Below, piece by piece: positions 1 to 64,000 of a stretch of DNA of 64,000 nucleotides. Under the pieces are notes generated by a model. The model saw nothing but the letters and a program-made list of their open reading frames with translations. It was not told the DNA's origin and made no database searches. The position numbers were made by a program, and so were the translations under genes. Position 1 is the first letter of the stretch; each line of letters begins with the position of its first letter. The DNA lies in contig OZ218963.1 of NCBI GenBank assembly GCA_965112735.1, positions 124,001 to 188,000 of the forward strand. Direction: 5' to 3'. Source of the DNA: Phaeosaccion multiseriatum. Taxonomy: Eukaryota > Protista > Ochrophyta, other classes.

Positions 1-825
1 GCGAGGGCTGCAGCACGGTGAAGTACGCACGCGTGGAAGGGTTCTTCTTCCATGCTGCGGGGGATGGCAGTAGACGGGGGAAGGGGCGGCGGTTTCCGAG
101 TAGAGGAGGGGGAGGGGGGGGGAGTGGAGAGATGAGACGAGTGAGGAAGAGTAGCACACGCGGCCGCGACACGCGCAAAGGCCTGACACCTGGTATCTGA
201 CACTTCACCTTGACAGAGCCCGACACGGGCATTCACTGGTATCTACCGCTCCCTCGCTTTTACCCTCATACCCCACGCACCCGATCCTCCTCCTCCTTCC
301 TCCCATTCACCCTCCCCCTCTCCTCTCTCCCGGACAGCACTCCTACTTGTACTCACAGATGTCGATGAAGCTGTAGACGCTGTACCGCACGTAGCCTACT
401 GTATCGTTGCGTCCCCCCCCCCCGCCCACCTGCTCTTGTCCCCTGTCATCATGGAGGGGGAGGAGCTGCTCCTGGCCACGCCTGAACTCGATCGTGGAGG
501 GCAGAGTGCTCGACAGAGGGAAGGAGAAGGGCATGGTAATAGTTCCCGCTGGCAGCACAAATCTCTCGTTGGGGGGCGGGAAGGCGGTGGTCAGCGGCAT
601 ATCGGCGCTCGGAGCGGAGTACACCTGCGAGGGAGGAGAGGAAGGAAAGGGTGGGTGATGCATGGGTTTGTTAGACAAGTATGGCAGACACCCAAGCACG
701 TGCTCTGCTCTGCTCTGCTCACAAAGGTCAAGGAACTTCTTCCTTCCTCCCCGCAGACGAGCAGGCGAGCAACGACATTGCACGTGGGTGGGTGGGTGGG
801 TCAAGGAACAAACAGCAGCAGGTGG

Positions 826-862
<37 letters not shown>

Positions 863-1993
863 CAGCACACAGAGAGAGAGAATACAACTCGCCTGCATAT
901 ACACATCATTCTTTCCCCTGAGATCCGCCCACGGCAGCCCCGAGACCCTGATGAACTCGATCCGCAGCTGCCGCTTCGTGGGGGCGCCCATCTCTCCTTG
1001 CCCCTGGCTGCCCCCCATCCTGGGCGAGTGAGGAGGGATGCCCATCCTGGCTTCGTACTCGTCGAGCCATTGCACGTCCACCTCCACCTCTCCCTTAGGG
1101 AGGGGCAGCCCGTTGCGGCTGAGCTGTAGAACGCTCCCCCTTCCTCCCTGCCGCGTGAGCAGGCCCGTGTCGAGGAGCACCTCACCGAGCAAGTCGTCCT
1201 TCTTGCCCCTGCGAGTTGGTGATACGGCAGGGGCGGCGACGGAGGGCATCGCGTTAAGCGGCAGACAGAGGGCAGACAGGCAGGACCAGTGGTATACCAA
1301 GGAAGGAAGGAAGGAAGGAAGGGAGGGAGGGAGGGAGGGAGGGAGGGATATTAGGCAGCAGCGCTCTTGACCGTGACCATCCTCTAGCACACACGCTGCC
1401 ATCAGCCTCCTCCCATGCCTATACGCTGCTCACATATCGTAGTCCATGACCCTGCAGATGAGCGGCACTCCCAGCTCCGTAGACACCACGAGCACCCCGC
1501 GCTTGTCCGAGCTCGGCGTGGCGAAGAAGAAGTCGCTGCCCGCCTCCTCGATGACGCTTGTCTTGTTGAGCGGTCCAGCCACGCAGGTCTGGTACTCCGC
1601 ATACTCCTTGCTGTGCGAGTGGTGCACGAAACGCCGCTTCGTCCCCTTCTCGCCCGTCTCTTGCACCACCTCCTGCCAGCGAGATAAAGGAGAATGGAGA
1701 GGGGGAGAGGAAGAAGAAAAGAGGAAGGAAAAAGAGGAAAAGGAAAAGGAAAAGAGTGGTGCGCTGAGGGGATGTGCATGGGACGAGAGAACAAGCCTTG
1801 CAACGAAACAACAAACTCACAATCGCCCTCTTACCGTCCATCTGCAATGCCCTTTGCCCTCAATCTTGAGCTGCACGCCCTTGCAGGTGGTGTTTGCGAT
1901 GGTGGTGAGATGGAGGACGCCCTTCACCGTCTCTCCGGCATAGTATGTATACCTCTCCAGCATGATGCGAAAGTCTATCACGCTCATATTCAT
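1..1993 (-). CDS. Arrestin-domain protein with an inserted C2 domain (3' part outside the window)
   Basis: Exons 1993-1835, 1672-1434, 1208-893, 624-357 and 54-<1 join in frame (one GC donor, at 892). The peptide has arrestin-N hallmarks YYAGETVKGVLHL...CKGVQLKIEGKGHCRW, then PAGTITMPFSFPLSSTLPSTIEF...GYVRYSVYSFIDISWKKNP. C2 motifs RVMDYDMGKKDDLLGEV and RVSGLPWADLRGKNDVYMQVY lie between these two parts. Confidence 0.8.
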
Positions 1994-2676
1994 CGTGCTC
2001 TGCTCTCCCTGCTCTGCTCTTGCTGCTGCTGTGTGTTGTTTTGTGCATGATTCTATCGAGTCACGGATTACGGAGTAAGGAAGCAAGGGGGCGGGGGAAT
2101 TTATTGACTTATTTCCCCCCCTCTCTCTAGAGAGGGGATGGCTAAGGGAAACACGGCCAGCACGTGTAAGGAAAGGAAAGGATGATCTTGTGATGATCTT
2201 GTGATGATCTTGTGAAATGTATAATGTAAGGCATTTGCTCCTGGGTAATTCTAATGAATGAACTGCTGCACTTGCACTTTCCTTCCCTCGAAGAGCCTCC
2301 TTCTCCTCCCGGCAAGAAGAGAAGAGTCTCTCCTTGCCGAGCGAGGCAGGTGACTATCTGTCCCCCCTCCCCGCCTGCCTCCCGTCCCTATCTGTCTACT
2401 GCCTCTATCTATCGATATCTATATATATATATAAGAGAGATTATACACCGAACCGCGTACGCCACGTCACGGAAAAGCACGCCGAGTCCGTTCGTCCTGC
2501 AGTTGCGATACTTTGCCGAACTGAGGGTCTTGTCTATCTGTCTCTGAGGGTCCGCCTACCTGTCGATCCTCTGCACCCCCCCCACGCTCATCTTTGTCTC
2601 AAGCAAAGAGCCCCTTCCTCACTGACGTCCTAGCTAGGCCTAGGACAAGAGGAGAGGGCAGTCTCTCGTTGGCTTA

Positions 2677-3586
2677 CTAGGCGGAGGCGGAGGGCATCTT
2701 GTCGGGAAGGTACCGGATGAGCACTCCGTCTGAGCCGATGGCGAAGCCCTGTCACACGCAACAAACGCACGAGACAGAGAGAGAGGGAGAGAAAGAGAGA
2801 CGAGACACAGAGAGAGAGAGGTTTAAGTGACAAGGAAATAGGCAGCGGTTCTCCACTCTGCCCCTCTGGTGAGAGTTAGCGTAAACGCCGGCCCTTCCTC
2901 CCCACCCCCTGCCTACATGCCTCCCTCCCTTCCTTCTGTGTTCCGAAATCGACCTCTTGATTGAAACTCGTGTGCTGGCAGTATTGGATAGTGAAACCGA
3001 AACTCCTGTGACCGCTACCACTGCCCCACGCACACGCGCACGCACCTTGTCCTGTCCGAAGAAGCGCACATTGTACAGGTTTCCGGGGATCTTGTCTGCG
3101 GAGCGGTTGAAAGAGAAGGTCTTGCCTCCGTCCAGGGAGTACCACAGACTGCCACCGCCACCCACCGCCCACACCTGGGTAGGTCAGTGAGAGGGAGGAG
3201 GCGGGCAGGGAGGGAGAGAGGAAGCCACAAGAAGGGTGCGAAGGTGTAAGGGTGACAGCAGCGGACGAGCGAGGCCCGGGGGGCGGGGTGGGGCGCTGTG
3301 CATACATTAGTCGTCGAATCTGTGAGAGGGACTTCGAAGGCCAGCACACCCCTATGTACGTACGTACCTCCTTCTCGTTCTTCCACGCCACGTCGATGAT
3401 CCCGAGACCTCCCGTGCGGATCTTGACGTCGCTGAAGTCCGGGTCTCCGATGCTAAAGTCCGTACCGGGCTTGGTCACCTGGAGGCGAGGACAGCGATAG
3501 TATAGACATGTCGTAAGGGGGAGAGCGGGAGGAGCAGCTTAATGGATGGCGATACAAAACGTGCTTATATAGGCATTGACACACAC

Positions 3587-3628
<42 letters not shown>

Positions 3629-6031
3629 TGGTGATACACACACCTGCAGCTGTCCGCCGTTGAGCGACAGCCAAAGCCCGCTGGAGAGATTGTCCTTGAT
3701 GAAGCCCAAGTTCTGACAGAGTGGGAGAGGTAGAGGCATACGGACACCAGATCAGTCAGCCCAAGTTCCGAGAAAGTTCCGAGAAGGTTCCGAGAAGGTG
3801 AGGGGATTAGTTAAAGGCATACGAGTAGGTTTTAGTCACCCAAGTACCCCATAAGAGAGGCGGGGGGTTAGAAGCGTATGGGCACCAATAGCCTTCTAAC
3901 CCAAAATCCGAGAAAGTGGGGCCAAGAGAGAAGAGAAAAGGGTTGGTGAAGCCCCCAAGTTGTGACTAAGAGAAAGACAGATAGATTTGATTGCTTCGCC
4001 TTCTTCCTCCTTCCGTCGCGCATCGCCCACCCGCCTCATTACACCTTACAGCCACAGTCAGGCCAATGTCAGGCCGCAGTCATTCTGCAGTCGGGCAGTT
4101 ACCTGGATCCGCCTGGAGGTTCCTCTGTTGTGCGGAATCCAGAAGTCTCCCCCCGGGGACCAGGTGAGGAAGAAGTTTCCTCTGCTGGACACGGCCACGT
4201 AAGACCCCTCGCTGTCCCTTCGGATGCCGATGATGGTGCCCGTGAAGTAAGAAGCCCCCTGTTCATCACAAACGGGTGTGTTTGGGAGTGCAGGGATCAT
4301 TGTGGGGGCAGGCGCATTGGGTGCGTGCGTGAGTGAGTGGGTGCGTGGGTAAGTGGGTGGGCGAGCGAGTGAGAGCGAGCGCCAGCCCGTGGGCACGAAG
4401 CGGTCACCCTTGCCCTCCCCCCTTCCTCCGTCCCAGGCTGTCACTTGTCCACTTCCATCGGCTACCATCTCCGCCCCCCTCACGCACGCACACACGCACA
4501 CACCTGTACACCGCTGGAGGAGATGCGGTTGAGTGTGGCGTCGATGGTCTCCTTGACCTGCGCCTTCCAGTTGAGGCCCCCGTTGGACGTGGTGTAGATG
4601 GCGCCTGCAGATGTCGTCATCTCGGCCTTTCCGTTGCCGAAGGCGGTGATGGATGTGGGGTCTCCTGGGAGCTGCGCAGTGCGTTGTGTTGTATTGCGGG
4701 GAGGGAGGGATAGAGAGGGAAGGTGTGTGGGGAGGGTGGAGGGAGGGAGGGAGGGAGCGGGGGGTAAGAGAGGAGGAGAGTGAATGGTAGAGAAAGAGGG
4801 AGGGACAGAAGAGAGGAAGACAAAGATTCGGTCGATTTCCTTCGGATCAGGGGAGGGTATGCCCCTACCCTACCCTGCCCTACAAGATATGGTCTGTAAC
4901 GGTTGTAACGGTAGCGTACCTTGGGGGAGAGGGGCACTCTATCCCATGACTTGCCCTCGTCCTTGCTGCTCAGCAGGATGGCGGGCTTGCCCACTACGTA
5001 CACCTCCCCGCCCTTGGCAGATACCTGCGGGGATGGCAGGGGATGGCCGAGGATGGCAGTGGACAGGGAGGGGGTAGGACGAGACGGTGAGAGGGGACAC
5101 GAGTACGCACACACTCACACGCACACTCACACTAACACACACAAAAACACACGAACACACTCTCACACACACAAGAACACACTCACATAGAGGCATTTAC
5201 CTGCTGGAATCTGAAGTTGATCTCATCGTCCGCGTCGAGGGGGCCGAACACACGCTCTCCCCACGTCTTTCCTCCGTCGAACGTCTGCCGCCAACAAGGG
5301 AGGGGAGAGGGGAGGAGGGCCATGGGGCATCAGGCAACAGGGCCAAGGGAGGGAGGGAGGGAGGGAGGGAAGAAGAAGGAGGGCCATCACGCAGCAGCTT
5401 CTGAGGAAGGTCCAGGGGGGTGCCGGGGCAAGTAGGGGCATCGATAGGCAGACATGTATCAATGAGCTAACTCCAACGCCCTCATCCTCTCTCACGACGC
5501 AACTCCAACCCCCTCCCCCCTCCTGAGCCACCCCTCCCTCCTCCACCCAAGCCAGGTTCTCCTCACCTCGAGGAAGGTTCCCTTGGCCCCTACGATGTAC
5601 CCGTGATTGGTGTTCTTGTCGTCAAAGTCGATATCGTACAGGGTCGTTGCCACAGGTAGCACCACCTGCTCCCACGCCGTAATGCTTGCCGCCTCAGCCG
5701 CTTGCGGTTGCGCCGCCACCCCCCCCAGCGCGGCAGCCGCAGTGGTCGCTGCAACTGCCCCTGACGTCTGCATGAAGCCCCTCCTCGACGCCGAGCCCTC
5801 AGTGGAAGACTGTGCCTCTTCCATCTCCTCGGCCGCAGGTGGGGCCACAGCCATTGACAGAGAAGACACAATGGGCCCCCTGCTGCTGCTGCTGGCGCCT
5901 CTCGTCGAAGCATGCGCCCCTGCTGACCCCCACACACCCCTCACCGCGGACGGAGCCAACGGAGCAAATGCATCCACGTGCACGCTGCTCAACAGAGCAA
6001 CTGCTGCCGCTGCCGCTGCTGAACGCTTCAT
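2677..6031 (-). CDS. HCF136: Photosystem II stability/assembly factor HCF136/Ycf48, plastid thylakoid-lumen targeted
   Basis: Nine exons (about 6031-5567, 5285-5201, 5024-4920, 4672-4504, 4258-4103, 3712-3644, 3479-3367, 3174-3046, 2748-2677). N-terminus has a signal peptide ending VDA-FAP, a Tat motif SRRGFMQ and an AEA cleavage site. BNR/propeller motifs: [98 protein letters not shown]. Confidence 0.96.
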
Positions 6032-6334
6032 GTTTCCCAGCGATTCAACCGGACGATCTTCTCTCCAACCTCTCTCTGCACCTGCACACCCGTAAATACG
6101 AAACGCCCCCCGTTTCCTTTGCAATGAGGAGCTTCACCCGCTGCTCTGTCCTCCGTCAAGTTCTACGCTCCCCCTTTCCTTCTCTCCCTGCTCTCGTGTT
6201 CGTGGTTTTTGTAGGAAAGTGCGTGGTTGGCCGTGGAGTGCCATTTGCCTATGTCAATGCAATTACTTTTAGGCACCGTCCCCCCCCGATTGATCCGATT
6301 TTCCGGGAGAGGCGCACTTTTATAGTGTCGACCT

Positions 6335-6399
6335 GTCCGTGGATCGATTTTTTGGGTCCGTGGAGCGATTTTTTTTGGTCCGTGGAGCGACTTTTTTCC
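6335..6399. repeat. Subterminal 22-bp direct repeats x3 (GTCCGTGGAKCGAYTTTTT...)
   Basis: Three adjacent copies immediately inside the left TIR. Confidence 0.8.
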
Positions 6400-6616
6400 T
6401 ATAATTTTCTGCTCACCCCCCCCCTTCCCCCTCCTCTAAGAAGGTCAACGCTGCTTAAATAACCACAACTGCTACATTCCAGCAGTAGTAATGGCTTAGT
6501 GAAGGATTTCTCATGGCAGGAACGTGGCAGGGCTGGTAGTAGCAGCAGCAGTCAAGCAAAGAGAGGAACAAATCAAACATTCCAAACCATGACACCACCA
6601 GCAGCAGCAGAGACAA

Positions 6617-7730
6617 ATGGAGGAGAATGAAGAAGCCTTAGTGGGGCAGCACAAAAGGATGGAACAGCACCACCTGTGTGACAGTCCTGAAGAGATTTCT
6701 GGCGCACAGGGCTCTGAGAATACGAGTGGAAAGGCCGCAGGAGCGCACGACGACGATGACAGTGATTGGGACGACGAGACTTGGACGCAAGCCGTTGCTC
6801 TGGCAGATGAAGCCGCTGCGGCGGTACAACCAGCGACCGCTTCGAAACCGGGCACTCAAGCGGCAGTGGAGACTGAGCTTGCGACAATTGCCGCAGCACA
6901 GGAGGAGACGCGGTGAAACAATTGCAGACAGCTATGCAGAGATTGAATATCGAGAAGGCGGCTGTAGAAGATGCTTACGAAGTTCGAGGAGGACGAGGCC
7001 GGCCCCTGAAGGGAATAAGCGAGAAGCTGCGGTTGAATGGTGCAGCTATGAAAGGGATTGATGAGAATTTGCTTCTCCCAGCGGAGAAGGAAGAGAAGCG
7101 AGAAAGAGGGTTGTGACTTGTCTTCGAGCGCAGACAGGGTAGATGGTGCAAGTGGTGACCACTTCGTAGGGTTTTCTTCGCCGCCCCTTGGTCGCACGTC
7201 TAAGCGGTACGTTCTCAATGATCTCCTCTTCCTTCTTGATGCCTGGCTGCTCTTGTCCACGCCCCCCGCCCACTCTGGGCCGCCCTTTCTGAACATACCT
7301 TAACACACTTATTACCCCTGTTGTTCTCGCCCCCTTTTTACATCTTTTTTTGTGCTAGCAGGGGTGAGAAAGACGAGGATGAGGACGAGGAGGATGGAAA
7401 TACGGGCGACAAGGGGGGCGGTGGTGGTGGGGGAGGGTTTGGGAAGAATAGACCACCAGCGCAGACTGAGTTCACTCGAGGCGGCAAGGGATCCAAAGGA
7501 AGGGTTGCCTACCTGGCAAACTCCCTACTACAGGGCCTCGACGCCAAGCCGCCAGTCTGAAGTGGGAGGGCATGCCCAACGTGACGTGTTTGTCTGGCCC
7601 CCCCACCTCTTCCACAACCTTGGAGAGGACCACCAGCAGCCTCTTTGCGCATGGGATGCATCGTCAGAGTGTGTACAAGCTTATGGGTGGACGTCGCCGC
7701 AGCGGGCTGTGTCTGTCACCAGCCTCGAGC
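6617..7730 (+). pseudogene. Disrupted coding remnant inside the putative transposon
   Basis: Consecutive ORF pieces (6617-6916, 6913-7116, 7321-7560, 7561-7730) broken by stops and frame changes, with a plausible intron at about 7207-7361. It ends in VFVWPPHLFH...PLCAW...VQAYGWTSPQRAVSV, then decays into (GGA)n. Confidence 0.4.
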
Positions 7731-8510
7731 AGGAGGAGGAGGAGGAGGAGGAGGAGGGGAGGGAGGGAAGAGGGGGAGGAGGAGGAGGAGGAGGACCATC
7801 ATCATCAGCAGCAAGAGAATCACAAGGGGGAGGAGGGGGGGGGGGGGGGAAGGAGGAGGAGAATCAGCTGTGGGAGGAGGAGGAGGAGGAGGAGGAGGAG
7901 GAGGAGGAGGAGGAGTAGGAGTAGGAGTAGCAGGTGGTGCTGGTGCTGGAGGAGACGGGGGGGGGGGGCGGGGGAGGAGGAGGAAGAGTTGCAGGTGCTG
8001 CTGAGGCTGGAGAAGGAGGGGGGGGAAGGAGGAGGACGAGGAGGGGGAGGAGCAGCAGCAGCAGCAGCCGCCACAGCACTGTGGCCGGCACGGAGGATCA
8101 GGGGCAGGAGCATCTGTAGCGCCTGCAGAGGCTGCTGCTGCAGAGGGTGGTGTCGCTTTCGGGGGAGGTGAGAGTACCCACGAGAGGCAGCTATGGAAGA
8201 GGAGGGAGGCCGCGAAAAGGAGAAGAAGAGAGGCAGGCGAGGAGGGAAAGGAGAAGGCGAGGCTCCAGAAAAAGGCAGCGCGGGAAAGGGAAAGATTACA
8301 GCAGGATAAGGACCGGCCAGAGGGTGATTTACCCGTTTCCGTGTGCATAGTATTGTATATACAACACTTAGGTCTTCTACAGTTGCCTCTACTCTGGGGA
8401 GGAGAAGGAGAGAGGGGTGTCGCCGCAGGCGGGGAAAATTTCTAATTTCTTTTTTTTCTCCTTTTTTGGGCCGGCGGTCGACGGTATAAAAGTGCGCCGA
8501 TTTTCCCACG

Positions 8511-11356
<2,846 letters not shown>

Positions 11357-11414
11357 CTTATTTATAGGGGGGAGGGGCGAGGGAAAGTGTTGAGCAGGAG
11401 GGAGCATATGGGCA

Positions 11415-11438
11415 TGTCCTGCCAAGGGACTCCGTATG

Positions 11439-11469
<31 letters not shown>

Positions 11470-11670
11470 TCTTATGTATGTATTGGTGTGGACCATACAA
11501 GGGGGAAGGGAATGCCGGAGTGTTGAGTAGGAGGGAGCTCCTGTCCTGCCAAGGGACTCCGCTGTGCTGTGCTGTGCTCTGGTGTGCATGTATGTATGTG
11601 TGTATGTATGTATGTATGTAATCTTATGTATGTATTGGTGTGGACCATACAAGAGGGAAGGGAATGCCGT
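11415..11670. repeat. Tandem duplication of a ~130-bp (TATG)n-containing unit
   Basis: TGTCCTGCCAAGGGACTCCG...(TATG)n TAATCTTATGTATGTATTGGTGTGGACCATACAAGRGGGAAGGGAATGCCG occurs twice. Confidence 0.85.
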
Positions 11671-11756
11671 GTGCTCAGGGCGGAGGGGGAGTCGTCAGTC
11701 TTGACACACAAAAGACTTGACACGGGCTCAGTATCCCGCCCTCCTTCTCTCCGACC

Positions 11757-12005
11757 ATGACGTCTAAAGGAAATGGACGAGCAGGAGGAGCAGCAGGAGG
11801 CGGAGATGATGAACTTTTGAGGCAGCGCCAGGCAAACTGGAAAGATGCAGGCGTTCTAGCGGCGTTTGTAATACAAGTGGCTAAGAGCCACAAGAAGAAT
11901 GAGGCCAAACAAAAGAGCGAGAGACGGAATGACAGCGTCCTCTACGAGGAGGACGCTAAGGCGCTCAACAACAACTCACCAGAGTTCCGCTACACGAAGG
12001 TATGA
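11757..12005 (+). pseudogene. First exon of a Myb/SANT-like gene fragment (left arm of the fold-back)
   Basis: ANWKDAGVLAAFV...LYEEDAKALN resembles a trihelix/Myb-SANT start. It ends at an AAG|GTATGA donor with no downstream exon visible. Confidence 0.35.
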
Positions 12006-12171
12006 AGCCAGATGAAAGCCGGGACAGAGAGGGAGGGAGAGAGGGGGGAGAAAAAACTAATGGCGAAGGAACGATTCGACGACGCCCTGGTTTCCTCCCT
12101 CCCACCTCTACTTGGTCTGGATTCTCACTCTCTCTCTCTCTCTCTCTCTCTGTCCCGGCTTTCATCTGGCT

Positions 12172-12411
12172 TCATACCTTCGTGTAGCGGAACTCTGGTG
12201 AGTTGTTGTTGAGCGCCTTAGCGTCTTCCTCGTAGAGGACGCTGTCATTCCGTCTCTCGCTCTTTTGTTTGGCCTCATTGTTCTTGTGGCTCTTAGCCAC
12301 TTGAATTACAAACGCCGCTAGAACGCCTGGAGCTCTCCAGTTGGCCTGCTTCAAAGCAGCATCTCCGTCTCCTGCTGCTCCTCCTGCTCGTCCATTTCCT
12401 TTAGACGTCAT
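12172..12411 (-). pseudogene. Inverted copy of the same Myb/SANT-like exon (right arm of the fold-back)
   Basis: Near-identical peptide on the minus strand, with the same donor site. Confidence 0.35.
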
Positions 12412-12986
12412 GGTCGGAGGAGAAGGAGGGCGGGATACTGAGCCCGTGTCGTCAGTGGGAGTGCCATGGCTGGCTCTCTGCCTCCCTGGGTAGGATTCAA
12501 CCGATTGATGGGGATGATGGGATGTCCATTCTCAACAAAAGCGACGACCACCATCGTGAATAACAACAGCTTTTACGTAAGAGTACGTAGTTTTTATCTG
12601 GGAAAGGACAGACACTCTCCCAACTTCGCAAGTGCTCTACGATCGGGATTCCCGGTCCTCAATCGGCTCGGGAAAACGATTGAGGAAAGGGATTTGGGAA
12701 AAAAATCGCAGACACCCTATTGGCGAGGATTAATAAATTATTTACGATTTAGGACTGGGAAAGTGCGTTTTCCTCAAATCGCAGACACCCTATTAATTAA
12801 AATACGATAGATTGAAGAGAGGTGCTCTGGGAGAGGCAACCTTCCCTCCGAGGGATTGAAATCGAAGCGATTTGACCCGATATCGAGTCGGCAAACAACC
12901 CATATGCCTCCATCTGATCCGAATCGACTCAACACTCGACAACCCCCCTCTTTCATCATCCATCCATCCCCGTGATGTGTGATGTG

Positions 12987-13045
12987 GAGTCAAGCTAAGA
13001 GTCAAGCTAAGAGTCAAGCTACGAGTCAAGCTACGGGTCAAGCTA
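12987..13045. repeat. 12-bp minisatellite (GAGTCAAGCTAA) x5
   Basis: Directly visible tandem copies with minor variants. Confidence 0.9.
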
Positions 13046-15873
13046 TGTGACCGATCCCGGCTCAATGAGCGGCAGCGGCACGGACCCCCCTTCTCCCCCC
13101 CCCCCCCCTCCTCCTCCTCCTCCTCCTCCCTTGCTGAAGCGACGAGAGGGGGGGGTGAGGGGCGAGGCAGCCGCGCTCCATGACACAGCCCCCCCGGGAC
13201 TACTTCCGTAACTGCCCAACCCCGAGGCGGTGGCCTTCCGATGGCGGGCAGATTCGGCTCCTCCGACGGCGGGCGGCACATCCTCTATATTTATGTGGAG
13301 CCCCGTGCCAAATTCGAGGTCGAGATCACCCCCTCCCCCTCCCCCTCCTCCTCCTCCCATTGGTGATAACAGGTCGTCGCCATCTGGAAATGCCCCTGCC
13401 CCTCCACTGCCATTCCCGTCCCCTACGCCCATCTCAAGCTCGAAGATCTGCACCTTCAGCTCCGTGACCTCTGCGGCGGAGAGGCGAGCGTTCTCAAGCA
13501 TCTGCTCCCTCACAATACCCAGGCTCTCTTCCTTGGAGTCCAGCAGCTACAGGGGGGGGGGGAGGGATGGCAGGGGATGGCAGGGGATGGCAGGGGATGG
13601 CAGGGGAGAGAGAGACACACACTCTGAGAAAACGAAAAAGAAAGGGATTGAGAGAACGAGAGGCAAGAGAGGCAAGCAGAGACAGAAGGAGAGAATGATA
13701 AGTTTTGAGCTTTTACCTGCTGTAAGCGTGTTGTGTCTTCGACTTGCTCCCGTAGTGCCGCATTCTCAGCATACATTTGCTGTGAGCCGAATAGAGAGAG
13801 GTAGGAGTAAGGGAGGGAGAGAAGAGAGAAGAGAAGAGAGAAGAGAGAAGAGAGAAGAGAGAAGAGAAGAGAGAGCGAGAGAGGGAGAGAGGGAGGGAGA
13901 GGAGAGAGGGAAGGCGGGAGGGAGATTGATGGAGAAAGAGAGAGAGGGGGATTAGGAGGGCGAGAGGGGCGGGCGGCAGTTGGGTCAGGAAGTGGTACGA
14001 GCTACGAGACTGAAAGTGAGCCGTGTAGAGTAGTGAGAGAGGAGGGTTGGAGGGCTCACTGCTCACGCACGCACGCACGCACGCACGCACGCACCTGCGC
14101 GTCCGTGCCCTCCGCCCCGGGGGGGAGCGCAATCAAGCCTGAGCCCAGCTTGGGGTGTTGTTTATCCAGCAGGCCCTCCAGCTTGGCGATGACCTTCTCC
14201 TGCGTGGCAATTGTGCTGCGGTATACAGAGCCCTTGGCGTGCAGTCCCTGTGTCTTGCGTATGTAGCTCGCTTGCACCATCTGTGAGTATGCGAGTTGGT
14301 GGTTCGAGGGGAGCAGAGATGGGGGTTGGGGGCGGAGGTTTTTGAGGGTGTGTTTGTGTGTGAGTGTGTGTGCGTGAGAGAGAGAGTGTGTGTGCGTGCG
14401 TGTGTGCAAGTATATGTGTGAGTGTGTGTAAGAGAGAGAGCTGCCTTGGAGAGGAGAGGGGAGGGAAGATGAGGTGAGGCGAGGGGAGAGAGGAGAGGAG
14501 AGAGGAGAAAAGCAGAACAGACAGACGAGACCCCCTGACAGTTTCCGTTTCAGTTCATTGAACTCGAATGGCGAATATAGACGATATCGATTTCTCGAAT
14601 CGAGCCCCCCTCCAACACTTGATCTGACCTGCGCCTTCTTGAGCTGCTGCAGCTCTTTGGACCGTTGCTCGACTTTGGTAAGGGCCTCGCTTGTAGAGGC
14701 TTTGTACTTGAGGAGGGCCTGATGAACATGTACATGTTGGTGATACATGGGGAGGTGAGGGAAGGGGCGTTGAGGCGGGGGAGGGGAGAGGAGGGGCGGG
14801 GAGGGGAGGGGAGGGATGGCAGTGGATGGGGAGGGGAGGGATGGCAGTGGATGGGGAGGGGACGCACTCACCTCATTCTTGGCAGCGAGTGCCCCGTTCT
14901 GTCTCTGCAGAGAAGCGACGATCTTGGCAAGCTGCTTGACCTGGTGCTGGTGCTGGTGCTGGTGCTGGTGCTGGTGCTGGTGCTGAGCCCCCCCTAGGGC
15001 TTGGGGTTGCTTCCCCTGCCCCGGGGGGTTGTTGCCGCTGCCAAGGAGGGGAATATCGAGGTTCTGTAGCACCTTCTCGGCCTCGTGCTGTGTGTGTGTG
15101 TGCGTGTGTGTGGGGGGGGGGGCGGGAGGGGACGGCACTGGGTGTCAGGACTGCAACCAACCACCCACCCACCCACCCACCCAATCAACCAATCAACCAC
15201 CCAACCACCCACCCAATACAGGCATTCCTTGGCATAGCGGCCGCACTCCTCCCTCCCTCCCTCCCTCCCTCACCTCCTGTTGCACATATGCTCTCCTGAG
15301 CGTCGCCATCTGCTGCAGCGTGGCTTCCCTCCCCTCCTCTGCCGCCTGCAGGGCGCGCCTCAGCCGCAGCAGCTCCTGCCCGCACTTTTGCACCGAAGCG
15401 TGGCTCTTTGTGAGCTCGGATTTGAGCCTTTCTATCACGGCCTTGGCGGGGTCGGAGAGGTGTGAGTTAGCGTCCCCCTTCCATCCGCTCCTGCCCGTCT
15501 CTCCGTCCTCCTCTCGCTTCTCCCCTTGTCCTCCTCCTCCGTCTGCTCCTCCCTCCCCCGCCCCGCCCCGTTGCTGATCGACACCCTCGTCATCGCTCCC
15601 CACCCGAGTCCTCTTCCTCTTGGCCTTGGGAGAGCCTGCGGCACTAGCGGCGGCACTAGCGGCAGCACTAGCGGCAGCCTTTGTCGGAGACTGCTTTGCA
15701 GCAGGTGTCGTCTTCTTCCCAGCCTTGCCCTTAATGGTGGCCTTGCCTTTCCCCTTGGCCTTTTCTTTGGTCTTGACCCCTTTATCGCCCTGCCCGCCCT
15801 TCTCCTTCTCTGCCCCCTCCCCCCCTTCCTTTTGCTCCTGCTTCTGCTCCTGCCCGCTCTGCCCCTCCCCCTC

Positions 15874-15904
<31 letters not shown>

Positions 15905-17754
15905 TCCTCCTCCTCCCCCTCCTCCCCCTCTGGCAAAGTGCGAGAGCCGACCACGACTACTGATGCGTCGCACACGGCACCGGAAACAGGCCTGAGCTTC
16001 GACCCCCCGGGATGATGGCTGAGCACGGTGGCTCGGAGGGGCATGGCGTCGGTCTCGGATGGTGGTAGATGGGGCGGGAACTGGAAGGCGAGAGTGGCGA
16101 GGAGAGTGAAACCCTCCCTCTCCTCCTCCTCCTCCTCCTCCTCTTCCTTGTTACCCTTGTGCTTGCGTTTGTGCTTGCCCTTGCTCTTCCCCCGCTTCTC
16201 TTCCTCCTCTTCCTCGTCCTCCTCCTCCTCCTCCTCCTCCTCCTCCTCCTCCTCCTGGCCGCCATTGCTGTCCTCCGCAGCCGTTATCCTCTTCCGTTTC
16301 CTCGCAAAGACCCTCCCAATGAGCACTGTGCCTTTGTGGTCTGCGCCCCTGAACTGTATGGGGAAGGAGGATGGAAATGCACAGTGACTCACCAACGCTT
16401 CTCCCCCGATGGCGAACCTCGCCAGCGGTCTGGACGACTGCTGCCCCCCCTCCCCCTCCCCTGCCCATTCTACCCTCCCCTCCCCGTCTACGGCCGCGCC
16501 GAGCGACAGTCGGTGCGCTCTACCAACAAGGTCCACTCGAGTAGTCGACACGGACACGCCCTCCCCAGCAGGGTCAGAGTCAGACCTCACTGGGCTCATT
16601 GGGTCCAGTAGTGGGTCCTGCCCCTCTCGGTGGTTGACAAGACTGGCCGCGACGGGCAGGGCGTCCCCCTTGCCCCCCGCGCCACCGTCGAGATGGAGCT
16701 TGGCCACGAAGTGCTGCAGGGCTTTGGTCCTTTCCTTCTGCGCCTTCTCGCCCCCCAAACCCCCTCCCTCGCCCCCCTCTAGCTCGAGCTTCTTCCCCTT
16801 GGCCTTGACGCAGTCCAGCAGCAGGACGGCCTCATCCCTTCCCCCCCAGTGCTCTGGCGGCAGCTGCAGTACACACCGTTGGAGGTCCAACATGTGAAGC
16901 AGCGGTGCCGCAGACACGTCGGCCTCGAGGTAGAGGGTCATGTGTAGCTTGAGTCCGGCCCTCCCCGCCTCTGCGGCTCGGGACGCTGCCTCTGCCGCAC
17001 CGGCTGCCTCGATATCTGCCTCCTCCGCGTTAACCAAGGCTGCGTCTGCTGCGGCCGCTTCCTTCTGCTCCTTCTTGAGCCGCTTCTTGGTCTCCCTGTC
17101 CTTCTTCTTGCCAGCTGCGCCGTCCTCCTCGTCTTGCCGCTGCCTCTCTTCTCCCTCCTTATCCCTTTTCTTCTTGTCCTTCTTCAGCTGCTTGTAGTAG
17201 GCATGGGCCTTGGCAGCAGCCTCGGCTGTGGCGGTGGCCGCAGCGTCCAACTCTTCGCTGTCTCCCATCTTCAGCACCACCTCCAAGTGATACGCCGTCC
17301 AGGGTACGAGGGCGCCGACCTTCAACACAGTCTCCGCCAGCACCTTGGCCTTCTTCTTACTTCCCCCGCTCGTGTCCATAACCTGCAAGTACAGCGCCTG
17401 AGGAGGACTCGGGGCCAGCACAGAAGAAGCACGCCCCTTCTTCGACGGGGCAGACTTGCCCACTGTGCACACAATGGTTTCATTCCACACCCCGTCCGCC
17501 CCGCAAGGCCGTGTGGGCCGAACCTTCCCCCCCTCGCTGCTATTGGTGTGGGATGACTTCTTCTTGCTCAGCGAAGCCAGCGCCGCGGCCTCTGCGCTAC
17601 CATCCCCGAGCCACGCCGCCAGCACTCCCTTGGCCTCGGCGGGGAGGCCCTCCACCCTGCGGGCCAGTACGTGCACTTCGGTCTGGCACCGCAGCTGGAC
17701 CCCCTCCTCTGCCCCAGCCGCAGCTGCCGCCGCCGCTCGTCCTCCCCCCCCCAT
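13043..17754 (-). CDS. CCDC33-like C2-domain / coiled-coil protein
   Basis: Large first exon 17754-~15274 with an N-terminal C2-like region (GVWNETIV, LYLQVMD, LVPWTAYHLEVVL) and acidic/basic low-complexity tracts. Downstream exons are at about 15087-14871, 14718-14628, 14295-14094, 13780-13716 and 13547-13043. They encode coiled coils YRSTIATQEKVIAKLEGLL, YAENAALREQV and REQMLENARLSAAEVTELKVQIFELE, similar to remembered CCDC33 segments. Confidence 0.7.
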
Positions 17755-18254
17755 CCTACTGGAAAGAGGGGTTGACCACAGCACACACACACACAAAGGG
17801 CAAAAGTAACGTGTAGGGGGGATTGGCGTAAAAAAACATTGGAATCCTACGGGCCAGAAGGCTTCTCTTACCTCTTCCCAAAGGAGAAGCCGAAGACCAT
17901 AGGAGGGCCAAGAATACGTTGGAAGTGGGGTGGAGTGGGGTGGAGTGCACATAGACTGCTGTGGAAAGTATAGGCACGAAGATTGGGCGCAGAAGAAAGG
18001 CGGAAGAGCAGGATGAAAAGTTTCTTGGGGTAAGGAGGATGAAAAAAGCGGGCAGCAGGAGATAAGCGCAGGGCGTATAGAGCGGACGGCAGCCAATCTG
18101 GGGTGGGCAGGAAAGGACACGTCCCGCTGCCCACGCCCCTGGCGGTTCTGACAGTTGCCGAGCCGGGGAAGGCCCGAGCCCTCCTGACTACTACAGCAAG
18201 GTCGAGGGTACTCGCATCCCCCCACCGCCAAGGCCGGGCGGGGCTGGGCTGCCC

Positions 18255-19083
18255 ATGTCTGCCCCCTCCGAAGAAGCAGGGGAAGGAGATAGGGAAGACG
18301 CAGCGAACAGGGTAACCCCGCGGGGAGCAGGAGGGGGGGGGGATACGAGCTTTGCAGGTCGAGAACGCAGGGACTTGGTGCGAGAGCACACCCCTGTCAG
18401 GGTAAGAGGCCGCAGCGAGGGGGGCGGGGGCGGCGGGGCAACGCCTCTTCACAGTAGAGACAGGTCGGACACTGGAGGCAGTACAGCAAGCAACTCGAGT
18501 CAGAGAAGCGGCCGGAGAAGAGGGGGAGGGGGAGAGCAGCGTAATGCCCACCACCAGCCACGTAGGAGGTCGAGAGACTCGGCAACAAGAGACGGGGCAA
18601 GAGATTTCGGAGGAAACAGCGGGGGAAGTGGCAAAGGTAGAAGCAGCAGCATGAGCAGGAGCAAAGCCGGAGGGGGGGGCGGGAGGAGCCCCTACTACGA
18701 GCGGCATCGCACCCCCCCAGAGTCGTTCTCCCTCAAGGGCCCCCCTCCCCCTCCGTCTGCGGCAGGCACCATTCGAAGTGTTGCCACGGGAGCGAGGAGC
18801 ACGTACAGCACGTACAGCAGAGACGGTAGCGGCACGGACATGTGCAACACCGAAACAGGGAGCAGAGAATGCAGTCCGGGCCCTTCGCTGCATGCCCGCG
18901 GGGGCTTGCTCGGTGGGGGGGGCAAGGGGGGGAGTCTCCGCCACAGGGACTCATCCACTGGGAGGAGCCGCACTCGAGTGAGGACGAGGGTTGGCAAGGA
19001 CGCATTGAAGATGCTGTGCATTTGCCACGCCACCACGGGCTTTTGTCTCTTTCAAACGCGGTGGCGCTGGCAGGAAACGCAAG

Positions 19084-19114
<31 letters not shown>

Positions 19115-19822
19115 TGCGTGTGTGTGTGCATGAGTGTGTGTATGTATGTGTGCGTGAGTGTGTGTGTGTGTGTGCGTGTGTGTCTGTTTGTGTGTACTTG
19201 TGTACGTGTGTGTGTATGTGTGCGTGGGTGCGTTACGGTGTTGCAAGCACCTTGGGTCTCTTCTCTCAGCCTCCCTACCTCTGTTTTCCTCATTGGGTGT
19301 CCTTCCTTCCTACGTCTACTTCCCCGGAGCTCCATGCTTCACCCCCTCCAGCCCCCCACCCGTCCCAAAAGATCACCATCTCTCCTCCTCACCCCACCGA
19401 CTCCCCTTCCCCTCCCCTCCCCTCCCCGACCCGACCCGACCCTCCCCGACCCGACTGTCACCAAATCGGGAAGCTCCATTCAACCAAATTGGGAAGCTTG
19501 TGGTGAGCTTCTACCAGTTCGCACGCGAAGTCGACCATGGAGAAGTGTCCTGCGTGAACTTTGAGCTTCCTCAGCGCTCATATCAGGGGGGAGGAGGAGG
19601 AGGCGGGGGCGGGGGCGGCACCAGCGGCACACACCGGCGGACTGCTTCCGGAGGGGGGGGAGGAGGAGGAGGAGGGGGCAGGAGGGGAAGGGCCGACAAC
19701 CGCAGGCAGCCTGGAGAGGCTATGCAGATGCTGAGCTGTCACAGTAACTTGGTCATCGCGGCCCTCTTCGTGGAGATACGGACAGCGACCGTTACAGTCA
19801 CAGAGAGCAGACCGCAGGTCGG

Positions 19823-19873
<51 letters not shown>

Positions 19874-21385
19874 CGTGTGTGTGACGTGTGTGTGGGAAGA
19901 GGACAGACAGGGAGCGGTTGGGAATGCCATGGTGGTGCTTGGAGGGAGTCAGTGAGTGAATGTGTAGATGGCGAGTGAGTGAGTGGGTGAGTGAGTGGAG
20001 CGAGGGAGTGAGTGTGTTACAGAGCAACCTTGCTCTGTACTTCGATCGATCGTTTGCTACTGACCCTCAAGTGCTATAGTGTACACCATGGTACTCCGTG
20101 TGGAGTGTAGAATTGAAAAGTGCTATCAGCAGGGAGTGAGTGTGTGAGTGAGCGAGTTACAGAGTGAGTGATTGAATGAACGAGTGAGTGGGTGAGTGAG
20201 TGAGTGCGTGCGTGAGTGGGAGAATGAGTGAGAGAGTGAGGGAGTGAGTGAGTGAGTGAATGAGTGATAGAGTGGAGCTCGTTCGTTCGTTCATTCATTC
20301 TTTCGCTCGACCTTTCGTAAGTCTCTTCGTTCGTCAACCCTGCTTCCCCCCCTTCATTCGTCACCCCTCCCTACCCCCCCTCCACGCTCCATTCACAGAT
20401 GCAGCAGTTGCTGGAGTCATGCCGAGACTTGTTCGAGAAGGAGTTCCTGCCCCAGCTGCAGCTGCTCGAGCGGACGGGATCCTTCTCATTGGGGGACGAC
20501 ATGGACCAGGAGCAAAGGCTTACCATCATGGAGCAGTTTCAGGTAAGAACAAGTACAGCAGGGGGTCGATAAAAGTCAAACTGAAATTTGCATGCCTCCT
20601 CACCCCCCCAACAGGGCTTCGACGAGACTGTGCAGCGCTGTAAGGACGCGTGCTTCCCTGAACCCGAGGCGAGTACCACCGCCGCCGCCGCCAATAGCAC
20701 CAGTGCCAACCCCAGTGGAGGGGGGAAGGCCTCCCAAGGCGGCGCCAATGGAGGGCCCGGAGGGTCGAACAGCGGCATGGGTGCCACCTCAGCCGCCTCA
20801 GCTTCCGCGGGGGTGGCGAGTGCGACTGTGAGTGCCGAGAGAGAAAAGAGGGGCAGCGGGGAGCTGAGGGCTGCTCAGCTGGGAGGGAGGATGGCAGCCG
20901 ATGGAGGATCTGGCAGTGGGCGGGAGGGGGTGTCCGATATCAACAGCGGCAGCCGGTTGGACCCGTTGACGATGGGCGGCGGCGGCAGCGGCTCTTATGT
21001 GGGAGGCGGTTTTGGGTGCTCCCCCGGGGCGGCGCTTCAAGACGCAGAAGTAGGGGGGGGCGGAGGAGGAGGGGGAGGGGTAGGCGGGGGCTTGGCAGCC
21101 CTGAGGGGGGGTAATGAGGCGGGGTCCGGGGAGCATCACACCAGGCACTCCTCCTCCACTGTGGCGCTCTCGTCAGCAGCAGGGGCGTCTCCTGTTGTGG
21201 CGTCGTCTGAGCTTGTGGAGGAGAGCTTGTCCCGGCAGCAGCGGAGGCAGGAGCCGCAGGAGGGCAGGGAGGCCAAAGATAGGGAGAGGGAGAAGCAGCG
21301 CGAGCAAGCGATGGGCCTGCTGCAGCAGAAGGAGTGGCAGGGGGAGGAGACAGGGGAGTTGGTGATGCGAGAGGCTGCCATCTGA
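18255..21385 (+). CDS. Uncharacterised protein with a longin-like domain and disordered termini
   Basis: Exons 18255-19083, 19474-19816, 20399-20541 and ~20615-21385 join in frame. Core: [22 protein letters not shown]...[26 protein letters not shown]...[18 protein letters not shown]...[16 protein letters not shown]...FQGFDETV, which fits the longin beta-beta-alpha-beta-beta-beta-alpha-alpha pattern. Confidence 0.6.
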
Positions 21386-22097
21386 GAGAGAGAGAGAGAG
21401 AGAGAGAGACGTAAGGCCTGAAGCGTCAGTGTCACTCACTCAATCACTCCTTCGAAGAGCGCATTGTGAAATGAAGTGAAGTGAATGCCTGAAGTGGGCT
21501 CGGAGGGTGGCAACATTGGCAGCATTGGGTGCGAGTATTACGAGTTGGGCACCACTGTAGAGGAGGAGCAGGAGGATCTGTTCGAGCTCGTGTATTCATG
21601 AAGTGTAAGTCATGAAATGATAAGCCTGTTTGAAGCCTCATTATTGGAGGAAGAGCCACGTGGGTGCACCGGTTTCTACACCGCTTGCATCGAGCGGCGC
21701 CCCTTCCCCCCCCCCTCCTCCTCCTCCCACGCACACGGGATTTGATGAACCACAAACCTTCCTTGGTCGGCACCGTTTTCAAGCACCGTTGTCAAAAAAA
21801 AAGGAGAAAGGGTTAGAGTTAGAACCCCGCACGCCACACTATCTTTTTGGACCCAATGTACTGTACAAGCGTGGCAAACCAACGGCCTGGCAAGCCAACT
21901 GCCAGCCAATCAACCACACACACTCACACACACACACACACACACACACACCACCCCAGCGCCAACTACTTTAATTATTATTTTAAGAATTAATAATAAT
22001 TAATTAAAATGAAGACAAAACAATACAGTAATGAATTGTCTCATAAATAGCCCTTGCTGTGGCACCCCCTCCGGCCCTACCGGGGTGCACAAACGTG

Positions 22098-23354
22098 CTA
22101 CTCGGAAGCTGCGAGAAGCGGCAGGTTACTGAGCAAGTGCTCCATGACAGCGTTCGCCCTCCCCCTCCTGGGGCGAGCGTAATTGGCCTCGAACTGGCGC
22201 TCCAGCCACCACGCCGCGTAAGCCAACAAAGCCTCGATGTACACATCGTCCTGCCCCGGCCCAAACTGCTTCATCCACTCGTTGGCGTTTCGCACGATCT
22301 GTTGGCACTCCTCGTCGTGGGAGCGCATCCAGTCCAGCAGAGCCCCGGCGTCTGCGGGGTCATTGAGCGGCACGTAGTGCACGTAGGGCTGCAGCAGGCC
22401 CTCCATGAGCCAGCTCTCCTTGGTCGGGGTGGGCATGACCATGACCGAATTGTGCGACAGGATCCACTTGCAGCTCGTTGCCACGTCGTTTCCCTCAAGG
22501 CTCAGCACGTACTTGAAGCCCATCATCTCCCTCCGGGTCATGGGCTGCCCCTTGTACTGCTCCTCCTCCCCCAGCCACTCCCTGCGCCCCTGTGTGACGT
22601 GGTCAAACTTGACGTCGTGTCCGTTGCTTGCCAGCGCCTCCACCCACCCCCTTCGGCCCCCCTCCTTTCCCGTGGTGGTGCCTCTCCACACGAGCTCTCC
22701 CCTCTTGTCCTCCCACGGCACGAAGGAGAAGTTGTCCATGGAGATGTCGGCCCAGTGGCGGGCCGTGTTCATGGGCAGCAGCAAGCCCCTGCTCCTGCTG
22801 CCCCTCCCCCCCCGCGCCTCCTCCTTGCTCAGCGTGCGGCTCTTGATGGCCACCACCGCGTCGAGATGTTCGGGCACGGAGCTGTCTCCAAACTCCACCA
22901 CGAAGCTCGTCCCCTCTGTACAATTGGCGAGTCTGCAGTGAGCAGCGAGGTCGTCCCAGTAGTGCGGCGTGCCCTTGGCGTTCCACCTGGACTCGCCCAG
23001 CGTGAAGATGAAGGGCTTGTCGAAGCCCGGCGTCCTCCTCAACAACTCCCGCAGAGCCCTGCGGTCCAGAGAAGAGTTGGGCACGTCTCCTATATAGTAT
23101 TCAAGCCGGTCCCAGTTCACGCCCTCAAGCGGCGGCGGGGGGCGGGCCGCCTTTGGTGTTACCATCCCCCCTGCCCTGCCGCTGCTGCCGCTGCTCGTCC
23201 GACTGAAACTCCCGCTCGTCTGACCCCGGCCAGAGAGCCTCACGAACAAGATGGTCAAGATGACCACCACGTAAAAGAGGACAATGACCACGAGACCGCG
23301 GAGCAGCGACCACCTCGTCGTGCCCAGCCTCCTCAAGGCGACGCTTGTGGGCAT
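22098..23354 (-). CDS. Glycosyltransferase family 90 (CAP10/KDELC-like), type II membrane protein, intronless
   Basis: 418-aa ORF with an N-terminal TM (LVVIVLFYVVVILTILFV) and motifs VPWEDKRGELVWRGTTTG, FKYVLSLEGNDVATSCKW, SVMVMPTPTKESWLMEGLLQPYVHYVPL, DEECQQIVRNA. Confidence 0.92.
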   Translation of the reverse strand: MPTSVALRRLGTTRWSLLRGLVVIVLFYVVVILTILFVRLSGRGQTSGSFSRTSSGSSGRAGGMVTPKAARPPPPLEGVNWDRLEYYIGDVPNSSLDRRALRELLRRTPGFDKPFIFTLGESRWNAKGTPHYWDDLAAHCRLANCTEGTSFVVEFGDSSVPEHLDAVVAIKSRTLSKEEARGGRGSRSRGLLLPMNTARHWADISMDNFSFVPWEDKRGELVWRGTTTGKEGGRRGWVEALASNGHDVKFDHVTQGRREWLGEEEQYKGQPMTRREMMGFKYVLSLEGNDVATSCKWILSHNSVMVMPTPTKESWLMEGLLQPYVHYVPLNDPADAGALLDWMRSHDEECQQIVRNANEWMKQFGPGQDDVYIEALLAYAAWWLERQFEANYARPRRGRANAVMEHLLSNLPLLAASE

Positions 23355-23762
23355 AGCACCCCCAACGCGCAGTCCCTATCGTACCCTCGCGGTGGTTTGA
23401 TCCAGTCGGGTTGTGAGCTCTACCCTCCAGCACTGGTCTCGGGCTTGACAGCGTGCCCTCATTGCTTTAATAATGGGCCCGGGGGCGTGCTAACGAAGAG
23501 AGTGGAGCAGCAAATGGCGACTCGAACACCCAACACCTACACCATCTATATTTCCCCCTTTTTTCAAACACCCGCCCTATATTTCCCTCCCGCTTCCGCT
23601 TCGCAGTGTGTGTACTCCGTGAGGCCTTCAGTAGCCCAGTCAGTAGCAGAGGCAACCGCAATAGTAGCAGCTCGAGCAGAAGCTCTGATCAACATTCAAG
23701 GAAGGGTAGAGCCCTGAGGGTAATGGCCTTCCCCCCCTAAAAAGAGCACTTGTGCCTCAGGC

Positions 23763-25019
23763 ATGATGAGGTCTGCGAGTACCACTGACAGCATCGTGTA
23801 CAGAGCACTCAGGCAAGTTTGCTATCATCTTTCTCTACCCCCTTTTCCCTCCCTTCCCTTCCCTCTATTTTCATCTCAATATATACTTCCCAGTGCTGAG
23901 TGGGTCTTCCAGCTGGGGTTTTCTCTCGCACGCCGTCCTGCAGCTGCTATGAGCCTCTCTCACTCTCTCTTATACACTGCTCACACACTTGCCCCTTGGC
24001 TGACCCTTTGGCTCCTTCGCAAAGGCACCATGCAGCCAATTTGTGCAGGCCCCCAAAAACAAGAAGCCCCTTCTAAGCGATGCCCCACTCCCCTTCACAG
24101 GCAATGCCCCAAGCACGTATTCCTTAGCTCTGCAGAGCTCAGCGCGGCCGAAGGCTCTCTGGGGCGCCTCGAGGCCCTCCTTTGCAGTGCCCTTCGTACC
24201 ACTGGGGAGGGCGGGCAATCCTCTCTCCGAGGAGAGGCTCTGAGGCATGACCCCAGGCATGACCTCAGGGAGGACAAGGAGGAGGAAATGCTCGACCCCC
24301 CGGGGATTACGACGAGGAGGAGGAAGAGGAGGAAGAGGGAGGGTAACTCCGAGTCGAGGAGGGAACAGGGCGGGGGTTTGCTGGCGGCCGTGACACAGGA
24401 GTGCCGCGCCTGCGTGAGGGGGGGACTGCAGGGGGCGGTGGTGCGCGTGTTGCTCCAGGTGAGTGAGTGACGATGGCAGAGGGGAGGATGGCACCTCATG
24501 GCACGGAGGAAGAAGGAGGAGGCTTTGACTTGACTCTGCTTGACTCTGCTTGACTCTGCTTGACTCTGCTTGACTCTGCTTGACTCTGCTTGACTCTGTT
24601 TGACTCTGCTTGGCTCTTGCTTTGCTCTTTGCTTGCAGTGGTTGAGCAGTGTCGCGACGGCCTCCGAGCCCCAACGCAATGGCCACGCTCAGCAGCAGCA
24701 GCAGCAGCAGTTGGTGATACAGCAGCAGGAGCAGGAGGGGCGCTTGGCAGTGGTCGCTCTGGAAGTGGTGTGGGCGCTGCACGAGGAGGGTCTCGTGTCT
24801 CTCTCTCAGCTGCTGAGCGAGGAGGAGCAGTTGGTAATGCAGCCGCCTTGCCTTGGTCAAGGCCAGCAGCGGCAGTTTGAGTGCCAGTTGCTGCTCCGAG
24901 GCGGCTGTCCAGCTCCTCGCCTCTGCCTCGCACCTCTGCTCGTGGCGGCCCTTCAGGAGCTTGCGGTCGTATCCGAAGGGACAGCAGGTGGTGATTCAGT
25001 AGCAGCAGTTGGCGGTGAT

Positions 25020-25063
<44 letters not shown>

Positions 25064-28000
25064 TGGAGAAGGTGGTGATACGGATGCAGCGGCGTCGCCG
25101 CCATCCATGTCTCCAATCCGAGCACTTGGGCTCTTCACCGAGGTAGTGAGGCACCTCTTCGCCCTCAGTGAGCCGCACTCCAGAGGTGCACACTCCATCG
25201 ACTTTGCCATCGACATTGCGAGTCGAGGTCAGGAGGAGCCTCAGCCGCCCCGGACCCTCTGCCGGCGCGTGCTGGAGCGGCTCAGTGGGAAGTGTCGCTA
25301 CCTGGCGTTGGCGTCGGTGGAGGGGGAACGTGAGCGCCGGGCGTGCGTGTGCGTCTTTCGAGCCCTTTCCTCAGGCGCAGGAAGAGGGCAAGCGGAGGGA
25401 GACGGGGAGGAGGAGGGGAGGGGTCAGGACCGGGGGGGGTGGCAGAGAATGGGAGGGCGAGGGGCGCAGCAGCAGCGGCAGCAGCGGCAGTGGTACCATC
25501 CGCTGAAGGGGGAGATGGCAGCAGACGACTTCCTTTCTCAGCAGCTGCATGAGCTGCTCACACACAACTTTGGACACGGAGGAAGGCGAGAAGGGGGAGG
25601 AGGAGGGGGAGGGCGCAAGAGGAGGAGGAGCGGAGGGAGGGGCGGCAGTGGCAGCGAAGAAGCATATGGGCATGGGCCGCCCATGAAGGGGGTGCTCACA
25701 CCGTTCACGCCTTCTCCGTCTTCACAGGCCTCTCCCTCGCCGCCCTCGAGCCAGGGGGGCTCCACCCAGCACTTGATGATGCAGCAGCAACAGCAGCAGT
25801 TGGTGATACAGCAGCAGCAGGAGCAGCTCGCCGTCCTCCCGGGCTTCATGGCGGCTCTGGTGGGGTGCCTCAGTTGCCCCTCGGGGCCTGTCCGAGGGCG
25901 GCTCGACCCAGGGGGACGTCTGGAAGCGCTGCTGGGGGTCCTCTCTGCCCTCCTCCGCGGCGCCGGCCCCAATCAGCGAGCAAGGGGGGGAGGGCAACAA
26001 GGAGTAGGAGGGGGCAAAGCAAGCCCACGAGAGGATGAGAGTGTCCACAGCAGCCTCTCCGTGCCTACCGTGGGCTCTTTCATCCTCGCGCTGGCCCGGC
26101 TCGGATGGGGAGGAGGAGAAGGGGGGCAGGGGGAGGGGGAGGGAAGAGAGGGAGGAGAGGCGAGGGAGGAGGGCGGTGCACGCAGTCACGGCCAGGCGCG
26201 TGTGCTGCTGCTTGCGGCCGAGATCGCTCGGGAGGCACTGTGGGCGGGGGCGGAGGGGGAGGAGGAGGAGGAGGCAAGCTTCAGTCAGCAGGACCTAAGT
26301 CAACAGGCCCTTAGTCAGCAGGAGGGCACCGAGGGCGAAGGGGGGGGCAGGGGAGGCAGGGGAGGGGAGGGCGTGGGGGGTGCTAAGCCCCCCGGGAGAC
26401 TGCTGGCGGAGGCGCTGCGAGGTGAGGAAGAGGAGGAGGGGGAGGGGCGAGGGGAGATAAGAGGGCATGCGTGTATGATATATGGCAGTGGATGGGCGAG
26501 GGGCGAGGCTCTAGGGGATGGCAGTGGAAGGGCTTAGGAGGGATGTCGACATGTTGGGGTTGACAATCATTTGACTTATTTCCTCAGCTCCGCTCAGTTC
26601 AGTTCAGTTTGGGTATACACCGCCACCACTACCCAATACCCAATACCCAATACCCAATACCCAATACCCAATACCCAATACCCAATACCCAATACCCAAT
26701 ACCCAATACCCAATACCCAATACCCAACACCCAATACCCCATACCCAATACCCCATACCCAATACCCGATACCCAGTACCCAATACCCAATACTCAATAC
26801 CCAATACCCATCCATCCCTGGTAAGGTAGGGTCCAATAACCTGTTTGATACACTGAAGGTCGAAAAGAGGCTAACACAAGTATCCCCCCCCCCCCCTGGA
26901 TCGGAAACCCTCGCCCTCCTCCCCTGGGCTTTGCAGTGGCGCAGTGGGCAGGGACGGCAGTGGATGCCCCCCGCGGAGGAGGAGGGATGGCAGCTCACGC
27001 GCGACGGGAGCCCTCTTCCTCCGCCTCCGTGTACGAGCTCTGGTTCAGGCAGTGCTTCGGCAGCTTGGCCCCCCTGCACCCCCAGCCTCCCCAAGATGTC
27101 TCCTCCTCAACCTTCACTGGTACCGCTGTTCGCCCGTCTGCCACGGCAACTGCCCCCCGGGGTACGGCAGGACCCGGGGGGGCAGGAGCCGGCAATGGTG
27201 GCCGAGGAGGGATGGCAGTGGATGGGCTAGGGGGAGGGTCGGGGTTAGGTCCTTTGATGAGGTCCAAGCAGCAGCTGGGCTTCCTGCTGGGGGTGTTGGG
27301 GGGCATGGTACCCAACGACAGCACCCACGTGCTGCACACACACCTCAGAGAGCTGCGGCCCTACAAATCAAAGGCAAGCAAAGAAGGAAGGAAGGAAGGA
27401 CATATGTCAAGGAAGGGTTTCAATCCTCCTTCTCCCACCCTCCTTCCCTCTCCCACGCTCCCTCCCTACTGCTCCTTCCTCCCTCCGTATCACCAACCCT
27501 CCTACCCTTCTGCGCTATCTGCGACCCTCTCTCTCTTTTCTCTCAGTACATGGGCTACCTGAGAGACTTTTTCGGCCTGGCGAGGGCGCGCGTGACCGAG
27601 CTGGATGCCATTGGACTGGCGACGACTGACGCACCACCAACTGGCATACCACCAACTGCTGCAGGGGGAGGAGGAGGCCCCGCAGCAGTGACGGCCAACC
27701 CATGGCAAGGATTTCGACGGAGCAGCCAGCAGGAGGGGAAGAAGGGGAAGCAGTTGGTGATACGGCAGCAGCAGGCCGAGGGGGCGGCGGAGAGGGCAGA
27801 GATCGCAGCCCACTTGGAGAAGTTCGCAAAGACGCAAAAGGTGCGGAGTGGGAATGGGATGGTAGTGGATGGTAGTGCGATTGATGGGATTGGGATGGTA
27901 GTGGATGGTAGTGGGATTGATGGGATTGGGATGGTAGTGGATGGTAGTGGGATTGATGGGATTGGGATGGTCGTGCACGGCGGGCATGGCATGGGGCAGG

Positions 28001-31000
28001 GGAGGAGGAAGTGTGGGGGAGGGGAGGGGGGTGATGAGGGCTGGCAGGGATATTGAGTCAGTGGCCGACGGGGTGAGGGTAGGGAGCGCGAGCGGTCATG
28101 ATGCTTGCGGGCTGTTGCCCTCCTTCGGCTGCTTTTCTCCCTCCTTTGGCCTCAAACCTCATGCTGCCGAAGATCCAGCGCAGCGCCCCTGGTGCCCATT
28201 AACCTGCCATCCACTACCACCCCCGCCCAATCCCCTGCCATCCACTACCCCTGCCCAATCCCCTGCCATCCATCCACTGCCATCCATCCCCCAACAGGTT
28301 CCGGCGTCGCTGACCATGGCCCTGCGTTTCGCCTCGGGCCCTCGCGAGAAAAGCCTTCTGCGCATACTCCTCCAGCCGCCATCTGTGAACGACTCGCCAT
28401 CTGTGACTGAGGCCACTCCCGACCTCGCTCTGCGCTTCCGCTTGGTCAAGCGCCTCGCCAAGGTTGGTGCGGGGGTGTCAGGACAGAAGGAGTGGAGGGG
28501 TGTCAGGACAGAAGGGGGGGGGGGGGCTTGGTACTTCTTCGTCAGAGGCCCCAAACGCCCCTACTTGGGGAGACGAGGAGATGTATGGGCCAATTGGCTG
28601 AACAGCTGTTGAGGTGCACTCTTGTTGTGCCGGTGATGACACCCACCGCTTCCTCCAAGCTCCCTTATCGTTCACCCTCTCCCCTCTCCCCTCTCCCCTT
28701 TCCCCTGCCCCATGCAATACACCCCCCTTACCCCTTCAGGAGCACTGCATCACCAAGGTGGCGTTTGAGGGTTTCCAAGACGCCGTGAAGGTGTACATGA
28801 GGGCCGCGAAGAAGGCAGAGGCCTCCAAGAGGGCAGAGGAGGAGAGGAGAGAGGAGGGGATGGCAGTGAATGGGACGGTGCTCGCGGCAGAGGGGATGGC
28901 AGTGGATGGGAGGGCACTCACGGCCCGCCTCACGCACCTGCACGGCCTACTCCTCGGTGCGACTCGGGCCCAGGACAAGGAACAGCAGTTGGTAGTAGAG
29001 GCGCCACAGCCACATGGACCGGTACAGACAGAGGCGTATGGGCACGGCGGAAGAGCGCTCTCTCCTCTCCACGAGCTGGACGTGCTGCTGCACGGGATGG
29101 TGCCCCTTGCGGCGCTGCTGGACCTCCACCTCCACGCCACCTGTGACCTTCTACGGAGCGCCAATACGGACACAACGCCCTCGCAGCTGAATCCGTGGGG
29201 ACCGCGCACCTGTCAGGTACTGTATCACCAACTGCTGTGCTGTGCTGTATCACCAACTGTATTGTGCGTACACAGCACAGAGCTTTACATTTCTTGCGCG
29301 TATTGTGTTGGGTCCGGTACAGAGCTTTGTCTTTGTCTGTCTGTCTGTGTCTGTCTCTGTGTGAATCTGTCTGTCTCTGTCTGTCTCTGTCTGCCTCTGT
29401 CTGTCTGTCTCGACTTCTTGTGGCAGTGAGAGAGACTGGGGCCTTGCGTTACCTGCGTGGCGTTGCGTGGCGTTGCGTTGTGGCTCACCCCCAACCCCTC
29501 CACTGCCATCCCATCCATTCCACTGCCATCCCATATCCATTCCACTGCCATCCCAACCCTCTTGCTTGATTGGCCCCACCATGGTCTTCGCGACAGCTGC
29601 TCGTGGCCTTTGCAGAGAGGTGGCAGGCTTCACAGATGGCTTCTCCACAGCGCTCAGATGGGAGGGACGGGAATTCAGAACGGGCCGACGAGGAGGGACG
29701 AGCCGAAGCTAGAGACAGAGACAGAGACAGAGACAGAGACAGAGGCAAAGCCAGAGAGAGAGACGGAGAAGGAGACAGAGACAGAGACAGAGACAGAGAC
29801 AGAGACAGAGACAGAGACAGAGACAGAGACAGAGACAGAGACAGAGACAGAGACAGAGGCAAAGCCAGAGAAAGAGACGGAGAAGGAGATAGAGACAGAG
29901 ACAGAGACAGAGACAGAGACAGAGGCAAAGCCAGAGAAAGAGACGGAGAAGGAGATAGAGACAGAGACAGAGACAGAGACAGAGACAGAGGCAAAGCCAG
30001 AGAAAGAGACGGAGAAGGAGATAGAGACAAGGAGAATGTCCAGGCGAGGAGCGGCGAGGGGCAGGCGAGTGCCGTACCGCCAACGACCGAACCACCAACT
30101 GCTGTGCCACCAACTGGCCGGCGATGGCGGCGCACGGCAGAGGAGCAGCCCCAGCCCAGCGCGGCGGAGGTTGCGCGATGCATTCTCTCGTGCGTACACA
30201 CCTGTATCCGCCTCGCCCTGGGGCAGCAGGAGGGGCAGGAGGGGCAGGAGGTAAATGTTGGTCTCGATGTGACTCGCGTGGCGTCATTGGTGTCAGGACT
30301 GGTGCTCCACTCGCCGCTGGCGACGCTCCAGCCCCTCGCCAAAGCTCTTTTGGACGTGTGCCTCGCCAGCGTGGGGCAAGCGTGCGTGGGCGCGTGCGTG
30401 GGTGTGGGCGAGGGCGTGGACATGGCGGGGGCGGAGGAGAGAGGCCAGAGAGGCGGGGAGCAGAGAGAGGGTCACGTGGTTGGAGGTCCATTGATTGGGG
30501 GTCTGGACGGGGCGCAGCAGTATGCGCTGGCCTGCGTGGTCTCGGTGTGGGCTTGTTCGCAGCCACGGCCCTGGCCTATGCAACAGGGGCCTCCCAATAA
30601 AGCAGGGGGTGTCAGGACAGACCTTCGAGACGGATATACATGTAGGGATAGAGGAAATGATTGCACGGGGTCGGGCCTCGGCGCCACTGATACGAACACG
30701 AGCAGTAGGCAGCCTGGGGGCGCCAATCGGGCTACTGTATCACCAACTGTGGCGCCAACCCTATCGCCAGCTGTGGGACACGGCTATGTGCGGCGCATGA
30801 TGGACAGGCTGTGGGTGGAGGCATTCCGCGGAGGAGAGGGGGGGCTCGGGCAGGCATATGGGCAGGCATATGGGCAGGCACAGGCGTACGGGGACAGATG
30901 CGAGAGGGTGCTGCGAGCGGCCAAGTGGAGCTGCCTCTTCGTGAGACGAGTCCTCAGCCAAGGGGAAGAGCTGTTTTCTGTACCTGTTGGACCGTCTTCT

Positions 31001-34000
31001 GTACCACCAACTGCTATATCGGCGTCTCGTGGCGGGGCCTACGTACCTGCGTTGTGCGTGGAGCAGCTCTGTTGGGTGTTCCACCGCCTGCAGCTGTTCG
31101 AGGAAGAGCTGCAGCAGCAGGTGGTGATACAGCAGGAGCAGCAGAAGCAGCAGGGGCAGGAAGAAGGGGGGACGAAAGGAGAGGGAGGGGGGCGGCAAGG
31201 AGACGGGGCAGAGCAAAGACGCAGAGTGGACAGGCGCAGGCATATGGGAATGGTGGGCTGTCGTCGCCAGCTGTTGCTTGGAGAGGTGCGGGTCACTCTG
31301 ACCGAGCTCTTCTCGCTGGGACCGTGGTGCGAGCTTGTAAGGAGCCACGTGGACGGAAGGGGAATGGGAAAGGGAAGGGCTCCGTCTTCCTCTTTGTCTT
31401 CATGTTCACGCTCTAGTGCTTCGTCTTCCGCGTCGCCGCCAGTGGGAAGGCTCTCTCTAAGCGAAGTGCTAACGCGCGAAGGCGTCCTTCTGTCGTTTGA
31501 TGCCAGCGCGGTCGCTACGAGGCCCGAAGGAGGAGGAGGAGGAGGAAAAGGAGGTGGTGGTGGACGCTCTGCGTGTGAGGTGGAAGAGGAGAAAGAGAAG
31601 AAGAAGAAGAGTCGGGGAGGGGAGCGTACGCACTGGAGGGGCGGAGAGGGGGCTGAGGAGGAGCCCCCCTTGCCCCCCCTGCTGTATCACCAACTGCTGC
31701 CCCCCCTGCTGCGCTACTTTCGGGGGTTGATGAGCGGTCTGAGTGCGGAACAGCGCTGTCAGGAGGTGCTGCACTGTCTTCTTGCCTTGCCTGGGCCTGG
31801 GCCGAGCCTTTGGCCTGGGCCTGGGATGGCCTCAAGGGAGAGGGAGGGGAGTGAACGAGCTCGTAGGAGGGGCGGAGGGGTTGCCCTGCGCGGAAGGACG
31901 ACGAGGAAGAGGGGCAGGGAGGACAGGGAGCACGGCCGACAAGTGGGTAAGGGTGGGAACGAGGACGACGACAGGGAGTGGGGGGGGTTGCTTGCTGGCG
32001 TTGCAGAGGCTCGAGGGCTGCCTTTCGCAGAGGAGTGGTCGCGGAGGCTGGGCAGGCTTGACGAGACTCTCACAAGGGATGGCACTGGATGCGAGGACGG
32101 GGGATGCCGCTATTGGGTGCATCCCTGTTGGGCGAAATGGGCCTCTGCGGGGCCCAAGTCGGAGAGGCGTGAGATGGAGCCCCGGTCTGCGGCTGTGATG
32201 CACGCCCTCGAGGCGCTGCTCTCTGAGGAGCTCAAGGGGCTGGTGTCAGGACAGAGCGTGTCAGGACAGAGGGCACCTGCCCCTGCCTCCTCCTCTGCCC
32301 CTGCCCCTTCCTCTGTGGACGGGGTGGCACCGCTGCTGGAGAAGGCCTTCGCCTCTTGTCTAAACAGGGTTTATGTGGGGAGGGAGCGGGCAGAGGGAGT
32401 GGAGCTGCACTCAGCCTCAGAGGCGGAGGGGACACAGCGGCTGCGGCACAGGCAAGATGAGAGGGAGACGCATATGGGAAGCGGAGACGGAGACAGAGAC
32501 AGAGACAGCCTCAACAGGCTGCGCAGTGCATGCCTGAACAGTAACAGCAGCTGCAGCAGCAGGAGGAGGAGGAGGAGGAGAGTCCTATTCACAGATGGCA
32601 GCAACTTGGCGGCGGTGCTGCTCCTCATGCACCGCTGCCTACCGTTGGTGCTCCGCGAGGACCGCCACTGCTACGCAAGGTGCATGCGCCATCTGTTGCG
32701 GACGGTCCTGACACTCACGACTCCCGTCCCGCCCTCTGTGACTCTGATGTGCGTGCAGCTGTGGCTGCTGCCCTGTGGCCAGGGGGGGGGGGCGGAGAGG
32801 ATGGCAGTGGATGCGAGGATGGAGGAACACCCTCTGCTGAGCAGCGAACTCGTCCAGGTGTGGCCCGTGCTAAGACCGGCCCTGGTCCTTGAGGAGAGCC
32901 CCCTTGGGCGCGATGATACCGCTGCCGCTGTATCACCAACTGCTGTCCCTGCCCCAGGCAATGCTGTATCACCAACTCGTGCCCCCGAATGGGCGAGGAG
33001 GATGGACAGGCTGCACCTGCTGCACTTGGAGGCGTATGGGCAGGCGCCGGGGGGCGAGGGGCCAGAGGGCACAATAGAGGCGGCGTACGGACACGGGATG
33101 AAAGACGCCACAGCAGAGCTGCCCAGGACTGCGGCGCGTGTGGTGATTCGAGGCGTGTTGGCGACGGCGGAGAGAAGGAGAGAAGCGTCGTCAACCCACA
33201 CAGCCACTGCGGCGACCGGAAGGGAGAGCCCCCCTTGGGCACCCCCCGGGGGGGAGTTCTCCTCCAGCCTTGACAAGCTCCTTGAGCGCGTGTACAAGGG
33301 CCCCCGGGGGGGGGCGAAGCAGCAGCGAGAGGCGTATGGGCAGTCTGGACGTGAGCTGCCATCCCTTACCCTCCTGCGCCAGCTGCTGCTGCTACTGCTT
33401 GCAGAGCCCTCGATGGCAGTGGATGGAAGCTCTCCTGTCTGCCCATCTGCCAACCCGCCGCTTGCCCTCGCTCGGTGCCTCTTGCGCCTTTGCCCCCTAC
33501 TGGTGAACTCTCTCGTGGCAGAGCCCTTTCTGCAGCAGTTGGTGATACAGCAGCGATCCGAGACCGATGAGGGGGCCACGAACAGCAACCCCCCTGGGGC
33601 GGCACCCGAGGGGCTGGAGGCGCAGGCACATGGGCAGGCGCGGCTGTCGAGGGCTGTGCTGAGTGTGCTGGAGAGCAGCGCACGAGACCCATACCGAGGG
33701 GAAGGGTCAGAGGTGTCGGGACAGGCGATGGCAGCAGAGGGGCCAGGGTTTGGAGAGGGGTGGGCGATGGCGGTGCTTCAGCACTACCTCGTGTGGCTGC
33801 ACTTGGCCGCTCAGATGCACGGGTTGTTGGTACACCAGAGCCAGGGGCGTGTCCTGACACCACGGATGGGCAAACACAGCCAGGCACGGCTCGCCCTCGT
33901 CCTCCCCGGCATGCTGAGGAGCAGCAGGGGAGAGAAGGGCGGCGGGCAGGCATATGGGCAGGTGCGGGCCCTGTGTGCGGCTGTCTGCCGCCTGGACCCT

Positions 34001-34093
34001 GCTTCTGAAACGCTCTTCCGGGTGGCAGGACAGATGGCAACTCAAACGCCACCACGAAGTCATATTCGTCAGGATAGCGAACCACCCAAGTGA
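23763..34093 (+). CDS. FANCA: Fanconi anemia group A (FANCA)-like protein (start codon and some junctions uncertain)
   Basis: Exons approx. <24030-24458, 24639-26421, 26937-27373, 27547-27840, 28298-28462, 28740-~29216 and a long last exon to 34093. Colinear FANCA-like blocks: [112 protein letters not shown]. Confidence 0.72.
24526..24611. repeat. 10-bp minisatellite (TTGACTCTGC)n, intronic
   Basis: About 8 tandem copies. Confidence 0.9.
26630..26808. repeat. Telomere-like heptamer array (TACCCAA)n, i.e. (TATTGGG)n on the minus strand, intronic
   Basis: About 25 tandem copies, perfect at the left and degenerating to the right. Confidence 0.9.
29711..30027 (+). repeat. (AGAGAC)n microsatellite with a ~60-bp higher-order repeat inside the long ORF (RD dipeptide tracts)
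   Basis: Four blocks of AGAGAC runs, each followed by AGAGGCAAAGCCAGAGARAGAGACGGAGAAGGAG. Confidence 0.85.
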
Positions 34094-34529
34094 CCCCCCC
34101 ACCCCCCCACCCACCAAGCCCGCTTTTTCAGTGCGAGGGCGCGGCCCAACCCCACCACAGTAGTTGGTGATACGGGCCACCCCACCACTGGCCAGGCACT
34201 GTCAGGCAGCATCAGCAGTTGGCGATACCATCGCTACTGCTCAGGAGGAGGAGGAGAGAATGGTGATGATGGCGAGAGGCAGATGGAGGAGTGGGCGGTG
34301 CTGGAGGAGAGCATGGTGGCGGCGAGAGGAAGAAGAAGTCAACAAATAACAAAGCTTGCTATATCAACAACTGCCACTGTTGCTGCTCGACCTTCCGTGT
34401 TGCCTCCCCCCCCTCCCCCCTCCACCGACCGAGGGCAATCCGGCCGGGACTGGGGCAGGAGGATCAGCAGTTGGTGATACAGCAGCAACAGGAGGGGACC
34501 GTCGAGGAGACGAGGTGAATGTGTGTATG

Positions 34530-34574
<45 letters not shown>

Positions 34575-35324
34575 CGCCTGTGTGTGTGTGTGCCCTTCTA
34601 AACACACCACACCACACCACAGATGCGGAGTACTCCTGCAGGAGGTGGTCCGAGAGGGCTGCTCCTTCTGCTGCGTGGGCACGCTCGGCGCCGCCCTCGA
34701 CGGAGGAGTCTCGCTCGTGGCGGGCATGCAGCCAGGACGGCAACATTGTGCAGATAGCCGTGCCCGTGCCACAGCTACTGCGCAAGACCGCCTCTCGACG
34801 CAAGTGGTTGTTGTCAGGGTGGGGTCTCTTCTTCTCCATCCCTCCGCTGGCTTCTTGCTTTGACTTGCTTCCGCCCTCTCCGCCTCTGGCTTCTGCTTAT
34901 CGGGCAGGGGGCAGAGAAACCTCGCCTGCCTGAGAAGCCAGAAGCCAGCGAGACTGCGGCCAGAAGCCCGAAGCCAGGGGTCACAGGAGGGGGCTACGGC
35001 CCAGAAGCAAGCCAGGAGCCAGAGAAAAACCTCGCCCTGGAGCCGACCTCCGGGGTACTAGGGAGGAGGAATGCGTGATGATCCGTGATCCGTGACGGAT
35101 TACCATCCAAAAGTAACAAGATTCGCCCCCCCCAGATGAGAAGAGTTTTATGAAAAGAAAATGACCCCTGCCCCTTGCCAAGAAAGAGCAAACCGTTCTT
35201 GCGGAGCGTTCTACACCGCTGAACCTCAACCTCTATATGGGGATGCTTATCACATCCCCCATCTCATCGTTCCCAGCAAACCAAAAGGAGGAGCGAAGAG
35301 CGAGAGCAAATACCAAAGCCAAGG

Positions 35325-38300
35325 ATGGTGAGCATGGGTAAAACCCTGCTGCTACTGCCGCTCGTAGCCATGGTGGTTGGGGCCAGCGGCGACGAGCAAA
35401 TCATGACCCGAAAATACGTGAGTTGTGCGAGGATGAACAAAGAGCGGAGTATCAAAAAGAAACACGAAGGGAGGGGAGAGAGACAGCCAGCTGATGAGGA
35501 GTCGGCTGAGGTGCATCACCTTACTGACTTGTGGCTGACCCGGCTGTTGCTTGCTGCATTCTTCTTGCCTGCGTGGGGGGTGACTTGGTCTGTTCGTCAC
35601 GGCCGGGCCACGGTTGGTTGCATCCCGCCAGCCGGTCTTCACCCTGACATCCTGACATCCTCCCTTGCCTCTCCTTTCCCTCGCTCCCTCCCAGAACCCT
35701 CACAAGGAACGTCAAGCGGAGGCCAAGCGTGTAGATCTAAAGAGTGCCAAGGCCAAGCGCATCGATCGAAAGAGTGCCACCATCATCAGCATTAAAGCTG
35801 ACCCAGCCCATACCTCATCGATGTACAAGGCGTGCACGTCCTTTAGCGAGATGCAAGATGCCGCCTCGGCACTGAAGCAGGACCTGGGCACTAAAGGGGC
35901 GGTGAAGGTGAGAGGTCAGGAGGAGGAGGAGGAGGAGGAGGTGAGGAGGTAATGGAAAGACCACGGCACCACGCGTGGTGGTCTACTTCAGCACTACGAC
36001 AACACGCGTGGCGTTGATGATAGCTACGGTCACCAAAGCCACCACACACTTTCGTAGCTTTTGTAGGGTCTCCTGCACAACTCCAACGCCACTCCTCCCC
36101 TCCCCCCTCGCTCCGTCTGCCTTCCTCCTGCCACCACTTGTAGGTGACCTTGAGTGATGGTGGTGCGGACCTGAGCTGCTTCACCTTCTCCGCCCCCTTG
36201 AAGTATGGCAAAGCCCTCGCCGCCGCGCCAAGCACGAAGCACCTGCAAAGGTAAGTGTGGCACTGTACTGAGATACGGCCAGCCAGACCAACCCGGCCTG
36301 AGCGTTTCCACAGGCAGCGGCTGCCTACTGTTGGCTGGTGCTGCCGCCGTCACCCTCCGTTCTCCCCACCACACACGTACTTCAGGCAGCCTCACGACAC
36401 ACCACCCACCACTCGCTCTCTGTACCTCGATCCTCCCCGCCTCGGTCGCTTTGTCTTGTCTGTTCCTTGGTTTCCACCACTGGCAGCGTCACAGCCCTCG
36501 CCCCCGGAAGTCGCAGGCTCCCCTCTGCTGCTGCACACGCGAATCAAAAGATGGTGAAGAACGTGAAGGCGGAGAGCAAGAGCGCTATGATCATGAAGGC
36601 GAAGAACAAGAAGGCGATGATCATGAAGGCAGAGAGCAAGAAGGCGATGATCATGAAGGCAGAGAGCAAGAAGGCGATGGACATGAAGGCGAAGAAGAAG
36701 AAGCACAAGCCCTTCCGCAAGCCCAACCGCGAGCTGCAGAACCTGACGGCGAAGAGCAAGAAGGGCAAGCCCGTCCGCAAGCCCAACCGCGAGCTGCAGA
36801 CCTCGACACCACTGCCTCCCGGTTGCCACAGCCATGCTGACGTCTCGTAAGTACGATCACTACTCATTCAGCTGTCCCTCTTCCTTTCACTCACAGATAC
36901 AAGTACCTTCCTCTTGTGTGGTTCCCTTTTCCATTCCGCAGAGAGAGCAAGAGTGTGGGTTTCTCGAATGTACTTTTAATTTGGGGTCTCACTTATTTTA
37001 TTTTTATTTTTTATGTTCTCTCCGCCCGAACCTGTTCTCGCCGCTGGTTGCACCTCACCCCCTCAGAGAGTGGATTGGTGACGGTTTCTGTGATGGAGGA
37101 GAATATTACGATGAAGTATGCGGTGAGTAACTAGGTGGGGTGGGTGGTACTATTTTACAGGCCCAGTATGTCGCCAGCTGTGTGTCAGCCGGCTTGTTGA
37201 TGCCCCTCCTCTCTACTACTCTGCTCTACTCTGCCCTCTAATGGCTCCTCCCCTTCGCTCCGCCTCTCGTCGTGATTGTACGTGTTCACAGGGTATGACC
37301 GTCGTGACTGCATCGGAATTGTGCTGCCTCCAGGCTGTTTGGTAGCCACCCCGTAAGTACGATCATTAATCATTCAGCTATCCCTCTTCCATCCATACAC
37401 ACACATACATATATCCCTCTTTCATTCCTCAGAGAGTAAGAGTCGGCGTTCCTGGAATGAAAATCGATTTGTATTAATTTGTGTGTTTTTTGTTGTTGTC
37501 TCTCCGCCTGAACCTGTTCTCGCCGCTGGTTGCTCCTCACCTCGTCAGAGGGTATTTTGGCGACGGTGACTGCGACGGAGGAGAATACAACACGGAAGTA
37601 TGCGGTGAGTGAGTGGGTGGGTGGTACAAGTCGCTCTATTTGTAGGTCAAATATGTCGCCAGCTGTGAGCCAACAGGTTGACACTACTCTGTTCTACTCT
37701 TCCCTCTAATGACTCCTCCCCTTCCCCCCAATGCTTGTCGTGATTGTGCGTGTTCACAGAGTTTGACGGTGGTGACTGCCTCGGCTCAGAGACACCAAGC
37801 CCAGAAGCAGCACCTGTACTGCCTCCAGGCTGTGTGGTAGACATCCCGTAAGTACGATCACTAATCATTCAGCTGTCGGCCGCTCTTCCATTCGTACACA
37901 TACATATATCCCTCTTCCATTCCTCAGAGAGTAAGAGTGGGCGTTCCTGGAATGAGAATCAATTCGCATTAATTTGTGTGTTTTTGTTGTCTCGCCGCCT
38001 GAACCTGTTCTCGCCGCTGGTTGCACCTCACCCCATCAGCTCGTGGATTGGTGACGGTTTCTGTGATGGAGGAGAATATAACACGGAAGTATGCGGTGAG
38101 TGCGTGGGTGGGTGGTACAAGTAGCTCTATTTGCAGGTCAAATATGTCGCCAGCTGTGAGCCAACAGCTTGACACTACTCTGTTCTACTCTTCCCTCTAA
38201 TGACTCCTTTTCCCCCCAATGCTTGTCGTGATTGTACGTGTTCACAGAGTTTGACGGTGGTGACTGCCCCGGAGAAGGCTCAGCGACACCAAGCCCAGAA

Positions 38301-41300
38301 GCAGCACCTGTACTGCCTCCAGGCTGTGTGGTAGACATCCCGTAAGTACGATCACTAATCATTCAGCTGTCGGCCGCTCTTCCATTCGTACACACACAAT
38401 CCACACACACATACATATCTCCCTCTTCCATTCCTCAGAGAGAAGAGTGGGCGTTCCTGGAATGAAACTCAATTGGTATTAATTTTTGTGTACGTTTTTT
38501 TCTCTCCGCCTGAACCTGTTCTCGCCGCTGGTTGCATCTCCCCCCCTCAGATCGTGGATTGGTGACGGTTTCTGTGACGGAGGAGAATACAACACGGAAG
38601 TATGCGGTGAGTGAGTGAGTGGGGTGGGTAGCTCTACTTTGCAGGTCAAATATGTCGCCAGCTGTGAGCCAACCAGCGTGATACTACTCTGCTCTACTCT
38701 GCCCTCTAATGGCTCCTCCCCTTCGCTTCGCCTCTCGTCGCGATTTTGCGTGTTCATAGAGTTTGACGGTGGTGACTGCATCGGAGTCACAACATCTACA
38801 ACATTCACATTTCCGACTGCCGGTCCCACAGCAACACCCGTACTGCCTCCAGGCTGCGAGGTACCCAACCCGTAAGTACGATCACTACTCATTCAGCTGT
38901 CCCTCTTCCATCCATACACGCACACATATACAATTCATTCCCTTCCCCTTATGTGGTTCAACTTTCCATTCACAGAGCAAGTGTGGGTGGTATGATATTT
39001 GTTTGTAATCCGGCATTAATTTGTGTGTGTTTTTCTTTTCTCTCCGCCTCATAACATCAATTTGTAATATTTTGTGGGTGTTTTTTTTTCTTTTGTCTCC
39101 GCCTGAACCTGTTCTCGCCCCTGGTTGCACCTCACCCTCCATCAGATTTTACTTTGGTGACGGCTTGTGCGACGGAGGAGAATACAACACGGAAGTATGC
39201 GGTGAGTGAGTGGGTGGGTGGGTGGGTGGTAGCTCTACTTTGCAGATCAAATTTATCTCGCCAACTATCCAACCAGCGTGATACTACTCTGCTCTACTCT
39301 GCCCTCTAATGGCTCCTCCCCTACGCTCCGCCTCTCGTCGGATTGTGCGTGTTCACAGAGTTTGACGGTGGTGACTGCATCGGAGTTGTACTGCCTCAAG
39401 GCTGTGTGGTAGACATCCCGTAAGTACGATCACTAATCATTCAGCTGTCCCTCTTCCATCCATGCACGCACACATATACTTGTAGTGCAATTTATGACCT
39501 TCCCCTTATGTGGTTCAGTTTTCCATTCCGCAGAGAGAGTAAGAGTGGGCATGACAAATATGTAATTTGTACTTCATTACTTTGTGTGTTTTTTTTCTTT
39601 TCTCTCCGCCACATGACATGAATTTGTATTAGTTTGTGTGTTATTGTTGTTGTTGTCGTTGTTGTTGTTGTCTCTCCGCCTGAACCTGTTCTCGCCGCTG
39701 GTTGCACCTCCCCGCCTCAGAGGGTGGATTGGCGACGGTTTCTGCGACAGAGGAGAATATAACACGGAAGTATGCGGTGAGTGGGTGGGGGGTTTTGCAG
39801 GTCAAATGTCTCGCCAGCTGTGAGCCAACCAGCTTGATACCACTCTGCTGCTCTACTCTGCCCTCTAATGGCTCCTCCCCTTCGCTCCAACTCTTGTCGT
39901 GATTGTGCGTGTTCATAGAGTTTGACGGTGGTGACTGCATCGGAGTTACAACAACTACAACATTCACATTTCCGACTGCCGGTCCCACAGCAGCACCCGT
40001 ACTGCCTCCAGGCTGTGTGGTAGACATCCCGTAAGTACGATCACTAATCATTCAGCTGTCCCTCTTCCATCCATGCACGCACACATATACAATTCATTGC
40101 CTTCCCCTTACGTGGTTCAATTTCCTCCACAGAGCAAGAGTTTTGGGTTTCGGCATGGCTGACATTACTAGGTTGTATTCCGGCATTAATTCTTTTCTCT
40201 CCGCCTGTTCTTGCCACTGGTCGCACCTCACCCTCCATCAGATGGTACATTGGTGACGGTTTCTGTGATGGAGGAGAATATAACACGGAAGTATGCGGTG
40301 AGTGAGTGGGTGGGTGGTACAAGTACATCTACTTTGCAGGTCAAATATGTCGCCAGCTGTGAGCCAACAGCTTGATACTACTGCTCTACTCTGCCCTCTA
40401 ATGGCTCCTCCCATTCGCTTCGCCTCTTGTCATGATTGTACGTGTTCACAGAGTTTGACGGTGGTGACTGTGCGGCGCTGCCTCCAGGCTGTGTGGTAGA
40501 CATCCCGTAAGTACGATCATTAATCATTAAGCTGTCCCTCTGACATTCGCACACACACACACCACACACACATACATATACCCCTCTTCCATTCCTCAGA
40601 GAGTGAGAGTGGGCGTTCCAGGAATGAAAATCAATTGTGTACTAATTTGCATGTTGTTGTTATTGTCTCTCCGCCTGAACCTGTTCTCGCCGCTGGTTGC
40701 ACCTCACCCCATCAGCTCGTGGATTGGTGACGGTGTCTGCGACGGAGGAGAATATAACACGGAAGTATGCGGTGAGTGAGTGGGTGGGTGGGTGGTACAA
40801 GTAGCTCTACTTTGCAGGTCAAATATGTCGCCAGCTGTGAGCCAACAGCTTGATTCTACTCTGCTCTACTCTGCCCTCTAATGGCTCCTCCCCTTCGCTC
40901 CAACTCTCGTCGTGATTGTGCATGTTCACAGAGTTTGATGGTGGTGACTGCCTCGGATTTCCGACCTTCAGTCCCACAGCAGCACCCGTACTGCCTCCAG
41001 GCTGCGTGGTAGACATCCCGTAAGTACGATCACTAATCATTCAGCTGTCCCTCTTCCATCCATACACGCACACATAAAAAAGTATTCACCTTCCCCTTAT
41101 GTGGTTCAATTTTCCATTACACAGAGCAAGAGTGTGGGTTGCATGACATTAGTTTGTAATCCGGCATTACTTTGTGTGTTTTTTCTTTTCTCTCCGTCTC
41201 ATAACATCAATTTGTAATAATATGTGTGTTTCTTTTCTCTCCGCCTGAACCTGTTCTCGCCGCTGGTTGCACCTCACCCCATCAGGTTTTGGATTGGTGA

Positions 41301-43850
41301 CGGTTTCTGCGACGGAGGAGAATATAACACGGAAGTATGCGGTGAGTGAGTGGGTGGGTGGGTGGTACAAGTAGCTCTACTTTGCAGGTCAAATATGTCG
41401 CCAGCTGTGAGCCAGCAGCTTGATTCTACTCTGCTCTACTCGGCCCTCTAATGGCTCCTCCCCTTCGCTCCGACTCTTGTCGTGATTTTTCGTGTTCATA
41501 GAGTTTGACGGTGGTGACTGCATCGGAGTTACAACAACATTCACATTTCCGACTGCCGGTCCCACAGCAGCACCCGTACTGCCTCCAGGCTGCGTGGTAC
41601 CCATCCCGTAAGTACGATCACTAATCATTCAGCTGTCCCTCTTCCATCCATACACGCACACATAAATTAATCACCTTCCCCTTATGTGGTTCAATTTTCC
41701 ATTACACAGAGCAAGAGTGTGGGTTGTGACATTAGTTTGTAATCCGGCATTAATTTGTGTGTTTTTTTCTGGTTTTTTTCTTTTCTCTCCGCCTCATACC
41801 ATCAATTTGTAATAATGTGTTTCCTTTCTCTCCGCCTGAACCTGTTCTCGCCGCTGGTTGCACCTCACCCCATCAGGTTTTGGATTGGTGACGGCATCTG
41901 TGACGGAGGAGAATATAACACGGAAGTATGCGGTGAGTGAGTGGGTGGGTGGGTGGTACAAGTAGCTCTACTTTGCAGGTCAAATATGTCGCCAGCTGTG
42001 AGCCAGCAGCTTGATTCTACTCTGCTCTACTCGGCCCTCTAATGGCTCCTCCCCTTCGCTCCGACTCTTGTCGTGATTTTTCGTGTTCATAGAGTTTGAC
42101 GGTGGTGACTGCATCGGAGTTACAACAACATTCACATTTCCGACTGCCGGTCCCACAGCAGCACCCGTACTGCCTCCAGGCTGCGTGGTACCCATCCCGT
42201 AAGTACGATCACTAATCATTCAGCTGTCCCTCTTCCATCCATACACGCACACATAAATTAATCACCTTCCCCTTATGTGGTTCAATTTTCCATTACACAG
42301 AGCAAGAGTGTGGGTTGTGACATTAGTTTGTAATCCGGCATTAATTTGTGTGTTTTTTTCTGGTTTTTTTCTTTTCTCTCCGCCTCATAACATCAATTTG
42401 TAATAATATGTTTCCTTTCTCTCCGCCTGAACCTGTTCTCGCCGCTGGTTGCACCTCACCCCATCAGGTTTTGGATTGGTGACGGCATCTGTGACGGAGG
42501 AGAATATAACACGGAAGTATGCGGTGAGTGAGTGGGTGGGTGGGTGGTACAAGTAGCTCTACTTTGCAGGTCAAATATGTCGCCAGCTGTGAGCCAACCA
42601 GCGTGATACCACTCTGCTGCTCTACTCGGCCCTCTAATGGCTCCCCCCCTTCGCTCCAACTCTCGTCGTGATTGTGCGTGTTCACAGAGTTTGATGGTGG
42701 TGACTGCCTCGGATTTCCGACCTTCAGTCCCACAGCAGCACCCGTACTGCCTCCAGGCTGCGTGGTAGACATCCCGTAAGTACGATCACTACTCATTCAG
42801 CCGTCTTTCTGCCATTCGTACACACACACACCACACATACATATACCCCTCTTCCATTCCTCAGAGAGGAAGAGTGGGCGTTCCTGGAATGAAAATCAAT
42901 TTTGTACTACGAAGTCTTAATTTTGAGAGTTGTTGTTGTTGTTTTTGTTGTTGTCTCGCCGCCTGAACCTGTTCTCGTTGCTGGTTGCACCTCACCCCAT
43001 CAGCTTGTGGATTGGTGACGGTTTCTGCGATGGAGGAGAATATAACACGGAAGTATGCGGTGAGTGAGTGGGTGGGGTGGGTGGTACTACTTTACAGGTC
43101 AAAGCGTCGCCAGCTGTGAGCCAACCAGATTGATACTACTCTGCTCTACTTCACCCTCTAATGGCTCCTCCCCTTCGCTTCACCTCTTGTCGTAATTGTG
43201 CATGTTCACAGAGTTTGACGGTGGTGACTGTCCGGTACTGCCTCCAGGCTGTGTGGTAGACATCCCGTAAGTACGATCATTAATCATTCCAGCTGTCGGC
43301 CGCTCTTCCATTCGTACACACACACACACCACACACACATACATATATCCCTCTTCCATTCCTCAGAAAGTAAGAGTTGGCGTTCCTGGAATGAGAACCA
43401 ATGGGTATTAATTTGTGTGTGTTTTTTTTACTTTTCTTTCCGCCTGAACCTGTTCTCGCCGCTGGTTGCACCTCACCCCATCAGCTCGTGGATTGGTGAC
43501 GGCATCTGTGACGGAGGAGAATATGACACGGAAGTATGCGGTGAGTGAGTGAGTGAGTGGGTGGGTGGGTAGGTGGTAGCTCTAGTACTTTGCAGGTCAA
43601 CTTATCTCGCCGGCTGAGAGCCAACCAACTTAATACTACGCTGCTCTACTCTGCCCCTCTCATGGCTCCTCCCCTTCGCTTCGCCTCTCGTCGTGATTGT
43701 GCGTGTTCACAGAGTTTGATGGTGGTGACTGCCTCGGATTTCCGACCTTCAGTCCCACAGCAGCACCCGTACAGCCTCCCCCAGGCTGTGTGGTAGACAA
43801 CCCGTAAGTACTATCACCAATCATTCGCTCTTGCATTCGTACACACACAC

Positions 43851-43905
<55 letters not shown>

Positions 43906-44988
43906 CTTTCCATTCCTCAGAGAGTAAGAGTGGGCGTTCCTGGAATGAAAATCAATTGGTATTGGTATTAATTTTTGTGTACGTTTTTTTCTCTCCGCCT
44001 GAACCTGTTCTCGCCGCTGGTTGCACCTCACCCCCTCAGACGGTGGTTTGGTGACGGTTTCTGTGACGGAGGAGAATACAACACGGAAGTATGCGGTGAG
44101 TGAGTGAGTGGGGTGGGTGGTACTACTTTACAGGTCAAAATGTCGCCAGCTGTGAGCCAACCAGCGTGATACTACTCTGCTCTACTCTGCCCTCTAATGG
44201 CTCCTCCCCTTCGCTTCGCCTCTCGTCGTGATTGTGCGTGTTCACAGAGTTTGACGGTGGTGACTGCATCGGAGTTGTACTGCCTCCAGGCTGTGTGGTA
44301 GACACTCCGTAAGTACGATCACTACTCATTCACCCGCCGCTCTGCCATTCGCAAACACACACACACACACACACACATGTATATATATAGTCTCTCCGCC
44401 TGAACCTGTTCTCGCCGCTGGTTGCTCCTCACCCCATCAGAGGGTTTATTGGCGACGGTGTATGCGACGGAGGAGAATACAACACGGAAGTGTGCCTGTT
44501 TGACGGCGGTGACTGCGTGGTGGAACTTGGCACTCTTACGCCTTCACCAGCAGGTGCCACCCCTGCGCCTTCAGCAGCAAGGTAAGTAAGTACCCAGTAC
44601 TCACACATACACTGAGGTGTTTCCAGTACTTTGATCATTTCAGTTTCACACCGGCAGTGGCACTGAGTGTGTGTGCATGCGTATGCCTGTGTGTTTGCGT
44701 GCCGGCGTATAAGTATAAGTGAGTGTGTCTCTGTGTGTGCGCGCCTATGACTTCAGGCTCTGTGCCTCAAATCTCTGTTTCCTCTCTCCTCCTCCCTCTT
44801 CTTTGGAGGCAGGCCCGCGACACCTTCCGCGGTGGACGACGGCTCTGGGGGTTGCACCACTGCTTCGGACTGCTACGCCCTCACCACGCCCGTGGACATG
44901 GCCTATCTGGATGACAACCATAAGGGTACGTAAGGGTACGTGAGGGTGTGCGTGGTGCCGCACAGATAGAACGAGCCCGAGAGAGAGT

Positions 44989-45019
<31 letters not shown>

Positions 45020-45071
45020 AGACAGAAAGAAAGACAGAGACACACACAGACAGACAGACAGACAGACAGGC

Positions 45072-45106
<35 letters not shown>

Positions 45107-45108
45107 TG

Positions 45109-45158
<50 letters not shown>

Positions 45159-45160
45159 TG

Positions 45161-45191
<31 letters not shown>

Positions 45192-45423
45192 CGGGACAGA
45201 AGAGCTGCCTGTGGGTAGCAGGCAGGAGGGAGGGTGTGGTCAAGGAAGGTTTGTTTCGAAGCTTCGGAAGAAGGAGGCATCACCTCCATCTCGCAGCCCG
45301 TGTGCAACAGCCCGGCCCCCCTTTTAGCGTCTCAGACACACAGACAGACAAGACAGAAAGAAAGACAGAGACACACACAGACAGATGGATAGACAGACAG
45401 ACAGACAGGCAGACAGACAGATG

Positions 45424-45457
<34 letters not shown>

Positions 45458-45936
45458 TGGATAGACAGACAGACAGACAGACCGGGACAGAAGAGCTGCC
45501 TGTGGGTAGCAGGCAGGAGGGAGGGTGTGGTCAAGGAAGGTTTGTTTCGAAGCTTCGGAAGAAGGAGGCATCACCTCCATCTCGCAGTCCGTGTGCAACA
45601 GCCCGGCCCCCCCTTTTAGCGTCTCAGACACTTGATTGACTCTCCACTCTGTGAATGTCTGCCCCGACTAATCGCCCACCCTTTCCTTCCTTCCTTCCTC
45701 CCTCCCTCCCTCCCTTCGTTCTTTTCCTTCTTTCCTCCCTCCCTTCCTTCCTCCCCCCTTTCCTCCCGCCCTCTCCCGCTCGTTCTCTCGCTCCCCCCCT
45801 GGCTGCTGCACACACACACAGAGCTGTACTGCGACCCCACCTGCTCGGAAGAAGGCACTTCCTTTGATGGCACTCTCTGCAACTTCTTCGGCCTGGGCCA
45901 AGACTGCCGCGCATGCTTCCTCGAAGCAGGTGTGTG

Positions 45937-45971
<35 letters not shown>

Positions 45972-46269
45972 GTGTTTGTGTGTGTGTGTTTGTGTGTGTT
46001 TGTGTGTGTGTAGGCCTGTGTAATATGTGCGTGCGTGGTGAACAGTGCCGCCTTCTCCTCCCTCCTGCCCTCTCCTCCTCCCTCACCGCCACCCTCCCTC
46101 CGACCCCCCTGTGCTTGTCCTTGTCTGTCCCTGTGTCACTCTCTCTTCCTCCTTCTGTATCACCAATCCCTCAGGTGCCCAGCAATACCTGACCAACAAC
46201 CCCACCCTCACGTGTGATGTCATTAACATGTGCGCGGGAGAGCCTGCTTGCGAAGAGGTGGAGGTGTGA
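35325..46269 (+). CDS. Secreted protein with a basic pro-region, 15 tandem LNR (Lin-12/Notch)-like repeats and a Cys-rich C-terminal domain
   Basis: Signal peptide [19 protein letters not shown]. Exons at about 35325-35417, 35695-35907, 36144-36250 and 36487-36847, then 14 pairs of 56-nt A exons and variable B exons plus one fused exon (44441-44581), then 44813-44925, 45822-45929 and 46175-46269. All join in frame. Repeat consensus [35 protein letters not shown]. Confidence 0.88.
36848..44581 (+). repeat. Tandem array of ~480-600-bp intron-exon-intron-exon units (15 units)
   Basis: Recurring CGCCTGAACCTGTTCTCGCCGCTGGTTGCACCTCACCCCATCAG acceptor, GAAGTATGCG|GTGAGT donor, GTGTTCACAG|AGTTTGACGG acceptor and CATCCC|GTAAGTACGATCA donor. 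Confidence 0.95.
44990..45630. repeat. Intronic tandem duplication (~300 bp) containing (GACA)n
   Basis: CCGGGACAGAAGAGCTGCCTGTGGG...TTTAGCGTCTCAGACAC is repeated at about 45191 and 45482. Confidence 0.85.
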
Positions 46270-46649
46270 GTGACAAACAATTGAAGAAACAATTGGGCTC
46301 CAAGAGTGACAAACAATTGAAGAAACAATTGGCAATTGACGACGACAACCTCTGAGATGTTCTTGCCCACTGACTGCTGCTTTCGTGGCGGCCATGAGTC
46401 GCCGGAATAGACTCTGGAGGGAGGAAGAGAGAGAGGGAGGGATGGGGGGAGTGCGAGGGAGGGAGGGAGGGAGGGAGGGAGTCGGTCCCAGCCAGTCCAG
46501 ACACGCCTGGCGGCCCATCTAGGGTCAGAGAGGGCCGTAGGTCCTCGCTCGGCCTAGTTCTAGGCCGAGGGCGTGAATTTGCCCCCTTCCTGGCTGGGCT
46601 GGCCCGGAGCCCAACCAAATGTACCATGAGTTTGTTTAATGTATACTAG

Positions 46650-47076
46650 AAGTACGTATCTTCTTTATCCCTTCACTCTTCTGCCTCTCTCTACCTCTCT
46701 CGCTTCGCCCTCCCTTCCTCCACCCCGGGGTCCACAACTTTTGCTCTACCTCTGCTCTGGCTGAGGTCAGGCAGCGCCACATGAAGAGGTGCCTCGCTCT
46801 CCGCCCCCTCCTCCACACACACAGGTACAAGCGCCTTCCTCTTGTGTGGTTCTCTTTTCAAGAGTGTGGGTCCCTCGAATGACATGTGTTTTTGGTTGTT
46901 GATTGTATCTCTGCCTGAACATGTCCTCGCCGGTGGTTGCACCTATATATATATATATATATATATCGACTCCAATCAGGTGTTCGATATTGATAAAGTC
47001 AAATCCATAAACTGAAAACTGAAAACTGGTTGCACCTCACCCCATCAGATCGCAGACTGCTGACGGTGAATGCTAA
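46650..47076 (+). pseudogene. Degenerate orphan copy of the LNR intron/exon-A unit downstream of the stop codon
   Basis: CTGCCTGAACATGTCCTCGCCGGTGGTTGCACC (46911-46943) and TGGTTGCACCTCACCCCATCAG|ATCGCAGACTGCTGACGGTGAATGCTAA match the array acceptor and the start of exon A, ending in TAA. Confidence 0.6.
46945..47026 (-). mobile_element. 82-bp insertion with a (TA)n tail and an 11-bp TSD (5'-truncated non-LTR retroelement-like)
   Basis: TGGTTGCACCT is duplicated at 46934-46944 and 47027-47037. The array units carry only a single copy of this 11-mer. Confidence 0.6.
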
Positions 47077-47274
47077 GCCCCTCACCCCCTCCCTCCTCTC
47101 CTTCCTTTAGCCAACTCACACCTTCCTCCGCTGCGTTTGAAGCGAGCACCAACTCATGCCTGGCCTTTAGAGCAAACTAGAGCACCAACTGCCCAAAAGA
47201 GGAACCAAGTAGCCGCCCATCCACTGCCATCCATCGACGCTGCCTCGCAACACCACCCATCACCACCACGCCCC

Positions 47275-56225
<8,951 letters not shown>

Positions 56226-57200
56226 CCTCCTTCTATTACCAACAAACAACCCACAGGGATTGTCAAGACGCCACGCGGTTGCTATCCTTGCAACCTCCTT
56301 TCTAAGCAAACGGAACGAGGCGCGCGCGGATATATCGCGATCTGTGAAGTCTGTGGTTTGTATCACCAACACGCCCACACGACCGGATGCTCTTGAAGAG
56401 GTGCCGGGGTTGTGCGCTTGGGCGTGGGCCTCGCGCAGTTCGGCCTCCGTCCACAGTGCCGCAGGTGCGAGCACAGATTGGAGGGTGTCAGCTGCTGCGC
56501 CCAGGTAGGCCGGCAGGGCGGTGCTCGAGAGTGAGAGGGCGCCCCAACCCCCTTGGGATTGTGGTAAAAAGATGTGCTGGTGCTGGTGTGAAGCGAGCTG
56601 GAGGTGCGCCAGTTCGGTCCGGTGGAGCAGTGGCGACGGTGTCTCGGATGTTGGCCTTTCCGCTCCCGGGAGTTGGAGTATTGCTCGAGTATTGCGGGTC
56701 CCCCAACCCCTAAAGCGCCCTCTCCGGAGTCCGCGACCCAACCTATGCCCACCCGGCGCATATGCTGGACCTTACCCTGAGTAACAACATCTGCAGGACG
56801 GCCCTGAATGTGCTCCACACGGACACCAGCCCGGGAGCGGCAGCAGCCAACAGCGAGGCCCGCAAGAGAGCGGCACTACGCCAACACTTAAGACCAAGAG
56901 CGTGTTCGCCTCACAACCTTCGCCATCCACACTCACGGACGACTCGGCGCACAGACTCAATCACTCCTACACGCCCTCGCCGAGCACGTCGTCTCCCGCT
57001 CGAGCCGCACCGGCTCCTCCACCACCAAGGGCCACGTCCTGACCAGGCTTCGCCGGGTCATCAGCTGCAGCCACACCAGCAGATGTGGCTGCTTTGGGAG
57101 CGAGAGCGCGCCTTCCTGGGCCGGCTCAAGCGCGGCGCCGGACCAGCGCTCCACCCCCCCCGCTCAAGAGGGGGAGTAACCGGCCTCTCGCGTGCCCCGG

Positions 57201-57239
<39 letters not shown>

Positions 57240-57481
57240 CACACACACACACACATACACACACACACAGACACACACACACTCACACACACACACACAC
57301 AGACACACACATACACTCACATACACACATACACACATACACACACAGACACACACACACACACACACACACTCACACACACACACACACACACTTTCAA
57401 TTTCTTGGGTGATTCCTATCAAGTCAATAAATAGCCATTACGCTCTCCTCTCCGACAAGAAGTGACCCGCCCACGGCGAAT

Positions 57482-57760
57482 GCCTCCACTGCCTCCAAAG
57501 GCCTCCACTGCCTCCAAAGGCCTCCACACTGCCTCCAAAGGCCTCCACTGCCTCCAAAGGCCTCCACACTGCCTCCAAAGGCCTCCACTGCCTCCAAAGG
57601 CCTCCACTGCCTCCAAAGGCCTCCACTGCCTCCAAAGGCCTCCACTGCCTCCAAAGGCCTCCACTGCCTCCAAAGGCCTCCACACTGCCTCCAAAGGCCT
57701 CCACTGCCTCCAAAGGCCTCCACACTGCCTCCAAAGGCCTCCAAAGGCCTCCAAAGGCCT
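57482..57760. repeat. 19/21-bp minisatellite (GCCTCCAC[AC]TGCCTCCAAAG)n
   Basis: About 14 tandem copies in two length variants, with no spacers. Confidence 0.92.
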
Positions 57761-58213
57761 GTCTGAAAGAAGCGTCTCTCAACGCCCTCTCTCATGAAGC
57801 CTCCGAAAGCAATGCCTCCGAATGTGTCTGTGAATCACTGCCTCTCTGACTCTCTGACTGCCTCCGAAAGCCTTTTTCTCCACGTCTCCACGCCGCGGTC
57901 TCTTAGGCTCTTCCTACTTGTGTCCGTCGTGTTCAACATCCCTTCTCTTCAACAATAAATTTAATCTTACTACTAGTACAGTTCATCTTGACTTTGTTGT
58001 TAGCTCATGCCTACACTGCGTGAGCCTTCTCTTGTACATTGTAAATAAAGCTTAGACAAAATGAACTGCAGAGTGACACAGGTATCATCTTCTGGAGCAG
58101 TATAAGCTTCCCCTCCCCTCCTCTCCCTTGCCTTGGGTCAGCCCTCTTCCCTCTCCTCTCATCCTCCTCTTTCCCCTCCCCCCACCCCCCCCCCCTCCTT
58201 CTTCTCCTCCCCT

Positions 58214-59668
58214 TCAGCCGTCCTCCCTCCGACGAATGCGGCGCAAGACGCCCTTCATGGACGCCCCACTCCACGACGGAAACATCGCGTCCACCCGCTC
58301 CCCCAGCCACCACACCGCATATACCACCAACACGTTCACGTACTTATCCGCCCTCTCCTCTAACACGCCGGCCCCTAATGGCCCAAACTGCTTCATCCAC
58401 TCGTTGGCGTTTCGCACGATCTGTTGGCACTCCTCGTCGTGGGAGCGCATCCAGTCCAGCACAGCCCCGGCGTCTGCGGGGTCATTGAGCGGCACGTAGT
58501 GCACGTAGGGCTGCAGCAGGCCCTCCATGAGCCAGCTCTCCTTGGTCGGGGTGGGCATGACCATGACCGAATTGTGCGTCATGAGCCATTTGGTGTTGGT
58601 GGCCACGTCGTTTCCCTCCAGGCTCAGCACGTACTTGAAGCCCATCACCTCCTTCCGGGTCATGCCCTTGCCCTGGTACCTCTTATTACTACTACTCTCC
58701 ACCCCATCTGTTGCCATCCCCCCTTCTTGTCGGGGGGGTTGGACCACCCACTTCTCCTGCCCCTGTGTGACCTTGTTGAACTTGACGTCGTGCCCCTCAT
58801 CTGCCAAAGCCCACACAAAGTCCCTCCGGAGCCCCCCCCCTGTGGTGGTGCCTCTCCATACCAGCTCCTCCCTCTTGTCCTCCCACGGCACGAAGGAGGC
58901 GTTGGTCATAGCTATGCCCAGCCAGTGCCGCGGAGTGTTGAGGGGGAGCAAGATTCCGTGGTTCCTCTCTCCCTTCCTCCAGTCGATGGTGCGGCTTCCT
59001 CCTACCGCTGCCTCTTGCCGGTGCGGCGACCCCTGCCCCACCCCCCCCCCTTCTCCCTCCCCCTTGCCGTCTCCTCCTCCCCGAACAATGGTCCTACTCT
59101 TGACTAACACCGCCCCTTCCACCCCGTCAGACACTTGTGCGTCTCCGAACTGCACCGCGAAGGAAGACCCCTTGGGCAGGGCCAGCGCGTTGCAGATGCG
59201 ACTCATGTCGTTGTAGTAGTTCGGCGTCCCCCCGGCTTTCCACTGTGTGTCTCCGTGTGTGTACACAAAGGGCTTATCGAAGCCCGGCTCTCTCGCCAGT
59301 AGCTCCCCCAGCACCTTCCGGCTCATGCCCTTGCCGTGCCCTATGCCCTCTCTGCCTACCCCAGCTTGGTCCCCCAGGTAGTACCTCAGCCTGTCCCAGT
59401 CCAGCCCACCCGACGCTGCGGATGCTGCCGACGGCCCCACACTGTCCAGCACGGCCTGAGGGATCTTGCTTCTAGCGGGCCTGTCCTCGTCACCCCCACA
59501 TGGAGAGAAGAGCTGCCCCTGCCCCTGCTGTGCGCGCTGAGTGCCCCCGCTCAGCATGAGGTGAGCCACCAGCCGAGTGGACACGTACAGGGACGTGAGG
59601 ATGCACAGGAGCGACATGCTTGCCCAAGCCACGCTCCGCAGCCCCATTGTTTGGGCTTGGGCTCTCAT
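58214..59668 (-). CDS. Glycosyltransferase family 90 (CAP10/KDELC-like), paralog of 22098-23354, intronless
   Basis: N-terminal TM, then VPWEDKREELVWRGTTTG, FKYVLSLEGNDVATNTKW, KESWLMEGLLQPYVHYVPL. First ATG is at 59668. Confidence 0.92.
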   Translation of the reverse strand: MRAQAQTMGLRSVAWASMSLLCILTSLYVSTRLVAHLMLSGGTQRAQQGQGQLFSPCGGDEDRPARSKIPQAVLDSVGPSAASAASGGLDWDRLRYYLGDQAGVGREGIGHGKGMSRKVLGELLAREPGFDKPFVYTHGDTQWKAGGTPNYYNDMSRICNALALPKGSSFAVQFGDAQVSDGVEGAVLVKSRTIVRGGGDGKGEGEGGGVGQGSPHRQEAAVGGSRTIDWRKGERNHGILLPLNTPRHWLGIAMTNASFVPWEDKREELVWRGTTTGGGLRRDFVWALADEGHDVKFNKVTQGQEKWVVQPPRQEGGMATDGVESSSNKRYQGKGMTRKEVMGFKYVLSLEGNDVATNTKWLMTHNSVMVMPTPTKESWLMEGLLQPYVHYVPLNDPADAGAVLDWMRSHDEECQQIVRNANEWMKQFGPLGAGVLEERADKYVNVLVVYAVWWLGERVDAMFPSWSGASMKGVLRRIRRREDG

Positions 59669-60888
59669 TGGACGATACAAGTAGCTCGCCGAGAAGAAAC
59701 TCTTCTATCTACTACTACTAAGTACCTCGTTGTATTGCTGTTGCTCCTATTGTCCCTCCTCCTCTCGGTCATGACGACTGCGCTACAGCTGCGTAAGCAC
59801 TCCTCCCTCACTGCACGCACGGCCCGTCCATTTTCGAGAATTCGATCAGGCCACCATGCGCCTTGGGCATGAACCCACGCTGCTTGCTCTCTGTTTTAAA
59901 GCGGGAGGGAGGGAGGGAGGGAGGGAGGGAGTGGGCGAGCAAGGAATTGAGACACGTCACAAGGGGGAAAGGGGGGGGGAGGAATCATAACAATCATTGC
60001 ATGGGAAGCTTCGGTGGTCGGTCACTGAGGTGAAAGAGCGAGGCGCTATACCCCTCACTCATGCGTGCAAAATTCACTCATCCTCTCACTCACCTCCGTA
60101 CCCACCTACCCACTACCCACTTATCCACCACCCACCTACAAGCAACCCCCTCAAAGCCCACAACCACACACTAGGTCATTCCCTGGCTCCTCACGCTCAC
60201 CCTTGCAAGGATTATCGGAATCCTTTGGGCTTTAGGGAAAAATTAAGATCCTGCAGAAAGATTGCCTTCCGGTCATCGCAGCCGGCCCCTCTGAAGGATA
60301 CAGCTCAATTTATTCAAGTCCCTCCAGGCGTAGTATCTCTTTGCTTACTCAGAATGGAGGAGAGGGAGGTAGGTCTAAAGGAGTAGAGGGAGGGGAAAAA
60401 GGGAGGGAGAGACATGGCGAGATAGTCGCCAACCCAGTGTTGTGGACCACCAACTCCTCATCATCCAAAAAGAAAAGATAGCCTATACCATCCTGCCTCA
60501 TCATCCAGTCTACTCTCTTCTCTTGGCTGGTCCTCTTGTATTACAGACTCGTGTGTGAACTATACTAAGCTTAGGCCTGACGCTATTTACGCCCCGGTGG
60601 GAGAGGAGGGGGAAGAAGTAGTGGTAGGAAAGTTTTTTCTGAAGTTCAGGAGAAGGAGTTTTGCATCCACTATTGGGAGAACAGAGAGAGGAGTAGGAGT
60701 AGAGGGGAGGGGAAGGCATTTTGAGGGGAAGTAGTAGGCGACCTTAAAGCGTACCTGATGATTGGCATGTAAGAAGAATCGCCCAACGGAACACAAAGGA
60801 AGTGAGTGCTCCGCATCCAGTAGCGTGGGTGGTCGCTATAGTCGTTTAGTCCCTCGGGGAGGGGGGCGTGACTGAAGAGGAAGAAGTC

Positions 60889-63800
60889 ATGGCCCCTATG
60901 TTTTCCCCCTACGGTAGCACATTTTCGAGAGAATCAGGGGGGAGAGGCAGCAGGGAGGGCTTTGGAACAAAGCGCTGCCGAGGATGGGAAAGATGGGGAA
61001 AGAAGCTCTTGCTCGTGCCCCTGGTGGGGCTGGCCGCGCGGCACTTTTCCACTTTCCGCCTATACGACCATCGTGTCATTAGCACCAAGGCGGAAAAGGG
61101 AGGGGTGCCCGTCGCGGTGAGCAGCATGTGTTCTCGCCGTTCAGACACGGTCTTTGGGGCTGCAATGTCTGTTGCAGAGCTGCTGCCCTTGCGACACACC
61201 CCCCACCCGGCGCTCGCCGAGTACCGCAACGGCATGTTCTTCATCGCGGCCAACCTGCACGACAACGCCCGGCTGTGTCCGTCTTGGCAGCAGGAGGTCC
61301 TGAAGCTCGTCTTCATGCTCGAGGCAACCCAAGGGCAAAACGTCTTTGTGTCTGTGTTCGAGAGCGGCAGCACGGACGCCACTGCAGAGCACTTGGTCGA
61401 ATTTAAGCGGCAGCTCGCGTTGCTGCGCATACCCCATCACGTGGAGACGTCGAACGAGACCCGGCAGCCTGGGGAGGACCGCATCCCCTTCCTCGCTGCG
61501 ATGCGCAACAAGGCTCTACTGCCTCTGTACCAGTCGAGCCAGCAGTACGACCAGGTATGGCCAAGTGACTAGTGAGCCTGCTGATCGATCCATGCGTCTC
61601 CTCTGCTCTGTTGCCGATAGTGAACTCTTGTCTCTCTACCCGGCCACCAAAGACAGAGACACTAAAGGAGCCTTTTACTGGCTTACTTTGCATATGTCCA
61701 CAACAACAGGTGCTGTTCCTCAACGACGTGTTCTTCTGTGCAGAGGACGTGCTGCCCCTGCTGCACCAAACCCGCCTCCCGCACCCGCACGGGGCCGACA
61801 TGGCCTGCTCCACCGACTGGATCGGGAAGAAGCCCAAATGCCCCGACTGCGCCGACTATCGGTTGTATGACGTGTGGGTAGGGATGGACGTGGAGGGGCA
61901 CAAGTTCACAAACGAGCCCCCGTACCTCCGTCACGCGGACTCGGCTCGGGCGCTGCGAGAGGGCCGTCCGTTCCAAGTGTTCTCGTGCTGGAACGGCATG
62001 GTGAGCATTGACGCCGACGTGTTCCAGCAAGAGTCCCTGCGGCTGCGGGCGGCGAGGGATGGGTTGGAGTGCGCGGCTTCGGAGTGCGAGCTTCTCGCCA
62101 GGGACTTGTGGGACATTGGGAGGGGCAGAGTCGTGGTGGTGCCCTCCTCTGTGGTGGCATACGAGGCCGACGTGTTTGTCAACGTGCCGAGGCCCAGCAG
62201 GGACCTCAGCCACACCCCGCCGGCTCGCTACATTGATGCCTTTCCTGCGGCACTGACGTGCTGCCCGCTGCCCAAGGGAAGGGACACATTCAAGTCGTGC
62301 TTCGACGACAGCACGTGGCGGGCCGTGAACAGGGTGTTGGGCGGCGTGCCCAGAGCAGCGGGCAAGGGGGAGGAGAGCGTCGCTGTGGCGATGGTTGACG
62401 GGCAGGAGCGAGGGCAAGCGCTGACGATGGAAGGCCTGGCGAGGAGCCTGCAGGAGGGGCAATGCTCGGAGGAGGAAAGGCGGCGGCTGGCGGAGTACGC
62501 CATCCCTCCCCGCATCCTGCAGAGCGGCAAGACGGGCCTGGTGAGCGGCTACAGCTTCGAGGCGCTGCGAGGGCCCATGGCGTGGATGACCATGCACCCG
62601 TGCCACGAGTACGCCTTCCTGGACGACGAGCGCATCCTTGCCTTCATTGGGGAGCACTACCCCCAATTCGAGGGGGTGGTTGGCGCCGTGGCCAACGGAG
62701 GAGAGCTGGCGGACTTTGCGCGCTACCTGTTCATGTACCACTTGGGCGGGGTGTATGCGGACCTGGACACGCTGCCGCTGGAGCCTGTGTGGGGTATGTA
62801 CACGCCCTCCGACGCCTTCGTGGTGGGGCTGGAGAGCGACTTTGAGTCCGAGGCAAAGTCTCTGGAGTGGGCTTACGCAAGGCCCAAGTCGCTCTCTCTG
62901 CACGCCTTCGCGTCCCGCCCCCGCAACGACGTGCTGTGGAAGGTGGTGGAGAGCGTGGCCGACAACATCAAGGACACCACCGATGTGTACAGAGAGATTC
63001 ACAGCCGGCGAAAGGGCGCGTGTCACCACATCGAGACCATCCTCAAGACCGGGCCGGGCGTGTTCACAGATGTTGTGCTTGCGAACACCCAACCCTTTTC
63101 CCCGGTGCAGGTGAAAGTGTTGGGCATCCCCGCCTTCTCCTCTGCCCACTCTCGCGGCCAGGCCTTCTACGAGCTGCAGTCAAAGGCCTCCCTGGAGGGG
63201 TGGACGAGCTTTGTGCAGCACTTCAACAAGGGCACTTGGCTGCGCACATGCGACGGGAACGCCATGAAGTCAATAAAATATGACTTTATCCCCCTCCGAA
63301 GCTTCATGCTCCAGGGGCAGTGGATGGCCGCGCACGCACCCGCAGCCGAGTGGGACGAAGAGGCTGCCCCCGTGTTTGTGTATCCCCCCTGGGATTCGCC
63401 CATGTACCCCCCCTGGGACCCGCCTGGCGGAGAGAGAGAGGGAGAGCAGGCGGGGGCAAGGACTCCTCCTCGTCGTCCTCCTCCACCACCTGTGTTTCTG
63501 CAGCTGGGACGAGATGGTGTGTTGTCAGCAAAGACGGGGCTCGGCCCTAGAGACCCCAAGGGGGCCGACGAGCTCTGGAGCCTGCCCCCTGGGGCGGCGC
63601 AGAGAGTGCTAACTCAATCTGGAAATAAAGGAACTGAAACGGAAACTGCGGGACAGAATAAAGGAACTGAAACGGAAACTGCGGGACAGAGCGTGGTGCT
63701 GCAGCTCCAGGGCGACGGCAATTTCGTCCTTCGGGGTTTCCGAAACGACGCTACAGGTAGCACCTATTGGGATGGCAGTGGATGCAGCGAGCGGGTCGCA

Positions 63801-64000
63801 AAGGGTAATGCTCTGTGGGCGTCGCACTCCACCGAGCCGTGGCCGGGCGCCTGGGCCGGGGGTGGTGGGGCGTGTTTGTTCGCCGTGCTGCGGCCTCAGG
63901 ACGGGAGATTGGCTCTGTACGCGGGGCACGAGCCCGTGGGTAGCGGGGGGATGTGGCCAGGGCCGGGCAGGCGAGCCGCTTGGTGGCAGGGTTGTGTGGA
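60889..64000 (+). CDS. Fusion protein: GT69 (CAP59/CMT1-like) + GT32 (DXD, Och1-like) + bulb-type (B) mannose-binding lectin; continues beyond the window
   Basis: Exon 1 is 60889-61554 and exon 2 runs from 61710, open to the window end. GT69 motifs: FIAANLHDN, VFVSVFESGSTD, RIPFLAAMRNKALLPL, VLFLNDVFFC, YDVWVGMD, PFQVFSCWNG, CAASECEL. GT32 motifs: IPPRILQS, ADFARYLFMYHLGGVYADLD, TGPGVFTD, HFNKGTW. B-lectin: LQLGRDGVL..LWS, LQLQGDGNFVL..LWAS, LRPQDGRLALY..WW. Confidence 0.88.

Follow-up and report, generated by a model that had tools for sequence, protein, structure and literature searches.

The window analysed here, a 64,000-nucleotide stretch of contig OZ218963.1 of the ochrophyte alga Phaeosaccion multiseriatum, contains on its forward strand an intron-rich gene that begins with an ATG at 24288 and ends with a stop codon at 34093. 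Its layout is given in Table 1. The gene consists of eight exons separated by six GT-AG introns and one GC-AG intron, the seven canonical and phase-consistent junctions producing an open frame of no more than 2,415 codons, closed by its only stop. We regard it as a real gene since six short peptide blocks, discussed below, all lie in its exons, the splice sites are canonical and the exons form one phase-consistent chain. The frame changes three times between the blocks, and each time a canonical phase-0 splice pair spans the change. The GC donor was the sole phase-compatible donor that inspection by hand revealed for its acceptor, two nearby GT donors being out of phase.

Table 1. Exons, introns and peptide blocks of the gene at 24288-34093 (positions within the window; a slash marks the splice junction).
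Feature	Position	Strand	Remarks
Putative first coding exon	24288-24458	+	ATG at 24288; ends at donor CAG/GTGAGT
Intron 1, 180 nt, GT-AG	24459-24638	+	holds (CTTGACTCTG)x9
Long exon with block 1, one frame, 594 codons	24639-26421	+	donor GAG/GTGAGG
Intron, 515 nt, GT-AG	26422-26936	+	holds (CCAATAC)x26
Exon with block 2	26937-27119	+	splice chain
Probable in-frame intron between blocks 2 and 3, 129 nt, GT-AG	27120-27248	+	not forced by the reading frame
Exon with block 3	27249-27373	+	splice chain
Intron, 173 nt, GC-AG	27374-27546	+	AAG/GCAAGC ... ctctcag/TAC
Exon with block 4 and first half of block 5 (27799-27840)	27547-27840	+	splice chain
Intron, 457 nt, GT-AG	27841-28297	+	inverted arrays of GGATGGTAGTGGATGG and CCATCCACTGCCATCC
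Exon with second half of block 5 and block 6	28298-28462	+	splice chain
Intron, 277 nt, GT-AG	28463-28739	+	5' end AAG/GTTGGTGC
Exon, 159 codons	28740-29216	+	ends at CAG/GTACTGTATCACCAAC
Intron, 827 nt	29217-30043	+	holds (AGAGAC)x53
Long terminal open frame, 1,349 codons and stop	30044-34093	+	predicted all-helical
Block 1	24759-24815	+	exact peptide match
Block 2	27032-27061	+	exact peptide match
Block 3	27263-27346	+	exact peptide match
Block 4	27559-27603	+	exact peptide match
Block 5, split	27799-27843 and 28301-28330	+	exact peptide match
Block 6	28433-28462	+	exact peptide match

The first coding exon specifies a basic, NLS-like run (RRRKRRKR, 24315-24338) near the N-terminus, and an in-frame stop at 24468 forces splicing at its donor (24458/24459). 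Position 24639, at which a preliminary description of this DNA had begun the gene, is a genuine exon start, with an acceptor (ttgcag/) that pairs with this donor. The exon beginning there contains low-complexity runs and three core copies (GGTGATACAG) of an intron-linked motif, and it may therefore hide in-frame introns. Copies of the intron-linked motif are also found in frame within the terminal open frame, which may thus include unspliced in-frame introns of its own. If these are removed the encoded protein is probably shorter than 2,415 amino acids; the size of about 2,800 residues proposed earlier is unsupported by the phase-consistent chain. The product is probably a very large nuclear protein, all-helical and solenoid-like.

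The preliminary description had set six blocks of the predicted protein against putative N-terminal segments of human FANCA. The six algal sequences are exactly as quoted, on the forward strand and in the order given. On the human side the comparison covers block 1, the quoted counterpart of which agrees with residues 177-199 of human FANCA (7kzp_A) as printed by a PDB sequence search. A second human segment (957-964) was printed as well; both fit the presumed human sequence, and this agreement supports its register. The blocks that follow block 1 presumably stand in the same order in human FANCA. After removal of the GC-AG intron, 13 residues separate blocks 3 and 4, a spacing which is presumably also that of human FANCA. 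By a rough BLOSUM62 estimate against the presumed human segments, the blocks taken as one colinear chain would reach an E-value of about 0.01-0.1 for a proteome-sized search, in the twilight range.

Pfam searches with whole open frames gave no match. The profile check suggested in the preliminary description, against Fanconi_A_N (PF15865) and FANCA_CTD (PF03511), was run exon by exon and produced no significant match. The piece carrying block 1 (24735-24836) aligned with positions 11-35 of Fanconi_A_N, near the start of the domain, at E 0.045 and 13.6 bits, the gathering cut-off being 27 bits. This was its sole match among 24,736 Pfam families, and human FANCA (residues 177-199, E 0.66) was its sole match among 177,635 PDB sequences. 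Real remote homologues usually score better against a profile than against a single sequence; block 1 scored 13.7 bits against human FANCA alone, no lower than its score against the profile. Unrelated Pfam families appeared on sibling pieces with E-values of 0.045 (Dpy-30), 0.013 (TetR_C_11), 0.053 (SelK) and 0.072 (GNAT_like). The E-values of block 1 thus fall in the noise range of unrelated families, and an excess over chance is not established piece by piece.

Elsewhere the searches were negative. Fanconi_A_N matched nothing on 15 other N-terminal pieces, blocks 2-6 gave no FANCA match at E <= 10 in the Pfam and PDB searches of pieces, the exon with the second half of block 5 and block 6 matched no Pfam family at all, and the PDB search with nine pieces returned FANCA for block 1 alone. 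For the piece with block 2 the best PDB match was TBC1D7 (E 0.17), ahead of FANCA. FANCA_CTD was absent from the whole 1,507-amino acid frame and from ten 150-amino acid tiles of the terminal exon, tests which have low power if the terminal region contains in-frame introns, and the last 327 residues of the terminal frame had no FANCA match in the PDB. Six-frame scans of the genome for PF15865 and PF03511 revealed nothing at E <= 10. Exon by exon, the FANCA claim fails the refutation rule set in the preliminary description, which called for a significant profile or structural match. The exon-by-exon tests are weak, however, since HMMER imposes on each separate short piece an overhead that we estimate at about 18 bits. 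FANCA is the only family to which any piece points, at a level short of a significant profile match.

Word searches with the N- and C-terminal parts revealed no relatives, nor did a full HMMER search through 1.84 billion representative proteins, with the final 1,200 amino acids as query, or a metagenome scan. No stramenopile or other orthologue bridging to animal FANCA emerged from these word, HMMER and metagenome searches and, since no relatives were found, there was no alignment to submit to profile search or AlphaFold. AlphaFold2 run without an alignment on 32687-34090 returned helices only (pLDDT 37, pTM 0.26), too poor for fold comparison. The ESM Atlas neighbours of the terminal part were the nuclear alpha-solenoids SYO1, HEATR5A, Urb2, INTS5 and MMS22L, with scores of 0.86-0.88, which are below the level that allows more than a lead.

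The same genome was screened for other components of the Fanconi pathway. FANCD2 was found by profile search over five exons on C3 (87.6 bits, 5e-24), FANCL at 1e-23 (FANCL_C, 89 bits, on C4) and FANCI at 4e-10 (FANCI_S4, 44 bits, on C3). Judged by these matches, FANCD2, FANCI and FANCL are clearly present in the genome; FANCF is probably present too, a FANCF-like match having been obtained (3.9e-5). The idea of a more complete core complex put forward in the preliminary description is partly supported by this context, while FANCC, FAAP100 and the FANCA-binding part of FAAP20 (FANCA_interact, PF15751) were undetected in the genome. For FANCG we know of no Pfam model. An open reading frame bearing a UBZ finger (L008) matched UBZ_FAAP20 at E 2.5e-4; its finger is a generic UBZ4, since Pol kappa, WRNIP1 and RAD18 outrank FAAP20 in the PDB, and we rejected it as specific evidence for FAAP20.

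From this material we infer, with about an even chance of being right, that the gene is an extremely diverged homologue of FANCA; this is the best single reading of the locus. A serious competitor, whose chances we put somewhat below even, is that it encodes a lineage-specific, orphan large nuclear alpha-solenoid unrelated to FANCA, the short Leu-rich helical blocks being alike by chance and selected through familiarity with the FANCA sequence. Exon-level FANCA scores at the noise level, a block 2 better matched by TBC1D7, the lack of any relative, protein-language-model neighbours that are generic solenoids rather than FANCA, and the absent FANCA_CTD signal are what this predicts. It accounts less well for several blocks that are colinear, on one strand and inside exons, or for a spacing between blocks 3 and 4 that presumably equals the human one after a splice forced by the reading frame; moreover, FANCA is the only match of block 1 in both Pfam and the PDB, and the Fanconi pathway is present in the genome.

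Two further explanations concern the gene model. It is improbable that there are two genes, an N-terminal one at about 24288-29216 with all of the blocks and a separate downstream one formed by the long frame ending at 34093. The 827-nt gap between them is filled by a microsatellite and several alternative acceptors are available (30064/30065, 30148/30149 and 30154/30155 are also phase-compatible), the link between the parts is predicted from reading frame and splice sites, and no tool detects any FANCA resemblance in the long frame. However, the exon up to 29216 lacks a stop and finishes at a good donor (CAG/GTACTG), a phase-0 acceptor holds one frame open to 34093, and inspection by eye shows no ATG at the opening of the segment that follows 30044. 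We consider it very improbable that the blocks belong to non-coding or pseudogenic DNA which is open because it is GC-rich. GC3 separates the reading frames here too weakly to define exons, and low-complexity runs and repeat motifs are often in frame, but with stops at about 2.5% of codons an open frame of 1,507 codons is impossible by chance, and seven canonical, phase-consistent junctions yield one 2,415-codon frame.

FANCA (PF15865, PF03511; 7KZP chain A) is the most frequently mutated gene in Fanconi anaemia, and its product has a basic run near the N-terminus, as does the algal protein. Both are large, nuclear and probably all-helical, and partners of FANCA (FANCD2, FANCI, FANCL and a FANCF-like protein) are represented in the genome. 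In contrast, all scores are below the family thresholds, a signal for the C-terminal domain is absent, and the algal protein exceeds human FANCA (1,455 amino acids) in length by a factor of up to 1.7 and contains long low-complexity insertions. With Urb2/Npa2, INTS5, MMS22L, HEATR5A and SYO1 it shares a helical-repeat character, although none of these was matched by Pfam on any piece.

As a highly diverged FANCA, the protein would have an N-terminal domain broken up by insertions specific to its lineage and by introns that contain the dispersed intron motifs of this genome. It may act as a scaffold subunit, helping the FANCL ubiquitin ligase core to enter the nucleus and reach chromatin, where this core would monoubiquitinate FANCD2-FANCI. 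Membership in the FANCA family would be provisional, depending on confirmed homology.

FANCA has been reported solely from animals, choanoflagellates (N domain) and some early-diverging fungi (PMC6792448, PMC11061109), and in Arabidopsis it is said to be absent, the core subunits being limited to FANCC, E, F, L and M (PMC10085685). The broader proposal, that the algal gene is the first FANCA outside the Opisthokonta, that the FANCA module dates from near the last eukaryotic common ancestor, and that it was kept in an expanded, insertion-laden form in an ochrophyte alga, is one that we advance tentatively, its chances being just short of even. If true, it would move the origin of this module back towards the root of the eukaryotes, as with the FANCC-E-F module, which has already been followed as far as plants, and would provide a distant sequence from which the truly constrained residues of the FANCA N-terminal domain could be read; should the resemblance be due to chance, the gene would be one more orphan solenoid protein. 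Plant FANCC (At3g60310) is a precedent, not a relative, for a Fanconi core subunit hidden by extreme divergence: with 16% identity to the human protein it was missed by ordinary searches, and its recognition came only through HHpred profile-profile comparison together with modelling and pull-downs (PMC10085685). That case concerns a different subunit and fold region and was proven by genetics and biochemistry, whereas the algal gene is known from its sequence.

Contamination as the source of the gene was considered and rejected: the gene belongs to an assembly of 22 contigs, has the GC content of that assembly and contains the genome's own intron motifs.

The window (contig 14 of the assembly, 124001-188000; assembly of 67 Mb in 22 contigs) is GC-rich eukaryotic DNA. 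The six peptide blocks which the preliminary description had likened to N-terminal segments of human FANCA all occur exactly, on the plus strand and in the order claimed, and are spread over three reading frames. A stop-to-stop map and direct reading of the DNA place the frame changes between blocks at canonical splice signals, and one phase-consistent chain of eight exons (Table) joins all of the blocks through six GT-AG introns and one GC-AG intron. The latter (27374-27546) has a near-consensus donor, AAG|GCAAGC, the only donor found to be in phase with the strong acceptor ctctcag|TAC (27546|27547), two nearby GT donors being out of phase. The first intron is forced by in-frame stops, and five more by frame changes or by the long exon's closing stop at 26535-26537; this leaves 27120-27248 as the one optional intron. 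Since the splicing is canonical, phase-consistent and mostly forced, the multi-exon gene is real and the blocks lie inside its exons. By script count the joined chain measures 7,248 nt, or 2,415 codons, with an ATG start and a single stop at its end; the protein of about 2,800 aa originally claimed is too long for it. Even 2,415 aa can only be a maximum: the two long exons hold in-frame copies of the GTTGGTGATACAG motif and low-complexity runs, and these stretches may be unspliced in-frame introns.

Table. Features of the candidate gene (positions in the window) and of Fanconi-related loci in the genome assembly of the same alga (G000; C, contig)
Feature	Location	Strand	Remark
Exon 1	24288-24458	+	phase-consistent chain
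Exon 2	24639-26421	+	phase-consistent chain
Exon 3	26937-27119	+	phase-consistent chain
Exon 4	27249-27373	+	phase-consistent chain
Exon 5	27547-27840	+	phase-consistent chain
Exon 6	28298-28462	+	phase-consistent chain
Exon 7	28740-29216	+	phase-consistent chain
Exon 8	30044-34093	+	phase-consistent chain
(CTTGACTCTG)x9	24529-24622		simple repeat, intron
(CCAATAC)x26	26626-26810		simple repeat, intron
(AGAGAC)x53	29711-30029		simple repeat, intron
GGTGATACAG core	24713, 25014, 25802, 31123, 33541	+	
GGTGATACAG core	29220, 29245, 30735, 31682, 32928, 32964	reverse	
FANCD2	G000:C3:4996001-5002475	-	five exons, best E 5e-24
FANCI	G000:C3:3793012-3794117	+	E 4e-10
FANCL	G000:C4:887380-887664	-	E 1e-23
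FANCF-like, 93-aa ORF	G000:C1:1597686-1597814; L007:1417-1695	-	Pfam PF11107
Acidic 387-aa ORF, UBZ4 zinc finger at end	G000:C6:526840-526917; L008:580-1743	+	UBZ_FAAP20 E 2.5e-4

The spliced model was searched piecewise, exon by exon, the joined chain serving for counting only. Pfam returned no family for the whole open frames. Among 16 tight N-terminal pieces, only 24735-24836, which carries block 1, matched a FANCA family: its sole Pfam match was Fanconi_A_N (PF15865; E 0.045, 13.6 bits, profile positions 11-35 of 355), and its sole match in a PDB sequence search was human FANCA (7kzp_A, residues 177-199; E 0.66). This alignment bears out the human segment cited for block 1, the one block whose human side is verified. 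Blocks 2-6 and further chosen pieces gave no FANCA match at E <= 10, and scanning the genome in six frames with the PF15865 and PF03511 profiles gave nothing at that threshold; ten tiles of the terminal exon (Pfam) and its last 327 aa (PDB) also lacked a FANCA match. Sibling queries (36 in all, pieces and tiles together) matched the unrelated families TetR_C_11, Dpy-30, SelK and GNAT_like at E 0.013-0.072, which should be the chance expectation for 36 queries, and the block 2 piece (27014-27085) matched a helix of TBC1D7 (PDB 4z6y_B, residues 182-196; E 0.17) and not FANCA. The block 1 match alone is therefore at noise level. Its sole oddity is that the family equals the one named beforehand from the sequence, an agreement which is not independent because the name came from the same similarity. 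The TBC1D7 match is also a caution against short W/F-rich blocks in general. By our estimate HMMER exacts an entry and length cost of ~18 bits per separate short match (block 1 went from ~32 bits of raw substitution score to 13.7 bits reported), so that blocks worth 15-25 raw bits each cannot surface singly; combined, they might.

The remaining comparison is with a presumed human FANCA sequence, whose register is supported by the PDB search at two stretches, 177-199 and 957-964. After the forced GC-AG splice, block 3 is separated from block 4 by 13 residues, which we take to be the human spacing as well, and the two blocks align with the presumed human sequence over ~59 ungapped residues at roughly 30% identity. 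The register is presumably kept across the 27841-28297 splice by block 5 and the L-rich motif that follows, and more weak colinear matches to what we take to be human FANCA lie between blocks 1 and 2 and near the C-terminus. Rough BLOSUM62 arithmetic on these presumed segments gives the colinear chain an E of ~1e-5 to 1e-6 in the pairwise comparison by itself and ~0.01-0.1 on the proteome scale, a twilight value that fits true remote homologues and good false positives alike. Colinearity of this kind counts as a lead and not as a test.

Neither residues 850-1507 of the long frame nor the N-terminal exon yielded a relative in word searches. A full HMMER search, with the last 1,200 aa as query and 1.84 billion representatives as target, and a metagenome scan likewise returned none. 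The gene is either lineage-specific or very fast-evolving. As there were no relatives, and hence no alignment, AlphaFold2 was run on a single sequence and gave a model with pLDDT 37 that predicts nothing but helices. Neighbours in the ESM Atlas were generic nuclear solenoids (scores 0.86-0.88), which we regard as leads only.

The alga-side observation, comprising sequence and gene structure, is real, and the exon-by-exon searches neither confirm nor refute the FANCA identity. For the gene at 24288-34093 we consider true homology to FANCA an evenly balanced proposition. Most of the remaining probability falls to an unrelated orphan solenoid gene, a reading favored by a block 1 score within the noise of the 36-piece controls and by the resemblance of block 2 to TBC1D7. 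Small shares go to a split into two genes, set beside a long downstream frame that can belong to the block-bearing gene, and to a location of the blocks in non-coding sequence, set beside the spliced chain that holds them.

Elsewhere in the genome FANCD2, FANCI and FANCL each match exon by exon, and the Fanconi ubiquitination core is clearly present. A 93-aa ORF with similarity to the FANCF N-terminus (PF11107 profile positions 3-44; E 3.9e-5; score 23.3 bits, below the cut-off of 24; genome-wide E 0.0044) is, judged by its sequence, probably a stramenopile FANCF. In the genome profile search FANCE was marginal (E 0.2), and FANCC, FAAP100 and the FANCA-binding region of FAAP20 were not detected. 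The acidic ORF in L008 was rejected as specific evidence for FAAP20; its finger is a generic UBZ4, and in the PDB search FAAP20 ranked behind Pol kappa, WRNIP1 and RAD18. The alga thus exceeds the minimal D2-I-L-M set, as do plants, which raises the prior for more hidden core subunits and says nothing direct on FANCA. Choanozoa have been given as the point of origin of Fanconi_A_N (PMC6792448), FANCA has been reported from some Mucoromycotina (PMC11061109), and FA core genes were not seen in dinoflagellate transcriptomes (PMC6680887); no report of a stramenopile FANCA was found in the literature searched. Arabidopsis is described as lacking core components other than FANCC, E, F, L and M (PMC10085685), and plant FANCC, which was found by HHpred and is 16% identical to its human counterpart (PMC10085685), is a precedent for a hidden FA core subunit.

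The introns of the candidate gene are rich in simple repeats (Table). The reading frame stays open through the (AGAGAC)x53 array and translates into an RD-repeat, the source of spurious PDB matches to NELF-E and other RD/RS-rich proteins. The intron at 27841-28297 is composed of arrays in inverted orientation: a 36-nt unit is repeated in tandem, with GGATGGTAGTGGATGG on the 5' side and the reverse complement of that motif, CCATCCACTGCCATCC, on the 3' side. It resembles a fold-back or MITE-like element, and the GGATGGTAGTGGATGG motif, translated MAVDG, is found again in frame within the long exons. The 10-nt core GGTGATACAG belongs to GTTGGTGATACAG, a motif that is dispersed in the genome and intron-linked. 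It occurs at intron ends, e.g. CAG|GTACTGTATCACCAAC at 29217. The two long open exons also contain it in frame, translated as LVIQ, VSPT or YHQL; these in-frame stretches may be unspliced introns or exonised elements.

Follow-up and report, generated by a model that had tools for sequence, protein, structure and literature searches.

A tandem array of 15 four-cysteine LNR modules in a probably secreted repeat protein of Phaeosaccion multiseriatum

The canonical LNR of metazoan proteins contains six cysteines, joined by the disulfides C1-C5, C2-C4 and C3-C6. To our knowledge, the LNR ('Notch domain') proteins of stramenopile algae and diatoms are numerous and none has a known function. In Ectocarpus, Notch-domain gene families show variable copy number (bioRxiv 10.1101/307165; PMC3879662), and the number of Notch-domain copies differs between related genomes (bioRxiv 10.1101/307165). 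The brown-algal ROCO-LRR and NB-ARC-TPR genes carry one repeat per exon, in 'phase 0' exons of 72 or 126 nt (PMC3341825). These exons are multiples of 3, and each is therefore movable on its own.

The window analysed here is a stretch of 64,000 nucleotides of the P. multiseriatum genome (assembly GCA_965112735.1, contig OZ218963.1, positions 124,001 to 188,000); positions below are those of the window. It contains an array of 15 LNR units on the + strand, at 37067-44581. The initial annotation had described 15 two-exon modules. This holds for 14 units, made of an exon A and an exon B, but unit 15 has no A/B intron and forms one fused exon. The units are as follows.

Unit 1: 37067-37352, + strand, exon A 37067-37122, exon B 37292-37352
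Unit 2: 37549-37847, + strand, exon A 37549-37604, exon B 37760-37847
Unit 3: 38040-38341, + strand, exon A 38040-38095, exon B 38248-38341
Unit 4: 38551-38871, + strand, exon A 38551-38606, exon B 38760-38871
Unit 5: 39146-39419, + strand, exon A 39146-39201, exon B 39359-39419
Unit 6: 39721-40030, + strand, exon A 39721-39776, exon B 39919-40030
Unit 7: 40242-40506, + strand, exon A 40242-40297, exon B 40452-40506
Unit 8: 40716-41019, + strand, exon A 40716-40771, exon B 40932-41019
Unit 9: 41286-41607, + strand, exon A 41286-41341, exon B 41502-41607
Unit 10: 41877-42198, + strand, exon A 41877-41932, exon B 42093-42198
Unit 11: 42468-42775, + strand, exon A 42468-42523, exon B 42688-42775
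Unit 12: 43004-43266, + strand, exon A 43004-43059, exon B 43212-43266
Unit 13: 43485-43803, + strand, exon A 43485-43540, exon B 43713-43803
Unit 14: 44040-44308, + strand, exon A 44040-44095, exon B 44248-44308
Unit 15: 44441-44581, + strand, unsplit LNR and Pro/Ala/Ser-rich tail in a single exon
Relic: 46790-47073, + strand, 3' of the stop codon, degenerate B-to-A intron and broken exon-A stub (alignment; nhmmer match at 47026-47073)

Splice sites are canonical across the whole array. Exon A measures exactly 56 nt in all 14 split units, with acceptor CAG and donor GTGAGT, and is flanked by a phase-2 intron on its 5' side and a phase-1 intron on its 3' side. Exon B (acceptor CAG or TAG, donor GTAAGT) measures 61, 88, 94, 112, 61, 112, 55, 88, 106, 106, 88, 55, 91 and 61 nt in units 1 to 14, a range of 55-112 nt in which every length is 1 mod 3. 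The fixed exon A (phase 2 to 1), the variable exon B and the restriction of exon B indels to multiples of 3 had all been pointed out before and were found again in each split unit. The array introns measure 142-172 and 132-301 nt. Their length differences are not multiples of 3, and the frame is therefore kept in the exons only. These introns fall within the structural LNR module and not at its borders. The periodicity begins before unit 1, with a B-type end at 36811-36846 followed by a B-to-A type intron at 36847-37066. Where the array is unique, short-read unitigs (four DNA runs, one sample) agree with it fully; in these DNA unitigs intron depth equals exon depth, and no contig spans a unit. 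The search of sequencing runs for the locus matched these four DNA runs and no RNA run. Three unitig 'joints', each seen in one run only and with a shorter side of 27-47 nt, were rejected as structural variants or splice forms and are read as repeat-crossing unitigs. Cross-matching from other units probably explains the minority letters at 40037 and 43678.

The array is the internal part of a larger + strand gene, whose predicted exons extend from about 35325 to 46269. Outside the array, they are as follows.

Exon 1 (predicted): 35325-35417, + strand, start codon and signal-peptide-like N-terminus, 31 aa, phase 0 donor GTGAGT, read from the sequence
Exon 2 (predicted): 35695-35907, + strand, family-specific conserved N-terminal region, 71 aa
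Exon 3 (predicted): 36551-36846, + strand, Lys-rich 30-nt tandem repeats (TRF), placed by frame analysis
Exon C1 (predicted, C-terminal): 44813-44925, + strand, conserved, with Cys, 76-79% amino acid identity to all three paralog loci
Exon C2 (predicted, C-terminal): 45822-45929, + strand, five Cys, 97% amino acid identity to all three paralogs
Exon C3 (predicted, C-terminal): 46175-46269, + strand, stop codon TGA at 46267-46269, 90-94% amino acid identity to paralogs

The signal peptide of exon 1 was assessed by eye, and a 67% identical stretch was found by tblastn upstream of the paralogous array at locus L015. Exon 2 shows 79% amino acid identity to the equivalent position upstream of the arrays at L013 and L015. 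The 5' border of exon 3 is uncertain, with a second in-frame phase-0 acceptor at 36385/36386. Its 3' end is a B-type half unit (LPPGC...) that supplies Cys1 of module 1 and matches an nhmmer profile of B ends at 36811-36871. Exon C2 is the best-conserved stretch of the four-gene LNR family, and the C-terminus encoded by exon C3 is acidic, not hydrophobic. Pfam and homology searches were run exon by exon, joined frames serving for frame checks and dN/dS. Among all flanking exons, the Pfam scan revealed no family at or near the cut-off: none was found for exon 2 or for exon C1 in its correct frame, and exon C2 gave a weak, sub-threshold LNR-like match (14.6 bits). ESM Atlas searches with the N- and C-terminal private exons likewise gave no usable match, and no Atlas look-alike of exon 2 was found.

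The predicted product would comprise, in this order, a signal peptide, a basic Lys-rich stretch, 15 four-cysteine LNR modules joined by Pro/Thr/Ser/Ala linkers of variable length, and a conserved Cys-rich C-terminal tail. Since no hydrophobic segment was seen in the translated exons outside exon 1, it appears to lack a membrane anchor; therefore a secreted matrix or cell-surface-associated Ca2+-binding repeat protein is most likely, in which both secretion and Ca2+ binding are predicted properties. The earlier description of a modular, probably secreted protein agrees with this hydrophobicity pattern and with the conservation of the signal-peptide-like exon in a paralog. The term 'receptor', used in the same description, did not hold: no transmembrane, kinase or other signalling part was found by Pfam in the flanking exons.

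The LNR nature of the repeat, proposed in the initial annotation, was borne out by Pfam, by alignment and by fold prediction. Unit 15 scores above the PF00066 cut-off of 21.2 bits (24.5 bits with 46 aa, 26.1 bits with 30 aa), the match covering positions 14-35 of the 36 of the profile, and the corresponding portion of the 14 split units is near-identical. A six-frame PF00066 search of the whole genome gave nothing at E<=0.001 because introns cut each module; as the unsplit unit alone passes Pfam, this null was rejected as evidence of absence. HMMER aligns unit 15, residue by residue, to LNR-A, -B and -C of Notch1, and the window modules share with the LNRs of the Notch1-3 NRR and of PAPP-A the motif GDGxCD...N..(E)C.(F/W)DGGDC. 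An AlphaFold2 model was obtained for a paralog module rather than for one of the window, namely the first, intronless, module of the paralog on contig 12 (L013:8003-8122:-), with a mean pLDDT of 92.3. Search for similar structures in the PDB using Foldseek returned only LNR structures among the matches listed: the NRR of Notch1/2/3, the NMR structure of a Notch1 LNR, or PAPP-A (TM 0.52-0.65, rmsd 0.9-2.3 A). With a domain of only 40 residues, the E-values are weak (best value 0.13).

Unlike the six-cysteine Notch LNR, each window module has four cysteines. An invariant Tyr aligns with Cys4 of Notch1 and Cys2 is absent; the canonical three disulfides are therefore reduced to two at most. These would be expected to join Cys1 to Cys3 and Cys2 to Cys4 of the module, the counterparts of C1-C5 and C3-C6 in the Notch LNR. 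On sequence grounds, the repeat is a four-cysteine subtype of the LNR family and not a canonical Notch LNR. Only unit 1 departs, slightly, from the full set of cysteines and the DGGDC motif, which the other 14 units retain. The acidic and Asn positions of the Ca2+ site (CD..N...C.DGGDC) are likewise kept in 14 of 15 units, unit 1 having DRRDC, and share alignment columns with those of Notch1 LNR-A/B/C. These Asp/Asn positions bind Ca2+ in animal LNRs, and the window modules would be expected to do so. The arrangement also differs from that of Notch, with 15 tandem copies separated by mucin-like linkers as compared to three LNRs packed on the heterodimerisation domain (HD), and Pfam scans revealed no EGF, HD, transmembrane or ankyrin part in the window gene.

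Closer relatives are found in marine protists. The module matches 800 protein clusters (E<=0.001), whose members contain as many as 21 repeats and belong to Pfam Notch. The four-cysteine LNR subtype, with the shared consensus YPxCxVxxPxxIGDGxCDGGxYNTxECGxDGGDC, is common in marine protists (metagenomic and diatom proteins). However, the best-scoring relatives read (P0001, P0003 and P0011) begin with a long N-terminal region containing hydrophobic stretches, and another, P0006, shows a 7TM-like Pfam match that is weak and below the threshold, whereas the predicted product of the window gene opens with a signal peptide and a Lys-rich head and ends in a Cys-rich tail that is private. The one relative checked for this is an uninterrupted ORF; in the window gene, each internal module is cut by two introns.

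A whole-unit DNA search of the genome returned at least 71 pieces in at least four candidate regions, all of them LNR loci; unit copies were found at four loci only, on contigs 14, 12 and 16 (twice), with 15, 5, 8 and 9 units, respectively, of the same A/B design. Introner-like mobile introns were rejected on this search, which matched the four LNR loci only. The array gene is one of a small family of four paralogs. The three other arrays have the 56-nt exon A, an exon B of 1 mod 3 and equal intron classes, and their N- and C-terminal flanking exons are in common with the window gene. The terminal intronless module recurs in two of them (contig 12 and one contig 16 gene). The window gene is nevertheless the largest. 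Compared with its paralogs, it has a Lys-rich 30-nt repeat of its own, lacks the leading intronless LNR present in two of them, and varies most at the first codon of exon A, where the others mostly have Ser.

Sequence comparison of the units points to exchange between them. The nearest neighbour of a unit switches between exon A, A/B intron, exon B and B/A intron. Starting at the A/B intron, unit 9 matches unit 10 at 99-100% identity, and their exons A differ in a patch of four differences. Units 8 and 11 have identical exons B, and the introns that follow are 72% alike. Unit 11 is a mosaic, with the exon A of unit 10, the exon B of unit 8 and a following intron of the other class. This segment mosaicism shows growth and change of the array by unequal crossing-over and gene conversion. 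The proposal that the gene varies by unequal recombination is consistent with these segment-wise neighbours and with the 5, 8, 9 and 15 units of the four paralogs.

Could the array generate diversity somatically, by joining any exon A donor to any later exon B acceptor and giving many isoforms from one gene? We consider such combinatorial splicing very unlikely. The donors of A and the acceptors of B are all near-identical and phase-compatible, as stated in the initial annotation, but tandem duplication of a two-intron unit makes phase compatibility automatic, so that it is no evidence for combinatorial splicing. With an exon A of 56 nt and an exon B of 1 mod 3, skipping a single exon shifts the frame; only removal of whole A+B (or B+A) pairs preserves it. 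In all four genes each B/A intron ends in a well-conserved stretch of 35-45 nt, yet its conservation is no higher than that of synonymous sites. Functional ultra-conserved introns were rejected on the same ground, conservation at the intron ends not exceeding that at third codon positions, and the introns described earlier as 'almost invariant' do not surpass synonymous sites; their similarity is better explained by an array that is young or homogenised than by a function of the introns. Dscam-type cassette splicing by docking/selector RNA pairing was also rejected: within 35000-47500, no complement of at least 14 nt (at most one mismatch) to the conserved intron heads or tails was found, and inverted repeats in that region are microsatellites only. 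Short introns favour intron-defined, sequential splicing, and that of the array is probably constitutive and sequential. The reading of the array as a decaying pseudogene or a coding-like satellite has a very slight probability. The broken unit downstream of the gene (46790-47073) would suit it, but 29 consecutive exons of the array stay in frame with no stop codon, the linker indels (six or more independent events) invariably measure a multiple of 3, unlike those of introns, the cysteines and DGGDC are kept as described above, and the architecture is retained in three paralogs. Purifying selection on the module core (dN/dS ~0.2) argues in the same direction: pairwise dN/dS among units, 0.36 overall, falls to 0.21 when the three variable codons are left out, with a dS of 0.24, comparable to the intron diversity of 0.12-0.20.

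The variable residues raise the question of diversification in the germline. The reported series at the first exon-A residue (E,G,S,S,F,G,W,S,F,F,F,L,S,R,G), the W/Y/F that follows and the F/D/L/V/I after GDG were reproduced exactly, and variation is concentrated as claimed, two codons outrunning synonymous sites. Parsimony counting over 29 units with a family-wide synonymous rate gave omega of ~2.8-3.0 at exon-A codon 1 (P ~1e-5, uncorrected) and ~2.4-2.6 at codon 7, after GDG (P ~1e-4, uncorrected), in a test that presumes a single tree for units that recombine and at codons picked post hoc; its ~4 synonymous 'changes' per site reflect heavy homoplasy, and this makes the counts too high wherever a site has several states. 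Divergence, within the array as well as from the paralogs, is greatest at exon A positions 1-8 (0.37-0.40, as against 0.21-0.25 for intron and third positions). Together with the differing unit numbers of the paralogs and the precedents in PMC3341825 and PMC11378527, these values would suit a rapidly evolving repertoire for adhesion or for recognition (of self/non-self, gametes, pathogens or surfaces), in which unit number, unit order and two putatively exposed residues per module are under diversifying selection, as in the brown-algal LRR/TPR genes. But in 141 modules of the four-cysteine subtype from other organisms, including the marine-protist arrays, the highest entropy falls on the same two positions, as expected for loop positions that are generally unconstrained. 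The predominance of Ser at the first position in paralogs and the lack of a signalling domain in the Pfam scans of the flanking exons also argue against such a repertoire, which we hold to be unlikely; it would extend the explanation by tandem amplification rather than exclude it. An omega above 1 at two codons need not occur in a purely ordinary repeat protein.

We therefore regard as probable that the locus is a tandemly amplified LNR repeat region of a single, constitutively spliced gene for a secreted protein. One internal module carrying two introns would have been amplified in tandem to give the array, in which 28 of the ~33 predicted introns of the gene are duplicates. Unequal crossing-over and short gene-conversion tracts between near-identical units would then keep the array in flux. 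This amplification, combined with selection for an open frame, would have left as by-products the constant phases of the exons, linker indels that keep the frame and the similarity between introns. Constitutive, sequential splicing would be expected from introns of 130-300 nt with uniformly strong sites. In each module, the loop residue that precedes the conserved aromatic and the one between GDG and the second Cys may be free to vary or mildly diversified.

As in the brown-algal ROCO-LRR and NB-ARC-TPR genes, short repeated exons encode the repeats, recent paralogs differ in repeat number and dN/dS appears raised at a few repeat positions, with the reservation for the window gene that these sites were chosen post hoc in recombining units. 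In contrast, the LNR unit consists of two exons, neither of them a multiple of 3, with borders inside the module. Moreover, the brown-algal proteins carry a GTPase (ROC-COR) or NB-ARC domain, which was not found by Pfam in the flanking exons of the window gene.

The array gene represents an ordinary mode of repeat-protein growth and by itself reveals no new diversity-generating mechanism. It seems improbable to us that the four-gene family forms a diversifying extracellular recognition or adhesion repertoire, with positive selection, polymorphic arrays and isoforms made by A+B skipping; if true, the family would be an LNR-based counterpart of the brown-algal LRR/TPR exon-shuffling genes. The locus provides a clean, fully resolved example of how an LNR array grows by copying a module together with its introns, and it shows which two positions of the module can change freely. 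Its product is a reasonable candidate for studies of Ca2+ binding, of the secretome and of cell adhesion, and for comparison between strains.

The array at 37067-44581 (+ strand) consists of 15 tandem units with a period of about 480-590 nt, as delineated by sequence reading and pattern scans; TRF picks up just its most regular portion. In 14 units the repeat is split into two exons. Exon A is 56 nt long, with a CAG acceptor and a GTGAGT donor; the A/B intron that comes next is 142-172 nt in length. Exon B measures 55-112 nt, with a CAG or TAG acceptor and a GTAAGT donor; the intron after it (B/A intron) spans 132-301 nt. The lengths of the 14 B exons are all 1 mod 3; they form seven classes, implying at least six independent in-frame indels, whereas the array introns follow no mod-3 rule. 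The tandem two-exon LNR array reported in the initial annotation is real: the joined frame contains no stop codon and every listed residue series was reproduced. The count of 15 two-exon modules holds for 14 split units, unit 15 (44441-44581) being fused, with no inner intron. The locus occurs in four sequencing runs, all of them DNA from one sample and none RNA; their unitigs confirm the unique parts of the array assembly. The periodic structure starts at 36811, where the preceding exon has a B-type end, and the intron upstream of unit 1, 36847-37066, belongs to the B-to-A type. The two introns interrupt the structural LNR module itself instead of separating modules: an LNR takes its Cys1 from the 3' end of the preceding exon B, and its closing FDGGDC from the 5' end of the exon B that follows.

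The unsplit unit 15 scores 24.5-26.1 bits against Pfam PF00066 (Notch/LNR), above the cut-off of 21.2, which bears out the LNR assignment. In HMMER alignments it matches human Notch1 LNR-A, -B and -C. Unlike the Notch1 repeats, the array module carries an invariant Tyr at the Cys4 position and four cysteines in all, which makes it an LNR without the C2-C4 disulfide. For an intronless paralog module (not a module of the window), an AlphaFold2 model built with 140 related modules as alignment reached a pLDDT of 92. The Foldseek matches listed for this model were all Notch NRR, the Notch1 LNR NMR structure or PAPP-A, with weak E-values, as expected for a domain of 40 residues.

A DNA search of the genome with one unit identified copies at four loci only: this array, one locus on contig 12 and a pair on contig 16. 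According to profile searches and exon delimitation, the four genes share the exon design and have 15 (window), 5, 8 and 9 units; the window gene is the largest of the four paralogs. Its flanking exons were compared with the paralogs by tblastn, each exon singly:

35325-35417, + strand, predicted signal-peptide-like exon, 67% identity, found in one paralog
35695-35907, + strand, predicted 71-aa exon, 79% identity
44813-44925, 45822-45929 and 46175-46269, + strand, three predicted C-terminal exons, 76-97% identity

Intron phases are compatible at all flanking-exon junctions; the start of exon 3 is uncertain (36551 or 36386). The predicted protein would comprise a signal peptide, a Lys-rich head, 15 LNR modules joined by Pro/Thr/Ser/Ala linkers, a Cys-rich tail and an acidic C-terminus. 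The head is encoded by 30-nt repeats found by TRF. These Lys-rich coding repeats, just 5' of the array (36548-36800), have periods of 30 nt (about 4.7 copies) and 60 nt (about 2.6 copies) and occur in this paralog only; at the corresponding position a contig 16 paralog has a shorter stretch of KNKKT type. Scanning each flanking exon revealed no Pfam family, and apart from exon 1 no hydrophobic segment. Since neither a membrane anchor nor a signalling part was found in these exons, the term "receptor" used in the initial annotation is unsupported. The predicted intron between the C-terminal exons C1 and C2 is filled by long (AGAC)n/(CAGA)n microsatellites and a 291-nt duplication (44991-45631). 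ORF pieces on the - strand at about 47400-51000, with metallo-beta-lactamase/tRNase Z-like motifs (HEATF..., HPHADHHLG) and broken up by GT/CA and CCT microsatellites, probably belong to a neighbouring gene.

The last module is also intronless in two paralogs, and so is the first module in two (L013:8003-8122:- on contig 12 and the matching place in L014 on contig 16). Both introns are, in contrast, present in every amplified internal module, which suggests that the copying started from a single internal module that had introns. Among the 14 split units, nucleotide diversity is 0.13 in exon A, 0.12 in the A/B intron, 0.145 in exon B and 0.20 in the B/A intron, against a pairwise dS of 0.24 in the module core. 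The introns, long stretches of which were initially described as almost invariant, are indeed similar, but their conservation does not exceed that of silent sites. In a comparison of 36 family units, the final 45 nt of the B/A intron varied roughly as much as third codon positions. Intron similarity is thus best read, from these comparisons, as recent copying or homogenisation rather than function. The nearest neighbour of a unit changes from segment to segment. Units 8 and 11 have identical B exons and 96% identical A/B introns, yet B/A introns of two classes (72%); unit 11 has its exon A in common with unit 10. Over about 530 nt, units 9 and 10 show 99-100% identity, but four differences fall within 7 nt of exon A, a patch that units 11 and 13 share. 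This mosaic is the signature of unequal crossing-over and short conversion tracts, in agreement with the unequal recombination proposed earlier. A relic at 46790-47073, some 520 nt past the stop codon, consists of a degenerate B-to-A intron copy and a broken exon-A-like stub; it contains an AT-rich insert of about 93 nt, with the 10-nt direct repeat GGTTGCACCT on either side.

Combinatorial splicing of A and B exons is unlikely. The phase compatibility that inspired it arises automatically when a unit with two introns is duplicated, and is no evidence for it. With exon lengths that are not multiples of 3, skipping a single A or B would shift the frame, and in-frame removal is possible only as whole A+B pairs. 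No stretch of 14 nt or more complementary to the conserved intron ends was found anywhere in the gene (35000-47500 searched). A diversifying array has a low probability as well. The module core is under purifying selection (dN/dS 0.36 overall, 0.21 without the three variable codons). A parsimony counting test on 29 units from four genes compared non-synonymous changes per codon with the family-wide synonymous rate. With sites chosen beforehand and units that recombine, omega was about 2.8-3.0 (P ~1e-5) at the first full codon of exon A and 2.4-2.6 (P ~1e-4) at the codon between GDG and Cys. Two of the three proposed variable codons thus exceed the synonymous rate; the W/Y/F codon has an omega close to 1, and every other codon stays below 1. 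The excess is suggestive only. Because the units recombine, counts are inflated on any single tree, as the roughly four "synonymous changes" at each silent site show; the sites had been picked in advance; and across 141 modules from unrelated organisms, entropy peaks at these two columns. The two codons may simply be the loop positions under least constraint in this LNR subtype.

A HMMER scan of 1.84 billion representative proteins retrieved 800 clusters at E<=0.001, of which 287 reached E<=1e-10; individual proteins carry as many as 21 repeats. Relatives inspected share the module consensus and Pfam Notch; diatom "LNR domain-containing proteins" make up the nearest clusters in the ESM Atlas. 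The module's closest relative, L016:798-4298 on a JGI metagenome contig, is a single uninterrupted ORF of 1166 aa with 19 LNR repeats and a long N-terminal region with hydrophobic stretches. In P0006, another relative, a weak, sub-threshold 7TM-like Pfam match stands beside the LNR array. For Ectocarpus, two reports describe Notch-domain families varying in copy number, including 2 and 1 copies (bioRxiv 10.1101/307165), and 16 Notch-domain genes expressed in gametes (PMC3879662). In brown-algal exon-shuffling genes, each repeat corresponds to a single exon whose length, 72 or 126 nt, is divisible by 3, and the protein has an attached signalling domain (PMC3341825; PMC11378527). In contrast, the window's LNR unit is made of two exons, neither a multiple of 3, and no signalling part was found. 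The one relative checked for introns is encoded by an uninterrupted 3.5-kb ORF, so that two introns per module are a feature of the window's lineage. Overall, the gene is genuine and well preserved, and its two-exon LNR unit has been amplified in tandem.
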